The notes beneath the pieces were generated by a model. That model saw nothing but the letters and a program-made list of their open reading frames with translations, did not search any database and was not told where the DNA came from. A DNA stretch of 64,000 nt. Source: an uncultured Bacteroidales bacterium. GTDB lineage: Bacteria; Bacteroidota; Bacteroidia; Bacteroidales; FEN-979. The stretch is taken from assembly GCA_903926565.1 (NCBI GenBank), contig CAIYJU010000052.1, positions 18,581 to 82,580 of the forward strand, written 5' to 3'. Both the position numbers and the translations under genes were made by a program. Shown here in pieces: positions 1 to 64,000 of this stretch (its first letter is position 1; each line of letters begins with the position of its first letter).

Positions 1-183
1 GCCTGGATGATCAACGACCGCCCGGAGGCTATTGCAAACCAGGTAAAAAGTGATGTGCATTCACCGGCGAAATTCAGGGTACTTGGCCCCCTGGCAAACA
101 TCCCGGAGTTTTATGCAGCCTTTGATATTAAGGAGGGAGATGCCATGAAACGGGCAGACAGCCTTCGGGTGAAAATCTGGTAG
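1..183 (+). CDS. M13-family metallopeptidase (PepO/neprilysin-like), C-terminal fragment; the start lies upstream of the window
   Basis: The frame-1 translation AWMINDRPEAIANQVKSDVHSPAKFRVLGPLANIPEFYAAFDIKEGDAMKRADSLRVKIW* matches the conserved C-terminus of M13 peptidases (NxPEFxxAFxCK...IW). Confidence 0.6.
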   Translation, partial: AWMINDRPEAIANQVKSDVHSPAKFRVLGPLANIPEFYAAFDIKEGDAMKRADSLRVKIW

Positions 184-186
184 CCG

Positions 187-1314
187 TTATACTGCGTGTT
201 TTTTTTCTGAAAGTTTTTTCAGTGCCTTTTCAACAAGCCAACCTGTAACCAATGTGGCAGTGGTGACAAGGATAAACCAGGCTGCAAACTGGAAAAGGTC
301 CTGGGTGCGATAGAGCCATGTTGCAAGGTTCCCGATGATCAGCCACTGTATGACGTACAGGCTGGTCACTTTCCGGCCAATCCACTTAATAAACATCACC
401 ACTCCCTGTTCTCCATATATAATCTCAGTTAATTTCACCAGTACCAGGTAGGAGATCATAAAGAGGAGTGTCCATATGAAAAAGAGAATGCCGTGATGGT
501 AGTAACCTCCGGGTCCTGACAGGTTATGCGTTATGACAGAAGCATAGGGAATGGTTATCATAATGGCAATCCATAAGGGAATGATGTAAAGAAGTTGCTT
601 TTGAACATCAAACCGGTTCAAAAACGGGATCTGAAATAATAACAGGTGAAATGCATAGCCGGCAAGGACATATCCGAGCCATGGAAAAACCGGGAAATAA
701 GACCATTCTGACGTTCCCCAAAAAAACGCCGTGATATACACACCCACGGTGCCGGAGGAGGCAATTTTGTTTAACAACGGAGTGATTCCTGCAACAAGCA
801 GTGCAGCGGAGAGATATAACCAGCCATTATGTTTAAGGATCAAACGCAGCAAACCGGTAAAAATCAAACTGAGCCCTGCAAGTGTCAGTATATCCGCCCC
901 CATGATGAAAAACCAGGGATCGAGTGTTGTTTCACCCCGGATGATCTCTATCAGTAAATGTCCTGAACGTCCGATGTTCAGGAATATACCTGCCAGAAAT
1001 AACAATCCGCCGCGTTTAAGAAAATAGGCAAGCGGTTTCTCCGAAAATGCCAGGAAATAGCCCATCACAGCCAGAAATACCGGGGCACAGGCCGGCCCCC
1101 CAAGGAACATGGAGACTTTCCCGATCACACTTCCATGGGTATCGGTTGTAACAAACTGCTCCATGATGTGCACCTGGATCATCAAAAGCACAGCCAGCCC
1201 CTTTAAAAGGTCGGCCGTACCATCCCGGTAAGGCCGGTTGCGGTCCGGTTCACGGGAAAAAACAACAGGGGAAGCGTCAGAATCCGCTTTTTCAATCATA
1301 TGGAGTATTAGCAA
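187..1314 (-). CDS. polytopic membrane protein, acyltransferase-3 / HGSNAT-like (DUF1624/DUF5009-type)
   Basis: 375-aa ORF with about 10 predicted TM helices and an N-terminal LLKGLAVLLMIQVH motif typical of the heparan-alpha-glucosaminide N-acetyltransferase-like family. Confidence 0.45.
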   Translation of the reverse strand: MLILHMIEKADSDASPVVFSREPDRNRPYRDGTADLLKGLAVLLMIQVHIMEQFVTTDTHGSVIGKVSMFLGGPACAPVFLAVMGYFLAFSEKPLAYFLKRGGLLFLAGIFLNIGRSGHLLIEIIRGETTLDPWFFIMGADILTLAGLSLIFTGLLRLILKHNGWLYLSAALLVAGITPLLNKIASSGTVGVYITAFFWGTSEWSYFPVFPWLGYVLAGYAFHLLLFQIPFLNRFDVQKQLLYIIPLWIAIMITIPYASVITHNLSGPGGYYHHGILFFIWTLLFMISYLVLVKLTEIIYGEQGVVMFIKWIGRKVTSLYVIQWLIIGNLATWLYRTQDLFQFAAWFILVTTATLVTGWLVEKALKKLSEKKHAV

Positions 1315-1549
1315 GAAAGCAAAAATATTGCTATTACATCTGCAGATCGTTATGAAATTTTACTAAAATGTTATAACTTTTTAACGTGAAAATTGTTATC
1401 GGCAGCTCCTCCTTTTTTTTAACCGCAAAGAGGCTAAGGCGCAAAACAGGGATTCAGGGCGCTTTTTTTTGTCTTTGCGCCTTCACGGTGGAAAATTAAA
1501 ATAATTCCTGTAATTTCGTGACTGTTCATTAACCCGGAAAATATCAAAC

Positions 1550-2197
1550 ATGAACAAAATCATCCTTTCAATCTGCCTTGCAATGATCATGACCGGTAGT
1601 TTTGGTCAGACGCTGAATCTGAGGTTTGGCCCGTCATTCTCAAATCTTAACTGGAATAAATCCGGTGCTGACGATTACATCTTTGATGAAGGTATCATCG
1701 GGTTTAACTTCCTGCTTGGGCTGGATTACCTTGACTTCAGGTATTTCAACCTGACATCCAACATCGGTATTTTACAGAAAGGGGGCACCGGCTCACTGAC
1801 CGATTTACAAAACCCGGAAGGCATAACCGAATCATCGGCAACCACCATCCTGAATTATGTCACGTTTAATACAATGTTTGTAGCCAAACTTCCGGTGAAG
1901 GACCTGGTGGTCCCGTTTATTCATATCGGGCCACGGCTTGATTACCTGGTAAGTTATTCGCAAACATTCAATCTTTTTTCTCAATTCACCGAAACCGACC
2001 AGCTGAATAAAACCATGTACGGCCTGGTTGCAGGTGCGGGTGTTGATTTTAAGATTAAACGGTTTAAAATCGGGATCGTGGTCGACTATTATAAGAACTT
2101 CAATAAAATTGTCGATTACACCTCAGATTCGGGCAAAACGGATCAAATTGATGATCATACTTTCACCCTGAATTTCCAGGCAGGATACAAATTCTAA
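1550..2197 (+). CDS. outer-membrane beta-barrel (porin-family) protein
   Basis: Signal peptide MNKIILSICLAMIMTGSFGQ, an alternating amphipathic pattern, and a C-terminal aromatic ending ...QAGYKF. Confidence 0.55.
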   Translation: MNKIILSICLAMIMTGSFGQTLNLRFGPSFSNLNWNKSGADDYIFDEGIIGFNFLLGLDYLDFRYFNLTSNIGILQKGGTGSLTDLQNPEGITESSATTILNYVTFNTMFVAKLPVKDLVVPFIHIGPRLDYLVSYSQTFNLFSQFTETDQLNKTMYGLVAGAGVDFKIKRFKIGIVVDYYKNFNKIVDYTSDSGKTDQIDDHTFTLNFQAGYKF

Positions 2198-2234
2198 ATA
2201 GATTCGTATATTTGTTTGATATTCAATCCTGATC

Positions 2235-4706
2235 ATGCAAATAGTAATAAAATCCATGAAGTCTGTTGCCATTATGACCTTGATTTGCACCCTGTGGTTA
2301 CATGGCATTTCATTGCTTGCTCAGAATACCGATGCTCCGCCAACCGTTCAGGATTGCCTCGGAGCCATCCCGGTATGCCAGCCAATCTATACAACCACAA
2401 CATCCTATACCGGACATGGAAATGTCTATCCTGAAATCAGGAACAACAGCGTTTGCCCGCTCTGCATGGATGGCGAAAAAAATGATGTCTTTTATGTGAT
2501 CACGGTGCAGACAAGCGGAGTCCTGCGGTTCACGCTCACACCAAACAATCCTTCGAACGACTACGATTGGTCCCTGTTTAACATGACCAATGCAGGATGC
2601 GACCAGATATACATCAATGCATCAACACTTCAGGTGAGCTGCAACTCTTATGGTATTACCGGTACAAATGGTCCGACCGGCATCAACACTTTGCTTGGGA
2701 ATAATCTGAATTGCAACGGTCCCGGTCTATCCGGAAAGAAATTCAATAAAGATCTCGCAGTACTTACAGGCCAAACCTACGTTCTCAATGTGAGCAACTG
2801 GTCACCGACAAACCAATCGGGATATACCCTTGATTTCAGCGGGTCAACCGCTTCCATCTTCGACATCACTCCGGCAACGATCGACTCCATCCAGCAAACC
2901 GTTTCGTGCGCCGGTTCCGACAGCCTTTTTGTGCAGTTCTCCGAAAACATGAAATGTGTCGACCTCTTTCACAAACCTGAAAAATTCAGCCTGACAGGTC
3001 CGGCCGGAACCTACACCATTACCGATGTTACTTCTGTGGATTGCAGGACAGGCGCCACCAACGGCAGGAGCTGTAGCCTGAAAACCAACCCGGTGCTTTC
3101 AGCAGGCAGCTATACGCTGCATATCACCGGTGATATCCGCGATCTTTGCGATAACCTTTGTGTTTACCAGGATTACCCCTTCCAGTTAACTGAAATCAAT
3201 GCGCCGGTTGTTTCTGCCGGCAACGATACCACGGTTGCCAATGGCGCAATCATCACGCTTCACGGGGCCGTTTCAGGGGGTGCAAGTCCATACACATACC
3301 ATTGGGAACCTGCAAATTTACTTACCAACCCTGCTGTTTTACAACCTGTTACCATAAACATGGGTGCCTCTGTCAATTTCATCATGAATGTGACAGACCA
3401 GGCAGGCTGCCATGGAACCTCCGACGTTTTGGTTACCGTTGTTGGCGGGCCTTTGGGTGTATTTGCAGCGGCATCCCCCGGGACTATCTGTGCAGGTTCT
3501 TCCGCGGCACTGAATGCCATGGTATCCGGCGGAAGCGGTAACTATGCTTTTTCATGGTCATCAAATCCACCGGGGTTTACTTCTGCTCTTCCTAACCCCA
3601 CTGTTTTCCCGGTATCTACCACCACATACACCGTTCAAATCAGCGATGGTTTCAGCAATGTTTCCGGAACTGCGACAGTCATTGTAAACCCAAAGCCCAT
3701 CGCCGGTGCGGGTTCAAACACCAGCATCCCTTATGGCACAAACGCCACGCTGAATGGAACAGCATCCGGCGGGTCGGGAAATTACAGCGCTTACTGGACA
3801 TCAAGTCCCCCCGGTTTTTCATCGGCAAGCCTTATCGCCCAGGTCACCAACCTGACAGTGACTTCCATCTTCACTCTAACCGTCACCGACAATATCACCG
3901 GATGCATCAGTGAAGCGGCTCAGGTGATGGTTTCTGTTACCGGGAGCCCGCTGGCATGCAATCCGGTTGCAAACCCGGCGGTCATGTGCCAGGGGGAGCG
4001 CACCACGCTGCATCCCATGGTTGGAGGAGGCTCAGGAAGTTACACCTACACCTGGACCTCAACACCTCCGGGATTTACCTCGAATGAATCCGATCCGCAG
4101 GTTGTTCCGGATGAGACCACAAACTACATGCTCACCATCTTCGATGGGTTTAACCATGCATCCGGGGTCGTGAATGTGCATGTAAAGCCACTCCCGCTGA
4201 TACTCAACTGGCCTGCCGACACCACTGCCTGCATCTACCAGAAGCTCATCCTCGACGCCGGTAATCCGGGTTCCGCCTACTACTGGTCGAATGGAGCGAC
4301 GACGCAAACGATCGAAGTTGAAACCACCGGCCTTGGTTACGATGTGCAGACTTACCGCGTTAAGGTACTTAATGAATATGGTTGTGTTGATTCGGCAGAT
4401 TCCAGGGTAAGTTTCTCCTTCTCGGCTTGCACTGCAATTGAAGAGGTGCTGCCGGAAGGGTCCCTGAGAATCTATCCCAACCCCGGCAACTCAAAACTGC
4501 ATCTCGAAATCAGGTATCCGTGTCAGCTAATGGAAGTGGTCATCTCCACCATCGTCGGTGAACCTGTGCTGACCGACCGGATTGATCTCTCCGCAGGTGT
4601 AATGGTTGACCGTGAGTATGACCTATCCCCGTTTGCAAAAGGGCTTTACCTGGTTACGCTGAAAAGCAATGTAATTTCAAGAACGCTGAAATTTATCAAT
4701 CGTTAA
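2235..4706 (+). CDS. T9SS-secreted surface protein with tandem SprB-type repeats and a C-terminal T9SS sorting domain; the likely true start is MKSVAIM at 2256
   Basis: Signal peptide; at least 4 repeats of G-G-(A/S)-(S/G)-x-Y-x-(Y/F)-x-W...PPGF (SprB-repeat-like); C-terminus ...LRIYPNPGNSKLHLEI...KGLYLVTLKSNVISRTLKFINR is typical of Por_Secre_tail. Confidence 0.8.
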   Translation: MQIVIKSMKSVAIMTLICTLWLHGISLLAQNTDAPPTVQDCLGAIPVCQPIYTTTTSYTGHGNVYPEIRNNSVCPLCMDGEKNDVFYVITVQTSGVLRFTLTPNNPSNDYDWSLFNMTNAGCDQIYINASTLQVSCNSYGITGTNGPTGINTLLGNNLNCNGPGLSGKKFNKDLAVLTGQTYVLNVSNWSPTNQSGYTLDFSGSTASIFDITPATIDSIQQTVSCAGSDSLFVQFSENMKCVDLFHKPEKFSLTGPAGTYTITDVTSVDCRTGATNGRSCSLKTNPVLSAGSYTLHITGDIRDLCDNLCVYQDYPFQLTEINAPVVSAGNDTTVANGAIITLHGAVSGGASPYTYHWEPANLLTNPAVLQPVTINMGASVNFIMNVTDQAGCHGTSDVLVTVVGGPLGVFAAASPGTICAGSSAALNAMVSGGSGNYAFSWSSNPPGFTSALPNPTVFPVSTTTYTVQISDGFSNVSGTATVIVNPKPIAGAGSNTSIPYGTNATLNGTASGGSGNYSAYWTSSPPGFSSASLIAQVTNLTVTSIFTLTVTDNITGCISEAAQVMVSVTGSPLACNPVANPAVMCQGERTTLHPMVGGGSGSYTYTWTSTPPGFTSNESDPQVVPDETTNYMLTIFDGFNHASGVVNVHVKPLPLILNWPADTTACIYQKLILDAGNPGSAYYWSNGATTQTIEVETTGLGYDVQTYRVKVLNEYGCVDSADSRVSFSFSACTAIEEVLPEGSLRIYPNPGNSKLHLEIRYPCQLMEVVISTIVGEPVLTDRIDLSAGVMVDREYDLSPFAKGLYLVTLKSNVISRTLKFINR

Positions 4707-4775
4707 ACCTCCCCGCTACAAATCAGCAAGGTGTCAAAATTGACAATCACTATAAGAAATTTCAGGTATTTTACC

Positions 4776-6173
4776 TTATTCTTTGATGAGTTCAATGCTC
4801 TTTAAAGAACGGCCTGTAATGATTCTAAGCAAATACATCCCCGTCGGCAGTCCTGAAAAATCCTCACGTTCTATGTGTTTTCCGGTAAAAATTGCACATC
4901 CCGTGCTGTTCGTCAGCAAATAATCTTCATTCCCTGCCGCTCCTTTTATCCGAATATGATTTTTAAACGGGTTCGGAAAAGGTACCAGGGAATTATTACC
5001 CGGGTCAGCAGGTCCAGGGATGCTGGTCGGCAGATCCAGTCCGATACCCGTATCACATTTCCTGAGGCGGTAAGTACGTTCAGGCCCGCTTCGTTCGCTG
5101 ACTTCCGTATAATAAACCAGCAATGAATCGCTTGTGGCCAGTGTTTCAGGATCAGTACGGATACCTGCTACCGAATCGGAAACCATCCTGTAAAACGGGT
5201 TGATGCTGTCTATTTTTGCAATCCAAATTTCGCCGGGAACATTGGCTGTTTCAAATTCTGACGAAGATGCCATAAAGGTAATGTAGGATTGTCCGTTATA
5301 CACACAAGGTTCCGGGGATCCAAATTTATTGTAGGCAGGATTGGCGGATGGGCTGGTGAACGTCATATACAACCCATAGTTGTTGCTGTTGGGAGTGACT
5401 TCTTTGAACACCTGCAACTCTTCCCCGTTAGCGACCGCAAATAACATCCGTGCATTCTGATGTTCCGGCGCATGCCAGTTAAAGGGACGTGAATAGTGTT
5501 TATTGTAATCAAATGTCAGCTGAACCGGTATGGCAGGACTCGACGGATCAAACAGCCCCACCTGGTGATTACCCTTCAGGATCCCGGTTATAATCTGCTC
5601 ATCACTGCCCCAGTGCGCATCTTTGAAATCGTGAACCCAGTATTCGTGCGCCGGATTGTTGATGTATTTATATTTGGTGTAATTGGTCAGCATTGTTGAC
5701 ACATAGTGAATGGCAACAAAGGAGTCGGCCGGGTTTCTTGACGCATGCGGGTTCATCCGGTGCGGGGCATCGGTGAGGGTACACAGTGACCACGCCGAAC
5801 CATTCTCAGCTGCTACCGCCACGTACCGCTTTCTGTCAGTTTCCTTATTATACACGATGTAGGTCCCGTTCAGATCGTACCCCCATTCACCACTGTTCGA
5901 GGTAACATCAATAGAGGTGAGTAAACTGTCGACAAGAATCTCTCTGCCATCAGGAACTGTCAGTGACCAGGTGGTGGTGTCAAGATGGCACACCCACAAT
6001 TTGTTTTCATCCGGGGACTGGAAGCAGAGCCTTTTTTTAAACGGATCGATTTCAATATCACAAATTTTTGCACTCCGGCTGCTCACCAATACATCATGAA
6101 TGGCAAATGACTGAGACCTGCCCTGCAAAATAATGACTACCAACAAAAGGAAAAATACAAATCTGAATACCAT
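4776..6173 (-). CDS. T9SS C-terminal-domain protein of unknown function (possibly beta-propeller)
   Basis: Signal peptide and a C-terminal ...LVPFPNPFKNHIRIKG...GMYLLRIITGRSLKSIELIKE sorting domain. Confidence 0.7.
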   Translation of the reverse strand: MVFRFVFFLLLVVIILQGRSQSFAIHDVLVSSRSAKICDIEIDPFKKRLCFQSPDENKLWVCHLDTTTWSLTVPDGREILVDSLLTSIDVTSNSGEWGYDLNGTYIVYNKETDRKRYVAVAAENGSAWSLCTLTDAPHRMNPHASRNPADSFVAIHYVSTMLTNYTKYKYINNPAHEYWVHDFKDAHWGSDEQIITGILKGNHQVGLFDPSSPAIPVQLTFDYNKHYSRPFNWHAPEHQNARMLFAVANGEELQVFKEVTPNSNNYGLYMTFTSPSANPAYNKFGSPEPCVYNGQSYITFMASSSEFETANVPGEIWIAKIDSINPFYRMVSDSVAGIRTDPETLATSDSLLVYYTEVSERSGPERTYRLRKCDTGIGLDLPTSIPGPADPGNNSLVPFPNPFKNHIRIKGAAGNEDYLLTNSTGCAIFTGKHIEREDFSGLPTGMYLLRIITGRSLKSIELIKE

Positions 6174-6469
6174 GCCGATATATACAGGAATCTCTCTTAA
6201 CCGTTAATTCACAGATTCTTAACAGGTAACCGGTAAAAACAAGAGACTCTCAGAATACCAATTTTGAGATGCCTGGTAAGGGGATGATTTGTTAGTTCAC
6301 GGGAAAAGAATCAAATGAGTAAGCAAATATAGAATTTTATTTTCTATTTTATTTTAATCTGGACAAAATATTAATAGTTGTCAAATGATTTAAATATTAC
6401 AAAGATCAGATTCCTTATCTTATTTTTGTTCTGGGAACCAAATAAACCAAAAACGTTAAAAAAAAACTT

Positions 6470-7303
6470 ATGAAAAAATTTACATTTTTTGCCATTATGA
6501 TTGCTGCCTTAACACTGGGATTTCAATTAAGCAGCACGGCGCAAACCTTGCTGGAGGAGAACTTCGACTATCCAGCAAATGATCTGATCACTGCGCATGG
6601 CTGGACAGCTCACTCAGGTGCAAATTCTCAGCCAATCACCGTTGTTGCCCCCGGGCTTACATTTCCCGGTTATATTGCTTCCGGCATCGGCAATGCTGCA
6701 CTTGCTGATAATACAGGAGAAGACGATCATAAAACATTCGCGACCCAAACAACAGGGACAATCTATTCCTCAATGATGGTAAAGGTTACAACCACCTCAC
6801 TGGGGTATTTTTTCCATTTTGGCTTAAATCCGAATACAACATCTTTCAGGGGAAAATTATTCATGGATGCCACCAACCATTTTGGTATCAGCTTTACCAA
6901 TAATACCGGCACCTATGCTACTTCAACCTTTACACCCGGAACAACCTACCTCTTGGTAACGAAATATGAAATTGTCCCCGGAACCAATAATGACAAGGTA
7001 AGCCTTTTTGTATTTAACGGAACCATACCACTTTCGGAACCGGCAGCTACAGTAGGTCCCATTACCGAACCCACACAGTTGGACATCAATCCTGGTTCAG
7101 TTGGCATCCGTCAGTATTCAGCCACTCAGAATGTGACAGTTGACGGTATCAGAGTTGCCACAACATGGTCTGCCTTGTTGCCTCCTCCTCCGGCACCCAT
7201 CCCCACCGCATCAGAATGGGGCCTCATCTTTATGTTTGTAGCCCTGCTCAGCATTGGTGCAATCTATATCATGAGGAGAAGAAATTCGGAGTTATCGGTG
7301 TAA
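6470..7303 (+). CDS. secreted protein with an IPTL-CTERM-type C-terminal sorting signal
   Basis: Signal peptide MKKFTFFAIMIAALTLGFQLSSTAQ. The C-terminus is PPPPAP-IPTASEWGLIFMFVALLSIGAIYIMRRRNS: an IPTxSEWG motif, then a TM helix, then an RRR cluster. Confidence 0.65.
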   Translation: MKKFTFFAIMIAALTLGFQLSSTAQTLLEENFDYPANDLITAHGWTAHSGANSQPITVVAPGLTFPGYIASGIGNAALADNTGEDDHKTFATQTTGTIYSSMMVKVTTTSLGYFFHFGLNPNTTSFRGKLFMDATNHFGISFTNNTGTYATSTFTPGTTYLLVTKYEIVPGTNNDKVSLFVFNGTIPLSEPAATVGPITEPTQLDINPGSVGIRQYSATQNVTVDGIRVATTWSALLPPPPAPIPTASEWGLIFMFVALLSIGAIYIMRRRNSELSV

Positions 7304-7325
7304 ACTGACTTCTCTTTTTACCGCG

Positions 7326-7376
7326 AAGGCGCCAGTACATGAAAATATGTAAAATTATTTTCATGTACTGGCGCCT
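7326..7376. terminator. 21-bp perfect inverted repeat (aaggcgccagtacatgaaaat / attttcatgtactggcgcctt) with a 9-nt loop, just downstream of the IPTL-CTERM gene
   Basis: The palindrome is visible directly in the sequence. Its position after the stop codon at 7303 suits a terminator, although the stem is unusually long. Confidence 0.55.
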
Positions 7377-7901
7377 TTGTATTGATAAAACTTTCAGTAC
7401 CGGATTGATCAGAAATTAACATCCCTTACACCTCCATACCTTTTAATGATCACAATCACCTAAATAGTTTCAACTTTGTAAGGTAATCCCCTACATAAGA
7501 ATCAGACATCCCCCTACAAGAAATTACCGTATCCTGTATATACCGGTCCAACTACATTGTTTATTTTTGGGTCATCTATCATGCTAACACTTTGTTTGTC
7601 TGAAATTTCAATAGCTATCCAATAAAATAAAAATAAAAAAACTGCTGATATACCTGCAACGTGCAGGTAACAATGCTCTTAGTCATTCTTGTTTCATGCC
7701 GGAAAGATATTACTGGGTACATTCCTGTCCCCCCGGTTCCTCCGGTGCCTCCTGCAACACCCCTGACTTAATAGACGAAAGCACCATACATGAGATGGTT
7801 GAAAACCCTGCTGAGGTTATTGAACCCGTTCAACCAAAATGATCGATTAAAGATTGTAACATGTCCATTATTTTAAAAAATGTCTAATTAAGGAAAACAA
7901 A

Positions 7902-9620
7902 ATGAAAACAAAAAAGAGTACATGGATTTACCTGATGGCGATGGGTTTTACCTTATTATTTAACAACAGCTGCAGCAAGGATGACAGTCCCGTGCCAACC
8001 AGCAGCAAAGTGCCCACAACAGTTGACAGGACTATTGTTCCCGCCTTTGTGCCTACAACTCCGGTGTTGTATCCTTATCAGATCAGTAAATTTTCCGAAT
8101 TCCCGGGTTACGGGAAATGGAGTTATGGTTCGGGGAATCCTTACCAAAAACGAGTGGATCTTATGCCAGCCGGATATACCGGGGCCTCTGTTACCCATTC
8201 GGCAAGACTTTTGAATTTCTTCACCATTACCGATATTCATATTACCGACGAAGAGACACCCACATCGGCTATTTACTATGGCTACAAGGGTAGTCTTATC
8301 GGGGGTTATTCTCCGGTATGTTTGCTGACAACCCGGGTACTTGATGCGGCTGTAAGGACAATTAACCTCATTCATAAAGAAAAAGCCTTTGATTTCGGTC
8401 TCTCTCTGGGTGATGCCTGCAATAATACACAATATAACGAATTAAGGTGGTATATCGATATTCTTGATGGAAAATGGATCGACCCCGATTCAGGTATTAA
8501 AGATGATCCCATTCCAGGACCAAATAATGACTACCAGGATCCATTCCAGGCACAGGGGCTCGACAAGTCGATTCCATGGTACCAGACACTGGGCAACCAC
8601 GATCATTTCTGGACAGGTCTGCTCAATCCAAATGACTATGCTAGATCGGTCTACGTTGGTGACGAAATACTCAACCTGTGCGATATCTATGAAAACTGGC
8701 ACAATCCTCAGCCCTTTGACACCCCCGGTATTTATATGGGTACAATAGACGGCACAACACCTACCGGTAACATTTTAGGAGTTGGTCCGGTTGGCAGCAT
8801 ACCTGTACCTGGAAAGATACCAGCCGATGCAAACCGCCGTTCCCTTAAGCCAAATGAGTGGATGGGGGAGTTTTTTAATACCACCTCGCAACCGTCCGGA
8901 CATGGATTCAGCCAGTCAAATGTTGCCAACAATTTCGCCTGTTATTCGTTTGAGCCAAAGGCGAATTTACCAATCAAGGTCATTGTGCTCGATGATACCC
9001 AGAGCAATGATAATATAAACTGGGAATTCTATGGACATGGCGAACTCTCCCCCGAACGCTGGAGCTGGCTTCAAAGTGAACTCAGGTCGGGCCAGGCTGA
9101 AGGCAAGCTCATGATCATTTCAGCGCACATCCCCATCGGCTTTGTGCCTGTTGGCGGAGATGCAGGCTGGTATGCACATAATCTTGGCCCGTCGCAGCAA
9201 GAGGTGCTCGATACCCTTAATTCCTATCCGAATCTTCTCATGTGGCTCTCGGGGCATCTGCATCTGAATGCCGTCACACCGATGCCATCACCCGATCCAA
9301 CCCATCCGGAACTGGGTTTCTGGGAGGTACAGACCAGTTCATTAAGGGATTTCACCCAGCAGTTCCGCATGTTTGATATCCAGCGTAACAGCGACAATAC
9401 GATTTCAATATTTACAACAGATGTTGACCCCATCATGGAGCCCGGCTCACTACCGGCATTATCGCGGTATTATACCGTTGCAAACTTCCAGATTACAACA
9501 ATCCAGCAGGGAGAAATCGTTTATCCTCCTTCAGGCGTTTATAATGCAGAACTTGTTAAATATCTGACTCCGGAAATGCAGGCTAAAATACAGAGCTACG
9601 GGACACCGATCAACAAGTAG
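7902..9620 (+). CDS. calcineurin-like metallophosphoesterase lipoprotein
   Basis: Lipoprotein signal (…LLFNNSC). Metallophosphoesterase motifs TITDIHITDEE, GDACNN, GNHDHFW and SAHIP, with a GHLH element near the C-terminus. Confidence 0.7.
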   Translation: MKTKKSTWIYLMAMGFTLLFNNSCSKDDSPVPTSSKVPTTVDRTIVPAFVPTTPVLYPYQISKFSEFPGYGKWSYGSGNPYQKRVDLMPAGYTGASVTHSARLLNFFTITDIHITDEETPTSAIYYGYKGSLIGGYSPVCLLTTRVLDAAVRTINLIHKEKAFDFGLSLGDACNNTQYNELRWYIDILDGKWIDPDSGIKDDPIPGPNNDYQDPFQAQGLDKSIPWYQTLGNHDHFWTGLLNPNDYARSVYVGDEILNLCDIYENWHNPQPFDTPGIYMGTIDGTTPTGNILGVGPVGSIPVPGKIPADANRRSLKPNEWMGEFFNTTSQPSGHGFSQSNVANNFACYSFEPKANLPIKVIVLDDTQSNDNINWEFYGHGELSPERWSWLQSELRSGQAEGKLMIISAHIPIGFVPVGGDAGWYAHNLGPSQQEVLDTLNSYPNLLMWLSGHLHLNAVTPMPSPDPTHPELGFWEVQTSSLRDFTQQFRMFDIQRNSDNTISIFTTDVDPIMEPGSLPALSRYYTVANFQITTIQQGEIVYPPSGVYNAELVKYLTPEMQAKIQSYGTPINK

Positions 9621-9760
9621 TGGAACACACGTGAAGGAACACGATGGGAAAAATAATGCGCACGGGAGCATTTCATGAACCGGGTAGCGGTATTTTGTCA
9701 AACTGAATGGGTAGATTTATTCCCGGGGTAAGTCGCAATATAATGCCAATCTGAAAAAAA

Positions 9761-9790
9761 AATCCGACCGCTCAGCAATCGGATTTTTTG
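9761..9790. terminator. bidirectional rho-independent terminator between convergent genes
   Basis: atccga-ccgctcagcaa-tcggat hairpin flanked by an A-run upstream and a T-run downstream. Confidence 0.5.
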
Positions 9791-9810
9791 ATTGCTAAAT
9801 TGTGAAATCG

Positions 9811-10887
9811 TTAAAAAGCCCTCACCGCACGCACATAGGGGTCGGCGTAGTTCTTATTGGGGGTGTACTCGTTGCCATAGTAAAGGTACAGGAGCCACGC
9901 GGTGTTCTGATCGATCTCTGTGGAACTCCAATAGTACCAGTTAGCAAAACTTCCAAATCCAGCCACTTTCATCGCATAAAGTTTGAGTAACTCATACTTT
10001 GAAGGCAAATACCAATCAGTGTAACCGCCACCTGCATAATCTCTGCATATCTTAGCGGCATAAGTTCCTGTATTACCCTGGCTGGCGATAATTGCCGTGG
10101 TATTTGCACTGCCTGTACCCAAGGCGGTGCCTGTTGCTCCTGTTATTGTATATGTTCCATTATACCAGGTTTTGCCTGTACCCTGATCGCCAATGGCTGC
10201 TATTAAACCATGCGTTTCTCCTGCTATGTAACCCGGGTCGCCGGATTGCAAAACATAAGCTAGTATTCCTCCCCCGTAACTTTGGCCGATAGCCAATGCC
10301 ACGGGCGTTACTGAATTGGAAGCAGCGCTTGCCGCACCTGTACCCGTTGCATTGGTAGCTGCAACGGTAAAAGTGTAAGCTGTACCATTGGTCAGCCCGG
10401 TTACGGTAATGGTTCCGCTTCCTGCCTGTGTCAATGTACCGGTAAAACTGCCAGGCGTTGACGTAGCTGTGTAGGATGTTATTGTTGAACCGCCATTGGA
10501 AGCAGGCGCTGTAAAAGGGACTGATGCCTGTGCAGGTCCTGCAGTTGCTGTACCTGTTGTTGGCGCACCGGGCACGCCTGAGGCAGTGCCTGCGGTGAGG
10601 CTTGTCCAGATAGTCCCGTTATAAATCTGCAATTCGCCGGCTGCCCCGCAATTGCTGCACCATACGATCAGACCCGCAGGAGGACTGGAAATGAGAATCT
10701 TTTGCGCGTAAGTCATTCGCGGAGGTAACAAGCCCTTGGTGGTTGAACTTACATCGAGCATGGCTTTGCTGTTGGGGCTTGAGCCATTGTCGTTGATGCC
10801 CACGCTTCCGGTTTGGGCAAACATGCTGCCGGTTAAAAACAGCATCATGATTGTTACATAAATTGCTTTTGTCATTGTTGTTTTCAT
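9811..10887 (-). CDS. secreted fibronectin-III-like protein with a C-terminal DUF1566 (Lcl C-terminal) domain
   Basis: Signal peptide. Thr/Gly-rich Fn3-like segment (PGAPTTGTATAGPAQASVPFTAPASNGGSTITSYTATSTP). C-terminal GYTDWYLPSKYELLKLY...WYYWSST signature of DUF1566. Confidence 0.6.
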   Translation of the reverse strand: MKTTMTKAIYVTIMMLFLTGSMFAQTGSVGINDNGSSPNSKAMLDVSSTTKGLLPPRMTYAQKILISSPPAGLIVWCSNCGAAGELQIYNGTIWTSLTAGTASGVPGAPTTGTATAGPAQASVPFTAPASNGGSTITSYTATSTPGSFTGTLTQAGSGTITVTGLTNGTAYTFTVAATNATGTGAASAASNSVTPVALAIGQSYGGGILAYVLQSGDPGYIAGETHGLIAAIGDQGTGKTWYNGTYTITGATGTALGTGSANTTAIIASQGNTGTYAAKICRDYAGGGYTDWYLPSKYELLKLYAMKVAGFGSFANWYYWSSTEIDQNTAWLLYLYYGNEYTPNKNYADPYVRAVRAF

Positions 10888-10957
10888 AATTCTATAGCTT
10901 TCTGTGATTATTTTTTATCTATAACGGACTCAATTCGCTTTGTTGACCCCGGCAGAC

Positions 10958-11200
10958 TCAGTGAGCCGGAAACCGCAAGGTTTTCCTTTTCAATAATTTC
11001 CACGCGCCAAAGCCGGCCACCATGGCCAGTGAAACAACCAGCCCACCATCGATGGGAGCGCCGCCACCCGGGGCTTTGTTGCTATTGGTCCCTTTTTCTG
11101 CCGGAGGAGGCGGTGGTGCCTGGGTCATGCCTGTATGGGCAACCAGGATGAAACAGAGCATCAGCAGGGAAAAGATGAGGGGGTTACGTATTTTTTTCAT
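10958..11200 (-). CDS. 80-aa secreted mini-protein made up only of a signal peptide, poly-Pro linker, Gly-rich segment and a sorting-signal-like C-terminus (GGGAPIDGGL, TM helix, KRK)
   Basis: MKKIRNPLIFSLLMLCFILVAHTGMTQA | PPPPPAEKGTNSNKAPGGGAPIDGGLVVSLAMVAGFGAWKLLKRK. Lies 18 bp downstream of a T9SS cargo gene on the same strand. Confidence 0.55.
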   Translation of the reverse strand: MKKIRNPLIFSLLMLCFILVAHTGMTQAPPPPPAEKGTNSNKAPGGGAPIDGGLVVSLAMVAGFGAWKLLKRKTLRFPAH

Positions 11201-11218
11201 GATTTATCGTTTTGATAG

Positions 11219-11728
11219 TTATTTAATAAAAACTTTCCCTGAGAAAACCTGGTCGCCGGTTACCACCTTTACCAGGTAATACCCGGTGGCCCCGTTGAGG
11301 TTGATCCTTGCCAGCGAATTCTCGCTGAGTTGCTGTTGCATCACCTGCTGGCCAATCATGTTGTACACGATCACCCTGCCATTGAGCATAACGCCTGATG
11401 TACCGAAGATGTATATCGTATTACCAGAGGCATAAATTGTGACCGGTGATTCCATCTCTTTGTCATTCACGCTGAAAGTACCGCCAAAATGGAGCAGGAA
11501 ACGGGCTGCATCATCAGTTTTGGCGGAGGAAAAGGTGTAAGCCGGGTTGGTTACCCCGGGGCTGGTAAGGGTGAAGGCGCCATTATCAACCACCCAGTAA
11601 CTGCCTGTTTCTCTTATAATCCTGGCGCCGGATTCAGCTTTTATTAACCCCTGGGCGAATGAGTAAAATGGAATTAACACCGGTAATATTAATACCAGCA
11701 GTCTGATCATTCGTCTGTTCTTTTTCAT
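11219..11728 (-). CDS. small (169 aa) T9SS C-terminal-domain protein
   Basis: Signal peptide MKKNRRMIRLLVLILPVLIPFYSFAQG; C-terminus ...GYYLVKVVTGDQVFSGKVFIK. Confidence 0.65.
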   Translation of the reverse strand: MKKNRRMIRLLVLILPVLIPFYSFAQGLIKAESGARIIRETGSYWVVDNGAFTLTSPGVTNPAYTFSSAKTDDAARFLLHFGGTFSVNDKEMESPVTIYASGNTIYIFGTSGVMLNGRVIVYNMIGQQVMQQQLSENSLARINLNGATGYYLVKVVTGDQVFSGKVFIK

Positions 11729-11875
11729 TTGAATAATTTGAGGTTCTAAATTGTAACAGTTGAATTTTGAAAATGCATGAAAAGACGATAAAACTATGAT
11801 TAATAATTAGTTTCGATGATTCAAAGTGTATAATAAACCGTCCAAAACGTACATTTTTGAAGTCATTGCCTGGTT

Positions 11876-11965
11876 TTACCCCCTGATGATACGAATCGGA
11901 ACATGATTGGCGCCAGATTCAGCTTTTATCACCCCTTGAGGGAAAGCAGAAAATTGACAATTTAC
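11876..11965 (-). pseudogene. truncated paralogous copy of the 5-prime end of the 11219..11728 gene
   Basis: About 40 nt of DNA identity (ggcgccRgattcagcttttat...cccct) encoding AFPQGVIKAESGA..RIIRG* against FAQGLIKAESGARIIRETG... in the intact gene. The reading frame stops immediately afterwards. Confidence 0.4.
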
Positions 11966-12517
11966 TCTTGTACCAATAAAAAAATCAATGGCAAAGATTA
12001 CCCTGTCGAATAAACCCGCCGCCGTAAATAAAATGAAATTTAAAAGCAAATTCGCTGGAATAGTTGTAACAGAATTTTTAGTTCCTTTAGAAAACACCAA
12101 GGAAAGTCCTTCAGGCGTCTCTGCTTCCAATATATGTGCCAATAAATAAGAAAACTGCGGGATCACAGTGGATGATACAGTTAATTATTTGAAAATGAAA
12201 GCGAAAAAAATCAGTTAGTTTTCAGGTGGAAAGTATTCAGGCTGCAGCCTTCTCATCACAACAACATGTTTATTGAAATTTTCGCGTTAATGTGCGAAAA
12301 GGCGTGGGCTGTAAATATTGATGCCAGTCATTGACATGTTTCTGCAGAAGTTCTTTATTTTGGTCTTCAGAGGGTTCTTCTTGTTACCCCCATTAGGTGA
12401 GCGGGGGTGGTCAACTGAATCGGTTTGTCGCTTTGGCAGCCTGACTTTATTTCAGGTGAGTTTCAATCATTAAAATTGGTGGATTTTTCCTCAAACCCTG
12501 GCCAAAACCTGGCGGAA

Positions 12518-12605
12518 AACAAAAAACCACCTGCAGTTTAACGTGTAAGTGGTTGATTTTGAATTGGGGCCATCAGAACTTGAACTTGGGACCAATTGAC
12601 AATGA
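12518..12605 (-). repeat. degenerate duplicate of the tRNA-Met 3-prime half (T-arm and acceptor) plus its terminator hairpin; direct repeat of 20069..20156
   Basis: About 80-85 % identity over ~88 nt to the 3-prime half and terminator of the tRNA at 20116..20189. D-arm and anticodon arm are absent, so it is not a functional tRNA. Confidence 0.55.
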
Positions 12606-12676
12606 ACTTATTTATATGATTTTCAGCTCATTATAAAATTTCGTCATCTGATTGTTTTTCTTATCATTGATAATAA

Positions 12677-12919
12677 TTAAGGGTGTGTTGTAATGGCAGC
12701 AACGTTGGAATACTTCGCCTTATAAAGCATCCTTCCGCCATACGCTGCAACTATGGCCAGGAAGAGGGTCAAACTCCCATCGATGGGAGCGCCACCTCCG
12801 CCAACGGGGCCGAGGGTACCGCCATTTGAAGGATCAACAGGTGGAGCTGGCGGTGCCTGGGCTAAAAGTGAAATTCCGCTGATCATCAAAATTGCTGTAA
12901 TTGCTAAAATCTTTTTCAT
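12677..12919 (-). CDS. 80-aa secreted mini-protein, paralogue of 10958..11200 (signal peptide, PPAPP linker, Gly-rich, GGGAPIDGSL, TM helix, basic tail)
   Basis: MKKILAITAILMISGISLLAQA | PPAPPVDPSNGGTLGPVGGGGAPIDGSLTLFLAIVAAYGGRMLYKAKY... The start codon at 12919 was chosen because it gives a canonical signal peptide. Lies 65 bp downstream of the beta-helix T9SS gene. Confidence 0.55.
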   Translation of the reverse strand: MKKILAITAILMISGISLLAQAPPAPPVDPSNGGTLGPVGGGGAPIDGSLTLFLAIVAAYGGRMLYKAKYSNVAAITTHP

Positions 12920-13026
12920 TGTTATAGTTTTTAACTTTATATAAACACTTTTCATTACCACAGAGTAACGCAGAGATTTTCGCAGAGAACCGCAGAGATT
13001 TTTTGGTGGTTCTCTGCGGTAAACTT

Positions 13027-16000
13027 CTAATTTATTATAATTCCTTTTACCGTCATCACTTCATTTCCTGTCGTGAGTTTAGCTACAACAAAACCTTTGC
13101 AGTTAATTTGCAGTGTCGAAAGTTTGCTCAGAACGATGGTCTTGCTCAGCAGCTTTTGGCAGGAGGCGTTGTAAACTTCCAACAATCCGGTTTGTCCTGC
13201 AAGGCTGGGTGCATTGATGTAAACCGTATTTCCCGAAATCCATAAATTTCCCGAAAAGCTTGCCGGTTCTTCAATTCCGATTGTCCCACCAAAAACCAGT
13301 TTAAAACGGCTGGCATCATTTCCAGGATTGTGAATGAAGGTATAAACCGGCTGGTTGCGCAGGTTGATGGTTTGGTTGGTGAGTTCGTCTTTGAGGCAGA
13401 TGTTCAATGTCGGGTCGAAGCTTTCCATATTTGCGAAAGATAGATTCACCACACCTGCAAACTGGGTTTCAAAATTCATTGGAACCATTGTGTCATCCGA
13501 CAAATTGCCCAGGGCGTTAATGGTAACTTTGTTTTCGCCGGCCATCGTGTAAATTTGAGGAGCATCGTCAGCGCCATAAAACTTTACAGCGTCTTCGTAA
13601 GGACTGTAATCGTTCGTGTTGGTTTCGCCAAATCCCACAAGCAGTTCATCGGCCATGCCATTGGCGACAGCGTTTACGCGTAACTGCTGAGCTACCAATT
13701 CAGTATTTTTAAGGAACGTGGCACCCGAATGTGTACGTACACCGTTATCCATTATCAAGCTTGGGCTGGTGTTGGTGGTTTGAACAAAAAATGCCTGCCC
13801 AACTGCAATATACCGCGATGCATTAAAAGTTCCACCACTTCCATTCCAAACCCCATAATTACCGTTGTTATAAATCCAAATGGAAGTTCCGATATTGGTT
13901 TTTGTCCAGCCCGATGCAGCGTTCCAGTCAATGTTGGAAGGATAAGGGTTTGGGACGAGGGCAAAGTTGAGGCCATCGGCATGTCCGTGGTAAGTAACCG
14001 AAGGGGTAAACGTGCCGGTATTCGGAGCTCCTGTAAAACTGTAAGTTGTGCTGATGCCTGGGTAGTAAATCATATAACCTACCGTTTCATCGAGTTCAGT
14101 GGCAGAGCTGTTCCCCATGCCCGACCAGATGTTGGAGGTTGGCAAATACTCGTAAAGGTACGAACCCGAAAATAAGCCGGATAACGAATTGTTGCTTGTT
14201 GCCAACGGCACCGAAGCCAGGTGGTATTTGTATGCGTCCAGGTTGCTGCTTCCTTCAACCGTGCGTTGTATGCTTATATTTCCGCTAACACTGCCGTTTG
14301 TCATAAGCGAGCCACCGGATTGTACGGTAAGGCTGGCATCAGCGTTAACGGTAAGGTCAAAGCAATCGGCCGAACCGCCACTCAACACAACAGGCTGGTT
14401 GGCAGCAGTTCCGGGGATGGTTACATTTGCCGATGCATCGGGCACAGTGTTGCTGCTCCAGTTGGTTACCGTATTCCAGTCGTTGCCTGATGTACCTGTC
14501 CAGGTAAAGGTAACAGATGGAATGTATTCAAAAGAGCCAATATCTTTTACTCCGGAGTTGGAATAACCTCTTTGGTCGGTTGCCGGTATTTCAGTACCCG
14601 ACATACCGGCATTGATTGCCGGGCTGCCTGGCAGCAATGCAAAAGTTTTAGTATAACCACCATTATCGGCAAGTGAACCAAGTAAAGGGTCGGTTGCAAT
14701 CTGGCAATTAGTATAACTCCCTATTGCTGCACCTATATCATTGGTATTTTCAAGATTACAATTAGTAAAGTTATAACTGGTAGTGTTATTTGCAAAAAAC
14801 TGCGGTCCACCATCTGTTGCAGTATTTCCATACATTATATCGTTTTTAAAATTAACAGGGTTTGTTGTAGGCTGTCCATTGGTTGAATATGCACCGCCCC
14901 TTCCGGCTGCATTTCCCAAAAAAGTAGAGTTGATAATACCATAATTATTATTAGTTGTAGAAGGAAATACAAGAATAGCACCACCACAATTTCCTGCACT
15001 ATTGTTGCTGAAGGTTGTGTTTGTAATCAACAAATTTTTATCTCCATTAGAATTAACAAAAATGATCGCACCTCCACCCGACTTGTTAGCAATTTGCATT
15101 AAACTTGAAACATGATGATTATCAGAAAAGGTGGAATTCTCAACATCAAGATTACTATGTTGGGTATATAATCCTCCCCCACCTGTATAATCATAATCTC
15201 CAGCAGGAGTTGTTGCATAATTTGATTCAATAGCACAATTTTTGATATGAAGTGTGGTGTTTGCTACAAAAATACCACCTCCGTAATATGTAGATTTCCC
15301 ATTCCGGATAGTTACTTTTTCAAAACTATAAAAGGTATCATCCAAATAGCTCGAATTGCTAAAATTAAATACCCTGCCGGAAGCAGTATTAGGGATAGCA
15401 GCTGCCTGTATGATTGTCAGAGCCGGTCCTTGACCAATTATTGTTAATGATTTGTCTGACACATAAATTTCCGATTCAGTAAAAGTTCCTGCCGATAATA
15501 ACAGAATATCTCTTGATCCGGCAGCACTTGCGGCACTCGTAATAGTAGTGTACATTTGTCCTGCACCAACAGTCAGCACACCAATGAAATCAACTGAAAA
15601 GCTGCTGCTTGAGTTAGCCGTTCCGGCTGCATCTCCATTTGAGAAAGCACTATTATTGAACTGCAAATTAATATTATCGATTTCATCTGTAGTGGAATGC
15701 GATGCGGCATTACCTATCAAAGTGAGGGTTAAGGCAAGACTGTTATTCCTGATCAATGAAGCAGTAAGCCCGGTTGGAACATTGCTTATACTTACTTTCC
15801 CGGTATTTACAAAATTCTCACCATCTGTTCCGCTAAAACTGGTTCCATCAAAATTGTTGTGAACTATAGCGACTGAAGTGCCAATTGAACCATCATTTGA
15901 TAAATTTTCAAGAAATTTGAAGGAACTATAGGCCACTTCAGGCTGTGGCAGATAAACACTTAATGTTAATCCATTCCAGCCAGTTAATGGTGGGCTTCCG

Positions 16001-16257
16001 GCATCCATGCTCATATAATAATCCATAATATTACCCCCAAAATAATCTCCTATCACCCAAAAACTAGAGTTGTAACCAATTGCCCATTGTGTACTCCCAT
16101 CATTATACAAAAACAGGGGTTGCCCATTCATAGTGCCGGTTTCTATGTAAAGACCGTTAAGTGGAGTAAACCATGACCCACTCACCACATAATCTGTAGC
16201 CGAAACTGAAAAGGCCAAGGAAATAACCAGGCAAAAAGTGACGAAAATCTTTTTCAT
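13027..16257 (-). CDS. large secreted right-handed parallel beta-helix (pectin-lyase-fold) adhesin-like protein with a T9SS-type C-terminal domain
   Basis: Signal peptide MKKIFVTFCLVISLAFSVSA. Many N/G/T-rich beta-helix rungs (NSxFxxN, GGGI, AIIFVNSNG...). C-terminal beta-sandwich tail ...LLEVYNASCQKLLSKTIVLS...VKGIIIN. Confidence 0.7.
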   Translation of the reverse strand: MKKIFVTFCLVISLAFSVSATDYVVSGSWFTPLNGLYIETGTMNGQPLFLYNDGSTQWAIGYNSSFWVIGDYFGGNIMDYYMSMDAGSPPLTGWNGLTLSVYLPQPEVAYSSFKFLENLSNDGSIGTSVAIVHNNFDGTSFSGTDGENFVNTGKVSISNVPTGLTASLIRNNSLALTLTLIGNAASHSTTDEIDNINLQFNNSAFSNGDAAGTANSSSSFSVDFIGVLTVGAGQMYTTITSAASAAGSRDILLLSAGTFTESEIYVSDKSLTIIGQGPALTIIQAAAIPNTASGRVFNFSNSSYLDDTFYSFEKVTIRNGKSTYYGGGIFVANTTLHIKNCAIESNYATTPAGDYDYTGGGGLYTQHSNLDVENSTFSDNHHVSSLMQIANKSGGGAIIFVNSNGDKNLLITNTTFSNNSAGNCGGAILVFPSTTNNNYGIINSTFLGNAAGRGGAYSTNGQPTTNPVNFKNDIMYGNTATDGGPQFFANNTTSYNFTNCNLENTNDIGAAIGSYTNCQIATDPLLGSLADNGGYTKTFALLPGSPAINAGMSGTEIPATDQRGYSNSGVKDIGSFEYIPSVTFTWTGTSGNDWNTVTNWSSNTVPDASANVTIPGTAANQPVVLSGGSADCFDLTVNADASLTVQSGGSLMTNGSVSGNISIQRTVEGSSNLDAYKYHLASVPLATSNNSLSGLFSGSYLYEYLPTSNIWSGMGNSSATELDETVGYMIYYPGISTTYSFTGAPNTGTFTPSVTYHGHADGLNFALVPNPYPSNIDWNAASGWTKTNIGTSIWIYNNGNYGVWNGSGGTFNASRYIAVGQAFFVQTTNTSPSLIMDNGVRTHSGATFLKNTELVAQQLRVNAVANGMADELLVGFGETNTNDYSPYEDAVKFYGADDAPQIYTMAGENKVTINALGNLSDDTMVPMNFETQFAGVVNLSFANMESFDPTLNICLKDELTNQTINLRNQPVYTFIHNPGNDASRFKLVFGGTIGIEEPASFSGNLWISGNTVYINAPSLAGQTGLLEVYNASCQKLLSKTIVLSKLSTLQINCKGFVVAKLTTGNEVMTVKGIIIN

Positions 16258-16799
16258 ACCATATTTTTTATAAATTGTTTGTTTGCAAATCATGAGCAGA
16301 AACTATTTTATTCTGACAGTGGCCATTGACTTTTTTGGCGGGATCATTTACGGCCCCGGTTTTTACTGCCATAAAATGATAGTGGAAATGCCATCCGTTA
16401 ATTAACATCAGGCTGTATTTCGCTCCAGGTCTGGCTCAAAGCTGCAGTACCGAAACGGAGCATGGCCAACACTAAAAGCAGGGCCGGCAGAATATTTTTA
16501 AAGTTGAATTTGTTCATGGTTTATTTTTTGATGATACCCGGCAAAGTAAAAGCCAATTAAGCCTTCACGCAAATACTTGTTGTTCCAAAAGTGGCAAAAC
16601 GGCTTGCCGTTTTTGAGAGTTTGCACTATTGGCGGGGGATACAGAGGGTGCTGCGTTTTTGGATTCCCCCAAATAGGGAATAAGCAGAAGTGTGCCAAAG
16701 ATTAAAACCCGAAGAAAGCTGAATAAGAAATGGACCATTCAGGGTATGAATGAAGCAGGGAGAAATCGGATAAATAATGTTTTGGGTGGCCAAGGATCG

Positions 16800-18695
16800 T
16801 CAGGCAGCGTGCCCGGCAGGCGGTTTTGTGATGTTCTTCCTGTAATAATTAGGCAGCACCCCGGTAACTTGCTGAAAGGCCCTGTAAAAGCTTTGTGCAC
16901 TGCCAAAGCCTGCATCGGCAGCAATGGCCGTTATTTTATAATTACGGCCTTCGGCACTCTCGGCCAGCGTAATGGCATGCTCCACCCGGTACATATTGGT
17001 AAAAGAAACAAAGTTCGAATCGCTGTACTGACTCAATGAGGAAGCGATTGCCTTGCGGGTGGTGTTAAGGGTTTCGGCAATATCCTCTACCCGAAGCCGG
17101 GGATTCAGGTAAGGCTTTTCAGTTTCGTAATAATGATGCAATTGTTTCAGTAGCACCTGGCTTTCCACGGTTAGTGTGTTTGCATCGAACGGTGCATTAC
17201 CGGCACTCAGAATGGCTTCAGCCTGTTTATCGCGCTGGGCACGCTCCTCCCGGTAAAGTTTTATAAGTTTGTCGAAGGCTTCGCCCCGCTCCTTTGATAG
17301 ACGCGTATTCCTTTTTAGAAGCAGGCCCAGCAGCACTATTGCCAATACGATAACAGCAATGATGATTTCGCTTAACAGCAGTTTGTTTTCTTTGTTCTTC
17401 AGAAGAGAGCTCAGGTTAACATTTTCAAGTTCTTTTTTCTCAGCCTTCTGGTATTTGGCTATATAAGCGATGGTGGCTTGTTTATCCTTGTGCGTAACCG
17501 AATCCCTCTGAGCCATCACCTTATTCGACAGACGGGTGTATTCCGTCATTTTCCCCTGCACTTTGTACGACCGAAGCAATGTTTCGCTGAAATCCGGTAC
17601 CAGCGACAGTAGCCCGAGGGAATCAGCCATCCTTATCGACTGCTTAAGGTAAAAGTCAGCCCTGGGGAAATCCTGTGTAAGAATATATATTTCGCCGAAA
17701 GCATGGTAAACCCTGGCCATTCCTCCAAGCAACCGGTTTTGCCTGCAAAGCGATAATACAGTGTCGAATTCATGCAAGGCCATCGAATAGTCCTTCTTAT
17801 CAAAGTACAGATTGGCAATATTAAACCGGGTTATAATACTATTCATCGTCGAAGACTCCCTATTCAAAGCTAATGATTTCCTGTAAAAAAACATGGAACT
17901 GTCGGGCCTGACTGTACGCAGCGCAATGCCCAGGTTATTATAAGCAACAATCAGGCTGGCAGTATCCTGGACCTGTGCTATTTTTTCACATCCTATTCTG
18001 CTGTAACGGATGGCTTCCTCCATATTGCCCATCAGTCTGTAGTTGAATCCAATATTTATGCTTTCGTCACCCAGGGTTTTTATATCTCCAAGTTGCTCGG
18101 AAATTTCATACGCCTTCATCAGGTATTCGTGCGCTTTGATGTAATTGCCCATGTCGCTCAACAGGTTGCCATAAAGGTCGCAGGCATTCCCGAAACTGCG
18201 TTTATCCGCCAGCAGTTCAAAAAGGTGCAATGCCTCGAGAGTATATTTTTCGGCAAGCGTTGATTGTTCCTGGTTACGCAGAAAACGACCCATCCTCAGG
18301 CTCGACTTTGCGATATAAGCGTTATCCGATGCCTTAACGGAAATATAATGAGCTCTCAGCAATACGCTCATAGCCGAATCACTGAGCCCAAGGCTGACAA
18401 ATGCATCTGATTTAAGGAACAGCACCGGTATCAGTGATGTGTCATTCAACTTTGTGATGTGCGCATATACTAAAGCTGAATCAGCGAAAAGAATGGTGCT
18501 GTCGGGATTCCTGTTAACATAAAAGCCGGCTTTGGTAAATGCCTGATAAAAAGCTTTCTGTTCCTTGTTTTTTGTTTGATGAGATTGGTCTAACCTTTCG
18601 CAGGAATGCATGAGAACAGCAAAAATAATCAAACAACAACCCACAAAAATCAAAGCAGCGTTTTTCTGGTATTCCATCACATCAAAAGTTTTCAT
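16800..18695 (-). CDS. membrane-anchored TPR-repeat sensor fused to an AraC-type HTH transcriptional regulator
   Basis: N-terminal TM segment, multiple TPR-like repeats, an internal TM segment (LLLSEIIIAVIVLAIVLLGLLL), and a C-terminal AraC HTH (...KITAIAADAGFGSAQSFYRAFQQVTGVLPNYYRK). Confidence 0.75.
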   Translation of the reverse strand: MKTFDVMEYQKNAALIFVGCCLIIFAVLMHSCERLDQSHQTKNKEQKAFYQAFTKAGFYVNRNPDSTILFADSALVYAHITKLNDTSLIPVLFLKSDAFVSLGLSDSAMSVLLRAHYISVKASDNAYIAKSSLRMGRFLRNQEQSTLAEKYTLEALHLFELLADKRSFGNACDLYGNLLSDMGNYIKAHEYLMKAYEISEQLGDIKTLGDESINIGFNYRLMGNMEEAIRYSRIGCEKIAQVQDTASLIVAYNNLGIALRTVRPDSSMFFYRKSLALNRESSTMNSIITRFNIANLYFDKKDYSMALHEFDTVLSLCRQNRLLGGMARVYHAFGEIYILTQDFPRADFYLKQSIRMADSLGLLSLVPDFSETLLRSYKVQGKMTEYTRLSNKVMAQRDSVTHKDKQATIAYIAKYQKAEKKELENVNLSSLLKNKENKLLLSEIIIAVIVLAIVLLGLLLKRNTRLSKERGEAFDKLIKLYREERAQRDKQAEAILSAGNAPFDANTLTVESQVLLKQLHHYYETEKPYLNPRLRVEDIAETLNTTRKAIASSLSQYSDSNFVSFTNMYRVEHAITLAESAEGRNYKITAIAADAGFGSAQSFYRAFQQVTGVLPNYYRKNITKPPAGHAA

Positions 18696-18849
18696 AGCAA
18701 GCAAAGTTAGACTAAAGCTGATACCATCAATAAAATTGATTTAGATTGTTGATCATTTGGCGTGCAATCGAGATTTACACAACGAACTTGTTTGTAGTGG
18801 TCAGAGAAAAAGATAAAGCCCGCCTGTTTAAGGCGTTCGTTGGTAATGC

Positions 18850-20068
18850 TCCTTACTTAGGATTGGGCTATCGGCAACCCTCCAGTAGCCTTTTCTGGTA
18901 TTCGCAGATTCCCAGGCTTTAGGCCGTGGGATACCGAGTTTAATCAGGTTGTGGCGTTTGGATCTGATGCGTTTCCATTGTTTCCAAATCAATGATCTCA
19001 ACCGCCGTCTGAACCATTCGTCAGTTCACTCAAGCAGGATTTTCATGTCGGCAAGCCGGAAGTAATTCAGCCATCCTGTGATGAATTGGCGCAATGCTTC
19101 CTTTCTGCGTTCATTTCCCCAACCGTTGCTGCGACAGGTCAGCTCCCTGATTTTCGCATTCATCTTTTCTACGCTCTTCCGGTGAATGCGGATTTTGCAC
19201 CCATCCTTTGTAAAGTAAAATCCATACCCCAAAAACTTTACGTCTTTGATGTGGGCCACTACCGTCTTGTTTTGATTTACTTTCAGGCACAATGTACCTT
19301 CGATGTATTTCGTGATGCTTGCAAGCACCCTTGCGGCTGCCCATTCGCTTCGGCAAAATATCATACAATCGTCGGCGTACCTCACGAACCGGTGGGTTTG
19401 CAAATACAAACGCAGTGCTTCCGTATCCATCCCGTCTATCCCTCCACTCCCATTATTCCGCTTCACTTGTTTGTAAGCTGAATTTAGATTGGCAGGTGAC
19501 AGAATGTACTCAAATAGCTCTGCTCCTCCTGTCGTTATGTTGGTGTCTCCTTTTTCGGTCATCCATAGGAATGTCTGCCCTTCTGCGTAGCTTTCGAGTG
19601 CCGCTCTATCATTCTGCAAACAGGTGTCTTTATCCGTTTTCTGCTCTCTGCCATTCATACGGTAACGATCATTTGATGCTCACCTCTTAAGATTTGACCC
19701 TTCCAATATCAACCCATGGTATCGTACTATGGTCGCTGCTGACTCCTGTTGGCAATTGTTAGCCGTGTTTCTTACTCCGTTTCCACACGTCCAACAGGTC
19801 TCCCGTGGTAAACTTATTCCCTTTCATCCCAGGTAACCGCTGCATTTACACCCCAACATCCGGGTAGTTTTTGGACTTCGATTTGTCTTGCAATCTCATC
19901 CTGCCGGGTATGCCTGATGCAATTCGTGTTCCTCGGTACGGGACTTTGCCTCCTGCTTCCTTCAGATTCCGCTTCACAACGGACACCCTTGCTCCTGGCT
20001 AATGGTTGGTAACTACCGACCTCCATAAAGGACTTGCACCTTCAAGGTTATAAGTGTGCACGGCACAC
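18850..20068 (-). mobile_element. decayed group II intron (class C-like placement) inserted immediately downstream of the tRNA-Met terminator; the 3-prime boundary is approximate
   Basis: On the minus strand the terminator hairpin and U-run are followed directly by GTGTGCCGTGCAC (a GUGYG 5-prime intron consensus). An intron-encoded RT/maturase ORF lies within the element. Confidence 0.55.
19026..19658 (-). CDS. group II intron reverse transcriptase/maturase, internally deleted (RT domains 2-4 missing), probably non-functional
   Basis: ELFEYILSPANLNSAYKQVKRNNGSGGIDGMD (RT0/1) is joined directly to RFVRYADDCMIFCRS (the RT5 YADD box). The maturase X-domain motif QFITGWLNYFR is present. Total length is 210 aa against roughly 400+ aa for an intact protein. 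Confidence 0.65.
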   Translation of the reverse strand: MNGREQKTDKDTCLQNDRAALESYAEGQTFLWMTEKGDTNITTGGAELFEYILSPANLNSAYKQVKRNNGSGGIDGMDTEALRLYLQTHRFVRYADDCMIFCRSEWAAARVLASITKYIEGTLCLKVNQNKTVVAHIKDVKFLGYGFYFTKDGCKIRIHRKSVEKMNAKIRELTCRSNGWGNERRKEALRQFITGWLNYFRLADMKILLE

Positions 20069-20069
20069 A

Positions 20070-20110
20070 ACAAAAAACCACCTACAGTTTGACGTGTAAG
20101 TGGTTGATTT
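20070..20110 (-). terminator. rho-independent terminator of tRNA-Met (AACCAC...GUGGUU stem followed by U6)
   Basis: Hairpin plus T-run on the minus strand immediately 3-prime of the tRNA. Confidence 0.6.
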
Positions 20111-20115
20111 TGAAG

Positions 20116-20189
20116 TGGGCCCACTAGGACTTGAACCTAGGACCAATAGATTATGAGTCTACTGCTCTAACCATCTGAGCTATGGGCCC
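20116..20189 (-). tRNA. tRNA-Met (anticodon CAT; could alternatively be tRNA-Ile2 if lysidine-modified)
   Basis: GGGCCCATAGCTCAGATGGTTAGAGCAGTAGACTCATAATCTATTGGTCCTAGGTTCAAGTCCTAGTGGGCCCA folds as a cloverleaf: 7-bp acceptor stem, GTTCAAGTC T-loop, CTCATAA anticodon loop. Confidence 0.85.
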
Positions 20190-20194
20190 GAAAC

Positions 20195-20229
20195 GAATAT
20201 CGAATTTCGAATATTGAATATTGAATTTC
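20195..20229. repeat. heptanucleotide SSR (GAATWTY)x5 overlapping the annotated start of the HAD gene
   Basis: gaatatc gaatttc gaatatt gaatatt gaatttc read directly from the sequence. The same heptamer family recurs inside recO. Confidence 0.6.
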
Positions 20230-20993
20230 GAACTCGTTTGAGGGGCGCAAAGATAGAAATTTATTACGATTTTTGCAACCGGATATTTAATACTATTCCT
20301 TTGAAACTCAAACCGGCAAAGATTGAACAAGGTGACGCGTCACGAGTCACGAGTCACGAGTCACCTATCACGAGTCACGAAATCAAAAACATCATCTTCG
20401 ACTTTGGCGGTGTCATCTGCAACATCGATGTAACACTTACCGAAAAAGCGTTCATGGATCTCGGGTTGACAAATTATGACACCGGCCGGTCCATCGCCGA
20501 TTCCGCCGGCCTCTTCGAGGGTATCGAAACGGGGACCATCAGTTCCCGGCAATTCCGGGACGGGCTTAAACCACTGTTCAGCAACCCCGTTACGGATGAA
20601 CAGATCGATACCGCCTGGAATGCATTGCTCCTCGACATCCCCGGACCTCATATCAGAATGCTCGAAGCATTGCGGAAAAATTACCGCATTTTTCTGCTGA
20701 GTAATACCACCGAAATCCATTACCTGAAATATCTTGACGATTTCAGAAACAAATTCGGTTACGCAGGCTTTGATGCACTTTTTGAAAAAGCATATTTTTC
20801 ATTTCAGCTTGGATTGAAGAAACCTTCTCAGGAAATATTCAGGCATGTTCTACAGCAAAGCAGGCTGAACCCCGCAGAAACACTCTTTATCGACGATACC
20901 CTGAGACACGTGGAAGGCGCCAGAAAAGCGGGAATAAATGGGTATCACCTCGCGATCGGCAAGGGGGAACATATCCTTGATCTCTTTGATTAA
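20214..20993 (+). CDS. HAD-superfamily hydrolase; the real start is uncertain (TTG candidates at 20214 and 20301)
   Basis: HAD motif I IIFDFGGVI, a motif II Ser/Thr in LLSNTTE, and C-terminal motifs K...FIDDT. The N-terminal extension is encoded partly by SSRs. Confidence 0.65.
   Translation: MNIEFRTRLRGAKIEIYYDFCNRIFNTIPLKLKPAKIEQGDASRVTSHESPITSHEIKNIIFDFGGVICNIDVTLTEKAFMDLGLTNYDTGRSIADSAGLFEGIETGTISSRQFRDGLKPLFSNPVTDEQIDTAWNALLLDIPGPHIRMLEALRKNYRIFLLSNTTEIHYLKYLDDFRNKFGYAGFDALFEKAYFSFQLGLKKPSQEIFRHVLQQSRLNPAETLFIDDTLRHVEGARKAGINGYHLAIGKGEHILDLFD
20340..20381. repeat. heptanucleotide SSR (TCACGAG)x6 (4 perfect and 2 variant units) in the 5-prime region of the HAD gene
   Basis: tcacgag tcacgag tcacgag tcaccta tcacgag tcacgaa, encoding ...SRVTSHESPITSHE... 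Confidence 0.7.
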
Positions 20994-21058
20994 AAAAGAC
21001 TTGACACGCATCCAAAAAAACATTACCTTTGCCACCCCTTTTTAAACGGCAGAAAACC

Positions 21059-22108
21059 ATGAAATTATCTCAGTTTCGCTACCATCTCCCTCCAGATCTT
21101 ATCGCCAATCAGCCTTCGAAACATCGCGACGAAGTGCCCATGATCGTGCTTGACCGGAAGACACAGACCATTGAACATGCCCAGTTCAAGGACATTCTCA
21201 ACTATTTCGGAGACGGGGATGCGTTCATCATAAACAATACGAAAGTTTTTCCCGCCAGGCTATATGGGGAAAAAGAAAAAACAGGGGCCAAGATAGAAGT
21301 CTTCCTGCTCCGGGAACTGAACCGTGAATCACGGTTGTGGGATGTACTGGTTGACCCTGCCCGCAAAATAAGGATCGGCAACAAATTATATTTCGGCGAC
21401 GATGATGCGCTTGTTGCTGAAGTAATCGACAACACAACTTCGCGTGGCCGCACCATTCGATTCCTTTTCGACGGACCTTACGACGAGTTCAAAAAGACCA
21501 TTCAGCGCCTTGGGGAAACCCCGTTGCCAAAAATCCACAACCGCCAGGCCACTGTTGAAGATGAAGAACGTTATCAGACAATCTTCGCCAAACATGAAGG
21601 CGCTGTTGCCGCTCCTACGGCAGGATTGCATTTCAGCCGCGAGATCATCAAACGCCTTGAATTACAGGGAGTTTCATTTGCGGAAATCACCCTCCACCTC
21701 GGGCTCGGCAACTTCCGCACGATTGATGTGGAAGATCTGACCAAGCACAAAATGGATTCTGAGGAGATGATCATTGAACCGGAAGCCGCAGAGATCGTGA
21801 ACCGAGCCATGGCACGTAAAGGCCGTATTGTTGCGGTCGGCACAACTACGATGAAGGCCATCGAATCTTCCGTGACTGTTTCAGGAAACCTCAAACCCTA
21901 CCGGGGATGGACCAACAAGTTCATCTTTCCTCCCTATGAATTCAGCATCGCCAATGCCATGATCACCAACCTGCACATGTCACAGTCGCCGATGATGATG
22001 ATGGTGGCCGCATTTGCCGGTTACGACCTGCTGATGAAGGCGTATGACGTTGCCATCGACAAGAAGTATAAATTCTTTACCTACGGAAACCCGATGCTGA
22101 TCCTCTGA
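21059..22108 (+). CDS. queA: S-adenosylmethionine:tRNA ribosyltransferase-isomerase
   Basis: [33 protein letters not shown]..., then ...[10 protein letters not shown] and the rest of the QueA signature; about 350 aa. Confidence 0.88.
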
Positions 22109-22112
22109 TCAG

Positions 22113-22790
22113 ATGGTGAATTTGAAAAAATTCGCAATCATCGTTGCAGGCGGCGTGGGAACACGGATGAACGCCGGTATCCCGAAACAATTCCTTCTCC
22201 TGGGAGGAAAACCAGTCCTGATGCACAGCATGGAAGCTTTTGCCTTGGCTTACCCCGATATTTCAATTATTCTTGTATTGCCGGCCAGTCAGTTTTCGTC
22301 ATGGCAGTCGCTTTGTGAACAACATCTGTTTACCCTTCCCCACCAGGTTGTCGCAGGCGGAGAAACCCGGTTCCATTCAGTTAAAAATGCACTTTCAGCA
22401 ATCGGCAGCGATGGAGTGGTTGCCATTCACGACGGGGTAAGACCACTTATATCTGTTTCACTTATCCGGGAGGGCTTTCTCTCTGCCGGGCAGCTTGGGA
22501 ACTGTATCCCGGTCGTCCCTGTTAACGAATCATTGAGAATGCTTGAAAACGGTGGATCCCATGCGGTTGGACGCAGTGAATTCTGCATGGTCCAGACACC
22601 CCAGGTTTTTCGCTGCAACATCATAAAAAAGGCCTATGAACAGGCGTACCGTGAAAGCTTTACCGACGATGCAACGGTGGCAGAAAGCATTGGGGAGGTC
22701 ATTCACCTGATCGACGGAGACCCGGTAAATTTAAAAATCACCCACCCTTCCGACCTTGCTGCAGCCGAAGCGATATTCAGGTCAGTTTAA
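22113..22790 (+). CDS. ispD: 2-C-methyl-D-erythritol 4-phosphate cytidylyltransferase
   Basis: IVAGGVGTRMNAGIPKQFLLLGGKPVLMHS... IspD-family motifs; 225 aa. Confidence 0.82.
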   Translation: MVNLKKFAIIVAGGVGTRMNAGIPKQFLLLGGKPVLMHSMEAFALAYPDISIILVLPASQFSSWQSLCEQHLFTLPHQVVAGGETRFHSVKNALSAIGSDGVVAIHDGVRPLISVSLIREGFLSAGQLGNCIPVVPVNESLRMLENGGSHAVGRSEFCMVQTPQVFRCNIIKKAYEQAYRESFTDDATVAESIGEVIHLIDGDPVNLKITHPSDLAAAEAIFRSV

Positions 22791-22795
22791 CTCCT

Positions 22796-23950
22796 TTACA
22801 AGCCCCGTCTGCCTTTCCAGCGATATGGAATAAACAGCCCCATCAAACCTGCCAGGGGAACATAGATGAGCTGAAAAACCTGTGCGATAACATAGTAACA
22901 GGAAAGTCCTTCCTTTTTGAAAAACCGGCCCATGATCCAAACGAGGGGGTATTCCAGAACTATTTTCACCAGCCAGAGGAGCAGTGAAATTGAAAGAACT
23001 TCCGGAATACATATCCCTGAAATCAACCCGGCAAGCAACAGCAGATGAGTTAACCCGGTTATCAAACCCACGATAATCACAACCGGATCACGATTGCCAC
23101 GGCTCTTGGAGACCCACCTCATTCGCTGATGAATGAACCCTGTCAGGGTCGGTTCAGCCTCCGTACTTACAGCCGCCAATATATCCGAATTAAAAAAAAG
23201 CGCCTCTTTCCCGTGTTGTTTCCGCACTGCGCTCATCATAAACTGGTCATCACCGGAGGCATATCTGAGATTTCTGCCAAACCCTCCGGCCTGAAGAAAT
23301 GCACTTTTCCGGTATGCAAGGTTAGCCCCGTTACACATCACCGGAAACCCAAGCGCTGCACTGCCTGCAGTAACGCCCATCAATCCCAGGAATTCAAGTG
23401 ACTGAATTTTTTGAAACAGGCTTTTCTCATTGCAGAAATAAACAGTGCCCAGAACCATCTGAACTTTTGAAGAAGCAAATCCTGCAACCATGGAGGTAAT
23501 CCAACTGCTGCTTCGGCCTGTATCCGCATCCGTAAAGAGCAGGATATCTCCCCTTGCCCTGGCGATCGCTCTTGTAATGGCACTCTTTTTACCTGTTTCA
23601 CTATTTTCCTTTAGTACGGAAGACAACAATACCAATGAAAATCCTCTGTTTCCGGATGCAAAACCGTGAGCAATTGCCATGGTATCATCTTCAGAAAAAT
23701 CATCTGTGATGATCACCTCCAGGCGATCGCAGGGAAAATCCTGGTTACGCAGCTCTTCCAGTATCCGGAGGAGGTTTTTCGACTCATTGCGCACTGCTAC
23801 AATGACCGAGACAAACCCGGTATGCTGAGGTGTTTGCACCTGCCTGGCCCTCCGGATTCTGATCACCCCGATGGTAAACGCAAGGATGAGAATCCCATAT
23901 AATGTGACAAATACAGGAAGGAGGAGCATAAATATCTCAGGAATTACCAT
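22796..23950 (-). CDS. family-2 glycosyltransferase with C-terminal TM helices
   Basis: VSVIVAVRNESKNLLRILEELRNQDF...ITDDFSEDDT (GT2 DXD region), ending in a QRMRW-like motif (HQRMRWVSK). Confidence 0.75.
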   Translation of the reverse strand: MVIPEIFMLLLPVFVTLYGILILAFTIGVIRIRRARQVQTPQHTGFVSVIVAVRNESKNLLRILEELRNQDFPCDRLEVIITDDFSEDDTMAIAHGFASGNRGFSLVLLSSVLKENSETGKKSAITRAIARARGDILLFTDADTGRSSSWITSMVAGFASSKVQMVLGTVYFCNEKSLFQKIQSLEFLGLMGVTAGSAALGFPVMCNGANLAYRKSAFLQAGGFGRNLRYASGDDQFMMSAVRKQHGKEALFFNSDILAAVSTEAEPTLTGFIHQRMRWVSKSRGNRDPVVIIVGLITGLTHLLLLAGLISGICIPEVLSISLLLWLVKIVLEYPLVWIMGRFFKKEGLSCYYVIAQVFQLIYVPLAGLMGLFIPYRWKGRRGL

Positions 23951-24974
23951 CAGGGCTTATTTTTCGGAAAAACCGGAGGCGGAAGACAAATAAAGTTCCG
24001 ATCAGTGTCGGGATACCAAGATTGATCATCCATAATAGTGTTGAAGCGGCAAACACCCCAAGGCTGTTTTTCCCGGTCATGGGCACATGCTGCCCGAAAT
24101 AGAGTCCGAAAATGTACAGCGCCACCGAACCCCTGATGCCCAGTTCGGTGAGTGCGATGGTGGGAATGATCGCCATGACAAGGTAGATGATCGCAATCAG
24201 AACCAACGCATTAAAGTAAGGGATCCTGACATCAAACAACAGCAGGAGGAGGTAAAACTGGGTGGAGAAAACAAGGTACCGCGTAAAACTCAACAGCAGC
24301 ACCATGCCCATCTCGCGGTTATGATAGAAGGCAAAGACCCTGAAGAATTTCCGTAAGCGCCTGAGTCCGTTCTGCAGGATACGCTCCTTCAGGGTTGTCA
24401 GAAAGGAGAGTTTGAAAAACAGGCCCACCAGCAGAAAATCAAGGGAAAGCACAAGGACGATCAGGCTGTGGTAAAGATATCCATGAGCAAACCCGGAGGT
24501 TGAGAGGTATTGCGGTATGAAGACCAGCAGTGCAACACTGCCCATGATGACGGTTATCAGAAGCTGGCTGATGCTTCCAACCACGGTGATGAGTATCCCT
24601 TCAATTCGGCTGGCAGTTTTCAGGATAAAGATCCTCCCGAAGAATTCCCCCACCCTGTTCGGAATAAACGAGCTGACGCTGATCCCTGTCAGGACTGCCT
24701 GAAATGCATTAATAAAACTCACCTCCTCGACTTTCCCGATCAGGTATTTCCATTTAACAGCCTCGACGCTCCAGTTGACAAGCATCAGGGTGGCCACAAG
24801 CAAAAGTCCAGTCTGAAACTCGGGTTTTAGGAGGTCTGTTTTGAGTGCCACCTGCAGGCTTGAAAGATCAGCTTTTTGAAGCACCTGATGATAGATATAC
24901 AAATAGGTCATTACAAAAATCACCAGCTGGATCAGGAGGTTCAATAATTTCTGTAATTTTGACAGGTTTTTCAT
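23937..24974 (-). CDS. flippase-like polytopic membrane protein (lysylphosphatidylglycerol-synthase TM-region / UPF0104-like), probably partnered with the GT2
   Basis: About 8 TM helices. Overlaps the GT2 start by 14 bp. The start at 24974 (MKNLSKLQ) was chosen to avoid overlap with the divergent ruvC. Confidence 0.55.
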   Translation of the reverse strand: MKNLSKLQKLLNLLIQLVIFVMTYLYIYHQVLQKADLSSLQVALKTDLLKPEFQTGLLLVATLMLVNWSVEAVKWKYLIGKVEEVSFINAFQAVLTGISVSSFIPNRVGEFFGRIFILKTASRIEGILITVVGSISQLLITVIMGSVALLVFIPQYLSTSGFAHGYLYHSLIVLVLSLDFLLVGLFFKLSFLTTLKERILQNGLRRLRKFFRVFAFYHNREMGMVLLLSFTRYLVFSTQFYLLLLLFDVRIPYFNALVLIAIIYLVMAIIPTIALTELGIRGSVALYIFGLYFGQHVPMTGKNSLGVFAASTLLWMINLGIPTLIGTLFVFRLRFFRKISPDGNS

Positions 24975-24981
24975 CTCTCTT

Positions 24982-25533
24982 ATGGCAATCGAACGCATTA
25001 TTCTTGGTATAGACCCGGGCACCACCATCATGGGTTATGGCGTTATCAGCATAACCGGCACCAAAATGAGCGTACTTGCTTTGGGCGTGCTAAAATTAAG
25101 CAAATACGATGACCATGCGGTGCGGCTCAAAATTATTTTTGAACGGATGATCTCCCTGATTGAACAGTACCATCCGGATGAACTTTCCATCGAGGCGCCA
25201 TTTTTCGGGAAGAATGTTCAGTCGATGCTGAAACTCGGTCGGGCGCAGGGTGTTGCCATCGCGGCAGCACTGTCGCGTTCACTTCCCATTTTTGAATACT
25301 CCCCGCGAAAAATCAAGCAGTCGATCACCGGAAAAGGCGCTGCCTCGAAGGAGCAGGTTGCCGCCATGCTGATGCACCTGCTGCAAATCACCGAAAATCC
25401 TGAAACCCTGGATGCCACCGACGGACTGGCTGCCGCCGTGTGCCACTACTTTCAAAACGGCAAACCTGAAGCGGACAAGAAGTTTACAGGATGGAAAAGC
25501 TTTCTGGCGGCCAATCCGGAGAGGCGGGGATGA
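24982..25533 (+). CDS. ruvC: crossover junction endodeoxyribonuclease RuvC
   Basis: MAIERIILGIDPGTTIMGYGVI...; 183 aa; RuvC catalytic acidic residues are present. Confidence 0.88.
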   Translation: MAIERIILGIDPGTTIMGYGVISITGTKMSVLALGVLKLSKYDDHAVRLKIIFERMISLIEQYHPDELSIEAPFFGKNVQSMLKLGRAQGVAIAAALSRSLPIFEYSPRKIKQSITGKGAASKEQVAAMLMHLLQITENPETLDATDGLAAAVCHYFQNGKPEADKKFTGWKSFLAANPERRG

Positions 25534-25540
25534 CGCCACC

Positions 25541-26719
25541 CTACATCAACTTCTGATAGACCATCCACCACCTGTCGGGGATGTCGTTTTCACAGGCAAT
25601 CTGGTAATCTTTGTAGGAACACGGTACGAGATAGTGCCGTTCATACCTGATGCGCTGTTCGGCAGGTAATGGGATCTCCATCCACCAGCGGTCGGTCTTT
25701 TTGCTTTTATAAAACACGATCTCCTCTTTGTGGTCGCGGATGCTGACCCTGTATTTCATGTAATCCTCCTCGTTTTTAAACGGGAAATCGTGCGCCCGGT
25801 TATAATAGCCATCGATAAAATACCAGATCATCTGAGCCACAAGGTGCGCAGTCTGACCGGTTTTATCATGCCTCGGATTCACCTCGTAGAACCCTATGGA
25901 GGTAAGCTTGTCACTCAATCCGGCATACCGTACGATCTGGCAGGCCTCCTCCCCGTAAAAGCCGTTGGGGGTCGCATTTGCATTCCCGGGAGCGTCTGAG
26001 TTTCGGATCGAAGAGACATCGAAGGTAAGCATGTCGGCATTCCGGACAATTGGCTCCACATCCTCAATCGTTTCGCGTACAATACCAAGACGATACGTAT
26101 CGAAGAAGAGGTTTTTCATCAGTTTGAGCGCATCCTGATCTATGAAATAGGTCTGGTAACCAATGTTTGCATAGTTGAACAGGAAATTCGGCTGGTGCAG
26201 GATGATGCTGCTCAGGTATGACTGTGCATTGATCTCCTCATCGGGTTTTCCGAGATCAAACATCGGGTCAACCGCCACAATGTTGATGATCTGGCCCAGG
26301 CTCTGATATGCCTGGTAATTGGCAAAGGTCAGATCCTGGCTTCCGCCCAGTATTACCGGTACAACATTGTTTTCAACCATTTCAGCAATGACTGAACTTA
26401 AGGCAAAATAGGTATCCGAAACTGCAAAGCCCTTTTTAATATTTCCAAGATCCACCATTTTAACCGGATAGGGACCGATGTTGAGCCGGAAGAGGAATTT
26501 CCTGATCGAATCAGGGGCCAATCCGCAACCTTCATTGCCAATGGCACCCCGGTCATCTGTCACACCGATAAGTGCCAGGTTGCAATTTGAATAGTCAGGA
26601 AAACCACCGTCATCTGTATGGATATCGATGATATTGCCAAGCCGGAGTTGCCCGGTGGCTTCTCCGCTGTAGGGAAATTCATCCCTGCTGAGGGGCTCGA
26701 AAAAAGCTGAAATATCCAT
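25541..26719 (-). CDS. arginase/agmatinase/formimidoylglutamase-family hydrolase (HutG-like) with a C-terminal extension
   Basis: GGSQDLTF, DVSSIRNSDAPGNANATPNG and LTSIGFYEVNP motifs of the ureohydrolase fold. Confidence 0.6.
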   Translation of the reverse strand: MDISAFFEPLSRDEFPYSGEATGQLRLGNIIDIHTDDGGFPDYSNCNLALIGVTDDRGAIGNEGCGLAPDSIRKFLFRLNIGPYPVKMVDLGNIKKGFAVSDTYFALSSVIAEMVENNVVPVILGGSQDLTFANYQAYQSLGQIINIVAVDPMFDLGKPDEEINAQSYLSSIILHQPNFLFNYANIGYQTYFIDQDALKLMKNLFFDTYRLGIVRETIEDVEPIVRNADMLTFDVSSIRNSDAPGNANATPNGFYGEEACQIVRYAGLSDKLTSIGFYEVNPRHDKTGQTAHLVAQMIWYFIDGYYNRAHDFPFKNEEDYMKYRVSIRDHKEEIVFYKSKKTDRWWMEIPLPAEQRIRYERHYLVPCSYKDYQIACENDIPDRWWMVYQKLM

Positions 26720-26725
26720 GGGACA

Positions 26726-29047
26726 TTACTTTTTTTTCTTGGATTTTGATTTAGAGGGCTGTGTTTCTGCGATGATGGCCTTGCAGTCATCCAGTGTAAG
26801 GGTTTTTGGATCTTTCCCTTTCGGGATCTTGTAGTTCTCCTTATTGCAGGCAATGTAGGCTCCGTAGCGACCATTCAAAACCTGGATAAGCGTCTTGTTG
26901 TCATTGAATTCGGCTACAACCTTCTGACTGTCCGATTCACGTTTTGCCAGGATGATCTCGCCTGCCCTCTCAAGTTCAATGGTAAGCGGATCCACATCCT
27001 TTGGAAGTGAAAAGAAGAGTGAGTTATGGCGGATATACGGGCCAAACCTTCCTGTTGAAACAACCACTTCCTTTGATTCAAACTCACCAATGGTTCGTGG
27101 GAGTTTAAACAACTCGAGGGCCTCCTCCAGTGTAATGGTGTCGATGCTCTGCCCCTTTTTCAGGGAGGCAAATTTCGGTTTGACCTCGGCATCTGCATCA
27201 CCCATTTGCACCATTGCCCCATACCGGCCAATTTTCACGAATATATTTTCGCCGTTTTTGGGATCCTTTCCAAGGAGTTTCTCTCCGCTGACCTTACCGG
27301 TGTTTTCCAGGGTTCCTTCTATCTGCTTGTGAAACGGGAAATAGAACTCCTTGATCATCTGGTTCCATACCATCCTGCCTTCTGCAATTTCATCAAACTC
27401 CTCTTCAACATTTGCAGTAAAGTTGTAGTCGAGGATGTTGTTAAAATGCTGAACCAGGAAACTGTTCACCAGGGTTCCGATGTCAGTGGGAAAGAGTTTT
27501 GACTTCTCTGTCCCGACATTTTCAAACTTAACCTCTTCGGTAATCTTCGATTTTTTCAGGGTCACCAGGGTAAAGGCACGCTGGACACCTATCCGGTCTT
27601 CCTTGACCACATACTCCCGTTTCTGGATTGTGGAAATGGTCGGTGCGTAGGTTGAAGGACGACCGATTCCCAGCTCTTCAAGTTTCTTCACAAGCATGGC
27701 TTCAGTGTATCGGAAGGGCTGCTGGGTGAACTTTTCCTGGGCATTCATTTCAAACAGGTCGAGCTTTTCTCCGGCGCTCATGGGTGGCAACATCCCTTCC
27801 TCACCGGCTTGCTCTTCATCGTCGGTCGATTCCATGTATACTTTCAGAAAACCGTCGAATTTGATGACCTCACCCCTGGCAATAAACTTTTCCGTTGCCT
27901 TTGAAACACCAATGGTTACATTCGTTTTTTCAAGCTCCGCATCAGCCATTTGCGAGGCGATGGTGCGTTTCCAGATTAACTCATACAATCGTTTGTGCGA
28001 TTTGTCACCCTCGATGGTCCTGTTGGTCATGTATGTCGGGCGGATGGCTTCATGGGCCTCCTGTGCCCCTTTCGTTTTGGTCGCGAACTTGCGCATTTTT
28101 ACATATTCGGGACCAAAGGATGCGGTAATCTCGGTACTGGACATCGCCAGGGCCATATCGGAAAGGTTGACCGAGTCGGTACGCATGTAGGTGATCATCC
28201 CCGATTCGTAAAGCTCCTGCGCCACACGCATGGTATTTGCAACCGAGAATCCAAGTTTCCGTGATGCCTCCTGCTGAAGGGTGGATGTGGTAAACGGCGG
28301 TGCGGGAGATTTTTTCGATGGCCTGGTATCAACCTCCTCTATTGTATATTGTGCGTCGATGCATTTCTGCAGAAATGCCACGGCCTCTTCTTTGGTGACA
28401 AAGCGCTTGTTCAATTCGGCTTTGACCGTATTGACCTTATTCCCGGTCTTTAGGATAAAGTCGCCGGTGATCCTGAACGCAGAAGATGTCTGGAAATTTT
28501 TTATCTCCTCCTCCCGCTCCACGATCAACCGCACCGCAACAGACTGAACCCGGCCGGCAGATAAAGAAGGCTTGATCTTTTTCCACAGCAGCGGAGAGAG
28601 TTCAAATCCGACGAGACGGTCAAGCACACGGCGCGCCTGTTGTGCATCAACCAGGTTTTTATCAATGCTTCTGGGATGCTCTATCGCTTCCTGAATGGCT
28701 GATTTGGTTATTTCATGGAAGGCGATGCGTTTTGTTTTACTTTCATCCAGGCCCAGGGCCTCGATGAGGTGCCATGAGATGGCCTCCCCTTCACGGTCCT
28801 CGTCAGATGCAAGCCATACCCACTCAGAATCTTTGGCAAGTTTCGTGAGTTCGGCAACTACCTTTTTCTTCTCAGGAGAGATGATGTATTTTGGAATAAA
28901 TCCATTTTCAATATCAACACCCAGGTCTTTTTTCGACAGATCAACGACATGCCCCATGCACGACCGCACGATATAATCCTTCCCCAGAAACCCGCCAATG
29001 GTTTTGGCCTTGGCCGGAGACTCAACAATCACTAAGTTCTTTGTCAT
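26726..29047 (-). CDS. topA: DNA topoisomerase I
   Basis: MTKNLVIVESPAKAKTIGGFLGKDYIVRSCMGHVVDL (Toprim) plus C-terminal domains; 773 aa. Confidence 0.9.
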   Translation of the reverse strand: MTKNLVIVESPAKAKTIGGFLGKDYIVRSCMGHVVDLSKKDLGVDIENGFIPKYIISPEKKKVVAELTKLAKDSEWVWLASDEDREGEAISWHLIEALGLDESKTKRIAFHEITKSAIQEAIEHPRSIDKNLVDAQQARRVLDRLVGFELSPLLWKKIKPSLSAGRVQSVAVRLIVEREEEIKNFQTSSAFRITGDFILKTGNKVNTVKAELNKRFVTKEEAVAFLQKCIDAQYTIEEVDTRPSKKSPAPPFTTSTLQQEASRKLGFSVANTMRVAQELYESGMITYMRTDSVNLSDMALAMSSTEITASFGPEYVKMRKFATKTKGAQEAHEAIRPTYMTNRTIEGDKSHKRLYELIWKRTIASQMADAELEKTNVTIGVSKATEKFIARGEVIKFDGFLKVYMESTDDEEQAGEEGMLPPMSAGEKLDLFEMNAQEKFTQQPFRYTEAMLVKKLEELGIGRPSTYAPTISTIQKREYVVKEDRIGVQRAFTLVTLKKSKITEEVKFENVGTEKSKLFPTDIGTLVNSFLVQHFNNILDYNFTANVEEEFDEIAEGRMVWNQMIKEFYFPFHKQIEGTLENTGKVSGEKLLGKDPKNGENIFVKIGRYGAMVQMGDADAEVKPKFASLKKGQSIDTITLEEALELFKLPRTIGEFESKEVVVSTGRFGPYIRHNSLFFSLPKDVDPLTIELERAGEIILAKRESDSQKVVAEFNDNKTLIQVLNGRYGAYIACNKENYKIPKGKDPKTLTLDDCKAIIAETQPSKSKSKKKK

Positions 29048-29159
29048 TCGGATACCTTGTTTGGTTCTCTAAATCCGGTGCAAAAGTAAGACAATTAATT
29101 AAACCTTACCTTTGCACTTCGTTTAATGCTTAATCGGTTATCATGCCAAAAGGTAATTC

Positions 29160-30494
29160 ATGATTGTGAAAAATATAAAAAAAATCCATATTGAAACGTA
29201 CGGCTGCCAGATGAACATATCTGACAGTGAGATTGTTGCATCGATTCTGACAAGTAACGGATATACCTACACCGAAGATGTGTTGTCGGCAGATATTATT
29301 TTTGTAAATACCTGTTCCATCCGCGAAAATGCGGAGGACAGGGTCAGAAAAAGACTGCAATACTTCAAATCTCTGCGAAAAAAAAGGCCGGAATTGCTGA
29401 TCGGCCTGCTGGGATGTATGGCCGACCGGACAAAGACAGCCCTGATGGAAGAGGAGCAGCTTCTTGACCTGGTGGCGGGGCCCGATTCATACCGGCATCT
29501 CCCACAGTTACTCGAACAGGTAGGCACTGGCAGGAAAGCGATTGACACCATTCTGTCTGTTGATGAGACGTATGCCGACATCACACCCGTCAGGCTCGAT
29601 TCAAACGGTGTTTCTGCCTTCATCTCCATCATGCGTGGTTGCGAAAACTATTGCTCCTACTGCGTTGTTCCGTCCACCCGCGGACAGGAACGCAGCAGGG
29701 GTGCCGCTTCCATTGTGCGTGAAACCCGCGACCTTTTTGACAAAGGGTACAGGGAAGTAACCCTGCTTGGACAGAACGTAAACTCCTACAGCTGGAAAAC
29801 AGGTGACGAGGTAATAACCTTTGCAACACTGCTCGGGCGGGTTGCCGCAGTAAACCCATTGATGCGCATCCGGTTTGCGACATCCCATCCAAAAGACATA
29901 TCCGACGAACTCCTTCATACCATTTCAGGTACGCCGAATTTATGCAAGGCCATTCACCTACCGGTCCAGTCGGGAAGCAATCACATGCTCGACCTGATGA
30001 ACCGGAAATACACCCGGGAGGATTACATGGAACGGATCAGTGCCATCAGGAAAATCATCCCGGGTTGTGCAATAACAACGGATATAATTGCAGGGTTCTG
30101 CGACGAAACTGAGGCAGATCACCAGGATACACTCTCGCTGATGCAGTGGGTTGGCTACGACAGCGCCTTCATGTTCAAATATTCTGAACGACCTCAGACA
30201 CTGGCGGCAGATACCATGACCGACAATGTTCCGGAAGAGATTAAAGATCGCAGGCTCAGGGAAATCATTGACCTTCAGCAGCAACTTTCGCTGGCAAATA
30301 ACAAAACTGAGGTCGGGAGGATTTATGAAATATTGGTTGAAGGAAAATCCAAACGATCAGACAACCAGTATTTTGGACGAAATTCCCAAAATAAGGTCGC
30401 AGTTTTCACAAAAACGGAAACCGGGCCGGGGGAATATGTCACAGTAAAAATAACGGGCGCCACTTCTGCGACATTACTGGGGGAAGTTGTTTGA
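29160..30494 (+). CDS. miaB: tRNA-i6A37 methylthiotransferase
   Basis: IHIETYGCQMNISDSE (MTTase N-terminal cysteines), radical-SAM CxxxCxxC (CENYCSYC), and a TRAM domain. Confidence 0.88.
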   Translation: MIVKNIKKIHIETYGCQMNISDSEIVASILTSNGYTYTEDVLSADIIFVNTCSIRENAEDRVRKRLQYFKSLRKKRPELLIGLLGCMADRTKTALMEEEQLLDLVAGPDSYRHLPQLLEQVGTGRKAIDTILSVDETYADITPVRLDSNGVSAFISIMRGCENYCSYCVVPSTRGQERSRGAASIVRETRDLFDKGYREVTLLGQNVNSYSWKTGDEVITFATLLGRVAAVNPLMRIRFATSHPKDISDELLHTISGTPNLCKAIHLPVQSGSNHMLDLMNRKYTREDYMERISAIRKIIPGCAITTDIIAGFCDETEADHQDTLSLMQWVGYDSAFMFKYSERPQTLAADTMTDNVPEEIKDRRLREIIDLQQQLSLANNKTEVGRIYEILVEGKSKRSDNQYFGRNSQNKVAVFTKTETGPGEYVTVKITGATSATLLGEVV

Positions 30495-30531
30495 AAAATT
30501 AGTACTTTTGCCCTTTCAACTCCATGCCACT

Positions 30532-31332
30532 ATGAAACAAACATTTACGCTGGTCTCAAAATTTGCGCTTGTCTTTCTTCTATTTGCAATTTTGCTGGCT
30601 TCCTGCGTACCTCAGAAAAAGATAAAATATCTTCAAAAACAACAGGAAAAGGATACAACTAGTTTTGTCGCCAACACCCGCAGTGCCGACTACAAATTGC
30701 AGGTCAAAGACAACCTCTATGTCAGGGTGTTCGCTTTCGATGAAAAGGCATACCTGTTCTTCAACAAGCAATCCGGTTCAAGTTCATACAACGATTTTGC
30801 CAACGACGCTTCCATCTATCTCAACAGCTACAGTGTCAATTCCGATGGCAACATCGATTTTCCGATCATCGGGAAAGTTTATGTGCAGGGTTTAACTGTA
30901 GGCCAGGTCAAGACGCTGCTTCAGCAGATGATCGGTGAATACCTTAAAGAGACCACAGTGGTTGTAAAAACCGTCAACTTCAGGATCACGATGGTTGGTG
31001 AAGTGATGCGCCCCGGCGAATTTACCGTTTATAAAGATGACCTTAATCTTTTTGAAGCGATCGCCACTGCAGGAGATCTGACAGAATTTGCAAACCGTAA
31101 CCGGGTGGCCCTGATCCGCCAGGTAAATGGCGGATCACAGGTACATTACCTTGATCTCACGAGCCAGGATCTTCTGAGTTCGCCATATTACTACCTGCAG
31201 CCGAACGACATCATCTATGTTTCACCCCTTGGTTACAAGCGATGGGGTTTGGGATCTACCTTCCCATGGGCAATCGTGCTTGCCTCGCTTACCACAACCC
31301 TTTTGTTGATCAATTACGTTAAAACATTTTAA
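30532..31332 (+). CDS. Wza-like polysaccharide export protein (Poly_export plus SLBB)
   Basis: Signal peptide/lipoprotein N-terminus, the PGEF motif (VMRPGEFTV), and a soluble-ligand-binding beta-grasp segment. Confidence 0.7.
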   Translation: MKQTFTLVSKFALVFLLFAILLASCVPQKKIKYLQKQQEKDTTSFVANTRSADYKLQVKDNLYVRVFAFDEKAYLFFNKQSGSSSYNDFANDASIYLNSYSVNSDGNIDFPIIGKVYVQGLTVGQVKTLLQQMIGEYLKETTVVVKTVNFRITMVGEVMRPGEFTVYKDDLNLFEAIATAGDLTEFANRNRVALIRQVNGGSQVHYLDLTSQDLLSSPYYYLQPNDIIYVSPLGYKRWGLGSTFPWAIVLASLTTTLLLINYVKTF

Positions 31333-31337
31333 TTCCC

Positions 31338-33824
31338 GTGAACGAGAATATACAGGATTTAACACAGCAGCAACAGCAACAATCTGTTGACTACAAAATC
31401 ATCCTTTTCAAATTTTATCGCTTCTGGTATTTCTTTGCCATCACTATCTTTCTTGCACTCATCATCGCATTTATCTTCAACAAATACACCAAAGAGGTTT
31501 TTGAAGTAACCACAACTGTGCTCGTTAAGGATAAATCAGAAAACAAAATAAATCCCCAGGATCTGCTCGGCATGGGACTCTTCAATAACATGCAGAACCT
31601 GCAGAATGAGATCGGGATATTGTCCTCCTACACGCTTACCTATCGTGCAGTGACCAAAATCGGGTTCGAGGTTTCGTACTTTACGGAAGAGAATTTTGTT
31701 ACAAAAGAGCTTTATCTCGACAGTCCTTTCAAAGTAATCATGGATACAACGGTTCCCCAACCGGTAAACATGTTCTTTAAACTCAAGATTCTTTCGAAGG
31801 AGAAATTCAAACTGGAAACAAATGACGAGGCGATCAAATTCTTTGACTTTTCATCCCGGAAAATGGTTGAGGATCGTAAAGACAACATCGTGGTTGATCA
31901 GACCTTTTCATTCGGACAGCCGATTCAGTCAAAGCACTTCAAATTCAGGGTCATCCTTAAAGAAAAATTTGACGTGACACAGGATATCAGCAAATCCTTT
32001 TCATTTATTTTCAAGAATTATGACGCCCTCGTAACAGAGTTCAAGACATTCAACATCGAACCGATCAACAAGGAGGCATCTATCGTTGAGATAAAACTCA
32101 AAGGCGGCAATGTTGATAAACTGGTCGTATTTTTAAACACCCTCACCAAGGAGTACCTTGCCAAAGGGCTGGAAAAGAAAAACATTGTCGCATCACGCAC
32201 CATCACATTTATCGACAACGAGTTAAGAGGAATAACTGATTCCCTGAATGCCTCTGAAAAAGCCCTCATGCTTTTCAGGACCAACAAGGAGATCATGAAC
32301 CTCAACGATGAAGCCAAGCAGGTTTTCGAAAAAATGATGCAGCTTCAGGATGAGAAAGCAATTCTGATGGTTAAATCGAAATACCTTCAGAACATGAAGG
32401 AGTATATCGAAAAAAATCAGAAATTCGATGAGCTGATTGTTCCTGCATCGATGGGGATTGAAAACACGGTGCTGAACGATCTGACCATGCAGCTGACCAA
32501 CCTCTACATGAAGCGGACGGAGACCTCCCAATATTCCAAGTCGAAGAATCCCAGTCTCATGGCCATTGATTTACAGATTGCAACAACTAAAAACGCGTTG
32601 TATGAAAATGTAAAAAGTGCCATCAATTCCAATGACATTGCCCTGAAAGAGGTCAACGACAGGGTCTCCGTGATCAACTCACGCATCAGCAATCTGCCTG
32701 AAACACAGCGTGTTCTGTTTGGCATAGAACGCAAATTCAAGCTTACCGATGCCATCTACACCTACCTTTTGCAAAAACGTTCGGAGGCACAAATATCACA
32801 GGCTTCGAACCTTTCCGACAACGAGGTATTGGATGAAGCATCCTCCATCGGGCTGAAACCGGTTTTTCCGAAGAAAACGCTGAATTATGTGATCGCACTG
32901 ATACTCGGGGTCCTGATTCCGATCCTGTATATCTTTGGAAGAGATTATTTCAATGACAAGGTGATGGAGCGGGAAGACGTTGAAAAACTGACAAAACTTC
33001 CGATCGTCGGGCACATCATTCACAGTGATAAACCAAGTACGGTGGTGGTTCTTGACTCGCCGAAATCGTCCATCGCCGAGTCGTTCAGATCGGTAAGAAC
33101 CAACATTAACTACCTGCTCCAGGGAAAGGAGAAGCAAACAGTGCTGATTACAGCCGACATGGTCAATGCCGGTAAAACGTATGTTTCGATCAACCTTGCC
33201 CTCATTTTCGCCATGTATGGCAAAAAGACACTGCTCATGGGTTTTGACCTGCGGAAACCCAAAATCTTTGAAGATTTCGGATTGACAAATAAAGAGGGTA
33301 TCAGCTCCTATATCATCGGCAAAAGCAAGCTGGAAGACATCATTCAATTTTCGACCATCGAAAATCTTGACATCATCATGTCGGGCCCTGTCCCGCCAAA
33401 TCCTGCAGAATTAATTGCCTCGGCAAAGTGTTCTGAGATGTTTGCCCTTTTGAAAGAAAAATATGATTACATCATTATTGACACACCCCCTGTTGGTCTG
33501 GTGACAGATGCGTTTCTTCTTATGAAACATGCGGATGCCAACCTATTCCTGGTGCGTCAGGGCTACACCCACAAAAAAATATTCGGATCAATTATCCACG
33601 ACATGGCGCAACGCAACATCTCCAATCTGGCCATTCTGATCAACGACGTTAAACTTAACCGCAGCTCTTACGGATACGGATATGGCTATGGATATGGATA
33701 CGGGTATGGCTACGGATACGGGTCGGGTTATGGTTATGGTTATGGTTATGGTTATTATTCAGATGATAAAGAGGCGTCTAATAAAAGCAAATCATTTCTT
33801 CAGCGTGTTTTTGGAAAATCTTAG
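31338..33824 (+). CDS. Wzc-like chain-length determinant with a bacterial tyrosine (BY) kinase
   Basis: Two TM segments flank a periplasmic coiled-coil. Walker A motif GKTYVSINLA. The C-terminal tyrosine cluster appears as a (GY)n repeat. Confidence 0.8.
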   Translation: MNENIQDLTQQQQQQSVDYKIILFKFYRFWYFFAITIFLALIIAFIFNKYTKEVFEVTTTVLVKDKSENKINPQDLLGMGLFNNMQNLQNEIGILSSYTLTYRAVTKIGFEVSYFTEENFVTKELYLDSPFKVIMDTTVPQPVNMFFKLKILSKEKFKLETNDEAIKFFDFSSRKMVEDRKDNIVVDQTFSFGQPIQSKHFKFRVILKEKFDVTQDISKSFSFIFKNYDALVTEFKTFNIEPINKEASIVEIKLKGGNVDKLVVFLNTLTKEYLAKGLEKKNIVASRTITFIDNELRGITDSLNASEKALMLFRTNKEIMNLNDEAKQVFEKMMQLQDEKAILMVKSKYLQNMKEYIEKNQKFDELIVPASMGIENTVLNDLTMQLTNLYMKRTETSQYSKSKNPSLMAIDLQIATTKNALYENVKSAINSNDIALKEVNDRVSVINSRISNLPETQRVLFGIERKFKLTDAIYTYLLQKRSEAQISQASNLSDNEVLDEASSIGLKPVFPKKTLNYVIALILGVLIPILYIFGRDYFNDKVMEREDVEKLTKLPIVGHIIHSDKPSTVVVLDSPKSSIAESFRSVRTNINYLLQGKEKQTVLITADMVNAGKTYVSINLALIFAMYGKKTLLMGFDLRKPKIFEDFGLTNKEGISSYIIGKSKLEDIIQFSTIENLDIIMSGPVPPNPAELIASAKCSEMFALLKEKYDYIIIDTPPVGLVTDAFLLMKHADANLFLVRQGYTHKKIFGSIIHDMAQRNISNLAILINDVKLNRSSYGYGYGYGYGYGYGYGYGSGYGYGYGYGYYSDDKEASNKSKSFLQRVFGKS

Positions 33825-33838
33825 GAGGTAAAAGGGCA

Positions 33839-34744
33839 ATGGGTAACTATCATTTGACTCACCTGAAAGAGCTGGAGTCGGAAGCAATTTATGTATTGAG
33901 AGAGGTGGCTGCTCAATTCGAACGCCCGGTTTTACTCTTCTCCGGCGGTAAAGACTCCATCGTGCTTGTTCACCTCTCCCGCAAGGCCTTTTTCCCGGCA
34001 AAGATCCCATTTCCTTTACTGCACATTGATACCGGTCACAATTTCATTGAAACCCTGGAATTCAGGGATCGGATGGCTAATTCGGTAAATGCAAGGCTGC
34101 TGGTGGGTTCTGTACAGGAATCGATTGACAAAGGAAGGGCTGTAGAAGAAACAGGTGTCAATGCCAGCCGGAATGTGCTGCAAACCGTTACCCTGCTTGA
34201 TGCCATCGAAGCACACAAATTCGATGCGGCCATCGGGGGTGCGCGCCGCGATGAAGAGAAGGCCCGGGCCAAAGAGCGGTTCTTTTCCCATCGTGATGAA
34301 TTCGGACAATGGGACCCAAAGAACCAGCGGCCGGAACTCTGGTACATGTTCAACGGAAAAAAAAGGATGGGGGAACATTTCAGGGTTTTCCCGATCAGCA
34401 ACTGGACAGAGATGGATGTGTGGCAATATATCCTGGCAGAAAATATCGACCTGCCCAGCATCTATTTCACCCATGAACGCGACGTTTTTTACCGCGATGG
34501 CGTTTGGCTCGCAGCAGCTCCGTTCATGGAGATGAAACCAAATGAAAAGATTGAGTACCGCAGGGTTCGCTGCCGCACTGTAGGAGATATCTCGTGCACA
34601 GGGCTGACTTTGTCATCCGCTGATACTGTTGAAGATATTATTCAGGAGATCGCAGCCACCCGTGTTACCGAACGAGGTGGCCGTTACGACGATAAACGGT
34701 CTGAAGCCGCAATGGAAGACCGAAAAAAAGAGGGCTATTTTTAA
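33839..34744 (+). CDS. cysD: sulfate adenylyltransferase subunit 2
   Basis: LESEAIYVLREVAAQFERPVLLFSGGKDSIVLVHL PAPS-reductase-like fold; 301 aa. Confidence 0.9.
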   Translation: MGNYHLTHLKELESEAIYVLREVAAQFERPVLLFSGGKDSIVLVHLSRKAFFPAKIPFPLLHIDTGHNFIETLEFRDRMANSVNARLLVGSVQESIDKGRAVEETGVNASRNVLQTVTLLDAIEAHKFDAAIGGARRDEEKARAKERFFSHRDEFGQWDPKNQRPELWYMFNGKKRMGEHFRVFPISNWTEMDVWQYILAENIDLPSIYFTHERDVFYRDGVWLAAAPFMEMKPNEKIEYRRVRCRTVGDISCTGLTLSSADTVEDIIQEIAATRVTERGGRYDDKRSEAAMEDRKKEGYF

Positions 34745-36024
34745 TGGAACGAACATTTTCTTCTAAAGCATATCTCGACATGGAACTGCTGCGTTTTACC
34801 ACCGCAGGAAGTGTTGATGATGGAAAGAGCACCCTGATAGGAAGGCTGTTATACGACAGCAAATCGATTTTCGAGGACCAGCTCGATGCAGTCAGACGGG
34901 CAAGTGTTCAAAAAGGCAGCGAGCATATCAACCTTGCCCTGTTTACCGACGGGCTCAGGGCTGAACGGGAACAAGGCATCACCATTGATGTTGCTTACCG
35001 CTATTTTGCCACCCCGAATCGCAAGTTTATCATTGCCGATACCCCCGGACACATTCAGTATACCCGGAACATGGTTACCGGCGCATCCACTGCCAACGCA
35101 GCCATTGTACTCATCGATGCGAGAAACGGCGTGATCGAACAAACCCACCGCCATACGTTTATTGCCGCACTTCTTGGCATTCCCCATATCATCGTTTGTA
35201 TCAACAAAATGGACCTGATGGATTACCGGGAAGAGGTTTACACCGCCATCAGGAATGAATACCAGGCTTTTGCCAGCCAGGTTTTTCCCGGCCAGGATAT
35301 CCGTTTTATTCCGATCAGCGCCCTGAAAGGTGACAATGTGGTAAAACCATCTGAAAACATGCCATGGTATGATGATGGCACCCTTCTGTACCACCTTGAA
35401 ACCATCCCCATCAGCCAGGACCATGACCTGAAAAATCAGCGGTTTCCTGTACAATACGTCATCAGGCCTGAATCAGAAGAGTTCCACGACTACCGCGGTT
35501 ACGCCGGAAGGGTTGCCGGGGGCTTTTTTCATCCGGGAGATAAAATTGTGGTTCTCCCTTCCGGAATTGAAAGTGAAATTACTGCCATCGATACCCTGTC
35601 GGGTCCCCTTGCTGAAGCTCACCCGCCAATGTCGGTAACGATTACCCTGAAGGACGACGTTGACTTAAGCCGGGGCGGAATGATCGCCGGGGTCGGAAAT
35701 ATCCCGCAGGAGAGTTGTGACATAACCACTATGATTTGCTGGATGAACCCGAAACCCCTGCAAATCCAGGGGAAATATGCCCTCAAACATACGACCAAAG
35801 ATGTTCGCTGCATTATCCAGGATGTCGATTATGTATTAAATATCAGCACGTTGGAAAAAGTGCTTGAAAACAAAACAATCCGTATGAATGACATTGCCCT
35901 CATCCGGTTGCGCACCACCAAACCTTTGTTTTTTGATCCTTACACCACAAACCGCATCACCGGAAGTTTAATCCTTATCGATGAAACGACCAACGAAACC
36001 GTTGCTGCCGGCATGATCGTATGA
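34744..36024 (+). CDS. cysN: sulfate adenylyltransferase subunit 1 (GTPase)
   Basis: LRFTTAGSVDDGKSTLIGRLL G1 motif, DTPGH, NKMD; 426 aa. Confidence 0.9.
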   Translation: MERTFSSKAYLDMELLRFTTAGSVDDGKSTLIGRLLYDSKSIFEDQLDAVRRASVQKGSEHINLALFTDGLRAEREQGITIDVAYRYFATPNRKFIIADTPGHIQYTRNMVTGASTANAAIVLIDARNGVIEQTHRHTFIAALLGIPHIIVCINKMDLMDYREEVYTAIRNEYQAFASQVFPGQDIRFIPISALKGDNVVKPSENMPWYDDGTLLYHLETIPISQDHDLKNQRFPVQYVIRPESEEFHDYRGYAGRVAGGFFHPGDKIVVLPSGIESEITAIDTLSGPLAEAHPPMSVTITLKDDVDLSRGGMIAGVGNIPQESCDITTMICWMNPKPLQIQGKYALKHTTKDVRCIIQDVDYVLNISTLEKVLENKTIRMNDIALIRLRTTKPLFFDPYTTNRITGSLILIDETTNETVAAGMIV

Positions 36025-36088
36025 AAACCACATGGTTTTCTACAATAAATCCTGAAAAAAACAGTTATCTTTCTTCAAGATAAATCCC

Positions 36089-38458
36089 ATGAAATTTATT
36101 CGTTACATCCTTTCCTGCCTGTTTATCTTCTCAGGTTTAATACAGGCATTTTCACAACAGGTTCCCATTGGCCAGTGGCGTGATGAACTTCCCTACACCC
36201 TCGTCAACTCCCTCACGGATGCGGGCAACAGGATCTATGCATCCACACCTTATGCCATTTTTTATTATGACAAGGATGATAACAGCGTGGTACGTATCAC
36301 CAAAATCACAGGACTGTCAGACATCGGGATCAGCTGCATCAATTACAACAAAGAATACAAGACGCTTGTCATTGCCTATTCCAATGCCAACATCGATCTG
36401 ATCAAGGACAATGTCATCATTAATATCTCAGATATCAAACGCAAGCAAATCCTTGGAAATAAAACCATCAACAGCATTTACTTCATCGGAAAAGACGCAT
36501 ATCTGTCATGCGGATTTGGCATCGTCGTACTCGATATCAACAAGGAGGAGATCCGCGATACCTATTATATAGGCAAAGGTGGCAGCCAGGTGAATGTACT
36601 TGCCCTGACCAAAGACCCCCAGGATACGCTGTTTGCCGCAACCGAAAAAGGAATCTATAAAGGCTGGGCAAATGATCCCAACCTCGCAAATTTCTCCTCC
36701 TGGAAAAAAGATTCACGCATTGATACCACCGCAACATATAATTCGATTACAAGTTTTACCGGGAAAATTTTTGTCAATAAAAAGAAAAGTTCAGCAACCA
36801 CTGATACAATATGTGTCTATTCCAATGGCGCATGGAGCCGCCTGGTCCAGGAACCCTATTATCCGATCATGCACATTGAAGCAAATGACCAATACCTGGT
36901 TATTGCATATAATTATTTCGTTAAAGCCATTAACACCGGCCTTGATGTGACTACCAATGTTCCCGGGTCCGATTATCCGCTTTACGCAATTGCCGACCAG
37001 GACGGGCAGATGTGGGTGGGTGATAACTATAACGGACTTGTTAATTACATTCCCTCAACAAATGCCATCAACCACATAAAACTCAGCGGCCCGTCAACCG
37101 CGCTGGCTTTCAGCATGACCAGCAGGGGCAATGAACTCTTTGTTGCACCCGGAGGAAGAAACGGCTCCTACGGCCCCATCTACAGCCGGCCCCAGGTTTA
37201 CCACTTCAACAATACCGACTGGTATAACCTCGAAGGCTACAACAATCCCATCCTCGATATGACGCATGATGTGGTCACCATTGCCATTGATCCGAACGAC
37301 AGCAAACATGTCTTTGCAGGAACCTACGGAAAAGGGCTCGTTGAAATTTACAACGATTCAGCTGTCAGGCGGTTTACTTATGGCAACAGTACACTTCGCA
37401 ACTACTCCGGCTCAGACACCTCTGATGTGCGGGTTGGGGGTGTCGCTTATGATAACGACGGCAACCTGTGGGTGGTCAACTCCTTCAACAACAGGTGCCT
37501 CTCCATGAGAAAAGGGAATACCTGGACAGGTTTTAACATCCCTGTTGAGAGCGACCTGGGTCAGCTCCTCATCGACAGGCACAATCAGAAATGGATCCAG
37601 ATGCGCTACGGCACCATGAATGCGAATGCGCTGTTGGTCTTTACCGATAACAACACCCCTGAAAATCCAGGAGATGATGACTACAAGCTCCTGAATTCAA
37701 TGGTGGGCAGTGGTAATATCCCCGGAACAACAGTCCTGGCCATGGCCGAAGATAAGAAAGGGGAGATCTGGGTCGGTACAGAAAAAGGGATTGCTGTCTT
37801 TTATTCTCCCGAGAATGTGTTTGGCGGAGGCAACTTCGACGCCCAACGAATCCTGGTCACCCAGGGAAGCAATGTTCAATACCTGCTTGAAAATGAATCG
37901 GTCACAGCCATCGCCGTGGATGGAGCCAACCAGAAATGGGTCGGCACCGATCGTGGCGGAGTGTTCCTTTTTTCAGAAGACGGCACCAGGGAGATCTTTC
38001 ATTTTACTGCTGAAAACAGTCCGTTGCTGTCGAACAGGATTATATGCATAGCAGTGAATGCAGATGGAAATGTGTTTTTCGGCACCGACAATGGCATAAT
38101 CTCATACAGGGGTTCAGCAACACCGGGTGGTGAAACAAACGGGGAGGTATATGCCTTTCCCAATCCGGTCAGGGAAGATTACGACGGCGTGATCGCTGTT
38201 AAAGGCCTTGTCAGCAATGCAGAAGTAAGAATCACGGATGTGAATGGCACACTGGTTTTTTCAGGTCATGCAGGCAGCGTGAATTCGGGCGGAAGCACGA
38301 CAGGAGCGAACGGCCAGACAGGCGTGTATGGCGGCCAGGTTGTATGGGATGGTAAAAATTTCGACGGGAAAAAAGCCCATACCGGGGTTTACCTGGTGTT
38401 TGCGGCCGACGAAACCGGCGCCGAACGGGTGGTAACCAAAATCCTCATCGTGAACTGA
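36089..38458 (+). CDS. secreted two-component-regulator-propeller (double beta-propeller) protein with a T9SS-type C-terminal domain; possible PorZ-like T9SS component
   Basis: Signal peptide, repeated propeller blades (…MWVGDNYNGLVNY…, …WVGTEKGIAVF…), and a C-terminal beta-sandwich ending ...GVYLVFAADETGAERVVTKILIVN. Confidence 0.55.
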   Translation: MKFIRYILSCLFIFSGLIQAFSQQVPIGQWRDELPYTLVNSLTDAGNRIYASTPYAIFYYDKDDNSVVRITKITGLSDIGISCINYNKEYKTLVIAYSNANIDLIKDNVIINISDIKRKQILGNKTINSIYFIGKDAYLSCGFGIVVLDINKEEIRDTYYIGKGGSQVNVLALTKDPQDTLFAATEKGIYKGWANDPNLANFSSWKKDSRIDTTATYNSITSFTGKIFVNKKKSSATTDTICVYSNGAWSRLVQEPYYPIMHIEANDQYLVIAYNYFVKAINTGLDVTTNVPGSDYPLYAIADQDGQMWVGDNYNGLVNYIPSTNAINHIKLSGPSTALAFSMTSRGNELFVAPGGRNGSYGPIYSRPQVYHFNNTDWYNLEGYNNPILDMTHDVVTIAIDPNDSKHVFAGTYGKGLVEIYNDSAVRRFTYGNSTLRNYSGSDTSDVRVGGVAYDNDGNLWVVNSFNNRCLSMRKGNTWTGFNIPVESDLGQLLIDRHNQKWIQMRYGTMNANALLVFTDNNTPENPGDDDYKLLNSMVGSGNIPGTTVLAMAEDKKGEIWVGTEKGIAVFYSPENVFGGGNFDAQRILVTQGSNVQYLLENESVTAIAVDGANQKWVGTDRGGVFLFSEDGTREIFHFTAENSPLLSNRIICIAVNADGNVFFGTDNGIISYRGSATPGGETNGEVYAFPNPVREDYDGVIAVKGLVSNAEVRITDVNGTLVFSGHAGSVNSGGSTTGANGQTGVYGGQVVWDGKNFDGKKAHTGVYLVFAADETGAERVVTKILIVN

Positions 38459-39174
38459 TGCTTCATTCAACAAAAGGCATTGTTTTTCATTCCCTTAAAT
38501 ACTCAGAAACCAGTATCATCGTTAAAATTTACACCGATCTTTTCGGGATTCAATCTTACCTGATCAAAGGAATCCGGAATGCAAAGTCAAAAGTAAAACC
38601 CGGACTCTTCCAATCGATGACGCTGCTCGATCTCGTCGTTTACCACAAAGAAAAACAGTCGCTGCAATCAATAAAAGAGGTCCAGCTCTCCTGCCCTTTT
38701 AAAACTATTCCATTCGATATCCGTAAAAGTTCAGTGGTTATGTTTATCAACGAACTGGTTTATAAATCGATTCGTGAAGAGGAGGCAAATCCTGAACTTT
38801 TCGGTTTTCTCTGGCAATCCTGCCGTGATCTTGATGAAACTGAAGAGAGCGTATCCGGCTTTCATCTCCGTTTTTCCCTTCAGCTGATGCAATACCTTGG
38901 GATCTTTCCTCAGAACAACAGGGCTGACAGTTTTCCAATATTTAACCTGCGTGAAGGATGTTTTCAGGCGAGGGTTCCAAATCATCCCCATTACCTTGAC
39001 CCGGAGCAGAGCAGGGTGTTTTCTGAGATACTGGATATGAATATCGAATATCGAATATTGAATATCGAATATCGAAGGAAGATTCTTGAAACCATCCTTC
39101 TTTATTACCAGTTGCACCTGCCCGGGTTCAAAGGAGTTCAATCGCATCACATCCTCCATGATGTGTTGGCCTAA
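38458..39174 (+). CDS. recO: DNA repair protein RecO
   Basis: An N-terminal OB-fold region ([20 protein letters not shown]...) followed by a helical C-terminal domain; 238 aa. Confidence 0.78.
39039..39073. repeat. heptanucleotide SSR (GAATATC)x5 inside the recO coding sequence
   Basis: gaatatc gaatatc gaatatt gaatatc gaatatc, encoding [13 protein letters not shown]. Confidence 0.65.
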
Positions 39175-39203
39175 ATCCGTATCTTTGCCAAAAATCTGGC
39201 ATT

Positions 39204-40721
39204 ATGATAACAGGATTAACCGAACAGGAAACAATACGCAGGAATTCTTTAAATGAACTGACCAGGCTTGGCATCAATGCCTACCCTCCTGAAACATTTG
39301 AGGTCAATGTAAAAGCCGCTGAAATAAAGCAAAATTTTCCCAACGATAACACCCTGTACCAGCAGGCGAGTATTGCCGGACGCATCATGAGCAGGCGAAT
39401 CATGGGCGCTGCCTCTTTTGTGGAACTGCAGGACGAAAGCGGCCGGATTCAACTTTACGTCAAACGGGATGACATCTGCCCCTCGGAGGATAAAACCCTC
39501 TACAATACGGTCTTCAAGAAGCTGCTCGACATCGGCGACATCATCGGCATCACGGGGTTTGTATTCATCACCCAGATGGGCGAGATCACCATCCATGTTC
39601 AATCACTGAAGCTGCTGAGCAAATCGTTACGGCCCCTGCCTATCGTGAAAGAGAAGGAAGATGAAGTATTCGACGCCTACACCGACCCCGAACAGCGGTA
39701 TCGCCAGCGCTATGTCGATATGATCGTGAACCCTGAAGTCCGTGATGTGTTTGTTAAACGGAACATCCTGCAGAACTCCATGCGCAATTACCTGAACGCC
39801 AAATCATACCTGGAGGTGGAAACCCCGATTCTCCAGCCGCTTTACGGCGGTGCTGCAGCAAGGCCCTTTAAAACCTTTCACAACACCCTCGACATGACCC
39901 TCTATCTCAGGATTGCAAATGAGTTATACCTGAAAAGGCTGATTGTTGGTGGTTATGACGGCGTATATGAGTTCTCCAAAGATTTCCGCAACGAAGGAAT
40001 GGACCGCTTCCACAACCCCGAATTCACCCAGATGGAACTCTATGTCGCCTACAAAGATTATGAATGGATGATGGACCTCGTGGAGGAGATGGTGGAAAAA
40101 ATCGCCATGGACCTGCACGGAACCACACAGGTCCGGGTGGGTGAAAACCTCATCGATTTCAAACGGCCGTGGACAAGGTTCACGATGTTTGAAGCCATTC
40201 AGCATTTTACCGGGGTTGACATCAGCGACAAATCGGAAGAAGAGCTGGGCAGCATCGCCAAAGAACTTGACGTGCCCATCGACCGCACCATGGCAAAAGG
40301 GAAGATCATTGACCAGATCTTCGGGGAGAAATGCGAACCATTCCTTATCCAGCCAACTTTCATCACCGATTACCCGGTTGAGATGTCGCCACTCGCGAAG
40401 AAACACCGCAGCAAAGAGGGACTCGTTGAGCGTTTTGAGGCGATCTGCAACGGAAAAGAGTTGTGCAACTCCTTTTCGGAATTAAACGATCCCATCGACC
40501 AGCGTGAACGGTTTGAGTCACAGCTTGAACTTGGCAAGCGCGGCGATGATGAGTCGATGGTGCTGGATGAGGATTTCCTGCGCGCACTCGAATTCGGAAT
40601 GCCTCCGACCGCCGGGCTTGGAATCGGAATCGACCGGCTGACCATGATCATGACCAACTCTCAGTCCATCCAGGATGTACTCTTCTTCCCCCAGATGAGG
40701 CCGGAGAAACGGAACAGCTAG
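39204..40721 (+). CDS. lysS: lysine--tRNA ligase (class II)
   Basis: An OB anticodon-binding domain and class II motifs ([14 protein letters not shown]); 505 aa. Confidence 0.9.
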
Positions 40722-40737
40722 CTGAACTGAAAATCCC

Positions 40738-41238
40738 TCAGCGCCTGTTCATCCATCCTTTGCGGAACCGCTCCTGCGTGGGATCATGCCTGATCAGATC
40801 GTCAATAAATGTTGCTCTGGCATCAGCGATTTTACCATGAATCTCTTGCTGATTTGCTGAATTCAGCGCGGTGACGGTTTTCGGTCCTACCGACCCGTCG
40901 TCGGCAACACCCAGCAATCGCTGCGGAATGACAATTCCCCATTTGCCCGAAGCCCATACCCAGTCAACCAGGATATCTGCCACTGACTGATTCACAATTT
41001 GGTCTGCCTTCCAGCGGTCCCAGTAGAATTTCTTCAGCACCACCGTGGCATCTGCCCGGGTGAGGAGCCGCATATCGGCGGCATCTATGTCTCCATCGCC
41101 ATCCTTGTCATACCCGACCTGCCTCCAGGTTGCGAGGGTAACACCCATGTTTGTTGCACCGCCCCGGTCGAGCGGGTCATTCACAAAACCCCCTTCCCAT
41201 TTGAATATTTTGGGGGCTAAAATATTTACATCGGCCAT
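40738..41238 (-). CDS. GH108-family N-acetylmuramidase-like domain plus PG_binding_3 peptidoglycan-binding domain, with an inserted EF-hand-like Ca-binding loop; no signal peptide
   Basis: [23 protein letters not shown] (GH108 signature, catalytic-Glu context); [12 protein letters not shown] fits the 12-residue EF-hand loop; C-terminal [12 protein letters not shown] is PG_binding_3-like. Confidence 0.65.
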
Positions 41239-41673
41239 CGTTTTTCGTTTTTAACTTGTTTGACAAATAGAAACAAAGATAAATGAATAAAATTTCAGGT
41301 TGGACAATTTACGATTGACGAATAAATTTCATTTTCTTTCGTATCAGACCGGTCAAATTTAGGATATTAAGTTCACATTTGTTGTTTATGGATAAGAGCA
41401 ATGTGAGGTACAACAATCGCAGATGAGAACAGAACAATCTTTTCGTGTTCGACGCGACCGGAATACTTGTCCGGAAATTCTCCATTCCAAAAAACTCACA
41501 AGGGCTTGTTACCTGGGATGGCAGGATCTCATGCAACTAAATCACACCATATTGTGATTTAGTTGGTTTTGCTGTTAACGCGTTGCATTATATCCGGAAA
41601 AAACACAAAATAGTGTGATATTTATGGTTATTTGAAAAACAATCTTTACATTTGTCAATATAATCACTTTAAA

Positions 41674-41886
41674 ATGTTAGCCGGGCAACTTGGAAAAACC
41701 ATAAAACTCAGACGAAAAGAGTTGAGTTTAACTCAGCCGCACCTGGCTGAATTGGCAAATATCAGCACCAATACTTTGTATAAACTGGAGCGTGGGCAGG
41801 GAAATCCATCATTGGCGGTGCTGAACAAATTAGCCGAAGTATTGGGTATGGAACTATCCCTTCGCGTTAAACGAATTATTGAATAA
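41674..41886 (+). CDS. hipB: XRE-family HTH antitoxin (HipB-like)
   Basis: LSLTQPHLAELANISTNTLYKLERGQGNPSLAVLNKLAEVLGMEL. A TAcaTTTG -7-like promoter motif sits about 20 nt upstream. Confidence 0.7.
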   Translation: MLAGQLGKTIKLRRKELSLTQPHLAELANISTNTLYKLERGQGNPSLAVLNKLAEVLGMELSLRVKRIIE

Positions 41887-42216
41887 ATGAGAAAAGCGGA
41901 GGTCTATAACAATGGGGTACTCGCGGGCTTTCTCATCGAAGAAGGCCGGAATCATTATATATTCCGGTATGAGGATGCTTATTTTAACGACCCGGGTAAA
42001 CCGGCAATAAGTTTAACACTTCCAAAATTTCAACAGGAATACGACAGTGAGTTTTTGTTTCCATACTTCAGCAACATGGTAGCAGAAGGAATCAATTTAG
42101 CAATACAAAGCAGGTACCTGAAAATAGATGAGAGAGATTTGTTAAGCTTACTGGGAGCAACAGCAACAAGCGACACTATCGGTGCAGTAACGGTAAAATT
42201 GATTGTAAGGAAATGA
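41887..42216 (+). CDS. HipA N-terminal-subdomain-like small protein (HipS-like)
   Basis: MRKAEVYNNGVLAGFLIEEGRNHYIFRYEDAYF...AISLTLP matches the HipA_N (Couple_hipA) pattern. 109 aa. The start is adjacent to the hipB stop, and the gene overlaps the next gene by 4 bp. Confidence 0.65.
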   Translation: MRKAEVYNNGVLAGFLIEEGRNHYIFRYEDAYFNDPGKPAISLTLPKFQQEYDSEFLFPYFSNMVAEGINLAIQSRYLKIDERDLLSLLGATATSDTIGAVTVKLIVRK

Positions 42217-43244
42217 ACCTGGACGACATTAAATATTGCCCGTGTACATTGGCTGAAGGTTTTAAAACATACAGCCCTGCTGGATTACGCATCATGTTTG
42301 GCCGGAAAAAAGTAAGTCATGTTTTAGACTTTAATGCTCCTGAAGCAGATGAAGAAGTAGCTGAACGACTCAGATTGAACAGCAGCACAATTTCCATAAG
42401 CGGAGCACAGTTTAAACAATCGCTGGTGGTTGAAAACAACAAACTCCGCCTGACAAAACAGGGAGAACCAGGGCAATATATCCTTAAGCCAATCCCCTTC
42501 AGTCCACCTTTTGGGAAAAAAGAAGAGCTACCGGCAAATGAGCACCTGACCATGCAAATAGCCAAACAAGCTTTCAGCATGCTTGTTGCGGAATGTGCTC
42601 TGATATTCTTTAAAAATGGCGAGCCGGCATATATTACGAAGCGATTTGACTACGCAAAAGACGGAAGAAAAATAGCACAGGAGGATTTTGCCTCAATTTC
42701 CGGCATGTCAAAAGAAAAAGACGGAGAAAGTTACAGAAACAGCGGAAGCTATGAAGATATCGCCATTCATATGAAAAAGTACGTTATGGCGCATGCTGTG
42801 GAATTAGAAAAATATTTTGAGCGTATTGTTTTCAACTATTTGTTTAGCAACGGAGATGCGCACCTTAAAAATTTCTCACTTCAACAGACCACAAGCGGTG
42901 ATTACCTGTTAAGTCCGGCTTATGATTTGATTGATACCGCCATACATATTCCTGCAGATTCGTTTTTTGCACTGAGCGATGGACTATTTTCAAATGAATT
43001 TAATACAGAAAGCTTTAAAGTTTTAGGCTTTTACGCTTACGATGATTTTTTTGAATTTGGTATACAAATTGGCATGATGGAGAGCCGCATCAGGAAGATA
43101 TTGGATAAATACCGAAATAAAAATCAAAAAGCGTTGATCCTTACCCAATCTTCTTTTTTAAGTGACTCAATAAAGCAATTGTATACAGATCATTACATTG
43201 ACCGGCTTAAAATGCTTAACACCTCATTCTCGCATAAAATATAA
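42213..43244 (+). CDS. HipA-family Ser/Thr kinase toxin lacking the N-terminal subdomain (HipT-like)
   Basis: Gly-rich loop ISGAQFKQSLVV, catalytic DAHLKNFSL, and SPAYDLIDT motifs of HipA_C; 343 aa. Confidence 0.72.
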   Translation: MNLDDIKYCPCTLAEGFKTYSPAGLRIMFGRKKVSHVLDFNAPEADEEVAERLRLNSSTISISGAQFKQSLVVENNKLRLTKQGEPGQYILKPIPFSPPFGKKEELPANEHLTMQIAKQAFSMLVAECALIFFKNGEPAYITKRFDYAKDGRKIAQEDFASISGMSKEKDGESYRNSGSYEDIAIHMKKYVMAHAVELEKYFERIVFNYLFSNGDAHLKNFSLQQTTSGDYLLSPAYDLIDTAIHIPADSFFALSDGLFSNEFNTESFKVLGFYAYDDFFEFGIQIGMMESRIRKILDKYRNKNQKALILTQSSFLSDSIKQLYTDHYIDRLKMLNTSFSHKI

Positions 43245-43275
43245 CTTGCGAATATCCAGGATTGCCTTCATTTTT

Positions 43276-45321
43276 TTACCTGATCAGCACCATCCTCCCC
43301 GTTTCTGTCCTGTTTCCGCTCGTGACGTTGAAAAAGTAAATTCCCCCCGGAAGTTTGTTTCCCCCGGCATCGGTTCCATCCCATTGAATTGTCGAGGCTC
43401 CCGGTTCGAAAATTTCCGACACCAGGGTTTTAACTTTTGATCCCATGATATCTGAAATGTCAAGAGTCACCAAGCCTCGTCGTGTTATTTCAAGCGGAAT
43501 CGAGGTTGTTGAACTGAACGGGTTGGGGTAATTGGGGCGTATCATCCGATGAGTCGATTGCTTACTGATGGATTGCAGGAGATCATGGTTGACCATGATG
43601 ATCACATGGAAACTACCGGCTACGGTCGTTACCCTCATGCTGTCAAGATCAAAGAGGATTGCTGGAATAAGATTCAGAGGAATATTGAATTTAACACGTA
43701 CAGCAAAGCTGTCGGCAGGGTTCACCATGTGTGGTACAGTAGCCACCGACATGGAATCGACATACCACCAGCCCAAATCGCCCTGTTGCTGAACAGCGTC
43801 CAGCATTAGTCCGCCAGTGGTATAGTTGTGGAGCTGCGTGATTTTCCCGTTAAACATATCTGCAAATGTGAGAAACCATAACGTATCGGCAACCGGCGTC
43901 AGATTGGTATAAACCGTTTGAAAGGTAAACGGATCGGCTGCACCAATAAACGGGGCAGAAGCATGGCGACCCGACTGATCAGCGGCAGTAAGATAATACT
44001 TAATCACACTGCCTCCTGGCTGCTTCGGAATGGTGCCCGAATAACGTCCTGTTGAGATATTCGCCATCAGGGTAATATGATACGGTCCGCCGTTGACCTG
44101 GTAATGTATGAGTACCGAATCGGATTTTACCGGCTGATGGCTGCTGGCAATGATATCCGCATTGATCACATAATCATGTTCACAGGGCTGGTTGCCGGAG
44201 ATGGGAATATGTTTGATGTGCAGCAGGCCGATATCTGCAATGCCCATCACACGGCAATGCAGCGCATCAGTTGAAACCCATGGTGTGGATGGGTTTCCGA
44301 TGAAACCAATCACTTCGTATCCCGGCATGGCAGCTTCATACACTGCTTTCGCACTGTCGTCCCAGGGAGAATTCATGAACGGCACCAGTACCTTGTTGTT
44401 CAGGATCACCGAGTTCGAGTAGGGCTGATCCTGCGGGGTCATCACCCGGAAAATTTTATAATTGTAGCCATAGGAGCAGATTTGCGATGCCCAGTAAGTG
44501 GCGGCAGCCTCCAGGGGTGCATATTCGGGATCAGACGTAAGCACTTTTCTGATAAGCATTTTATCCGGGGCCAGAAATTTTCCCCAGCAATCGATGTGGT
44601 CGATGGAAGAAGATATGTTCGGATCGGGAACAACCTGGAAGTTCGTAATACCAACATAGTCATTCATTTTCTGTGCAATCTGGTCATGGGTCTGGGTTGG
44701 GTTTTCGACCCAGACGAGATCAGTCGAAGCACCTATTCCCAATCCGTCGGTCATATAATCCCCTCCTGTGGATATCACATTCATTCCGTACCATTGAATT
44801 CCAAGCATCTCTGCTACTTTTTTAGGAATCTCATCATCATTGGGGCGGGGACGGTTGTACGGGAAGTCAACAATCCCGATCTGGCTGGCGCTGTCCGATT
44901 CGAACCAGGGTCCGTAGTCGCGGGTCCAATAGCTGTCGGACAGGGCAATAATGAAATTACAGTGGCTTGTATCAACGCCGTTGCTGACATATTGACTTAT
45001 CACGGTATTCTTCTGGGCGACAGAAGCCACTACGGTAGTAACAGTAACGTCTGTGGCCATCTCTTTGATCAATGATATCGGAATGCCAAAGGGATACCGC
45101 ACCAGGGCCCCCTGCATCCGGTCAAATTCTTCCACATTGCGGACTGGTGCAACCGGGGGATTGGTTTCTACAAAACCTCTGCCGATTTCATTCCTGCGTA
45201 ACAGCTCATCCGGCGTCATTTCATGCCGGAGAGCCGGCCTGGCATCCTGCGGACTATCCTGGGCAAAGGAAGCTGCTGTTGTAATAAAAACAAGTAAAAG
45301 CGTGCTTAAAATCTGTCTCAT
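43276..45321 (-). CDS. secreted agmatine deiminase / Porphyromonas-type peptidylarginine deiminase-like enzyme with a T9SS C-terminal sorting domain
   Basis: Signal peptide. A PAD_porph-like catalytic region (…FIIALSDSYWTRDYGPWF…, …ALHCRVMG…). C-terminal …NYPNPFSSTTSIPLEI…GGIYFFNVTSGNRTETGRMVLIR. Confidence 0.68.
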   Translation of the reverse strand: MRQILSTLLLVFITTAASFAQDSPQDARPALRHEMTPDELLRRNEIGRGFVETNPPVAPVRNVEEFDRMQGALVRYPFGIPISLIKEMATDVTVTTVVASVAQKNTVISQYVSNGVDTSHCNFIIALSDSYWTRDYGPWFESDSASQIGIVDFPYNRPRPNDDEIPKKVAEMLGIQWYGMNVISTGGDYMTDGLGIGASTDLVWVENPTQTHDQIAQKMNDYVGITNFQVVPDPNISSSIDHIDCWGKFLAPDKMLIRKVLTSDPEYAPLEAAATYWASQICSYGYNYKIFRVMTPQDQPYSNSVILNNKVLVPFMNSPWDDSAKAVYEAAMPGYEVIGFIGNPSTPWVSTDALHCRVMGIADIGLLHIKHIPISGNQPCEHDYVINADIIASSHQPVKSDSVLIHYQVNGGPYHITLMANISTGRYSGTIPKQPGGSVIKYYLTAADQSGRHASAPFIGAADPFTFQTVYTNLTPVADTLWFLTFADMFNGKITQLHNYTTGGLMLDAVQQQGDLGWWYVDSMSVATVPHMVNPADSFAVRVKFNIPLNLIPAILFDLDSMRVTTVAGSFHVIIMVNHDLLQSISKQSTHRMIRPNYPNPFSSTTSIPLEITRRGLVTLDISDIMGSKVKTLVSEIFEPGASTIQWDGTDAGGNKLPGGIYFFNVTSGNRTETGRMVLIR

Positions 45322-45398
45322 CTTGAAAAGAATAGGATTACAAATATACCAATTTCAATGTTCTCATAAAATCACTATTTTTGCTGAAATTAATGTGA

Positions 45399-46253
45399 AT
45401 GAACAAAAAGATCAGGGTTGCCCGCCTCTCAATTTTTTCAAACAGCCTGCTGATCATCCTCAAGCTGGGCGTAGGTTTATTGTCAGGCTCTGTGAGCATC
45501 ATCTCGGAGGCCATCCATTCATTCATGGACCTCCTGGCATCTTTTGTTGCGTTTTTCTCTGTAAAGATTTCCGACACACCTGCCGATGAAAGGCATCCCT
45601 ACGGGCATGGAAAATTTGAGAACATCTCCGGCGTGGTCGAAGCGCTCCTTATTTTTGTTGCGGCATTCTGGATCATTTATGAAGCCATCAAGAAAATAAT
45701 CAACCCGGGAGAAGTTGAAAAGATAGGCTTTGGTTTTGCTGTGATGCTTATTTCTGCCGCCGTCAACATTTTTGTTTCCAGGAAACTTTACCGGGTCGCA
45801 AAGGAGACCGATTCAGTTGCGCTGGAAGCCGATGCGCTGCATCTTAAAACCGATGTTTACACCTCCATTGGCGTGGCTGCTGGGTTATTGCTGATGTGGA
45901 TCAGCGGCATTCACATGGTTGACCCGATTGCTGCCATCCTTGTAGCCCTGTTGATTTTAAAAGAGTCCTACGAACTGTTCTCAAAGGCTTATGCTCCGCT
46001 GCTTGACCTTGCATTGCCCGCAGCAGATGTAGAACAAATCTCGGGGATCATTCACCATCATTGCACCGCAGAAATGAGTTTCCATGAGCTGCGGACAAGA
46101 AAAGCCGGAAATTATAAATACATCGATTTTCACCTGAACCTGGACGCTGATAAAACGGTGAAGGAAGCCCATGAGATTTGCGACCGCATAGAAGAAGAGA
46201 TCAAAAAAGCCTTTGATCATGCCGAAGTCACGATCCATGTAGAGAATTTTTAA
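45399..46253 (+). CDS. cation diffusion facilitator family transporter (CzcD/FieF-like)
   Basis: Six TM helices with HSxxD motifs (AIHSFMDLL) and a C-terminal cytoplasmic domain. Confidence 0.82.
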   Translation: MNKKIRVARLSIFSNSLLIILKLGVGLLSGSVSIISEAIHSFMDLLASFVAFFSVKISDTPADERHPYGHGKFENISGVVEALLIFVAAFWIIYEAIKKIINPGEVEKIGFGFAVMLISAAVNIFVSRKLYRVAKETDSVALEADALHLKTDVYTSIGVAAGLLLMWISGIHMVDPIAAILVALLILKESYELFSKAYAPLLDLALPAADVEQISGIIHHHCTAEMSFHELRTRKAGNYKYIDFHLNLDADKTVKEAHEICDRIEEEIKKAFDHAEVTIHVENF

Positions 46254-46298
46254 AATAAAACCCTATTTTTGCAGTTATTATCATAAGTAGGTTCATTC

Positions 46299-48095
46299 AT
46301 GAAATTTTTCCCAGTGGTATTGACAAAAATCCGGTTTACTCTCCTTTCCCTGTTATTTTTACCTTTTTTCCTTACAGCCCAGGTTCCCATACGACCTGAT
46401 TCAGCAATTAAAAACAGTCGTTTTATCGAAGATGACCAGGTGGTGGTCATGCTCGACAGTCTGGCAAACCTTAAAATATTTGAAGATACCCGGTTCCCGA
46501 ATGCCAACCAGTATCAGAACTGGAGCACCTATTCAGATACTGATATCCCTGCATTCCCCGACTCCGTTTATCGTGAAAGGATCGCACTGATGAACGACCA
46601 GTCGCCATTCGAGTTTGTTTATAACACAGAGGTCAAAAATTTCATCGACTTATACGGTGTCAGAAAACGAAAGCTGACAGCCCGCATCCTCGGACTGGCC
46701 CAGATTTATTTTCCGCTTTTTGAGGAGCAGCTTGATAAATTCAACATGCCATTGGAACTGAAATATCTGGCTGTGATTGAATCTGCGCTCAACCCCATCG
46801 CCAATTCACCGGCCGGCGCAAAAGGGCTCTGGCAGTTTATGTATGGTACCGGGAAAGTTTACGGGCTGAAAGTAAGTACCTATGTTGACGACCGGTTTGA
46901 TCCGTACAAGTCAACAATTGCGGCTTGCGAGCATCTTACCGATCTGTACGACATCTATGGAAGCTGGTCACTGGCCCTTGCTGCCTACAATTCGGGTGCC
47001 GGCAATGTGAATAAGGCGATCCGCCGCTCAGGAGGCATCAAGAACTTCTGGGCCATCAAGAAATACCTCCCAAAGGAAACCGCTTCTTATGTTCCCGCTT
47101 TTATCGCCGCAAGCTATGTGATCACTTATGCAAATGAGCATAAGATTCATCCGGTTGACCCGGGGATTCTGTACTACGAGGTTGATACGGTAACAGTGAG
47201 AAATCCACTTTCTTTCGATCAGATCTCGGAAATGCTTAACATCCCGATGGAGGAGATCATGTTCTTAAATCCGGCGTATAAGCGTAAAATAATCCCGGCT
47301 ACAGCCGAGAATCCCTATAAACTGCGTTTGCGGAAAAAATATATCGGTAATTTTATCAATAATGAAACCGCGCTTTATGCATACCGGACAAAAGAGGGTT
47401 TGGCCAGCGATGCCATGATGCAAATGGTTTACAGTACCTATCGTGAATCTGAGCTGTATACAGTAAAAAGTGGTGAAACAGTCGCCTCTGTTGCAAAGAA
47501 ATTTCACATGACGCCCGCCGAGCTTAAATCACTCAACGGGTTAAAGAAAAACACCATCAAACCGAATAAAAAAATCCTGGTCTATACCAATTCCGGTAAG
47601 GGGAAACCGCAGGAAACAGGCGTTACATCAACCTACGTGCCACAGGAGGTCTCCAAAGACACCTCCATAAAGACATCTTCGTCAAATCCGGCTCCCGAGG
47701 CGGTAGTGCCTAAACCCACAATGCAGGAAAGCCAGTCTGACGAAACTCCAAAAACAGTCCATGTCGTTAAAAGCGGTGAAAACCTGGGCATCATCGCCAA
47801 AAAATATCATTGTACGACCGCAGATTTGATGAAGTGGAACAATCTTCCCAACCAGACACTGCTTGTTGGCCAGAAAATCAAAGTAGTGTCAAACGGAAAT
47901 ATTCCGGCATCGGGTTCCAAGGCAAAAACATCCTCCGGTTCTCAAAAATTTACCTGGTATACCATTGTTTCCGGGGATAACCTGTGGGAAATCGCAAATA
48001 AATTTGATGTTACCGTTGCCCAGCTAAAGGCTATCAATAATTTTAAAACCAACAGCAGGTTGTCGCCGGGGCAAAAGATCAAAATACCCAAATAA
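46299..48095 (+). CDS. MltD-like lytic transglycosylase with three C-terminal LysM domains
   Basis: SLT core (ESALNPIANSPAGAKGLWQFMYGTG...AYNSGAGNV) and three LysM repeats (YTVKSGETVASVAKKF..., HVVKSGENLGIIAKKY..., YTIVSGDNLWEIANKF...). Confidence 0.75.
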   Translation: MKFFPVVLTKIRFTLLSLLFLPFFLTAQVPIRPDSAIKNSRFIEDDQVVVMLDSLANLKIFEDTRFPNANQYQNWSTYSDTDIPAFPDSVYRERIALMNDQSPFEFVYNTEVKNFIDLYGVRKRKLTARILGLAQIYFPLFEEQLDKFNMPLELKYLAVIESALNPIANSPAGAKGLWQFMYGTGKVYGLKVSTYVDDRFDPYKSTIAACEHLTDLYDIYGSWSLALAAYNSGAGNVNKAIRRSGGIKNFWAIKKYLPKETASYVPAFIAASYVITYANEHKIHPVDPGILYYEVDTVTVRNPLSFDQISEMLNIPMEEIMFLNPAYKRKIIPATAENPYKLRLRKKYIGNFINNETALYAYRTKEGLASDAMMQMVYSTYRESELYTVKSGETVASVAKKFHMTPAELKSLNGLKKNTIKPNKKILVYTNSGKGKPQETGVTSTYVPQEVSKDTSIKTSSSNPAPEAVVPKPTMQESQSDETPKTVHVVKSGENLGIIAKKYHCTTADLMKWNNLPNQTLLVGQKIKVVSNGNIPASGSKAKTSSGSQKFTWYTIVSGDNLWEIANKFDVTVAQLKAINNFKTNSRLSPGQKIKIPK

Positions 48096-48185
48096 TTTTT
48101 TTCGTTTGTTATCCGGATGTCTATCCAAACTATCTTTGGCATGCCAGATGAGATTAAATTAATCCCTTATTAATCCAAAAAAAAT

Positions 48186-48656
48186 ATGAAAAAAATCACA
48201 TCAACCTTATTATTGGCAGTCGTCATCTCCCTTTGGTCAGGGATAACAGTTTCAGCCCAAACTCACAAAGCTGATGATCTTCTTGGCACATGGCTCAACC
48301 AGGAAGCAACAGGAAAGATTACCCTTTACAAAGAGGGCTCAAAGTATTTCGGAAAACTGGTATGGCTCAGGGAGCCGCTTGACAAAGTGACGGGCAAGCC
48401 ACGTACAGACAAGGAAAATCCGGAAGAAAAGCTGAAAGCAACCCCATTGATTGGCATGGTCAACATGAAGAACTTTACCTTCGACGGCAAGGATGAGTGG
48501 TCGGGTGGCACCATCTACGATCCGAAAAACGGTAAAACCTATAAATGCTATATCGCCTTCGACGGACCCTCAAAATTGAAGGTGCGCGGTTACATTGGTG
48601 TCTCCCTGCTTGGAAGAAACACCTATTGGACCAAAACAACGCCTCCGCAGAATTAA
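48186..48656 (+). CDS. DUF2147-domain secreted protein
   Basis: Signal peptide; GTWLNQEATGKITLYKEG...GKLVWL...DPKNGKTYKC pattern. Confidence 0.55.
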   Translation: MKKITSTLLLAVVISLWSGITVSAQTHKADDLLGTWLNQEATGKITLYKEGSKYFGKLVWLREPLDKVTGKPRTDKENPEEKLKATPLIGMVNMKNFTFDGKDEWSGGTIYDPKNGKTYKCYIAFDGPSKLKVRGYIGVSLLGRNTYWTKTTPPQN

Positions 48657-48726
48657 AACAATGCCGGGCATAAAAGCTATGCCCAACGTAAAAAGGCCTT
48701 GCTCCCTTGCGGTAAAAAACAATTCG

Positions 48727-49173
48727 ATGAATCTGCTCGAAAAGTATAAACCCTCCATCAGCAAACACAACCTCCTGCTCATTGCAGGCCTGGCATGGAC
48801 TACCGCGGGAGGTATTCTTGCCGGCCGTGGGTTGAGTTACCTCCTTGAGCATCCCGATCATCCGGGCTGGCGACTGGCTGGGAGCGTAGTTTGCGGATTC
48901 ATTTTTTATATCCTCCTCTTTGCAAAAATATCGCGCAAGCACATCCGGCGGATCCATGGCATCAACATCCCCTACCCCTGTGCCTTTTCGTTTTTCAACT
49001 TCCGTGGATATTTCATGATGGCGATCATGATCACCGGCGGAATCATGCTGCGCAAACTGGATGTGATCAACAAAGAGTGGCTCTATACGTTCTATGTCAC
49101 GATGGGAATACCTTTGCTGATCTCAGCTTCGCGGTTTTTCTATTTCTGGGCCACCAATAATGAGATTACATAA
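48727..49173 (+). CDS. small membrane protein of unknown function
   Basis: Three to four hydrophobic helices. The start was chosen at MNLLEKYKP to avoid overlap with the upstream gene. Confidence 0.35.
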   Translation: MNLLEKYKPSISKHNLLLIAGLAWTTAGGILAGRGLSYLLEHPDHPGWRLAGSVVCGFIFYILLFAKISRKHIRRIHGINIPYPCAFSFFNFRGYFMMAIMITGGIMLRKLDVINKEWLYTFYVTMGIPLLISASRFFYFWATNNEIT

Positions 49174-49202
49174 TGAGATACAAAATCTCTTAACCCTATA
49201 TA

Positions 49203-50627
49203 TTGAATAAGACATCCAGGAAATACATCATCCTCAGAGCCATTCTGCTGGGCCTGGCTATTGTTGCCATTGCATTTTTTGTAACAAGAAGCCTGTATCA
49301 TCGTGAGGAGGCCAAAAAAGACGCACTCCGCCGTATCCGTGAACGGGGATACCTCATTGCCCTTACCGACCAAAACACACTTAACTACTTTATTTACAAA
49401 GGGCATCCAATGGGTTACCAGCTTGCCCTGCTGGAATCATTTGCCAAATACCTGGGTGTTCCGCTCCGGATAATTGCCAGCAATGATATCTCGAAGCTGG
49501 AATATTATATGTATTACAACGCCGCCGACCTCATTGCACTCAACATTCCCATAACCAGTGATGGAAAAAAGCTGGTCAGGTTTTCCGACCCCTTTGGCGA
49601 AACCCGGCTGGTGCTTGTACAACGAAAAAGTCAAAACCCTGCGAAAGATGGACCAGGGCTCATCACCAACCTGGCCGACTTCCCTCAGGATACGGTTTAC
49701 GTTCGGAAAAGTCCGTTCCTGGCTTCCCAGTATCATTCATTTTACAAGAAAACCGGAAAAAATGCCATTCTGAAAGAGGAGTCTGACGTCAGCGAGGAGG
49801 AGCTTATCCGGCGTGTTTCTGCCGGAACCATCCGCTTTGCACTATGCCAGGAAAATGTGGCCATGGTCTACCACCGGTACTATCGCAACCTCGACATGTC
49901 TGTGCTGGCCTTCCCGCTTTTTTCATATGGATGGGGTGTCGGCCATTCTTCCGATTCGCTGCGCACAGAAGTCAACAACTGGCTGAAGGAGTTCAAATCA
50001 TCGCGGGATCTGAAACAAACCTACCTCGAATATTTCGACAACCAGCGCATCGCCGGATTCCTTCAGAATGACTACTTCTCGGTGACCGGAAAGAATAAGA
50101 TTTCACCATTTGATGACGTCATCAGGCAGCAGAGCAGGCTGGTGATGTGGGACTGGCGCCTGGTTGCCTCGCTGATCTACCAGGAATCGAATTTCAAACC
50201 AGGACTGACGTCGTCGCGGAGTGCCAGCGGTCTGATGCAGCTGATGCCCGAAACCGCTGCAAAATTCGGGATCGACAGTGCAGCCACACCGGCAAGGCAA
50301 ATCACCGGAGGGATAAAATACCTTCGGTTTATCGACTCACAGCTCCCCGATGAAATTACCAGCCCGGTTGAACGAATCTATTTTGTGCTGGCCTGTTACA
50401 ATGTCGGCATCGGTAAGGTACTGGCCGCCAGGGAAAAAGCGGAAAAATTCGGCAAGGATAAAAACAGGTGGAACGGCAACGTGGACTACTACCTGTTGCG
50501 CCGGTCAAAAAAAGACCCTGTCGCAAAAAATGACTCTGTCGACGATTACCCGATCGATTATAAAACCGAAGGGTTTGTCGATGACATTGTGAGCCGGTAT
50601 TATCATTATAAGAACCTGATCAGATAA
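49203..50627 (+). CDS. MltF-like protein: periplasmic solute-binding (SBP_bac_3) domain fused to an SLT lytic transglycosylase domain; TTG start
   Basis: N-terminal TM anchor; C-terminal ESNFKPGLTSSRSASGLMQLMPETAAKFG...CYNVGIGKV SLT motifs. Confidence 0.68.
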   Translation: MNKTSRKYIILRAILLGLAIVAIAFFVTRSLYHREEAKKDALRRIRERGYLIALTDQNTLNYFIYKGHPMGYQLALLESFAKYLGVPLRIIASNDISKLEYYMYYNAADLIALNIPITSDGKKLVRFSDPFGETRLVLVQRKSQNPAKDGPGLITNLADFPQDTVYVRKSPFLASQYHSFYKKTGKNAILKEESDVSEEELIRRVSAGTIRFALCQENVAMVYHRYYRNLDMSVLAFPLFSYGWGVGHSSDSLRTEVNNWLKEFKSSRDLKQTYLEYFDNQRIAGFLQNDYFSVTGKNKISPFDDVIRQQSRLVMWDWRLVASLIYQESNFKPGLTSSRSASGLMQLMPETAAKFGIDSAATPARQITGGIKYLRFIDSQLPDEITSPVERIYFVLACYNVGIGKVLAAREKAEKFGKDKNRWNGNVDYYLLRRSKKDPVAKNDSVDDYPIDYKTEGFVDDIVSRYYHYKNLIR

Positions 50628-50690
50628 ATCAGCAACCTTTAGCTCAATCTGAGGTTTTAAGCATTAACTTTGAGCTAAATTCAGATCACC

Positions 50691-52997
50691 ATGGAAACAA
50701 CATCAATTTTAATGATTGCAGCCATCAGCGTAGCTGCAATTTTTGTTTTTATCCTCCTCTACAGTTCAATTCTGATCGTTGGAGGCAAAGAGATCAACAT
50801 CCTCGAACGGCGTTGGTTCGGCAAAGAGATGCCCAAAGACCGGATCTTTGCCCTGAGCAATGAAATCGGTGTTCAGGCCAGGGCCAAAGGGCCGGGTTTG
50901 TACCTCCTGATCCCGTTCATCTATAAAACCAAGAAGCAGGAATTCACGGTCATCGGCAACAATGAAATCGGTGTCGTCGTTTCTGTCGATGGCAACCCGG
51001 TTCCTTCCGGGAAGATCTTTGCGAAAACCGTTGAATGCAACCTTTTTCAGGATGGTGAGTTATTCCTGACCAATGGCGGTGAGAAAGGTGTTCAGATTCA
51101 ACTGTTGCCCCCGGGAATCTACCGGATAAACCCGTTGCTTTTTAACCTGAAAATCGAGCCGGTCACCGTAATCGATGAAAACCAGGTTGGTATCGTGGAG
51201 TCCATCGACGGGGCTCCGATCCCTGCGGGACGTATCTTTGGAAAGGTCGTTGATTGTGATCTGTACCAGGACGGGGAAGCCTTTTTGAAAAACGGCGGAG
51301 AAAAAGGGCCGCAGATCAAAGCACTGCCTCCGGGCAATTACCGTATCAACCCGCTGCTGTTCAAAATAAAAAAAGTAAATGTTACCGTTATCGACAAAGG
51401 ACAAATCGGGATCATCACCTCTCAGGATGGAAAGCAGATCAGTGGCGGACGGTTGCTGGCAAAAACCGTTGAAGGGCACAGCAATTATGAAGACGGGGAG
51501 ACATTTTTGAATAATGGCGGTGAAAAAGGGCCACAGGTTTCCATTTTATTGCCGGGAAAATACCGAATCAACACCGATCTTTTCAGGGTGGAGATTAAGG
51601 AGACCATCATCATTCCGGATCAGAAAGTAGGAATTGTGGTTGCCCGCGACGGCCAGCCATTGCCGGAGTCGGAATTTGTTGCCAAACCTGTTACCGGGCA
51701 CAACAACTTCCAGGATGTTACTAAATTCCTTGAAAACGGCGGACAGCGCGGCCCGCAGTTCGATGTGCTGAAACCGGGCACCTATTATATCAATTCACTG
51801 ATGTTCAGCGTTGAACTGGACAGTGTTGCTGTTGTTGAACGTGGCCAGGTTGCTGTACTGGTTTCAAATGTTGGCAAGGAGCCGGTCCAGATCAAAGAGA
51901 TTGCTGAAAAAATTGCTGAAGCCGAAATAAAAGATCAACGCATCGATGCCACTACAAAAGAGGTGATGAATGCAGAAACGCGAATCGATGTCGGTATTGA
52001 GCGATATGTGGTACCCAAAGGCTACCGCGGAATCCAGCAGGAGGTCGCCGGGCCGGGGATTTACTACCTGAACCGCAGGGCTTATATTGCTTATGTTGTA
52101 GATACCACGAACATTACCATCGATTGGGATGAAAACCAGAGCACCCCGTTTGATCCGCTGGTGGTGGTTTCCAATGATGGTTTCGAGATAAAAGTTGCCG
52201 TCAAGGTCGTCATCCGGGTACGCCCTGACCAGTCTCCTTACATGGTAGCGAAGATTGGTTCCATCCAGAACCTCATCGAACATGTGATTCATCCGATGAT
52301 CGATTCCAGTTTCAGAAACCAGGCCTCCACAACCTCTGCCATGAGTTTCATGCAAAACAGGCATGAAGAGCAGCAGAAAGCCGAAGACCGTGCCCGCCAT
52401 GAACTCGAAAAATATCATGTTGAGCTGGTTTCGGTGCTGATCTGCCAGATACAATTGCCAGAAAACCTGATGAAAACCCAAACCGACCGCATCATTGCCC
52501 AGCAGGAGCAGGCCATGTACGTGGAACAGCAAAAAGCGCAGCAAACCCGCATTGCCATGGCAAAAACAACGGCGGAGGCAGACAAGCAGGTTGACCTGGT
52601 CCAGAGCGAAATTGAAGTGAAAATTGCCGAAAACCGCAAACTCAAGGCAATCAAGGAAGCCGAAGGGAAAGGTGAATCCACGAGACTTGAGAAGGCCGGT
52701 GAGGCTTCCGGGATTGAATCCATCGGGAAAGCCAAAGGTGTGGCCATTCTCGCCGAAGGTACGGCAACCGCTGAGGCCTACGAAAAACAACGGCAGGCCA
52801 TCGGACAGGAGGGTGTCATCGCAGTTCAGGTGGCTGAAAAACTGGCAACCGGCAATGTAAAAGTCGTCCCCGACACGCTGGTAACCAGCAATGATGGTGG
52901 CGGTGGCCTGGGCCAGTTGCTTGGCGCCTATTTAACTAAAAAGATTGTCGAGCCCAAAGGGAATCTGGTTAAACCGATGGAATCTTCAACTGAATGA
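50691..52997 (+). CDS. flotillin-like SPFH/band-7 protein with four tandem 74-aa repeats inserted after the TM anchor
   Basis: N-terminal TM segment. Four repeats of (N/Q)xVGIVxSxDGxPxPxGxIFAKxVE...FQDGExFLxNGGEKGPQ...PGxYRINPLLF. The C-terminal half is a flotillin/YqiK-like coiled coil (HELEKYHVELVSVLICQIQLPE...). Confidence 0.7.
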   Translation: METTSILMIAAISVAAIFVFILLYSSILIVGGKEINILERRWFGKEMPKDRIFALSNEIGVQARAKGPGLYLLIPFIYKTKKQEFTVIGNNEIGVVVSVDGNPVPSGKIFAKTVECNLFQDGELFLTNGGEKGVQIQLLPPGIYRINPLLFNLKIEPVTVIDENQVGIVESIDGAPIPAGRIFGKVVDCDLYQDGEAFLKNGGEKGPQIKALPPGNYRINPLLFKIKKVNVTVIDKGQIGIITSQDGKQISGGRLLAKTVEGHSNYEDGETFLNNGGEKGPQVSILLPGKYRINTDLFRVEIKETIIIPDQKVGIVVARDGQPLPESEFVAKPVTGHNNFQDVTKFLENGGQRGPQFDVLKPGTYYINSLMFSVELDSVAVVERGQVAVLVSNVGKEPVQIKEIAEKIAEAEIKDQRIDATTKEVMNAETRIDVGIERYVVPKGYRGIQQEVAGPGIYYLNRRAYIAYVVDTTNITIDWDENQSTPFDPLVVVSNDGFEIKVAVKVVIRVRPDQSPYMVAKIGSIQNLIEHVIHPMIDSSFRNQASTTSAMSFMQNRHEEQQKAEDRARHELEKYHVELVSVLICQIQLPENLMKTQTDRIIAQQEQAMYVEQQKAQQTRIAMAKTTAEADKQVDLVQSEIEVKIAENRKLKAIKEAEGKGESTRLEKAGEASGIESIGKAKGVAILAEGTATAEAYEKQRQAIGQEGVIAVQVAEKLATGNVKVVPDTLVTSNDGGGGLGQLLGAYLTKKIVEPKGNLVKPMESSTE

Positions 52998-53027
52998 TAA
53001 AATATTTCGAATCTTAAAAAACCGTTT

Positions 53028-53705
53028 ATGAAAAAGTTTTTTTGTGTTCTGGTTCTAGGGGTTATTTCCGGATTTTCGATGATGGCGCAAACCGTGTCGG
53101 ACCAACAATCTTCATCAAAGGATGACGGTGAAATTAAAACACTCTTCCACAAATCCGGGCATCCGATGAAAATTGGATATTACATCAGTCCTGAAAGTGC
53201 TTATACTCAGTTCGACGGCAAAGATGTTTTCATGGCAGGCCTGAGTTTTGGCGCCATCATCGACCATTTCTTCTCTGTCGGCCTGGCCGCCAGCGGCATC
53301 GTGAATCCGGGAAACCTCTGGTATGACAATGTTAAAGATTCAGCAGGCGCTTACCTGTATGGTGCTTATGGCGGTTTGAAATTTGAGTTCAGGGTATTCC
53401 CGGCTTATCCCGTTCATGTCAATTTCCCCATCCTGATCGGAGGCGGAGGGATGGCATTTAACACTGATATGTATCACCATGATGGTCAAAACAACAATGA
53501 CAATTATAACGGTACAACACTTGACTGGGATGCTTTTTTTGTGGTGGAACCCGGGGTGATGCTCGAACTTAACCTGGTAAAATTCATGCGGGTTGATGCA
53601 GGTGTCTCCTATCGCTACACTCCCGACCTGGATTTAATCAATACCAGCAGTGGACTGATCAACAACTTCAATGCGAACTTATCTTTGAAATTCGGTAAGT
53701 TTTAG
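53028..53705 (+). CDS. outer-membrane beta-barrel protein
   Basis: Signal peptide and C-terminal ...LSLKFGKF. Confidence 0.5.
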   Translation: MKKFFCVLVLGVISGFSMMAQTVSDQQSSSKDDGEIKTLFHKSGHPMKIGYYISPESAYTQFDGKDVFMAGLSFGAIIDHFFSVGLAASGIVNPGNLWYDNVKDSAGAYLYGAYGGLKFEFRVFPAYPVHVNFPILIGGGGMAFNTDMYHHDGQNNNDNYNGTTLDWDAFFVVEPGVMLELNLVKFMRVDAGVSYRYTPDLDLINTSSGLINNFNANLSLKFGKF

Positions 53706-53728
53706 TATAACGCAATTTCATTGGCACG

Positions 53729-54106
53729 ATGAAGGAAGCTGCACCATTTGGGCTGATCATAATCTTTTCCATAACCGGTGTATTTCACCTGCTGGTGCTT
53801 GCAAAAGTGATTCCATACACCATCATCTGGGGCAGCCGGCTTAAGTCTGATGCTGCCATGTACCGGTTTGAAATCTTTTCAATCTTGGTGAATTTCCTGT
53901 TCCTGATGGTTGTCATGGTGAAAATTCAGTTAATCCCTCTCAACATCAATCATCGCTTTTTAAATGTGATCCTGTGGCTCATGCTGGGCATGTTCATTCT
54001 GAATACCATTGCAAATCTTACTTCCCGCAATTTTCTTGAAAAGGTCATTTTCACACCATTAACCATCCTGTTATCTGTTTTTATCCTTATTTTACTCCTT
54101 TGTTGA
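53729..54106 (+). CDS. small 4-TM membrane protein
   Basis: Hydropathy only. Confidence 0.35.
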   Translation: MKEAAPFGLIIIFSITGVFHLLVLAKVIPYTIIWGSRLKSDAAMYRFEIFSILVNFLFLMVVMVKIQLIPLNINHRFLNVILWLMLGMFILNTIANLTSRNFLEKVIFTPLTILLSVFILILLLC

Positions 54107-54223
54107 TTTTCCTTTATTACAATTCAACCATCCAAATCAACAGCTCACAGGTTTTCTTCTTTCACAGGCATCCCCGCTTTCCGAATTTTGCCGGAAACAA
54201 TTAATCAATAAAATCAGCCAAAA

Positions 54224-54802
54224 ATGAAAAAAATACTGATCATCAACGGACACCCAAATAAGCTAAGTTTTAACTTCGCCCTTGCTAATGCTTATAAACA
54301 AGGAGCATCATCGGCCGGCCATGAAATTAAAGAGATCATGATCTGTGACTTACGGTTCAATCCAAATTTACAGTCAGGATATCAAAAACGGATGGACCTG
54401 GAACCGGATTTACTGGAGGCCTGGGAAAAAATAAAATGGGCAGATCACCTGGTGTGGGTTCATCCTGTCTGGTGGGGCGGACTTCCGGCAATCATGAAAG
54501 GTTTTATCGACAGGCTCTTTTTGCCCGGAATGGCCTTTCAATACCGCGAAAACTCTGTTTGGTGGGATAAATTGCTCAAAGGGAAAACAGCACATATTAT
54601 CACAACACTTGACCAGCCAGGCTGGTATTACAGGTTCATGTTCCACCAGCCGAGCGTGAACCAGCTGAAGAGATCAACACTGGAGTTTTGCGGTGTAAAA
54701 CCGGTGAAAGTCTCCTGCTTCGGGCCTGTTAAAAGTGCCACAGAGGTAACCCGGAAAACCTGGCTGGACAGGGTTGAAAAATCAGGAAAGGAAGTACGGT
54801 AA
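54224..54802 (+). CDS. flavodoxin-like-fold NAD(P)H dehydrogenase (quinone) / FMN reductase family
   Basis: MKKILIINGHPNKLSFNFALANAYKQGA...HLVWVHPVWWGGLPAIMKGFIDR. Confidence 0.68.
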   Translation: MKKILIINGHPNKLSFNFALANAYKQGASSAGHEIKEIMICDLRFNPNLQSGYQKRMDLEPDLLEAWEKIKWADHLVWVHPVWWGGLPAIMKGFIDRLFLPGMAFQYRENSVWWDKLLKGKTAHIITTLDQPGWYYRFMFHQPSVNQLKRSTLEFCGVKPVKVSCFGPVKSATEVTRKTWLDRVEKSGKEVR

Positions 54803-54836
54803 AATAAATTCGTGACTCACAGCGAGTCAACAAAAT

Positions 54837-56141
54837 ATGAGAGTTGTATTTATTGTCATCATTATTCCCCTTTTCTGGAAAATTTTATCGGCACAGGAGG
54901 TGGTGGTTCCCTACTCGCTGAAAAAAATGGTTGACCAATCGTTTCAGAACTATCCCCGGGTGGGGGAAATGAGCGACCTTGTCAGGATGAGTGAGGTAAA
55001 AGTCTCCTTCGGCAAAGCGGGTTACCTGCCGGTTGCCGGCGGAGATTTGTCGTATCGCCGGCAATACCCCACGCCTGCCATCCAGTTCCCGACAGGAGGA
55101 GGTCAATACCAGGAGGTCAAAATTCAGCCTGCCGACAACTACAACGCCTCTGTCAGCCTGGTACAGCCACTGGTCGACTTACGCACTTCTGCAACGATTA
55201 ATAAGGCAAAAAGTGACCTGGAAACTTCAAGAGATAACTTCGAAAGTTTCAAAATTCAGCTGGCTTACCAGGTTGCACAGATTTACTATTCCATCATCTT
55301 TCTCAACAAAAGCCTGGTGGTGCAGCAGGACCAGATCGGTCTTCTGGGGACCACACTGAAACAGATCAGTGTCAAGGTGAAAAGCGGCGATGCCCTTACC
55401 TATGATCTTGTTTCAACCCAGGTAAAATATACGAACGCGGAAAATTTCTATACAGACCTTTCAACACAGCTCAGCAAACAATACAACATGCTCAACATGC
55501 TGACCGGGAATACCGGAACAGCTTATCAGAAGGATACGGTTGTCGATCAATCCACGTTTAGCGTCGCAACCGGCTCCATTATCAGCCTGGCTTTACAGAA
55601 CAACCCTGAAATCATCATTGCCGGGGATAAAATAAAATCAGCCGGATGGGATATTGTCTCAGCCAATCGCGACTACCTGCCAACTCTGAACTTCCTGGCA
55701 GGTGTTGGCTATAAAAACGGCTTCATGCCTGAAATCGATGTACCGGAATTCAACTATTTTGTCGGCGCCGGCGTTTCCATCCCGATTCTGGCTGCATCCA
55801 GGCCCGGGTTGCAGAAGAAGATGGCGACCATCAACCTCAATGCATCTAAACTGGCGCTGGAATCGCAAAAGGTAACGTTAAACAAAGATCTCCTCAATGC
55901 CATGGATGACATACAGAAGAGCCGGAAAAAACTTTCAGGTGCAGATACACTGATCAGGCAGGCGCAGCTTGCGATGGATCTGGCTTCCGACCGGTATAAG
56001 TACGGCGTAATTACCAACCTCGACCTGCTCACATCCATCACCAATTACAAGGACGCCCAGCTAAGCCGGCTTCAGTTTGAATATTACCTGCTTATCTCCC
56101 GGATGGAGTTGTGCCGGCTCGCCGGGGTCAGATGGTGGTAG
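54837..56141 (+). CDS. TolC-family outer-membrane efflux protein (orphan; no adjacent pump genes)
   Basis: Two-repeat OEP architecture with alternating helical and beta segments; signal peptide. Confidence 0.65.
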   Translation: MRVVFIVIIIPLFWKILSAQEVVVPYSLKKMVDQSFQNYPRVGEMSDLVRMSEVKVSFGKAGYLPVAGGDLSYRRQYPTPAIQFPTGGGQYQEVKIQPADNYNASVSLVQPLVDLRTSATINKAKSDLETSRDNFESFKIQLAYQVAQIYYSIIFLNKSLVVQQDQIGLLGTTLKQISVKVKSGDALTYDLVSTQVKYTNAENFYTDLSTQLSKQYNMLNMLTGNTGTAYQKDTVVDQSTFSVATGSIISLALQNNPEIIIAGDKIKSAGWDIVSANRDYLPTLNFLAGVGYKNGFMPEIDVPEFNYFVGAGVSIPILAASRPGLQKKMATINLNASKLALESQKVTLNKDLLNAMDDIQKSRKKLSGADTLIRQAQLAMDLASDRYKYGVITNLDLLTSITNYKDAQLSRLQFEYYLLISRMELCRLAGVRWW

Positions 56142-56252
56142 GCTGTTCCACTCAATTAACAACTTTTAACTTTATTCATTCTAAATAACAATATTTTTAG
56201 TGGTACTTTTGCCGTGGAAGTTCAAGATTAAACCCAAATCCACAGGCAGAGT

Positions 56253-57074
56253 ATGAAATCAAAATATTTAGTAAGCTTGCATGTCATGATGATCACCATG
56301 GTTGCAATCAACTCATTTGCTCAATCCGGCAGTAAGACATTCACTATAAAGGAAGAAATTGTAAACTACCATTCATCCGATGGCCTCACACTTACCGGTT
56401 TCATCGCATATAACGGAAGCAGCGATGAAAAACTGCCGGTGGTAATTGTTGTGCCAGAGTGGTGGGGAGTGAATGATTACACCAGGATGAGAGCCCGGAA
56501 ATTAGCAGAATTGGGCTATTTCGCAATGGTTGCCGACATGTACGGCAATGGGAAAACTGCGGCGGACCCGAAGGAAGCCCAGTCACTCACCATGCCTTTC
56601 TACCAGGATCCTCACCTGGCTAAAAGCAGGTTGGATGATGCAATCAACAAAATACACGAATATCCCCAGGCAGATCAGGGCGATATGGCGGCAATTGGTT
56701 ATTGTTTCGGCGGTTTTGTGGTTTTAAACGCTGCAAAGCTGGGGACCGGATTGAAAGGTGTCGTCAGCTTTCATGGAAGCCTTGGGGGCGTTTCACCCGA
56801 CAAAAAACTGTTAACAGCAAAGATCCTCATATGCCATGGAGGAAGCGACAAGTTTGTTTCTCAGCAGGACGTTGGTGCTTTTCAGCACAAAATGGATTCT
56901 ATTGGCGCCACGTATTCGTTTAAAACCTATGCAGATGCGACCCATGCATTTACAAACCCTGATGCGACAGAGCTCGGCAAGAAATTCAGCATGCCCATTG
57001 AATATAATGCAAAGGCAGACCAGGATTCATGGAATGACATGAAGGTGTTTCTTGCCGCATTATTTAAGAAGTAA
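56253..57074 (+). CDS. secreted dienelactone hydrolase family protein
   Basis: Signal peptide; nucleophile elbow GYCFGG; C-terminal His-containing motif. Confidence 0.72.
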   Translation: MKSKYLVSLHVMMITMVAINSFAQSGSKTFTIKEEIVNYHSSDGLTLTGFIAYNGSSDEKLPVVIVVPEWWGVNDYTRMRARKLAELGYFAMVADMYGNGKTAADPKEAQSLTMPFYQDPHLAKSRLDDAINKIHEYPQADQGDMAAIGYCFGGFVVLNAAKLGTGLKGVVSFHGSLGGVSPDKKLLTAKILICHGGSDKFVSQQDVGAFQHKMDSIGATYSFKTYADATHAFTNPDATELGKKFSMPIEYNAKADQDSWNDMKVFLAALFKK

Positions 57075-57338
57075 TTCAGTAGCATCTTACGGAAACATTA
57101 AGTGCCGGATCCTTTTGGTCACCGATTGAATGATTCATCATCGGAGACCAGCGCCCCCCCCCATTGAGATATATCAACTTTTTTTACGTTTTTTTCCTTC
57201 CAAAAACCGTTTTAAATCCCCACGGAAGAGGCTTTATCACAGCCTGATTTAAGGCAATACGATACCGAAATGCTATAACTTTGTTCAGACAATCTGATTC
57301 TGTTTAGTTTTCATTTAACCTAAGTAAAACCAAATTTT

Positions 57339-60300
57339 ATGAAAAACATTTACTCTCTTCAGGTTCAGTTAAGGGTATTAATATTCCTCTGTTTACAGGG
57401 ATTTTTATTCTCGGCTGCACAATCCCAATCTGTTGGAAATGCTTCTGTTGAAGCGATTGAGCATTTTATTGACAACAATCTTCTTCCCCGCAAAATACCT
57501 CTACAACATGTTACGGCAGGAACTTTCAGTCAGAATGAAAAACACATTCTTAATACCTTAACACCAACAGAACGAAAAGGTATTGAAGATGCTGTTGACC
57601 CTCCTGCAATTGGAGTTGTACGTGACCTGAAGGATCCAATTCAGTTTACGCTGAATGTTACGGATATTCCGGAACCCGGATCACAGAAAACTGTTTCAGG
57701 CGGTATACTGGCCAGGTTCACTGAGGATTCCCTGGTCTGGTCAACCTACATCAGGTCTGAATCAGCTGAAGAACTGAGGATTTTCTTCTCAGGAGGGAAT
57801 TTCCCGGCCGGCGTGCAGGTGAACCTGTTCAGCAAAGACGGGTATGCATTTAATCAAACCGAATTACAAGGAAAAGTAAATGAAAACGGTTTTTACACTA
57901 CAACTACTTTTGCAGATTATGTTTACCTGGAGGTTGTAATCCCGGTGAATGTGTTAACTGAGAATGTGTATTTTACCATCCCCAGGGTTGTCCATGCAAA
58001 CAACAGGCTGCTTCCCGATGCCCCTAATGTCGATTGCTATGAAGATGTCAACTGTGCTTATGCCAATGGTTTCGCCAGTATTGGCGCATTAAAGGCTGCC
58101 ACCTCACAACTCCGGTTTGTTGATGGGGGATTTTATTACATCTGTTCAGGAACTTTGCTTAATGACATCAGGGCTGTTGACTATCAGCCGTTTTTATTGA
58201 CTGCAAACCATTGTTTTTCAACACAGGCTTCAGCAGCTTCGCTCGAAGCAAAATTCGATCTCTATACCACCTCGTGTAATGGAGCTACCAATACCAGTGT
58301 TATCCTGATAAACGGCTCAAACCTGCTTGCGACCAACAGCCAGAGTGATTTCACCCTGGTGCTGTTAAACGATAATCCCGGCGGATACAGATATTACCTT
58401 GGGTGGACAGCCGGTGGAGTTGCGAATGATGCCACCGTACACTCGGTAAACCACCCGGCAGGCATGCCACAAAAATACCAGCGCGCCCTGAATAAAACAT
58501 CGCCTACTTTCTCATGCGGAGGCCTGAGTACTTCAAATTTCCATTATACCAGGGCCCTTGGGGGTGAATCGGTAGGGGGCAGTTCCGGAGGAAACCTGGT
58601 TGATGCAGGAGGTGTAGTAATCGGACAACTTTATGGATGGTGCCACCTCACCGGTGTGACAGAATGTGATTATCCTAATTTTTATAATGTGTGGGGCAAG
58701 TTTGAAGTTTCCTACAACAATAATAATTTAGCATATTGGCTATATAACGGCGGGTCAAGTGTCAGCATGGCCACTTCTCCGGCAGCATCTCTTTCATACT
58801 CACAACTCAATGTGGGATCCTACCAGGACCTGGCAATAACCGTTTACAACAATGGCACTGCTCCTAATTATCTGAATCTTGAGGCTGGAAATGCATACAT
58901 CACAGGTACCGATGCCAGTCAGTTCTCAATTGTCGGAACTCCCTATCTCTACCTGGAACCCAACACGTCCGGTACCATTTGGGTTCGGTTCACGCCATCC
59001 TCTTCAGGTTTGAAGACCGCTTCATTTAACCTCCCCCACAATGCCAACAATACAGTAACCCCGAGGGTCATTTCACTTTCGGGAACAGCAGAACCCTGTT
59101 CAAATGTTATTGCACTCAACAACGGAGGTGCAGCCAATGCGAAAACGTACTCCAAAAGCGGATCGGGAATCTGGTACACATCCTGGACTACTCCATGTGG
59201 CTATTCATGCCCCGGAAATGAACAAATCTACAGCTTTGTCGCACCCTATACCGGGTATTACAGCGTCAATGTTTCTGCAGCAAACGGTTACTTTATCGAT
59301 TACATGTGGAGACCTGCCGACTGTAGTGGCGGAGTATGGAACTGCATCCAGGATATTGCCTCAGTCGGAACCTTTGGTTCAGTATACTGGACAGCAGGAT
59401 CCACCTATTATATTCTCGCTGATGCGGAAAGTACAGTCCTTACTACCCAGACATTTGCTATCATCCTCAATCCCTGTCTGAATACCACACCAATCGCAGG
59501 GACAGGAGCCGCCAATTCCGCAACATACTCAAATACAGGAAACGGAGCGTGGAATACCTATTCCCCTGCTCCCTGTAACTACACGTGCCCGGGAATGGAA
59601 CAGATCTATACTTTCGTGGCACCATATACCGGCTATTACAGCATCGAGGTTACCGATGCGTCAAGCTGGGTCGACTATATGTGGAGCACTTCCTGTGGCT
59701 CGACCGGATGGAATTGCATTCAGGATGTTTACTGGCCCGGTTCCTATGGTTCCATGTACTGGACTGCCGGTACAACATACTATATATTGTTGGATGGGGA
59801 GTTGACGGGTGCAGGTCCGCATACGTTTTATATAAATGACCCAAATCCGTGTATAGGAATCACCCCTCTGGCCTGTAACCAGGCTGTCGAATTCCCTGGT
59901 GGCGGACCAGGTGTATGGAACAATTATACTTGTTACTATAGTACACCAGGCGTCGAAAAAATTTACAGTTTTGTCGCACCAGCAACCGGTCAATACAGCA
60001 TCCAGGTAAATGCAGCCGGTAACTGGGTTGATTACATGTGGTCGACTTCCTGTTCTCCTGCTTCCTGGACATGTATTCAGGACGTTTATAACCCCGGACA
60101 GTACGGTTCAATGTCGTGGACTGCTGGCACCACTTACTACATTTTGCTGGATGACGAAGACAACCTTCCCGGCATCCATAGTTTCAGCATCGTTTGTCCT
60201 GAACTGTGTCATGCTTGTCCTACCTATGATTTCAACATTTATCCGGAAATTTCCTGGCTTACATCTTCCTCCTCAATCGATGCTTCCGGATGTAAAAATT

Positions 60301-61346
60301 ACAGATTCTATGCATACACCGGATACCATTACACTTTTAAAACCGGCTGCGGGGATGGAGCTGGTGCCGATTACGACACTTTCCTTCAGTTGTATGATGC
60401 AGCCTGCACACTGGTTACATACAACGATGATGGTTGCGGATATCCTCTTTCAAAAATCGAATGGACACCTGCCACATCAGGCTATTATACGCTGAAGGTA
60501 ATGGGATACAGCAGCAATTTTGGAAACTACACCCTGGCGTACAACCTGTGTGCTGCAGCCCCTGAACAGCCCGGGTCAATCACCGGGCCGGCAACAGTTG
60601 TCAGCGGGGTACCGCAAACATATACCATTTCCGATGTGCCCGGTGCGACCTCCTATACCTGGACCTACAGCGGAACCGGAACTGTTACGGGAAGCGGAAC
60701 AAGTGGCACCCTGACCGCAACCGGCAATGGCTTACTCAGCGTCATGGCCAATAACTTATGTGGCACCAGTATTGAAAGCGCCACGTACATCAATGTTGTT
60801 CCTCTTAATCTTAACATTCAGAATGTCCTGGCAATTCCCGGGTCACCCGTTTGCTATCCGGCCGGGCAGACCATTACACTCGCTGGTGGAGGCACTGTCT
60901 TTATCATGCCGTTGGGAAGCAGCGTTGAGCTGGTTGCGGGACAAAACATTTTGTTCTATCCTGGTGTTCAGGTTCAAAACGGGGCATACCTGCTCGGCCG
61001 GATTTCAACTGACGGGACCTATTGTCCCCCGCTTGCCAAGTTTGCAGAAATCACCGGGGATGGCAACAATGGAAATGCAATTCCTGCGATCACCAGCGGA
61101 GATGCTTTTTTCAAGGTATTCCCCAATCCCACAACCGGCAATTTCACCCTTGAATTATCTTCAGAACCTGAAGGAACTGTAGTAAAAGTGCTGTGTTATA
61201 ATCTTTTGGGAGGATTGATCATGGAGAAGGAGTTCACCTCCGGTAAGCTGCATGAATTAACCCTGATCGATCAGAAACCAGGATTGTATATGTTGAAGGT
61301 TGTGCAGAATGAATCAACAGGGATGCAAAAGATTATACGGCAATAG
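57339..61346 (+). CDS. large T9SS-secreted trypsin-like (S1-family) serine protease with three tandem ~118-aa Cys-rich PPC-like domains, one divergent PPC-like domain, a PKD-like region and a T9SS C-terminal sorting domain
   Basis: Catalytic motifs LLTANHCF (His), SDFTLVLL (Asp context) and GGSSGGNLVD (Ser). Three repeats of C..Y.CPG.EQIY.FVAP.TGYYS...DYMW...W.CIQD...WTAG.TYYIL.D. C-terminus ...KVFPNPTTGNFTLEL...GLYMLKVV.... Confidence 0.75.
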   Translation: MKNIYSLQVQLRVLIFLCLQGFLFSAAQSQSVGNASVEAIEHFIDNNLLPRKIPLQHVTAGTFSQNEKHILNTLTPTERKGIEDAVDPPAIGVVRDLKDPIQFTLNVTDIPEPGSQKTVSGGILARFTEDSLVWSTYIRSESAEELRIFFSGGNFPAGVQVNLFSKDGYAFNQTELQGKVNENGFYTTTTFADYVYLEVVIPVNVLTENVYFTIPRVVHANNRLLPDAPNVDCYEDVNCAYANGFASIGALKAATSQLRFVDGGFYYICSGTLLNDIRAVDYQPFLLTANHCFSTQASAASLEAKFDLYTTSCNGATNTSVILINGSNLLATNSQSDFTLVLLNDNPGGYRYYLGWTAGGVANDATVHSVNHPAGMPQKYQRALNKTSPTFSCGGLSTSNFHYTRALGGESVGGSSGGNLVDAGGVVIGQLYGWCHLTGVTECDYPNFYNVWGKFEVSYNNNNLAYWLYNGGSSVSMATSPAASLSYSQLNVGSYQDLAITVYNNGTAPNYLNLEAGNAYITGTDASQFSIVGTPYLYLEPNTSGTIWVRFTPSSSGLKTASFNLPHNANNTVTPRVISLSGTAEPCSNVIALNNGGAANAKTYSKSGSGIWYTSWTTPCGYSCPGNEQIYSFVAPYTGYYSVNVSAANGYFIDYMWRPADCSGGVWNCIQDIASVGTFGSVYWTAGSTYYILADAESTVLTTQTFAIILNPCLNTTPIAGTGAANSATYSNTGNGAWNTYSPAPCNYTCPGMEQIYTFVAPYTGYYSIEVTDASSWVDYMWSTSCGSTGWNCIQDVYWPGSYGSMYWTAGTTYYILLDGELTGAGPHTFYINDPNPCIGITPLACNQAVEFPGGGPGVWNNYTCYYSTPGVEKIYSFVAPATGQYSIQVNAAGNWVDYMWSTSCSPASWTCIQDVYNPGQYGSMSWTAGTTYYILLDDEDNLPGIHSFSIVCPELCHACPTYDFNIYPEISWLTSSSSIDASGCKNYRFYAYTGYHYTFKTGCGDGAGADYDTFLQLYDAACTLVTYNDDGCGYPLSKIEWTPATSGYYTLKVMGYSSNFGNYTLAYNLCAAAPEQPGSITGPATVVSGVPQTYTISDVPGATSYTWTYSGTGTVTGSGTSGTLTATGNGLLSVMANNLCGTSIESATYINVVPLNLNIQNVLAIPGSPVCYPAGQTITLAGGGTVFIMPLGSSVELVAGQNILFYPGVQVQNGAYLLGRISTDGTYCPPLAKFAEITGDGNNGNAIPAITSGDAFFKVFPNPTTGNFTLELSSEPEGTVVKVLCYNLLGGLIMEKEFTSGKLHELTLIDQKPGLYMLKVVQNESTGMQKIIRQ

Positions 61347-61609
61347 CGACGTAACTGCATTTCTCTTATATTTCAATTGGTTATGTATGGCAGGAAGAGA
61401 CTACATTAAAAAGTGTGGTCTCTTTCTGTTTTACATCCGGAGTGCGAGATCAGAAAACCCGGCAGGATTGCAGAGGTCCTGGCGGAAAAATGATTCAATC
61501 AGGAATATCAAAAAAAATCAGGCAAAATCGGACAGACTCACATATTACGTATATTTGTATGACTTCCATGGTCTACGTTCAGTTATTTACACACACTCAA
61601 AAACAAAAG

Positions 61610-62113
61610 ATGAAAAAGCTACTCTGTTATCTGATCCCGGTGCTGATGATTTCAGCCATCTCGTGCAAAAAAAAATCTGACCCGGTTGAACCTGTGCCAT
61701 ACACCTCGTATAAGATTAATACTGTGTCGCAGACACTCAACTACGCCTCGAATTTTTCGAAGGATTTTTGTTCTACATCCACATTCTGCTGCAGGTTTAC
61801 TGCAACCAGCACCAGCGATACTGTCAACATGGAAACGATGAAAATCGGGATTCCGGGAGATCCGATCGTGGGTTATGTCTATTATACCGGGCTCTATCGG
61901 TTTTCCTGCTTTTATGTAAACCCGGCAGGGGTCAGATACGATCTGACCTATAACAACTCTTCCCTTTTCTCCGTGGTTTTTACCCAATGGGACGGACAAG
62001 GCGGATGGGGCAAGGGATACTTTTCCGGCTGGCTGAGATCCGCCAACAACGACTCCATTCTGATACAAAACGGGTATTTCCAGAATAAGATCTGGACTAT
62101 GGGGACAAATTAA
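61610..62113 (+). CDS. lipoprotein of unknown function
   Basis: MKKLLCYLIPVLMISAISC lipobox; the start was chosen at 61610 instead of the ORF-track start at 61415. Confidence 0.45.
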   Translation: MKKLLCYLIPVLMISAISCKKKSDPVEPVPYTSYKINTVSQTLNYASNFSKDFCSTSTFCCRFTATSTSDTVNMETMKIGIPGDPIVGYVYYTGLYRFSCFYVNPAGVRYDLTYNNSSLFSVVFTQWDGQGGWGKGYFSGWLRSANNDSILIQNGYFQNKIWTMGTN

Positions 62114-62351
62114 TCGAGCTTAAAATTGACATTTCTTAGAGACTGTTTAAAAATACTTGTTAATCCCTTTAGGGATTTTACATGGGTAGAAAATCATGCA
62201 TAATTGCATTATTTCGTCCCGTACGGGACGAAATGGCTGTGTAAACATTCAACTTCTTCTACCCACATTTTGTGCCTACGGCACAGGTTTAAATTTAGAA
62301 AGACAGCCCATTAAAAAATTTAAACAGACTCTTAATTTATGAAATTCAATT

Positions 62352-64000
62352 TCAGTCAATGGTAAACTTTGCGGTAAACACACGCGAACTGTTCATGAGT
62401 TTGATCAGGTAAACACCTTTTGCAAATCTGCTGACATCAATTTGCCTGGTGCATTCGGCCGGTAAGTTATCAAGCTGTTGGTCATAGATTTGCCGGCCGC
62501 TCACATCTGTAATTTGAACCTGGAGTTTCCGCTCCATTCCTTTGATCGACAGGGTGAGAAGATCATGAACCGGGTTGGGATAGATCAGAACCTCGGAACG
62601 AAGCCTGTTCTCATTGATTCCGGCACAAACCTCCACCTGGATGTATGCTGTACTTTCCGTTCCAGTGCCACACATGTTGACTCCTGCCGCTTTGATATCG
62701 CCGGAAAGGGCCGACCCGCTGAAATCAACAGTGACGGCGTTTGTACCCTGGCCCTGTGAAATAACCGCGCCCTGTGGCAACGTCCAGTCGTATGTAGTGG
62801 CATTTGATATCGCCGGGATACTATACTGATAACCTCCATAACCCTGGCAAACAGTATCGGGCCCCGAAATAGCCTGGGCCATGCCGGGGAGTATTTCCAC
62901 ATTGACACCCATGATCGATGCAGAACTTATGCAGGTGCCAATTTGAGCAGTAACGCTGACAAAACCGGCGTTGACTCCCCACTGTACTGTGATGGCATTT
63001 GTTCCCTGTCCTGCTGTAATCATAGCATCGGGAGGAACCGTCCATACGTTGGTAACGCCGGCTACAGCCGGAATGCTGAAATTGGCAATGGCGCTGGTGC
63101 AAACGGTTGACGGTCCGGTTAGCGGGTCAGGCGTTGCAGGCGCAGGGTTAATGGTTACGGCAAGAAGGCTGGCGTTACTGCTTCCGCAGCTGTTGCCGGC
63201 TGTAACCGAAATACTTCCTGAAGTTGTTCCCCATTGAACATAAATTGCCGTGGTGTTCTGTCCTGAAAGAATAGAAGCCCCCGCCGGAACATTCCAGCTG
63301 TAGGACGTTGCACCAGGTACATATGCTATGTTGTAGTTTTCTGTAACGCCCGCGCAAGGAGCCTGGTTACCCGAAATGGTACCCGGGGTTGCAGGTGCAT
63401 TCAATATTGTAACGTAGACGCTGTCTTTTTTCACATGGGCTGCATTATCATGCACAGTGCAGATGTACCAGGTGTTGACAGATGGCGAAGCAACAGGGTT
63501 TGGCAGAGTAGCGTTGAACCCGGCAGGATTGGAGGACCATGCATAGGTATAAGGCCCTGTTCCACCGCTGGCAAACGCCTGCAATTGCGTTGAACTCCCG
63601 GCACATACAGCAGCAGGGGTCGCAGTCACAACAACAGCCAGACCCAGTGATGCCAGGACAGTGATGTTGGCATTGCGCTGGTGTGCAGGTGTTCCGTTTG
63701 GCCCCTTTGCAAAGAACTGAGCCTGGTAGTTTGACAGCGGAACATTTCCGGTCAGTTTAATCCGAACTATTTTGGACCCGGGGAACGTGGTGATTGTGTT
63801 TCCCTGCGGATAGGTAAAGGTGATGCTGCCGGTTGCCGGAGCAGGAGTTATCTGGCCAGTCAGAATGACTGTATCTGTGTAAAGTTTAACCCCGGGGATG
63901 CTGACAATGAAATCGACGCTGTCGTTCGGAATATAAAGGTTGGCGGTGGTGTTATTAATCGCCATGGCAAAATCCGGGAAATACGAGGTTACGCTCATAA
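62352..64000 (-). CDS. T9SS-secreted SprB-repeat surface protein; the N-terminus probably lies beyond the window end
   Basis: SprB-like repeat ASGGTGPYTYAWSSNPAGFNATLPNP and Ig-like repeats. C-terminus ...LIYPNPVHDLLTLSIKGME...KGVYLIKLMNSSRVFTAKFTID. Confidence 0.7.
   Translation of the reverse strand, partial: MSVTSYFPDFAMAINNTTANLYIPNDSVDFIVSIPGVKLYTDTVILTGQITPAPATGSITFTYPQGNTITTFPGSKIVRIKLTGNVPLSNYQAQFFAKGPNGTPAHQRNANITVLASLGLAVVVTATPAAVCAGSSTQLQAFASGGTGPYTYAWSSNPAGFNATLPNPVASPSVNTWYICTVHDNAAHVKKDSVYVTILNAPATPGTISGNQAPCAGVTENYNIAYVPGATSYSWNVPAGASILSGQNTTAIYVQWGTTSGSISVTAGNSCGSSNASLLAVTINPAPATPDPLTGPSTVCTSAIANFSIPAVAGVTNVWTVPPDAMITAGQGTNAITVQWGVNAGFVSVTAQIGTCISSASIMGVNVEILPGMAQAISGPDTVCQGYGGYQYSIPAISNATTYDWTLPQGAVISQGQGTNAVTVDFSGSALSGDIKAAGVNMCGTGTESTAYIQVEVCAGINENRLRSEVLIYPNPVHDLLTLSIKGMERKLQVQITDVSGRQIYDQQLDNLPAECTRQIDVSRFAKGVYLIKLMNSSRVFTAKFTID

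What the first reader, a model, noticed from the sequence alone, without database searches (positions are those of the whole stretch)
41632..43244. Tripartite HipBST-type toxin-antitoxin operon (HTH, HipA-N-like small protein, N-terminally truncated HipA kinase)
Three tightly linked genes on the plus strand. The first is an XRE-type HTH protein. The second is a 109-aa protein matching the N-terminal subdomain of HipA (…AISLTLP). The third is a 343-aa HipA-family kinase that keeps the Gly-rich loop (ISGAQFKQS), the catalytic DxHxKN motif (DAHLKNFSL) and the activation-loop-like SPAYDLID, but lacks the N-terminal subdomain. This reproduces the split-HipA architecture described for HipBST in enteropathogenic E. 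coli, where the small HipS protein acts as the antitoxin; here it is in a Bacteroidota background. The module sits in a small accessory patch after lysS, together with a GH108 lysozyme-like gene, and the TA gene pairs are spaced 0 and -4 bp apart.
Basis: partly seen in the sequence, partly recalled or inferred. Interest (0 to 1): 0.7.

Follow-up and report, generated by a model that had tools for sequence, protein, structure and literature searches.

The report
Legionella-type HipBST toxin-antitoxin cassette
This is an intact three-gene HipBST toxin-antitoxin module (DNA-binding HipB, small antitoxin HipS, kinase toxin HipT) inserted as a 2-kb cassette in a Bacteroidota chromosome; it is an ordinary member of a family already reported as widespread in this phylum.

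Summary
Three tightly coupled plus-strand genes (spacing 0 and -4) encode a 70-aa XRE-type HTH protein, a 109-aa Couple_hipA protein and a 343-aa HipA_C kinase that lacks the HipA N-subdomain. Their best solved relatives, over full length, are HipB, HipS and HipT of Legionella pneumophila and E. coli O127. All ATP-binding and catalytic residues are present and are conserved in 67 related loci. The same gene order recurs in about 65 of 72 genomes (Bacteroidota, Balneolia, Ignavibacteria, Neomarinimicrobiota) and on Bacteroidota plasmids.

New details:
- The cassette is a roughly 2-kb, low-GC insertion at a lysS/PAD junction that is uninterrupted in about 45 syntenic contigs.
- It carries evenly spaced 18-nt operators (consensus ATCACA-TTATAA-TGTGAT) around a Bacteroidota-type -7 box. 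This is the 6-6-6, three-site layout shown experimentally for Legionella HipB.
- HipS has Ile where E. coli HipS has the essential Trp65, so it is Legionella-like.
- HipT has the E. coli-like Ser-Ile-Ser loop.
- A sister genome carries a natural 59-codon deletion that removes the catalytic core.

Lin et al. (mBio 2023) already reported Legionella-type HipBST as widespread in the FCB group. This is therefore a new member of a known kind, of low-to-moderate interest. Toxicity, neutralisation and target are untested.

The parts
41239..43275 (.). Inserted segment (about 2.04 kb) between the GH108 start codon and the PAD_porph stop codon; contains the whole hipBST cassette
   Evidence: In L074 the same interval is 41 bp. 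About 45 syntenic metagenome contigs have lysS and PAD directly adjacent. GC is 0.36-0.42 here against 0.47-0.53 in the flanks.
41534..41565 (.). Operator O1: perfect palindrome with 13-nt arms; the core at 41541-41558, ATCACAccatatTGTGAT, has 0 mismatches to the family consensus
   Evidence: Inverted repeat I4. Pattern search. A site at the same position (-133) occurs in many related loci.
41602..41619 (.). Operator O2: AACACAaaatagTGTGAT, 1 mismatch, 61 bp from O1
   Evidence: Direct repeat D1, spacing 61. Only 2 sites with <=1 mismatch occur in 64 kb, against 0.19 expected. Conserved position -72.
41647..41654 (+). Putative Bacteroidota-type -7 promoter element TAcaTTTG, between O2 and O3
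   Evidence: TAnnTTTG lies at -27 relative to the hipB ATG in 18 loci including the window, and at -27+/-1 in 22. Its identity as a -7 box rests on published Bacteroides promoter consensus (own knowledge).
41663..41680 (.). Operator O3, degenerate in the window (ATCACTttaaaaTGTTAG, 3 mismatches); overlaps the hipB start codon
   Evidence: Sites at -11 are present in 19 related loci; alignment.
41674..41886 (+). hipB: 70-aa XRE/Cro-type HTH protein, predicted operator-binding autorepressor
   Evidence: HTH_3 6.5e-13. couple_hipB TIGR03070 1.3e-16, below cut-off. HipB(Lp) 8ezt_A 2.2e-4. The start codon is conserved across loci.
41887..42216 (+). hipS: 109-aa homologue of HipA N-subdomain 1, predicted antitoxin; E67-G68 invariant, I69 at the E. 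coli Trp65 position
   Evidence: Couple_hipA 1.8e-16 and TIGR03071 4.6e-24. HipS(Lp) 9e-11. Foldseek hits are HipS/HipA N-domain only. Residue table.
42213..43244 (+). hipT: 343-aa HipA-family Ser/Thr kinase lacking N-subdomain 1, predicted toxin
   Evidence: HipA_C 4.1e-39. Full-length matches to HipT(Lp) 1.6e-25 and HipT(Ec) 4.5e-18; profile search 3.6e-35 and 3.5e-26. Model TM 0.69-0.74 to 7wcf.
42393..42416 (+). Gly-rich loop S61-I-S63-G-A-Q-F-K68 (dual-serine S-psi-S motif; K68 = Lp K61 / Ec K64)
   Evidence: Alignment with HipT(Lp) and HipT(Ec). SIS in 57, SVS in 5 and SLS in 3 of 69 sequences.
42852..42872 (+). Catalytic loop G-D215-A-H217-L-K-N220
   Evidence: D215 = Lp D197 / Ec D210; H217 = H199 / H212; N220 = N202 / N215. 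Conserved in 64-67 of 67 loci.
42912..42935 (+). Mg2+-binding motif S-P-A-Y-D238-L-I-D
   Evidence: D238 = Lp D219 / Ec D233; conserved in 66 of 67 loci.

Best explanation
A complete, probably functional, chromosomally inserted HipBST-type (tripartite type II) toxin-antitoxin cassette of the Legionella-like subclade. Inferred mechanism: HipT is a HipA-family Ser/Thr kinase that, when free, phosphorylates an essential translation component and arrests growth. By analogy the target is most likely an aminoacyl-tRNA synthetase, but its identity is unknown. HipS is the detached HipA N-subdomain 1. It binds HipT next to the Gly-rich loop and holds that loop in a conformation that cannot bind ATP. 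Because HipS has Ile69 rather than Trp, the Legionella loop-to-helix mode is more likely than the E. coli Trp65 wedge. HipB is a 70-aa HTH dimer that binds the 18-nt palindromic operators flanking and overlapping the promoter and the start codon, and so autorepresses the operon, probably in complexes with HipT and HipS. Ser61 and Ser63 in the Gly-rich loop are likely autophosphorylation sites that tune activity. Shown here: gene anatomy, homology, residue conservation, conserved gene order, conserved operators, and insertion into a conserved backbone. Inferred: toxicity, who neutralises whom, DNA binding, and the target.
For: - Domain hits.
- Full-length best matches to solved HipT, HipS and HipB of L. 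pneumophila and E. coli O127.
- Fold searches return HipS/HipA N-domain and HipT first.
- Every residue shown by mutagenesis to be needed for HipT toxicity (Lp K61, K85, H199, N202, D219; PMC9325769) has its counterpart, and these are conserved in at least 64 of 67 loci.
- The hipB-hipS-hipT order is kept in about 65 of 72 genomes from four FCB lineages. The hipS-hipT overlap of -4 occurs in 34 of 67.
- The same layout sits on a 15-kb Cytophagales plasmid and on other Bacteroidota plasmids.
- The operator ATCACA-N6-TGTGAT gives 74 sites in 34 of 66 loci, at positions -133, -72 and -11, against 1.1 expected. In the window there are two sites with <=1 mismatch, both upstream of hipB, against 0.19 expected.
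- Legionella HipB binds three evenly spaced 18-nt 6-6-6 operators (PMC10653801). Its O1, TTACTG-CTATAA-CAGTAA, has the same yTATAA centre.
- The cassette is a low-GC 2-kb insertion absent from about 45 syntenic contigs.
Against: - No experiment exists for any Bacteroidota HipBST in the searched literature.
- Identity to the characterised HipTs is only 28-30%.
- The target of the nearest characterised relative, HipT(Lp), is itself unknown.
- The window's O2 and O3 depart from the consensus by 1 and 3 mismatches, so repression may be weaker or the module may be starting to decay.
- The AlphaFold models are only moderately confident (pLDDT 72 and 66). The catalytic loop is modelled poorly because the alignment is shallow.
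Confidence: 0.85

Rival explanations
1. The same genes act mainly as an anti-phage abortive-infection module rather than as an addiction or persistence module. Infection would release HipT, which shuts down translation.
For: Weak matches to a PADLOC candidate defence system, with the kinase and HipS-like parts in partner genes: PDC-M03A 2.1e-6 and PDC-M03B 3.1e-4. Gerdes et al. proposed phage-triggered activation for other Hip kinases (PMC8262856). The cassette sits in a variable, horizontally acquired spot.
Against: The PADLOC hits are weak and partial. No other defence genes flank the cassette. Homologues are common on plasmids, which fits addiction, and nearly absent from phages. This role is not exclusive of the TA mechanism.
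Confidence: 0.2
2. The cassette is an inactive or decaying remnant: the genes are intact by eye but are no longer expressed or no longer toxic.
For: The closest genome, L021 (a Draconibacterium MAG, about 91% nt identity), has lost the promoter/operator region and the hipB 5' end. It also carries an in-frame deletion of HipT residues 183-241 that removes the catalytic loop and the Mg site. The window's O3 is degenerate.
Against: In the window all three ORFs are full length. Every invariant family residue is kept. O1 is a perfect palindrome and the -7 box is at the conserved position.
Confidence: 0.1
3. It is a canonical hipBA module whose hipA was split by a frameshift or assembly error, with HipB as the antitoxin.
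For: HipS plus HipT are together collinear with HipA. HipS matches the HipA N-domain, and HipT residues 54-245 match HipA 143-338.
Against: The split, with its own start codon and an ATGA overlap, is conserved in dozens of distant genomes and on plasmids. An identical sequence occurs on independent contigs. HipT and HipS match solved HipT and HipS far better than HipA. No E. coli-type TATCC-N8-GGATA operator lies upstream. HipB is only 70 aa.
Confidence: 0.02

Closest known systems
HipBST of Legionella pneumophila (Lpg2368-Lpg2370; PDB 7vkb, 7wcf, 8ezr, 8ezt)
   Same: - The gene order is the same.
- The overlaps are tight: -4 at both junctions in Legionella, 0 and -4 here.
- HipB is short (70 aa here, 72 aa in Legionella).
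- This is the best sequence and fold match for all three proteins.
- HipS has Ile, not Trp, after the invariant Glu-Gly.
- Operators are 18-nt 6-6-6 palindromes with a yTATAA centre, three per promoter in the family and evenly spaced.
- This subclade is reported as widespread in the FCB group.
   Different: - HipT identity is only about 30%.
- The Gly-rich loop is S-I-S here and S-V-Q in Legionella.
- The operator half-site is ATCACA here and TTACTG in Legionella. The period is 61 bp here, against 53-bp gaps (71-bp period) in Legionella.
- The promoter is Bacteroidota-type.
- The window's third operator is degenerate.
HipBST of enteropathogenic E. coli O127:H6 (PDB 7ab3-7ab5)
   Same: - The architecture is tripartite.
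- HipT matches over its full length (4.5e-18; profile search 3.5e-26).
- The dual-serine S-I-S Gly-rich loop is identical to Ec S57-I-S59.
- The catalytic D/H/N and the Mg-binding Asp are conserved.
   Different: - HipS lacks the Trp65 that is essential for neutralisation in E. coli (PMC10627512).
- HipB is 70 aa here and 107 aa in E. coli.
- The Legionella-type operators are reported absent from the E. coli promoter.
- The TrpS target cannot be assumed.
Canonical HipBA (E. coli K-12, Shewanella oneidensis)
   Same: The kinase fold and catalytic motifs are shared. The HTH partner gene comes first, and autoregulation is through palindromic operators.
   Different: In HipBA the N-subdomain 1 is fused to the kinase, HipB is the antitoxin, and the operators are TATCC-N8-GGATA, which are absent here. 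HipA matches only residues 54-245 of the kinase, at E about 5e-6.

Membership tests
HipBST tripartite TA system | Three co-directional, tightly coupled genes in the order hipB-hipS-hipT | tested here: met
   Spacing is 0 and -4. The same order is found in about 65 of 72 related genome loci.
HipBST tripartite TA system | HipT: HipA-family kinase core of about 310-345 aa that lacks N-subdomain 1 | tested here: met
   HipA_C is the only domain found. Residues 6-336 align with HipT(Lp) 1-309, and only residues 54-245 align with HipA 143-338. Fold TM is 0.69-0.74 to 7wcf.
HipBST tripartite TA system | Intact kinase motifs: Gly-rich loop Lys, second Lys, catalytic Asp/His/Asn, Mg-binding Asp | tested here: met
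   K68, K92, D215, H217, N220 and D238 map to Lp K61, K85, D197, H199, N202, D219 and to Ec K64, K86, D210, H212, N215, D233.
HipBST tripartite TA system | HipS: protein of about 100 aa homologous to HipA N-subdomain 1 | tested here: met
   Couple_hipA 1.8e-16 and TIGR03071 4.6e-24. HipS(Lp) 9e-11. The top 21 Foldseek hits are all HipS or HipA N-domain.
HipBST tripartite TA system | HipB: small HTH protein encoded first | tested here: met
   HTH_3 6.5e-13. HipB(Lp) 8ezt 2.2e-4.
HipBST tripartite TA system | HipT is toxic and is neutralised by HipS, not by HipB alone | not testable with these tools
   This needs expression and rescue assays. Established only for E. coli O127 and L. pneumophila.
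HipBST, E. coli O127 subclade | HipS Trp65 wedge after the Glu-Gly motif | tested here: not met
   The window has E67-G68-I69. At this position the 68 FCB sequences have V, A, S, T or I, never W.
HipBST, E. coli O127 subclade | Dual-serine S-psi-S autophosphorylation motif in the Gly-rich loop | tested here: met
   S61-I62-S63 aligns with Ec S57-I58-S59. S-psi-S is present in 65 of the 67 family sequences.
HipBST, E. coli O127 subclade | Target is tryptophanyl-tRNA synthetase | not testable with these tools
   No computation available here bears on substrate choice. HipT(Lp) does not use TrpS or GltX.
HipBST, Legionella subclade | Three evenly spaced 18-nt operators with 6-nt inverted repeats and a conserved centre, overlapping the promoter | tested here: met
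   The family has sites at -133, -72 and -11 (74 sites against 1.1 expected). The window has O1 perfect, O2 with 1 mismatch and O3 degenerate. The layout matches, but the half-site sequence differs.
HipBST, Legionella subclade | Higher similarity to HipBST(Lp) than to HipBST(Ec), and a short (about 70-aa) HipB | tested here: met
   HipT scores 93 bits against Lp and 69 against Ec, or 125 against 95 with the profile. HipS scores 45 against 38 bits. Identity is only 30% to Lp and 28% to Ec, so placement inside that subclade rather than beside it is not resolved.
Canonical HipBA | Single HipA of about 440 aa with fused N-subdomain 1 | tested here: not met
   The two parts are separate ORFs with a conserved ATGA overlap.
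Canonical HipBA | TATCC-N8-GGATA operators upstream of hipB | tested here: not met
   No site lies near 41239-41673. The two window matches (44757, 49334) are at chance level.

The most novel reading that the evidence does not exclude
The FCB-wide family represented here may be a third HipBST subclade rather than a branch of the Legionella one. It combines the E. coli-type dual-serine Gly-rich loop with a Trp-less, Legionella-type HipS, a short HipB and 6-6-6 operators of a new specificity (ATCACA half-sites). It may also phosphorylate a target other than TrpS or GltX. The naturally occurring catalytic-core deletion in a sister genome would then mark counter-selection of an active toxin.
Probability: 0.3. 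Interest if true: 0.45.

Novelty: new member of a known kind. Interest (0 to 1): 0.25.

Why it matters
The finding mainly serves as a clean, well-bounded example. The cassette is intact, its insertion site is mapped against about 45 empty sites, a sister genome carries a decayed copy, and its operators are predicted and shared across four FCB lineages. Three things follow for Hip-kinase work.
- It gives a testable operator consensus (ATCACA-TTATAA-TGTGAT) for the largest and least studied part of the HipBST family.
- It shows that the Trp65 wedge is not general, whereas the dual-serine loop is.
- It offers abundant sequences (thousands of kinase hits; 924 for HipS) for covariation or target-finding studies.
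It does not change the current picture of HipBST biology.

Tried and rejected
- Rfam scan of the 435-bp upstream region and of the whole window. Nothing was found near the module. The O1 palindrome gave only sub-threshold hairpin hits. O1 was also flagged as terminator-like, but its positional conservation together with O2 and O3 across loci argues for an operator.
- Sigma-70 consensus promoter scan. Matches did not exceed the number found in shuffled sequence (4 found, 5.5 expected in shuffles). A Bacteroidota -7 box fits instead.
- Supplementary Table S1 of Gerdes et al. 2021 was searched for Bacteroidetes HipT entries. The stored file is truncated, so whether any of the 48 published hipBST modules are from Bacteroidetes could not be read.
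- lysS adjacency as a clue to the target. lysS also neighbours hipBST in L065, and a class IIb synthetase-like hit lies in L016. However, synteny shows the window's adjacency is just the insertion site. With about 20 synthetase genes per genome, the count is within chance, so this lead was dropped.
- Paralogues in the window: none.
- Phage origin: only one weak hit among 50,697 phage records.
- Target-site duplications at the insertion borders: none recognisable at the divergence of L074.
Full report
**Observation**

The three plus-strand ORFs exist as described: 41632/41674..41886, 41887..42216 (109 aa) and 42213..43244 (343 aa). The sequence shows TAA followed directly by ATG between genes 1 and 2, and an ATGA overlap between genes 2 and 3.

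Pfam assigns HTH_3 (6.5e-13), Couple_hipA (1.8e-16) and HipA_C (4.1e-39). The minus-strand neighbour at 40738..41238 is GH108 plus PG_binding_3. NCBIfam agrees: couple_hipA 4.6e-24, and couple_hipB 1.3e-16, which is below that model's cut-off.

The HTH gene most likely starts at ATG 41674, giving 70 aa. That ATG aligns across related loci, and a conserved promoter element lies downstream of the alternative TTG.

**Identity of the proteins**

Against all PDB sequences, the kinase's best matches cover its full length. They are HipT of Legionella pneumophila (7vkb_A, 1.6e-25, residues 6-336) and HipT of E. coli O127 (7ab3_C, 4.5e-18). Canonical HipA aligns only with residues 54-245, to HipA 143-338, at 5e-6. 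A family profile sharpens this to 3.6e-35 for Lp and 3.5e-26 for Ec.

The 109-aa protein matches HipS(Lp) at 9e-11, HipS(Ec) at 1.6e-8 and HI_0666 at 1.6e-6. The HTH protein matches HipB(Lp) 8ezt at 2.2e-4, among generic XRE proteins.

AlphaFold models were built from alignments A1 and A2 and are of moderate confidence: HipS pLDDT 72, HipT pLDDT 66 with pTM 0.75. Their PDB fold searches are nevertheless unambiguous:
[quoted passage not shown] Nothing else scores below E = 1.
- For HipT, the order is HipT(Lp) with TM 0.69/0.74, then HipT(Ec), then HipA and CtkA.

**Catalytic residues**

I aligned 67 family members translated from genome loci with HipT(Lp) and HipT(Ec). The two reference sequences were taken from the HMMER alignments. 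The window residues map as follows:

| Window | HipT(Lp) | HipT(Ec) |
|---|---|---|
| S61 | S54 | S57 |
| S63 | Q56 | S59 |
| K68 | K61 | K64 |
| K92 | K85 | K86 |
| D215 | D197 | D210 |
| H217 | H199 | H212 |
| N220 | N202 | N215 |
| D238 | D219 | D233 |

All are conserved in at least 64 of 67 sequences. These are the residues whose substitution abolishes HipT toxicity (PMC9325769). The Gly-rich loop is S-I-S, the dual-phosphoserine type of E. coli HipT (PMC10627512), not the S-V-Q of Legionella.

In HipS the Glu-Gly pair is invariant (E67-G68 = Ec E63-G64). The next residue is Ile, as in Legionella, where E. coli and Haemophilus have the Trp65 that is essential for neutralisation. None of the 68 FCB sequences has Trp there.

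**Family and distribution**

The kinase search hit its ceiling of 8000 hits. The top 120 are 68-100% identical, mostly 343 aa, and where named are called 'HipA domain-containing protein' from Bacteroidales, Flavobacteriales and Cytophagales MAGs. HipS gives 924 hits, almost all of 109 aa.

In species-representative genomes, 72 loci were recovered from Bacteroidota, Balneolia, Ignavibacteria and Neomarinimicrobiota. hipB, hipS and hipT are all present in the same order in about 65 of them. The hipS-hipT overlap is -4 in 34 of 67.

The same tricistron lies on Bacteroidota plasmids. One example is the 15-kb Chondrinema litorale plasmid, annotated HTH / HipA N-terminal domain / HipA domain. It is essentially absent from phage records.

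This matches the published statement that HipBST(Lp) homologues are 'widely distributed ... particularly the FCB superphylum' (PMC10653801). No experimental study of a Bacteroidota HipBST was found.

**Regulatory region**

Upstream of hipB there is a perfect palindrome with 13-nt arms at 41534-41565. Its core is ATCACAccatatTGTGAT. A second copy lies 61 bp downstream at 41602-41619, with 1 mismatch. These are the only two sites with at most 1 mismatch in the 64 kb, against 0.19 expected.

Aligning the upstream regions of related loci on the hipB ATG shows the same 18-nt element (consensus ATCACA-TTATAA-TGTGAT) at three fixed positions: about -133, -72 and -11. The third overlaps the start codon. 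In total there are 74 sites in 34 of 66 loci, against 1.1 in shuffles and 3 in coding controls. In the window the third site is degenerate (ATCACTttaaaaTGTTAG).

A TAnnTTTG element sits at -27 in 18 loci including the window (41647-41654), between the second and third sites. This is the Bacteroidetes -7 consensus (own knowledge).

The layout parallels the experimentally defined Legionella system, which has three evenly spaced 18-nt operators with 6-nt inverted repeats and a conserved centre, bound by HipB(Lp) in EMSA. From the published oligonucleotide, Legionella O1 is TTACTG-CTATAA-CAGTAA, 24 nt upstream of the start. The geometry and the yTATAA centre are the same, but the half-sites differ. 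No E. coli hipBA-type operator is present. Rfam finds nothing significant in this region.

**Genomic setting**

Using the neighbouring PAD_porph protein as a probe, about 45 metagenome contigs show the backbone PorZ-RecO-LysS / PAD-(CDF)-SLT, with lysS and PAD convergent and directly adjacent.
- L074 carries only the GH108 gene between them, with 41 bp between GH108 and PAD.
- L078 carries two unrelated small ORFs there.
- Only the window, an identical metagenome contig (L001) and a Draconibacterium MAG (L021, about 91% nucleotide identity) have GH108 plus hipBST.

The hipBST cassette is thus a roughly 2.04-kb insertion (41239-43275) at a variable junction. Its GC is 0.36-0.42 against 0.47-0.53 in the flanks, and it is compositionally distinct from GH108 at 0.54. 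The host is a member of Marinilabiliales/Prolixibacteraceae or a close relative.

**A decayed sister copy**

In L021 the segment holding the operators, the promoter and the first dozen hipB codons is replaced by unrelated sequence. That sequence includes a fragment of the 201-aa ORF seen in L078.

In the same locus hipT carries an in-frame 177-bp deletion (window 42759-42935, residues 183-241) between imperfect 17-nt direct repeats. It removes the catalytic loop and the Mg-binding Asp. The 284-aa product (P0073) is on four contigs, so the deletion is real. This pattern, toxin inactivated and hipS intact, is what one expects for a once-active toxin.

**Mechanism**

By homology, HipT is a growth-arresting Ser/Thr kinase. 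HipS occupies the place of HipA N-subdomain 1 and locks the Gly-rich loop in an ATP-excluding state; the Legionella mode is favoured because HipS has no Trp. HipB represses the operon through the three operators and probably bridges HipT-HipS complexes.

The target is unknown. TrpS holds for E. coli HipT but not for Legionella HipT.

A defence role is possible but weakly supported (PADLOC PDC-M03A/B, 2e-6 and 3e-4). A split-pseudogene reading is excluded by conservation.

**Verdict**

This is a new member of a known kind, closest to the Legionella-type HipBST but nearly equidistant in sequence from both characterised systems: 30% identity to Lp, 28% to Ec, and 24% between Lp and Ec. Interest is low to moderate. 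The useful additions are the operator consensus, the mapped insertion with its empty sites, the natural catalytic deletion, and the mixed E. coli/Legionella feature set.

Noticed in passing
window 19812-19983 (-) and 20115-20189 (-): Rfam group II intron domain D1-D4 (RF02001, 133.9 bits) lies about 130 bp from a tRNA-Met gene.
   Followed up: no
window 40738-41238 (-): The GH108 + PG_binding_3 muramidase-like gene is itself an accessory insertion at the lysS/PAD junction. It is present alone in L074 and absent from about 45 syntenic contigs. Its GC is 0.54, unlike hipBST, so the two were acquired separately.
   Followed up: partly
L021 5001-5852 (equivalent to window 42759-42935): The sister Draconibacterium MAG has an in-frame 59-codon deletion in hipT between imperfect 17-nt direct repeats (GATAyCGCCATwCATAT). 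It removes the catalytic loop and the Mg-binding Asp. The 284-aa product P0073 is seen on 4 contigs.
   Followed up: yes
L021 4311-4495 (equivalent to window 41389-41707); L078 9568-10173: In L021 the hipB promoter/operators and 5' end are replaced by sequence encoding WQTGGTLQVFVKGDLAIL. This matches the N-terminus of a 201-aa secreted-protein ORF that occupies the same lysS/PAD junction in L078. It suggests recombination among alternative cargo at this hotspot.
   Followed up: partly
window 45399-46253 (+): The cation-efflux (CDF) gene next to PAD is present in some syntenic relatives and missing in others, for example L021, L078 and L084.
   Followed up: no
L065 2692-4200 and L016 720-1268: lysS (57% identity) also lies immediately upstream of hipS in a Chitinophagaceae MAG, and a class IIb synthetase-like gene lies near hipBST in a Balneolaceae MAG. 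Judged to be within chance once all synthetases are counted.
   Followed up: partly
L053, L031, L049, L014: A few related loci have large gaps between hipS and hipT (786, 273 and 116 bp) or a shortened hipT. These are possible insertions or decay events in other lineages.
   Followed up: no
window 41239-41533: About 295 bp between the GH108 start and operator O1 has no convincing ORF, no Rfam match and no conservation in other hipBST loci. The part at 41239-41388 is shared with L021. It presumably holds the GH108 promoter; its origin is unknown.
   Followed up: partly
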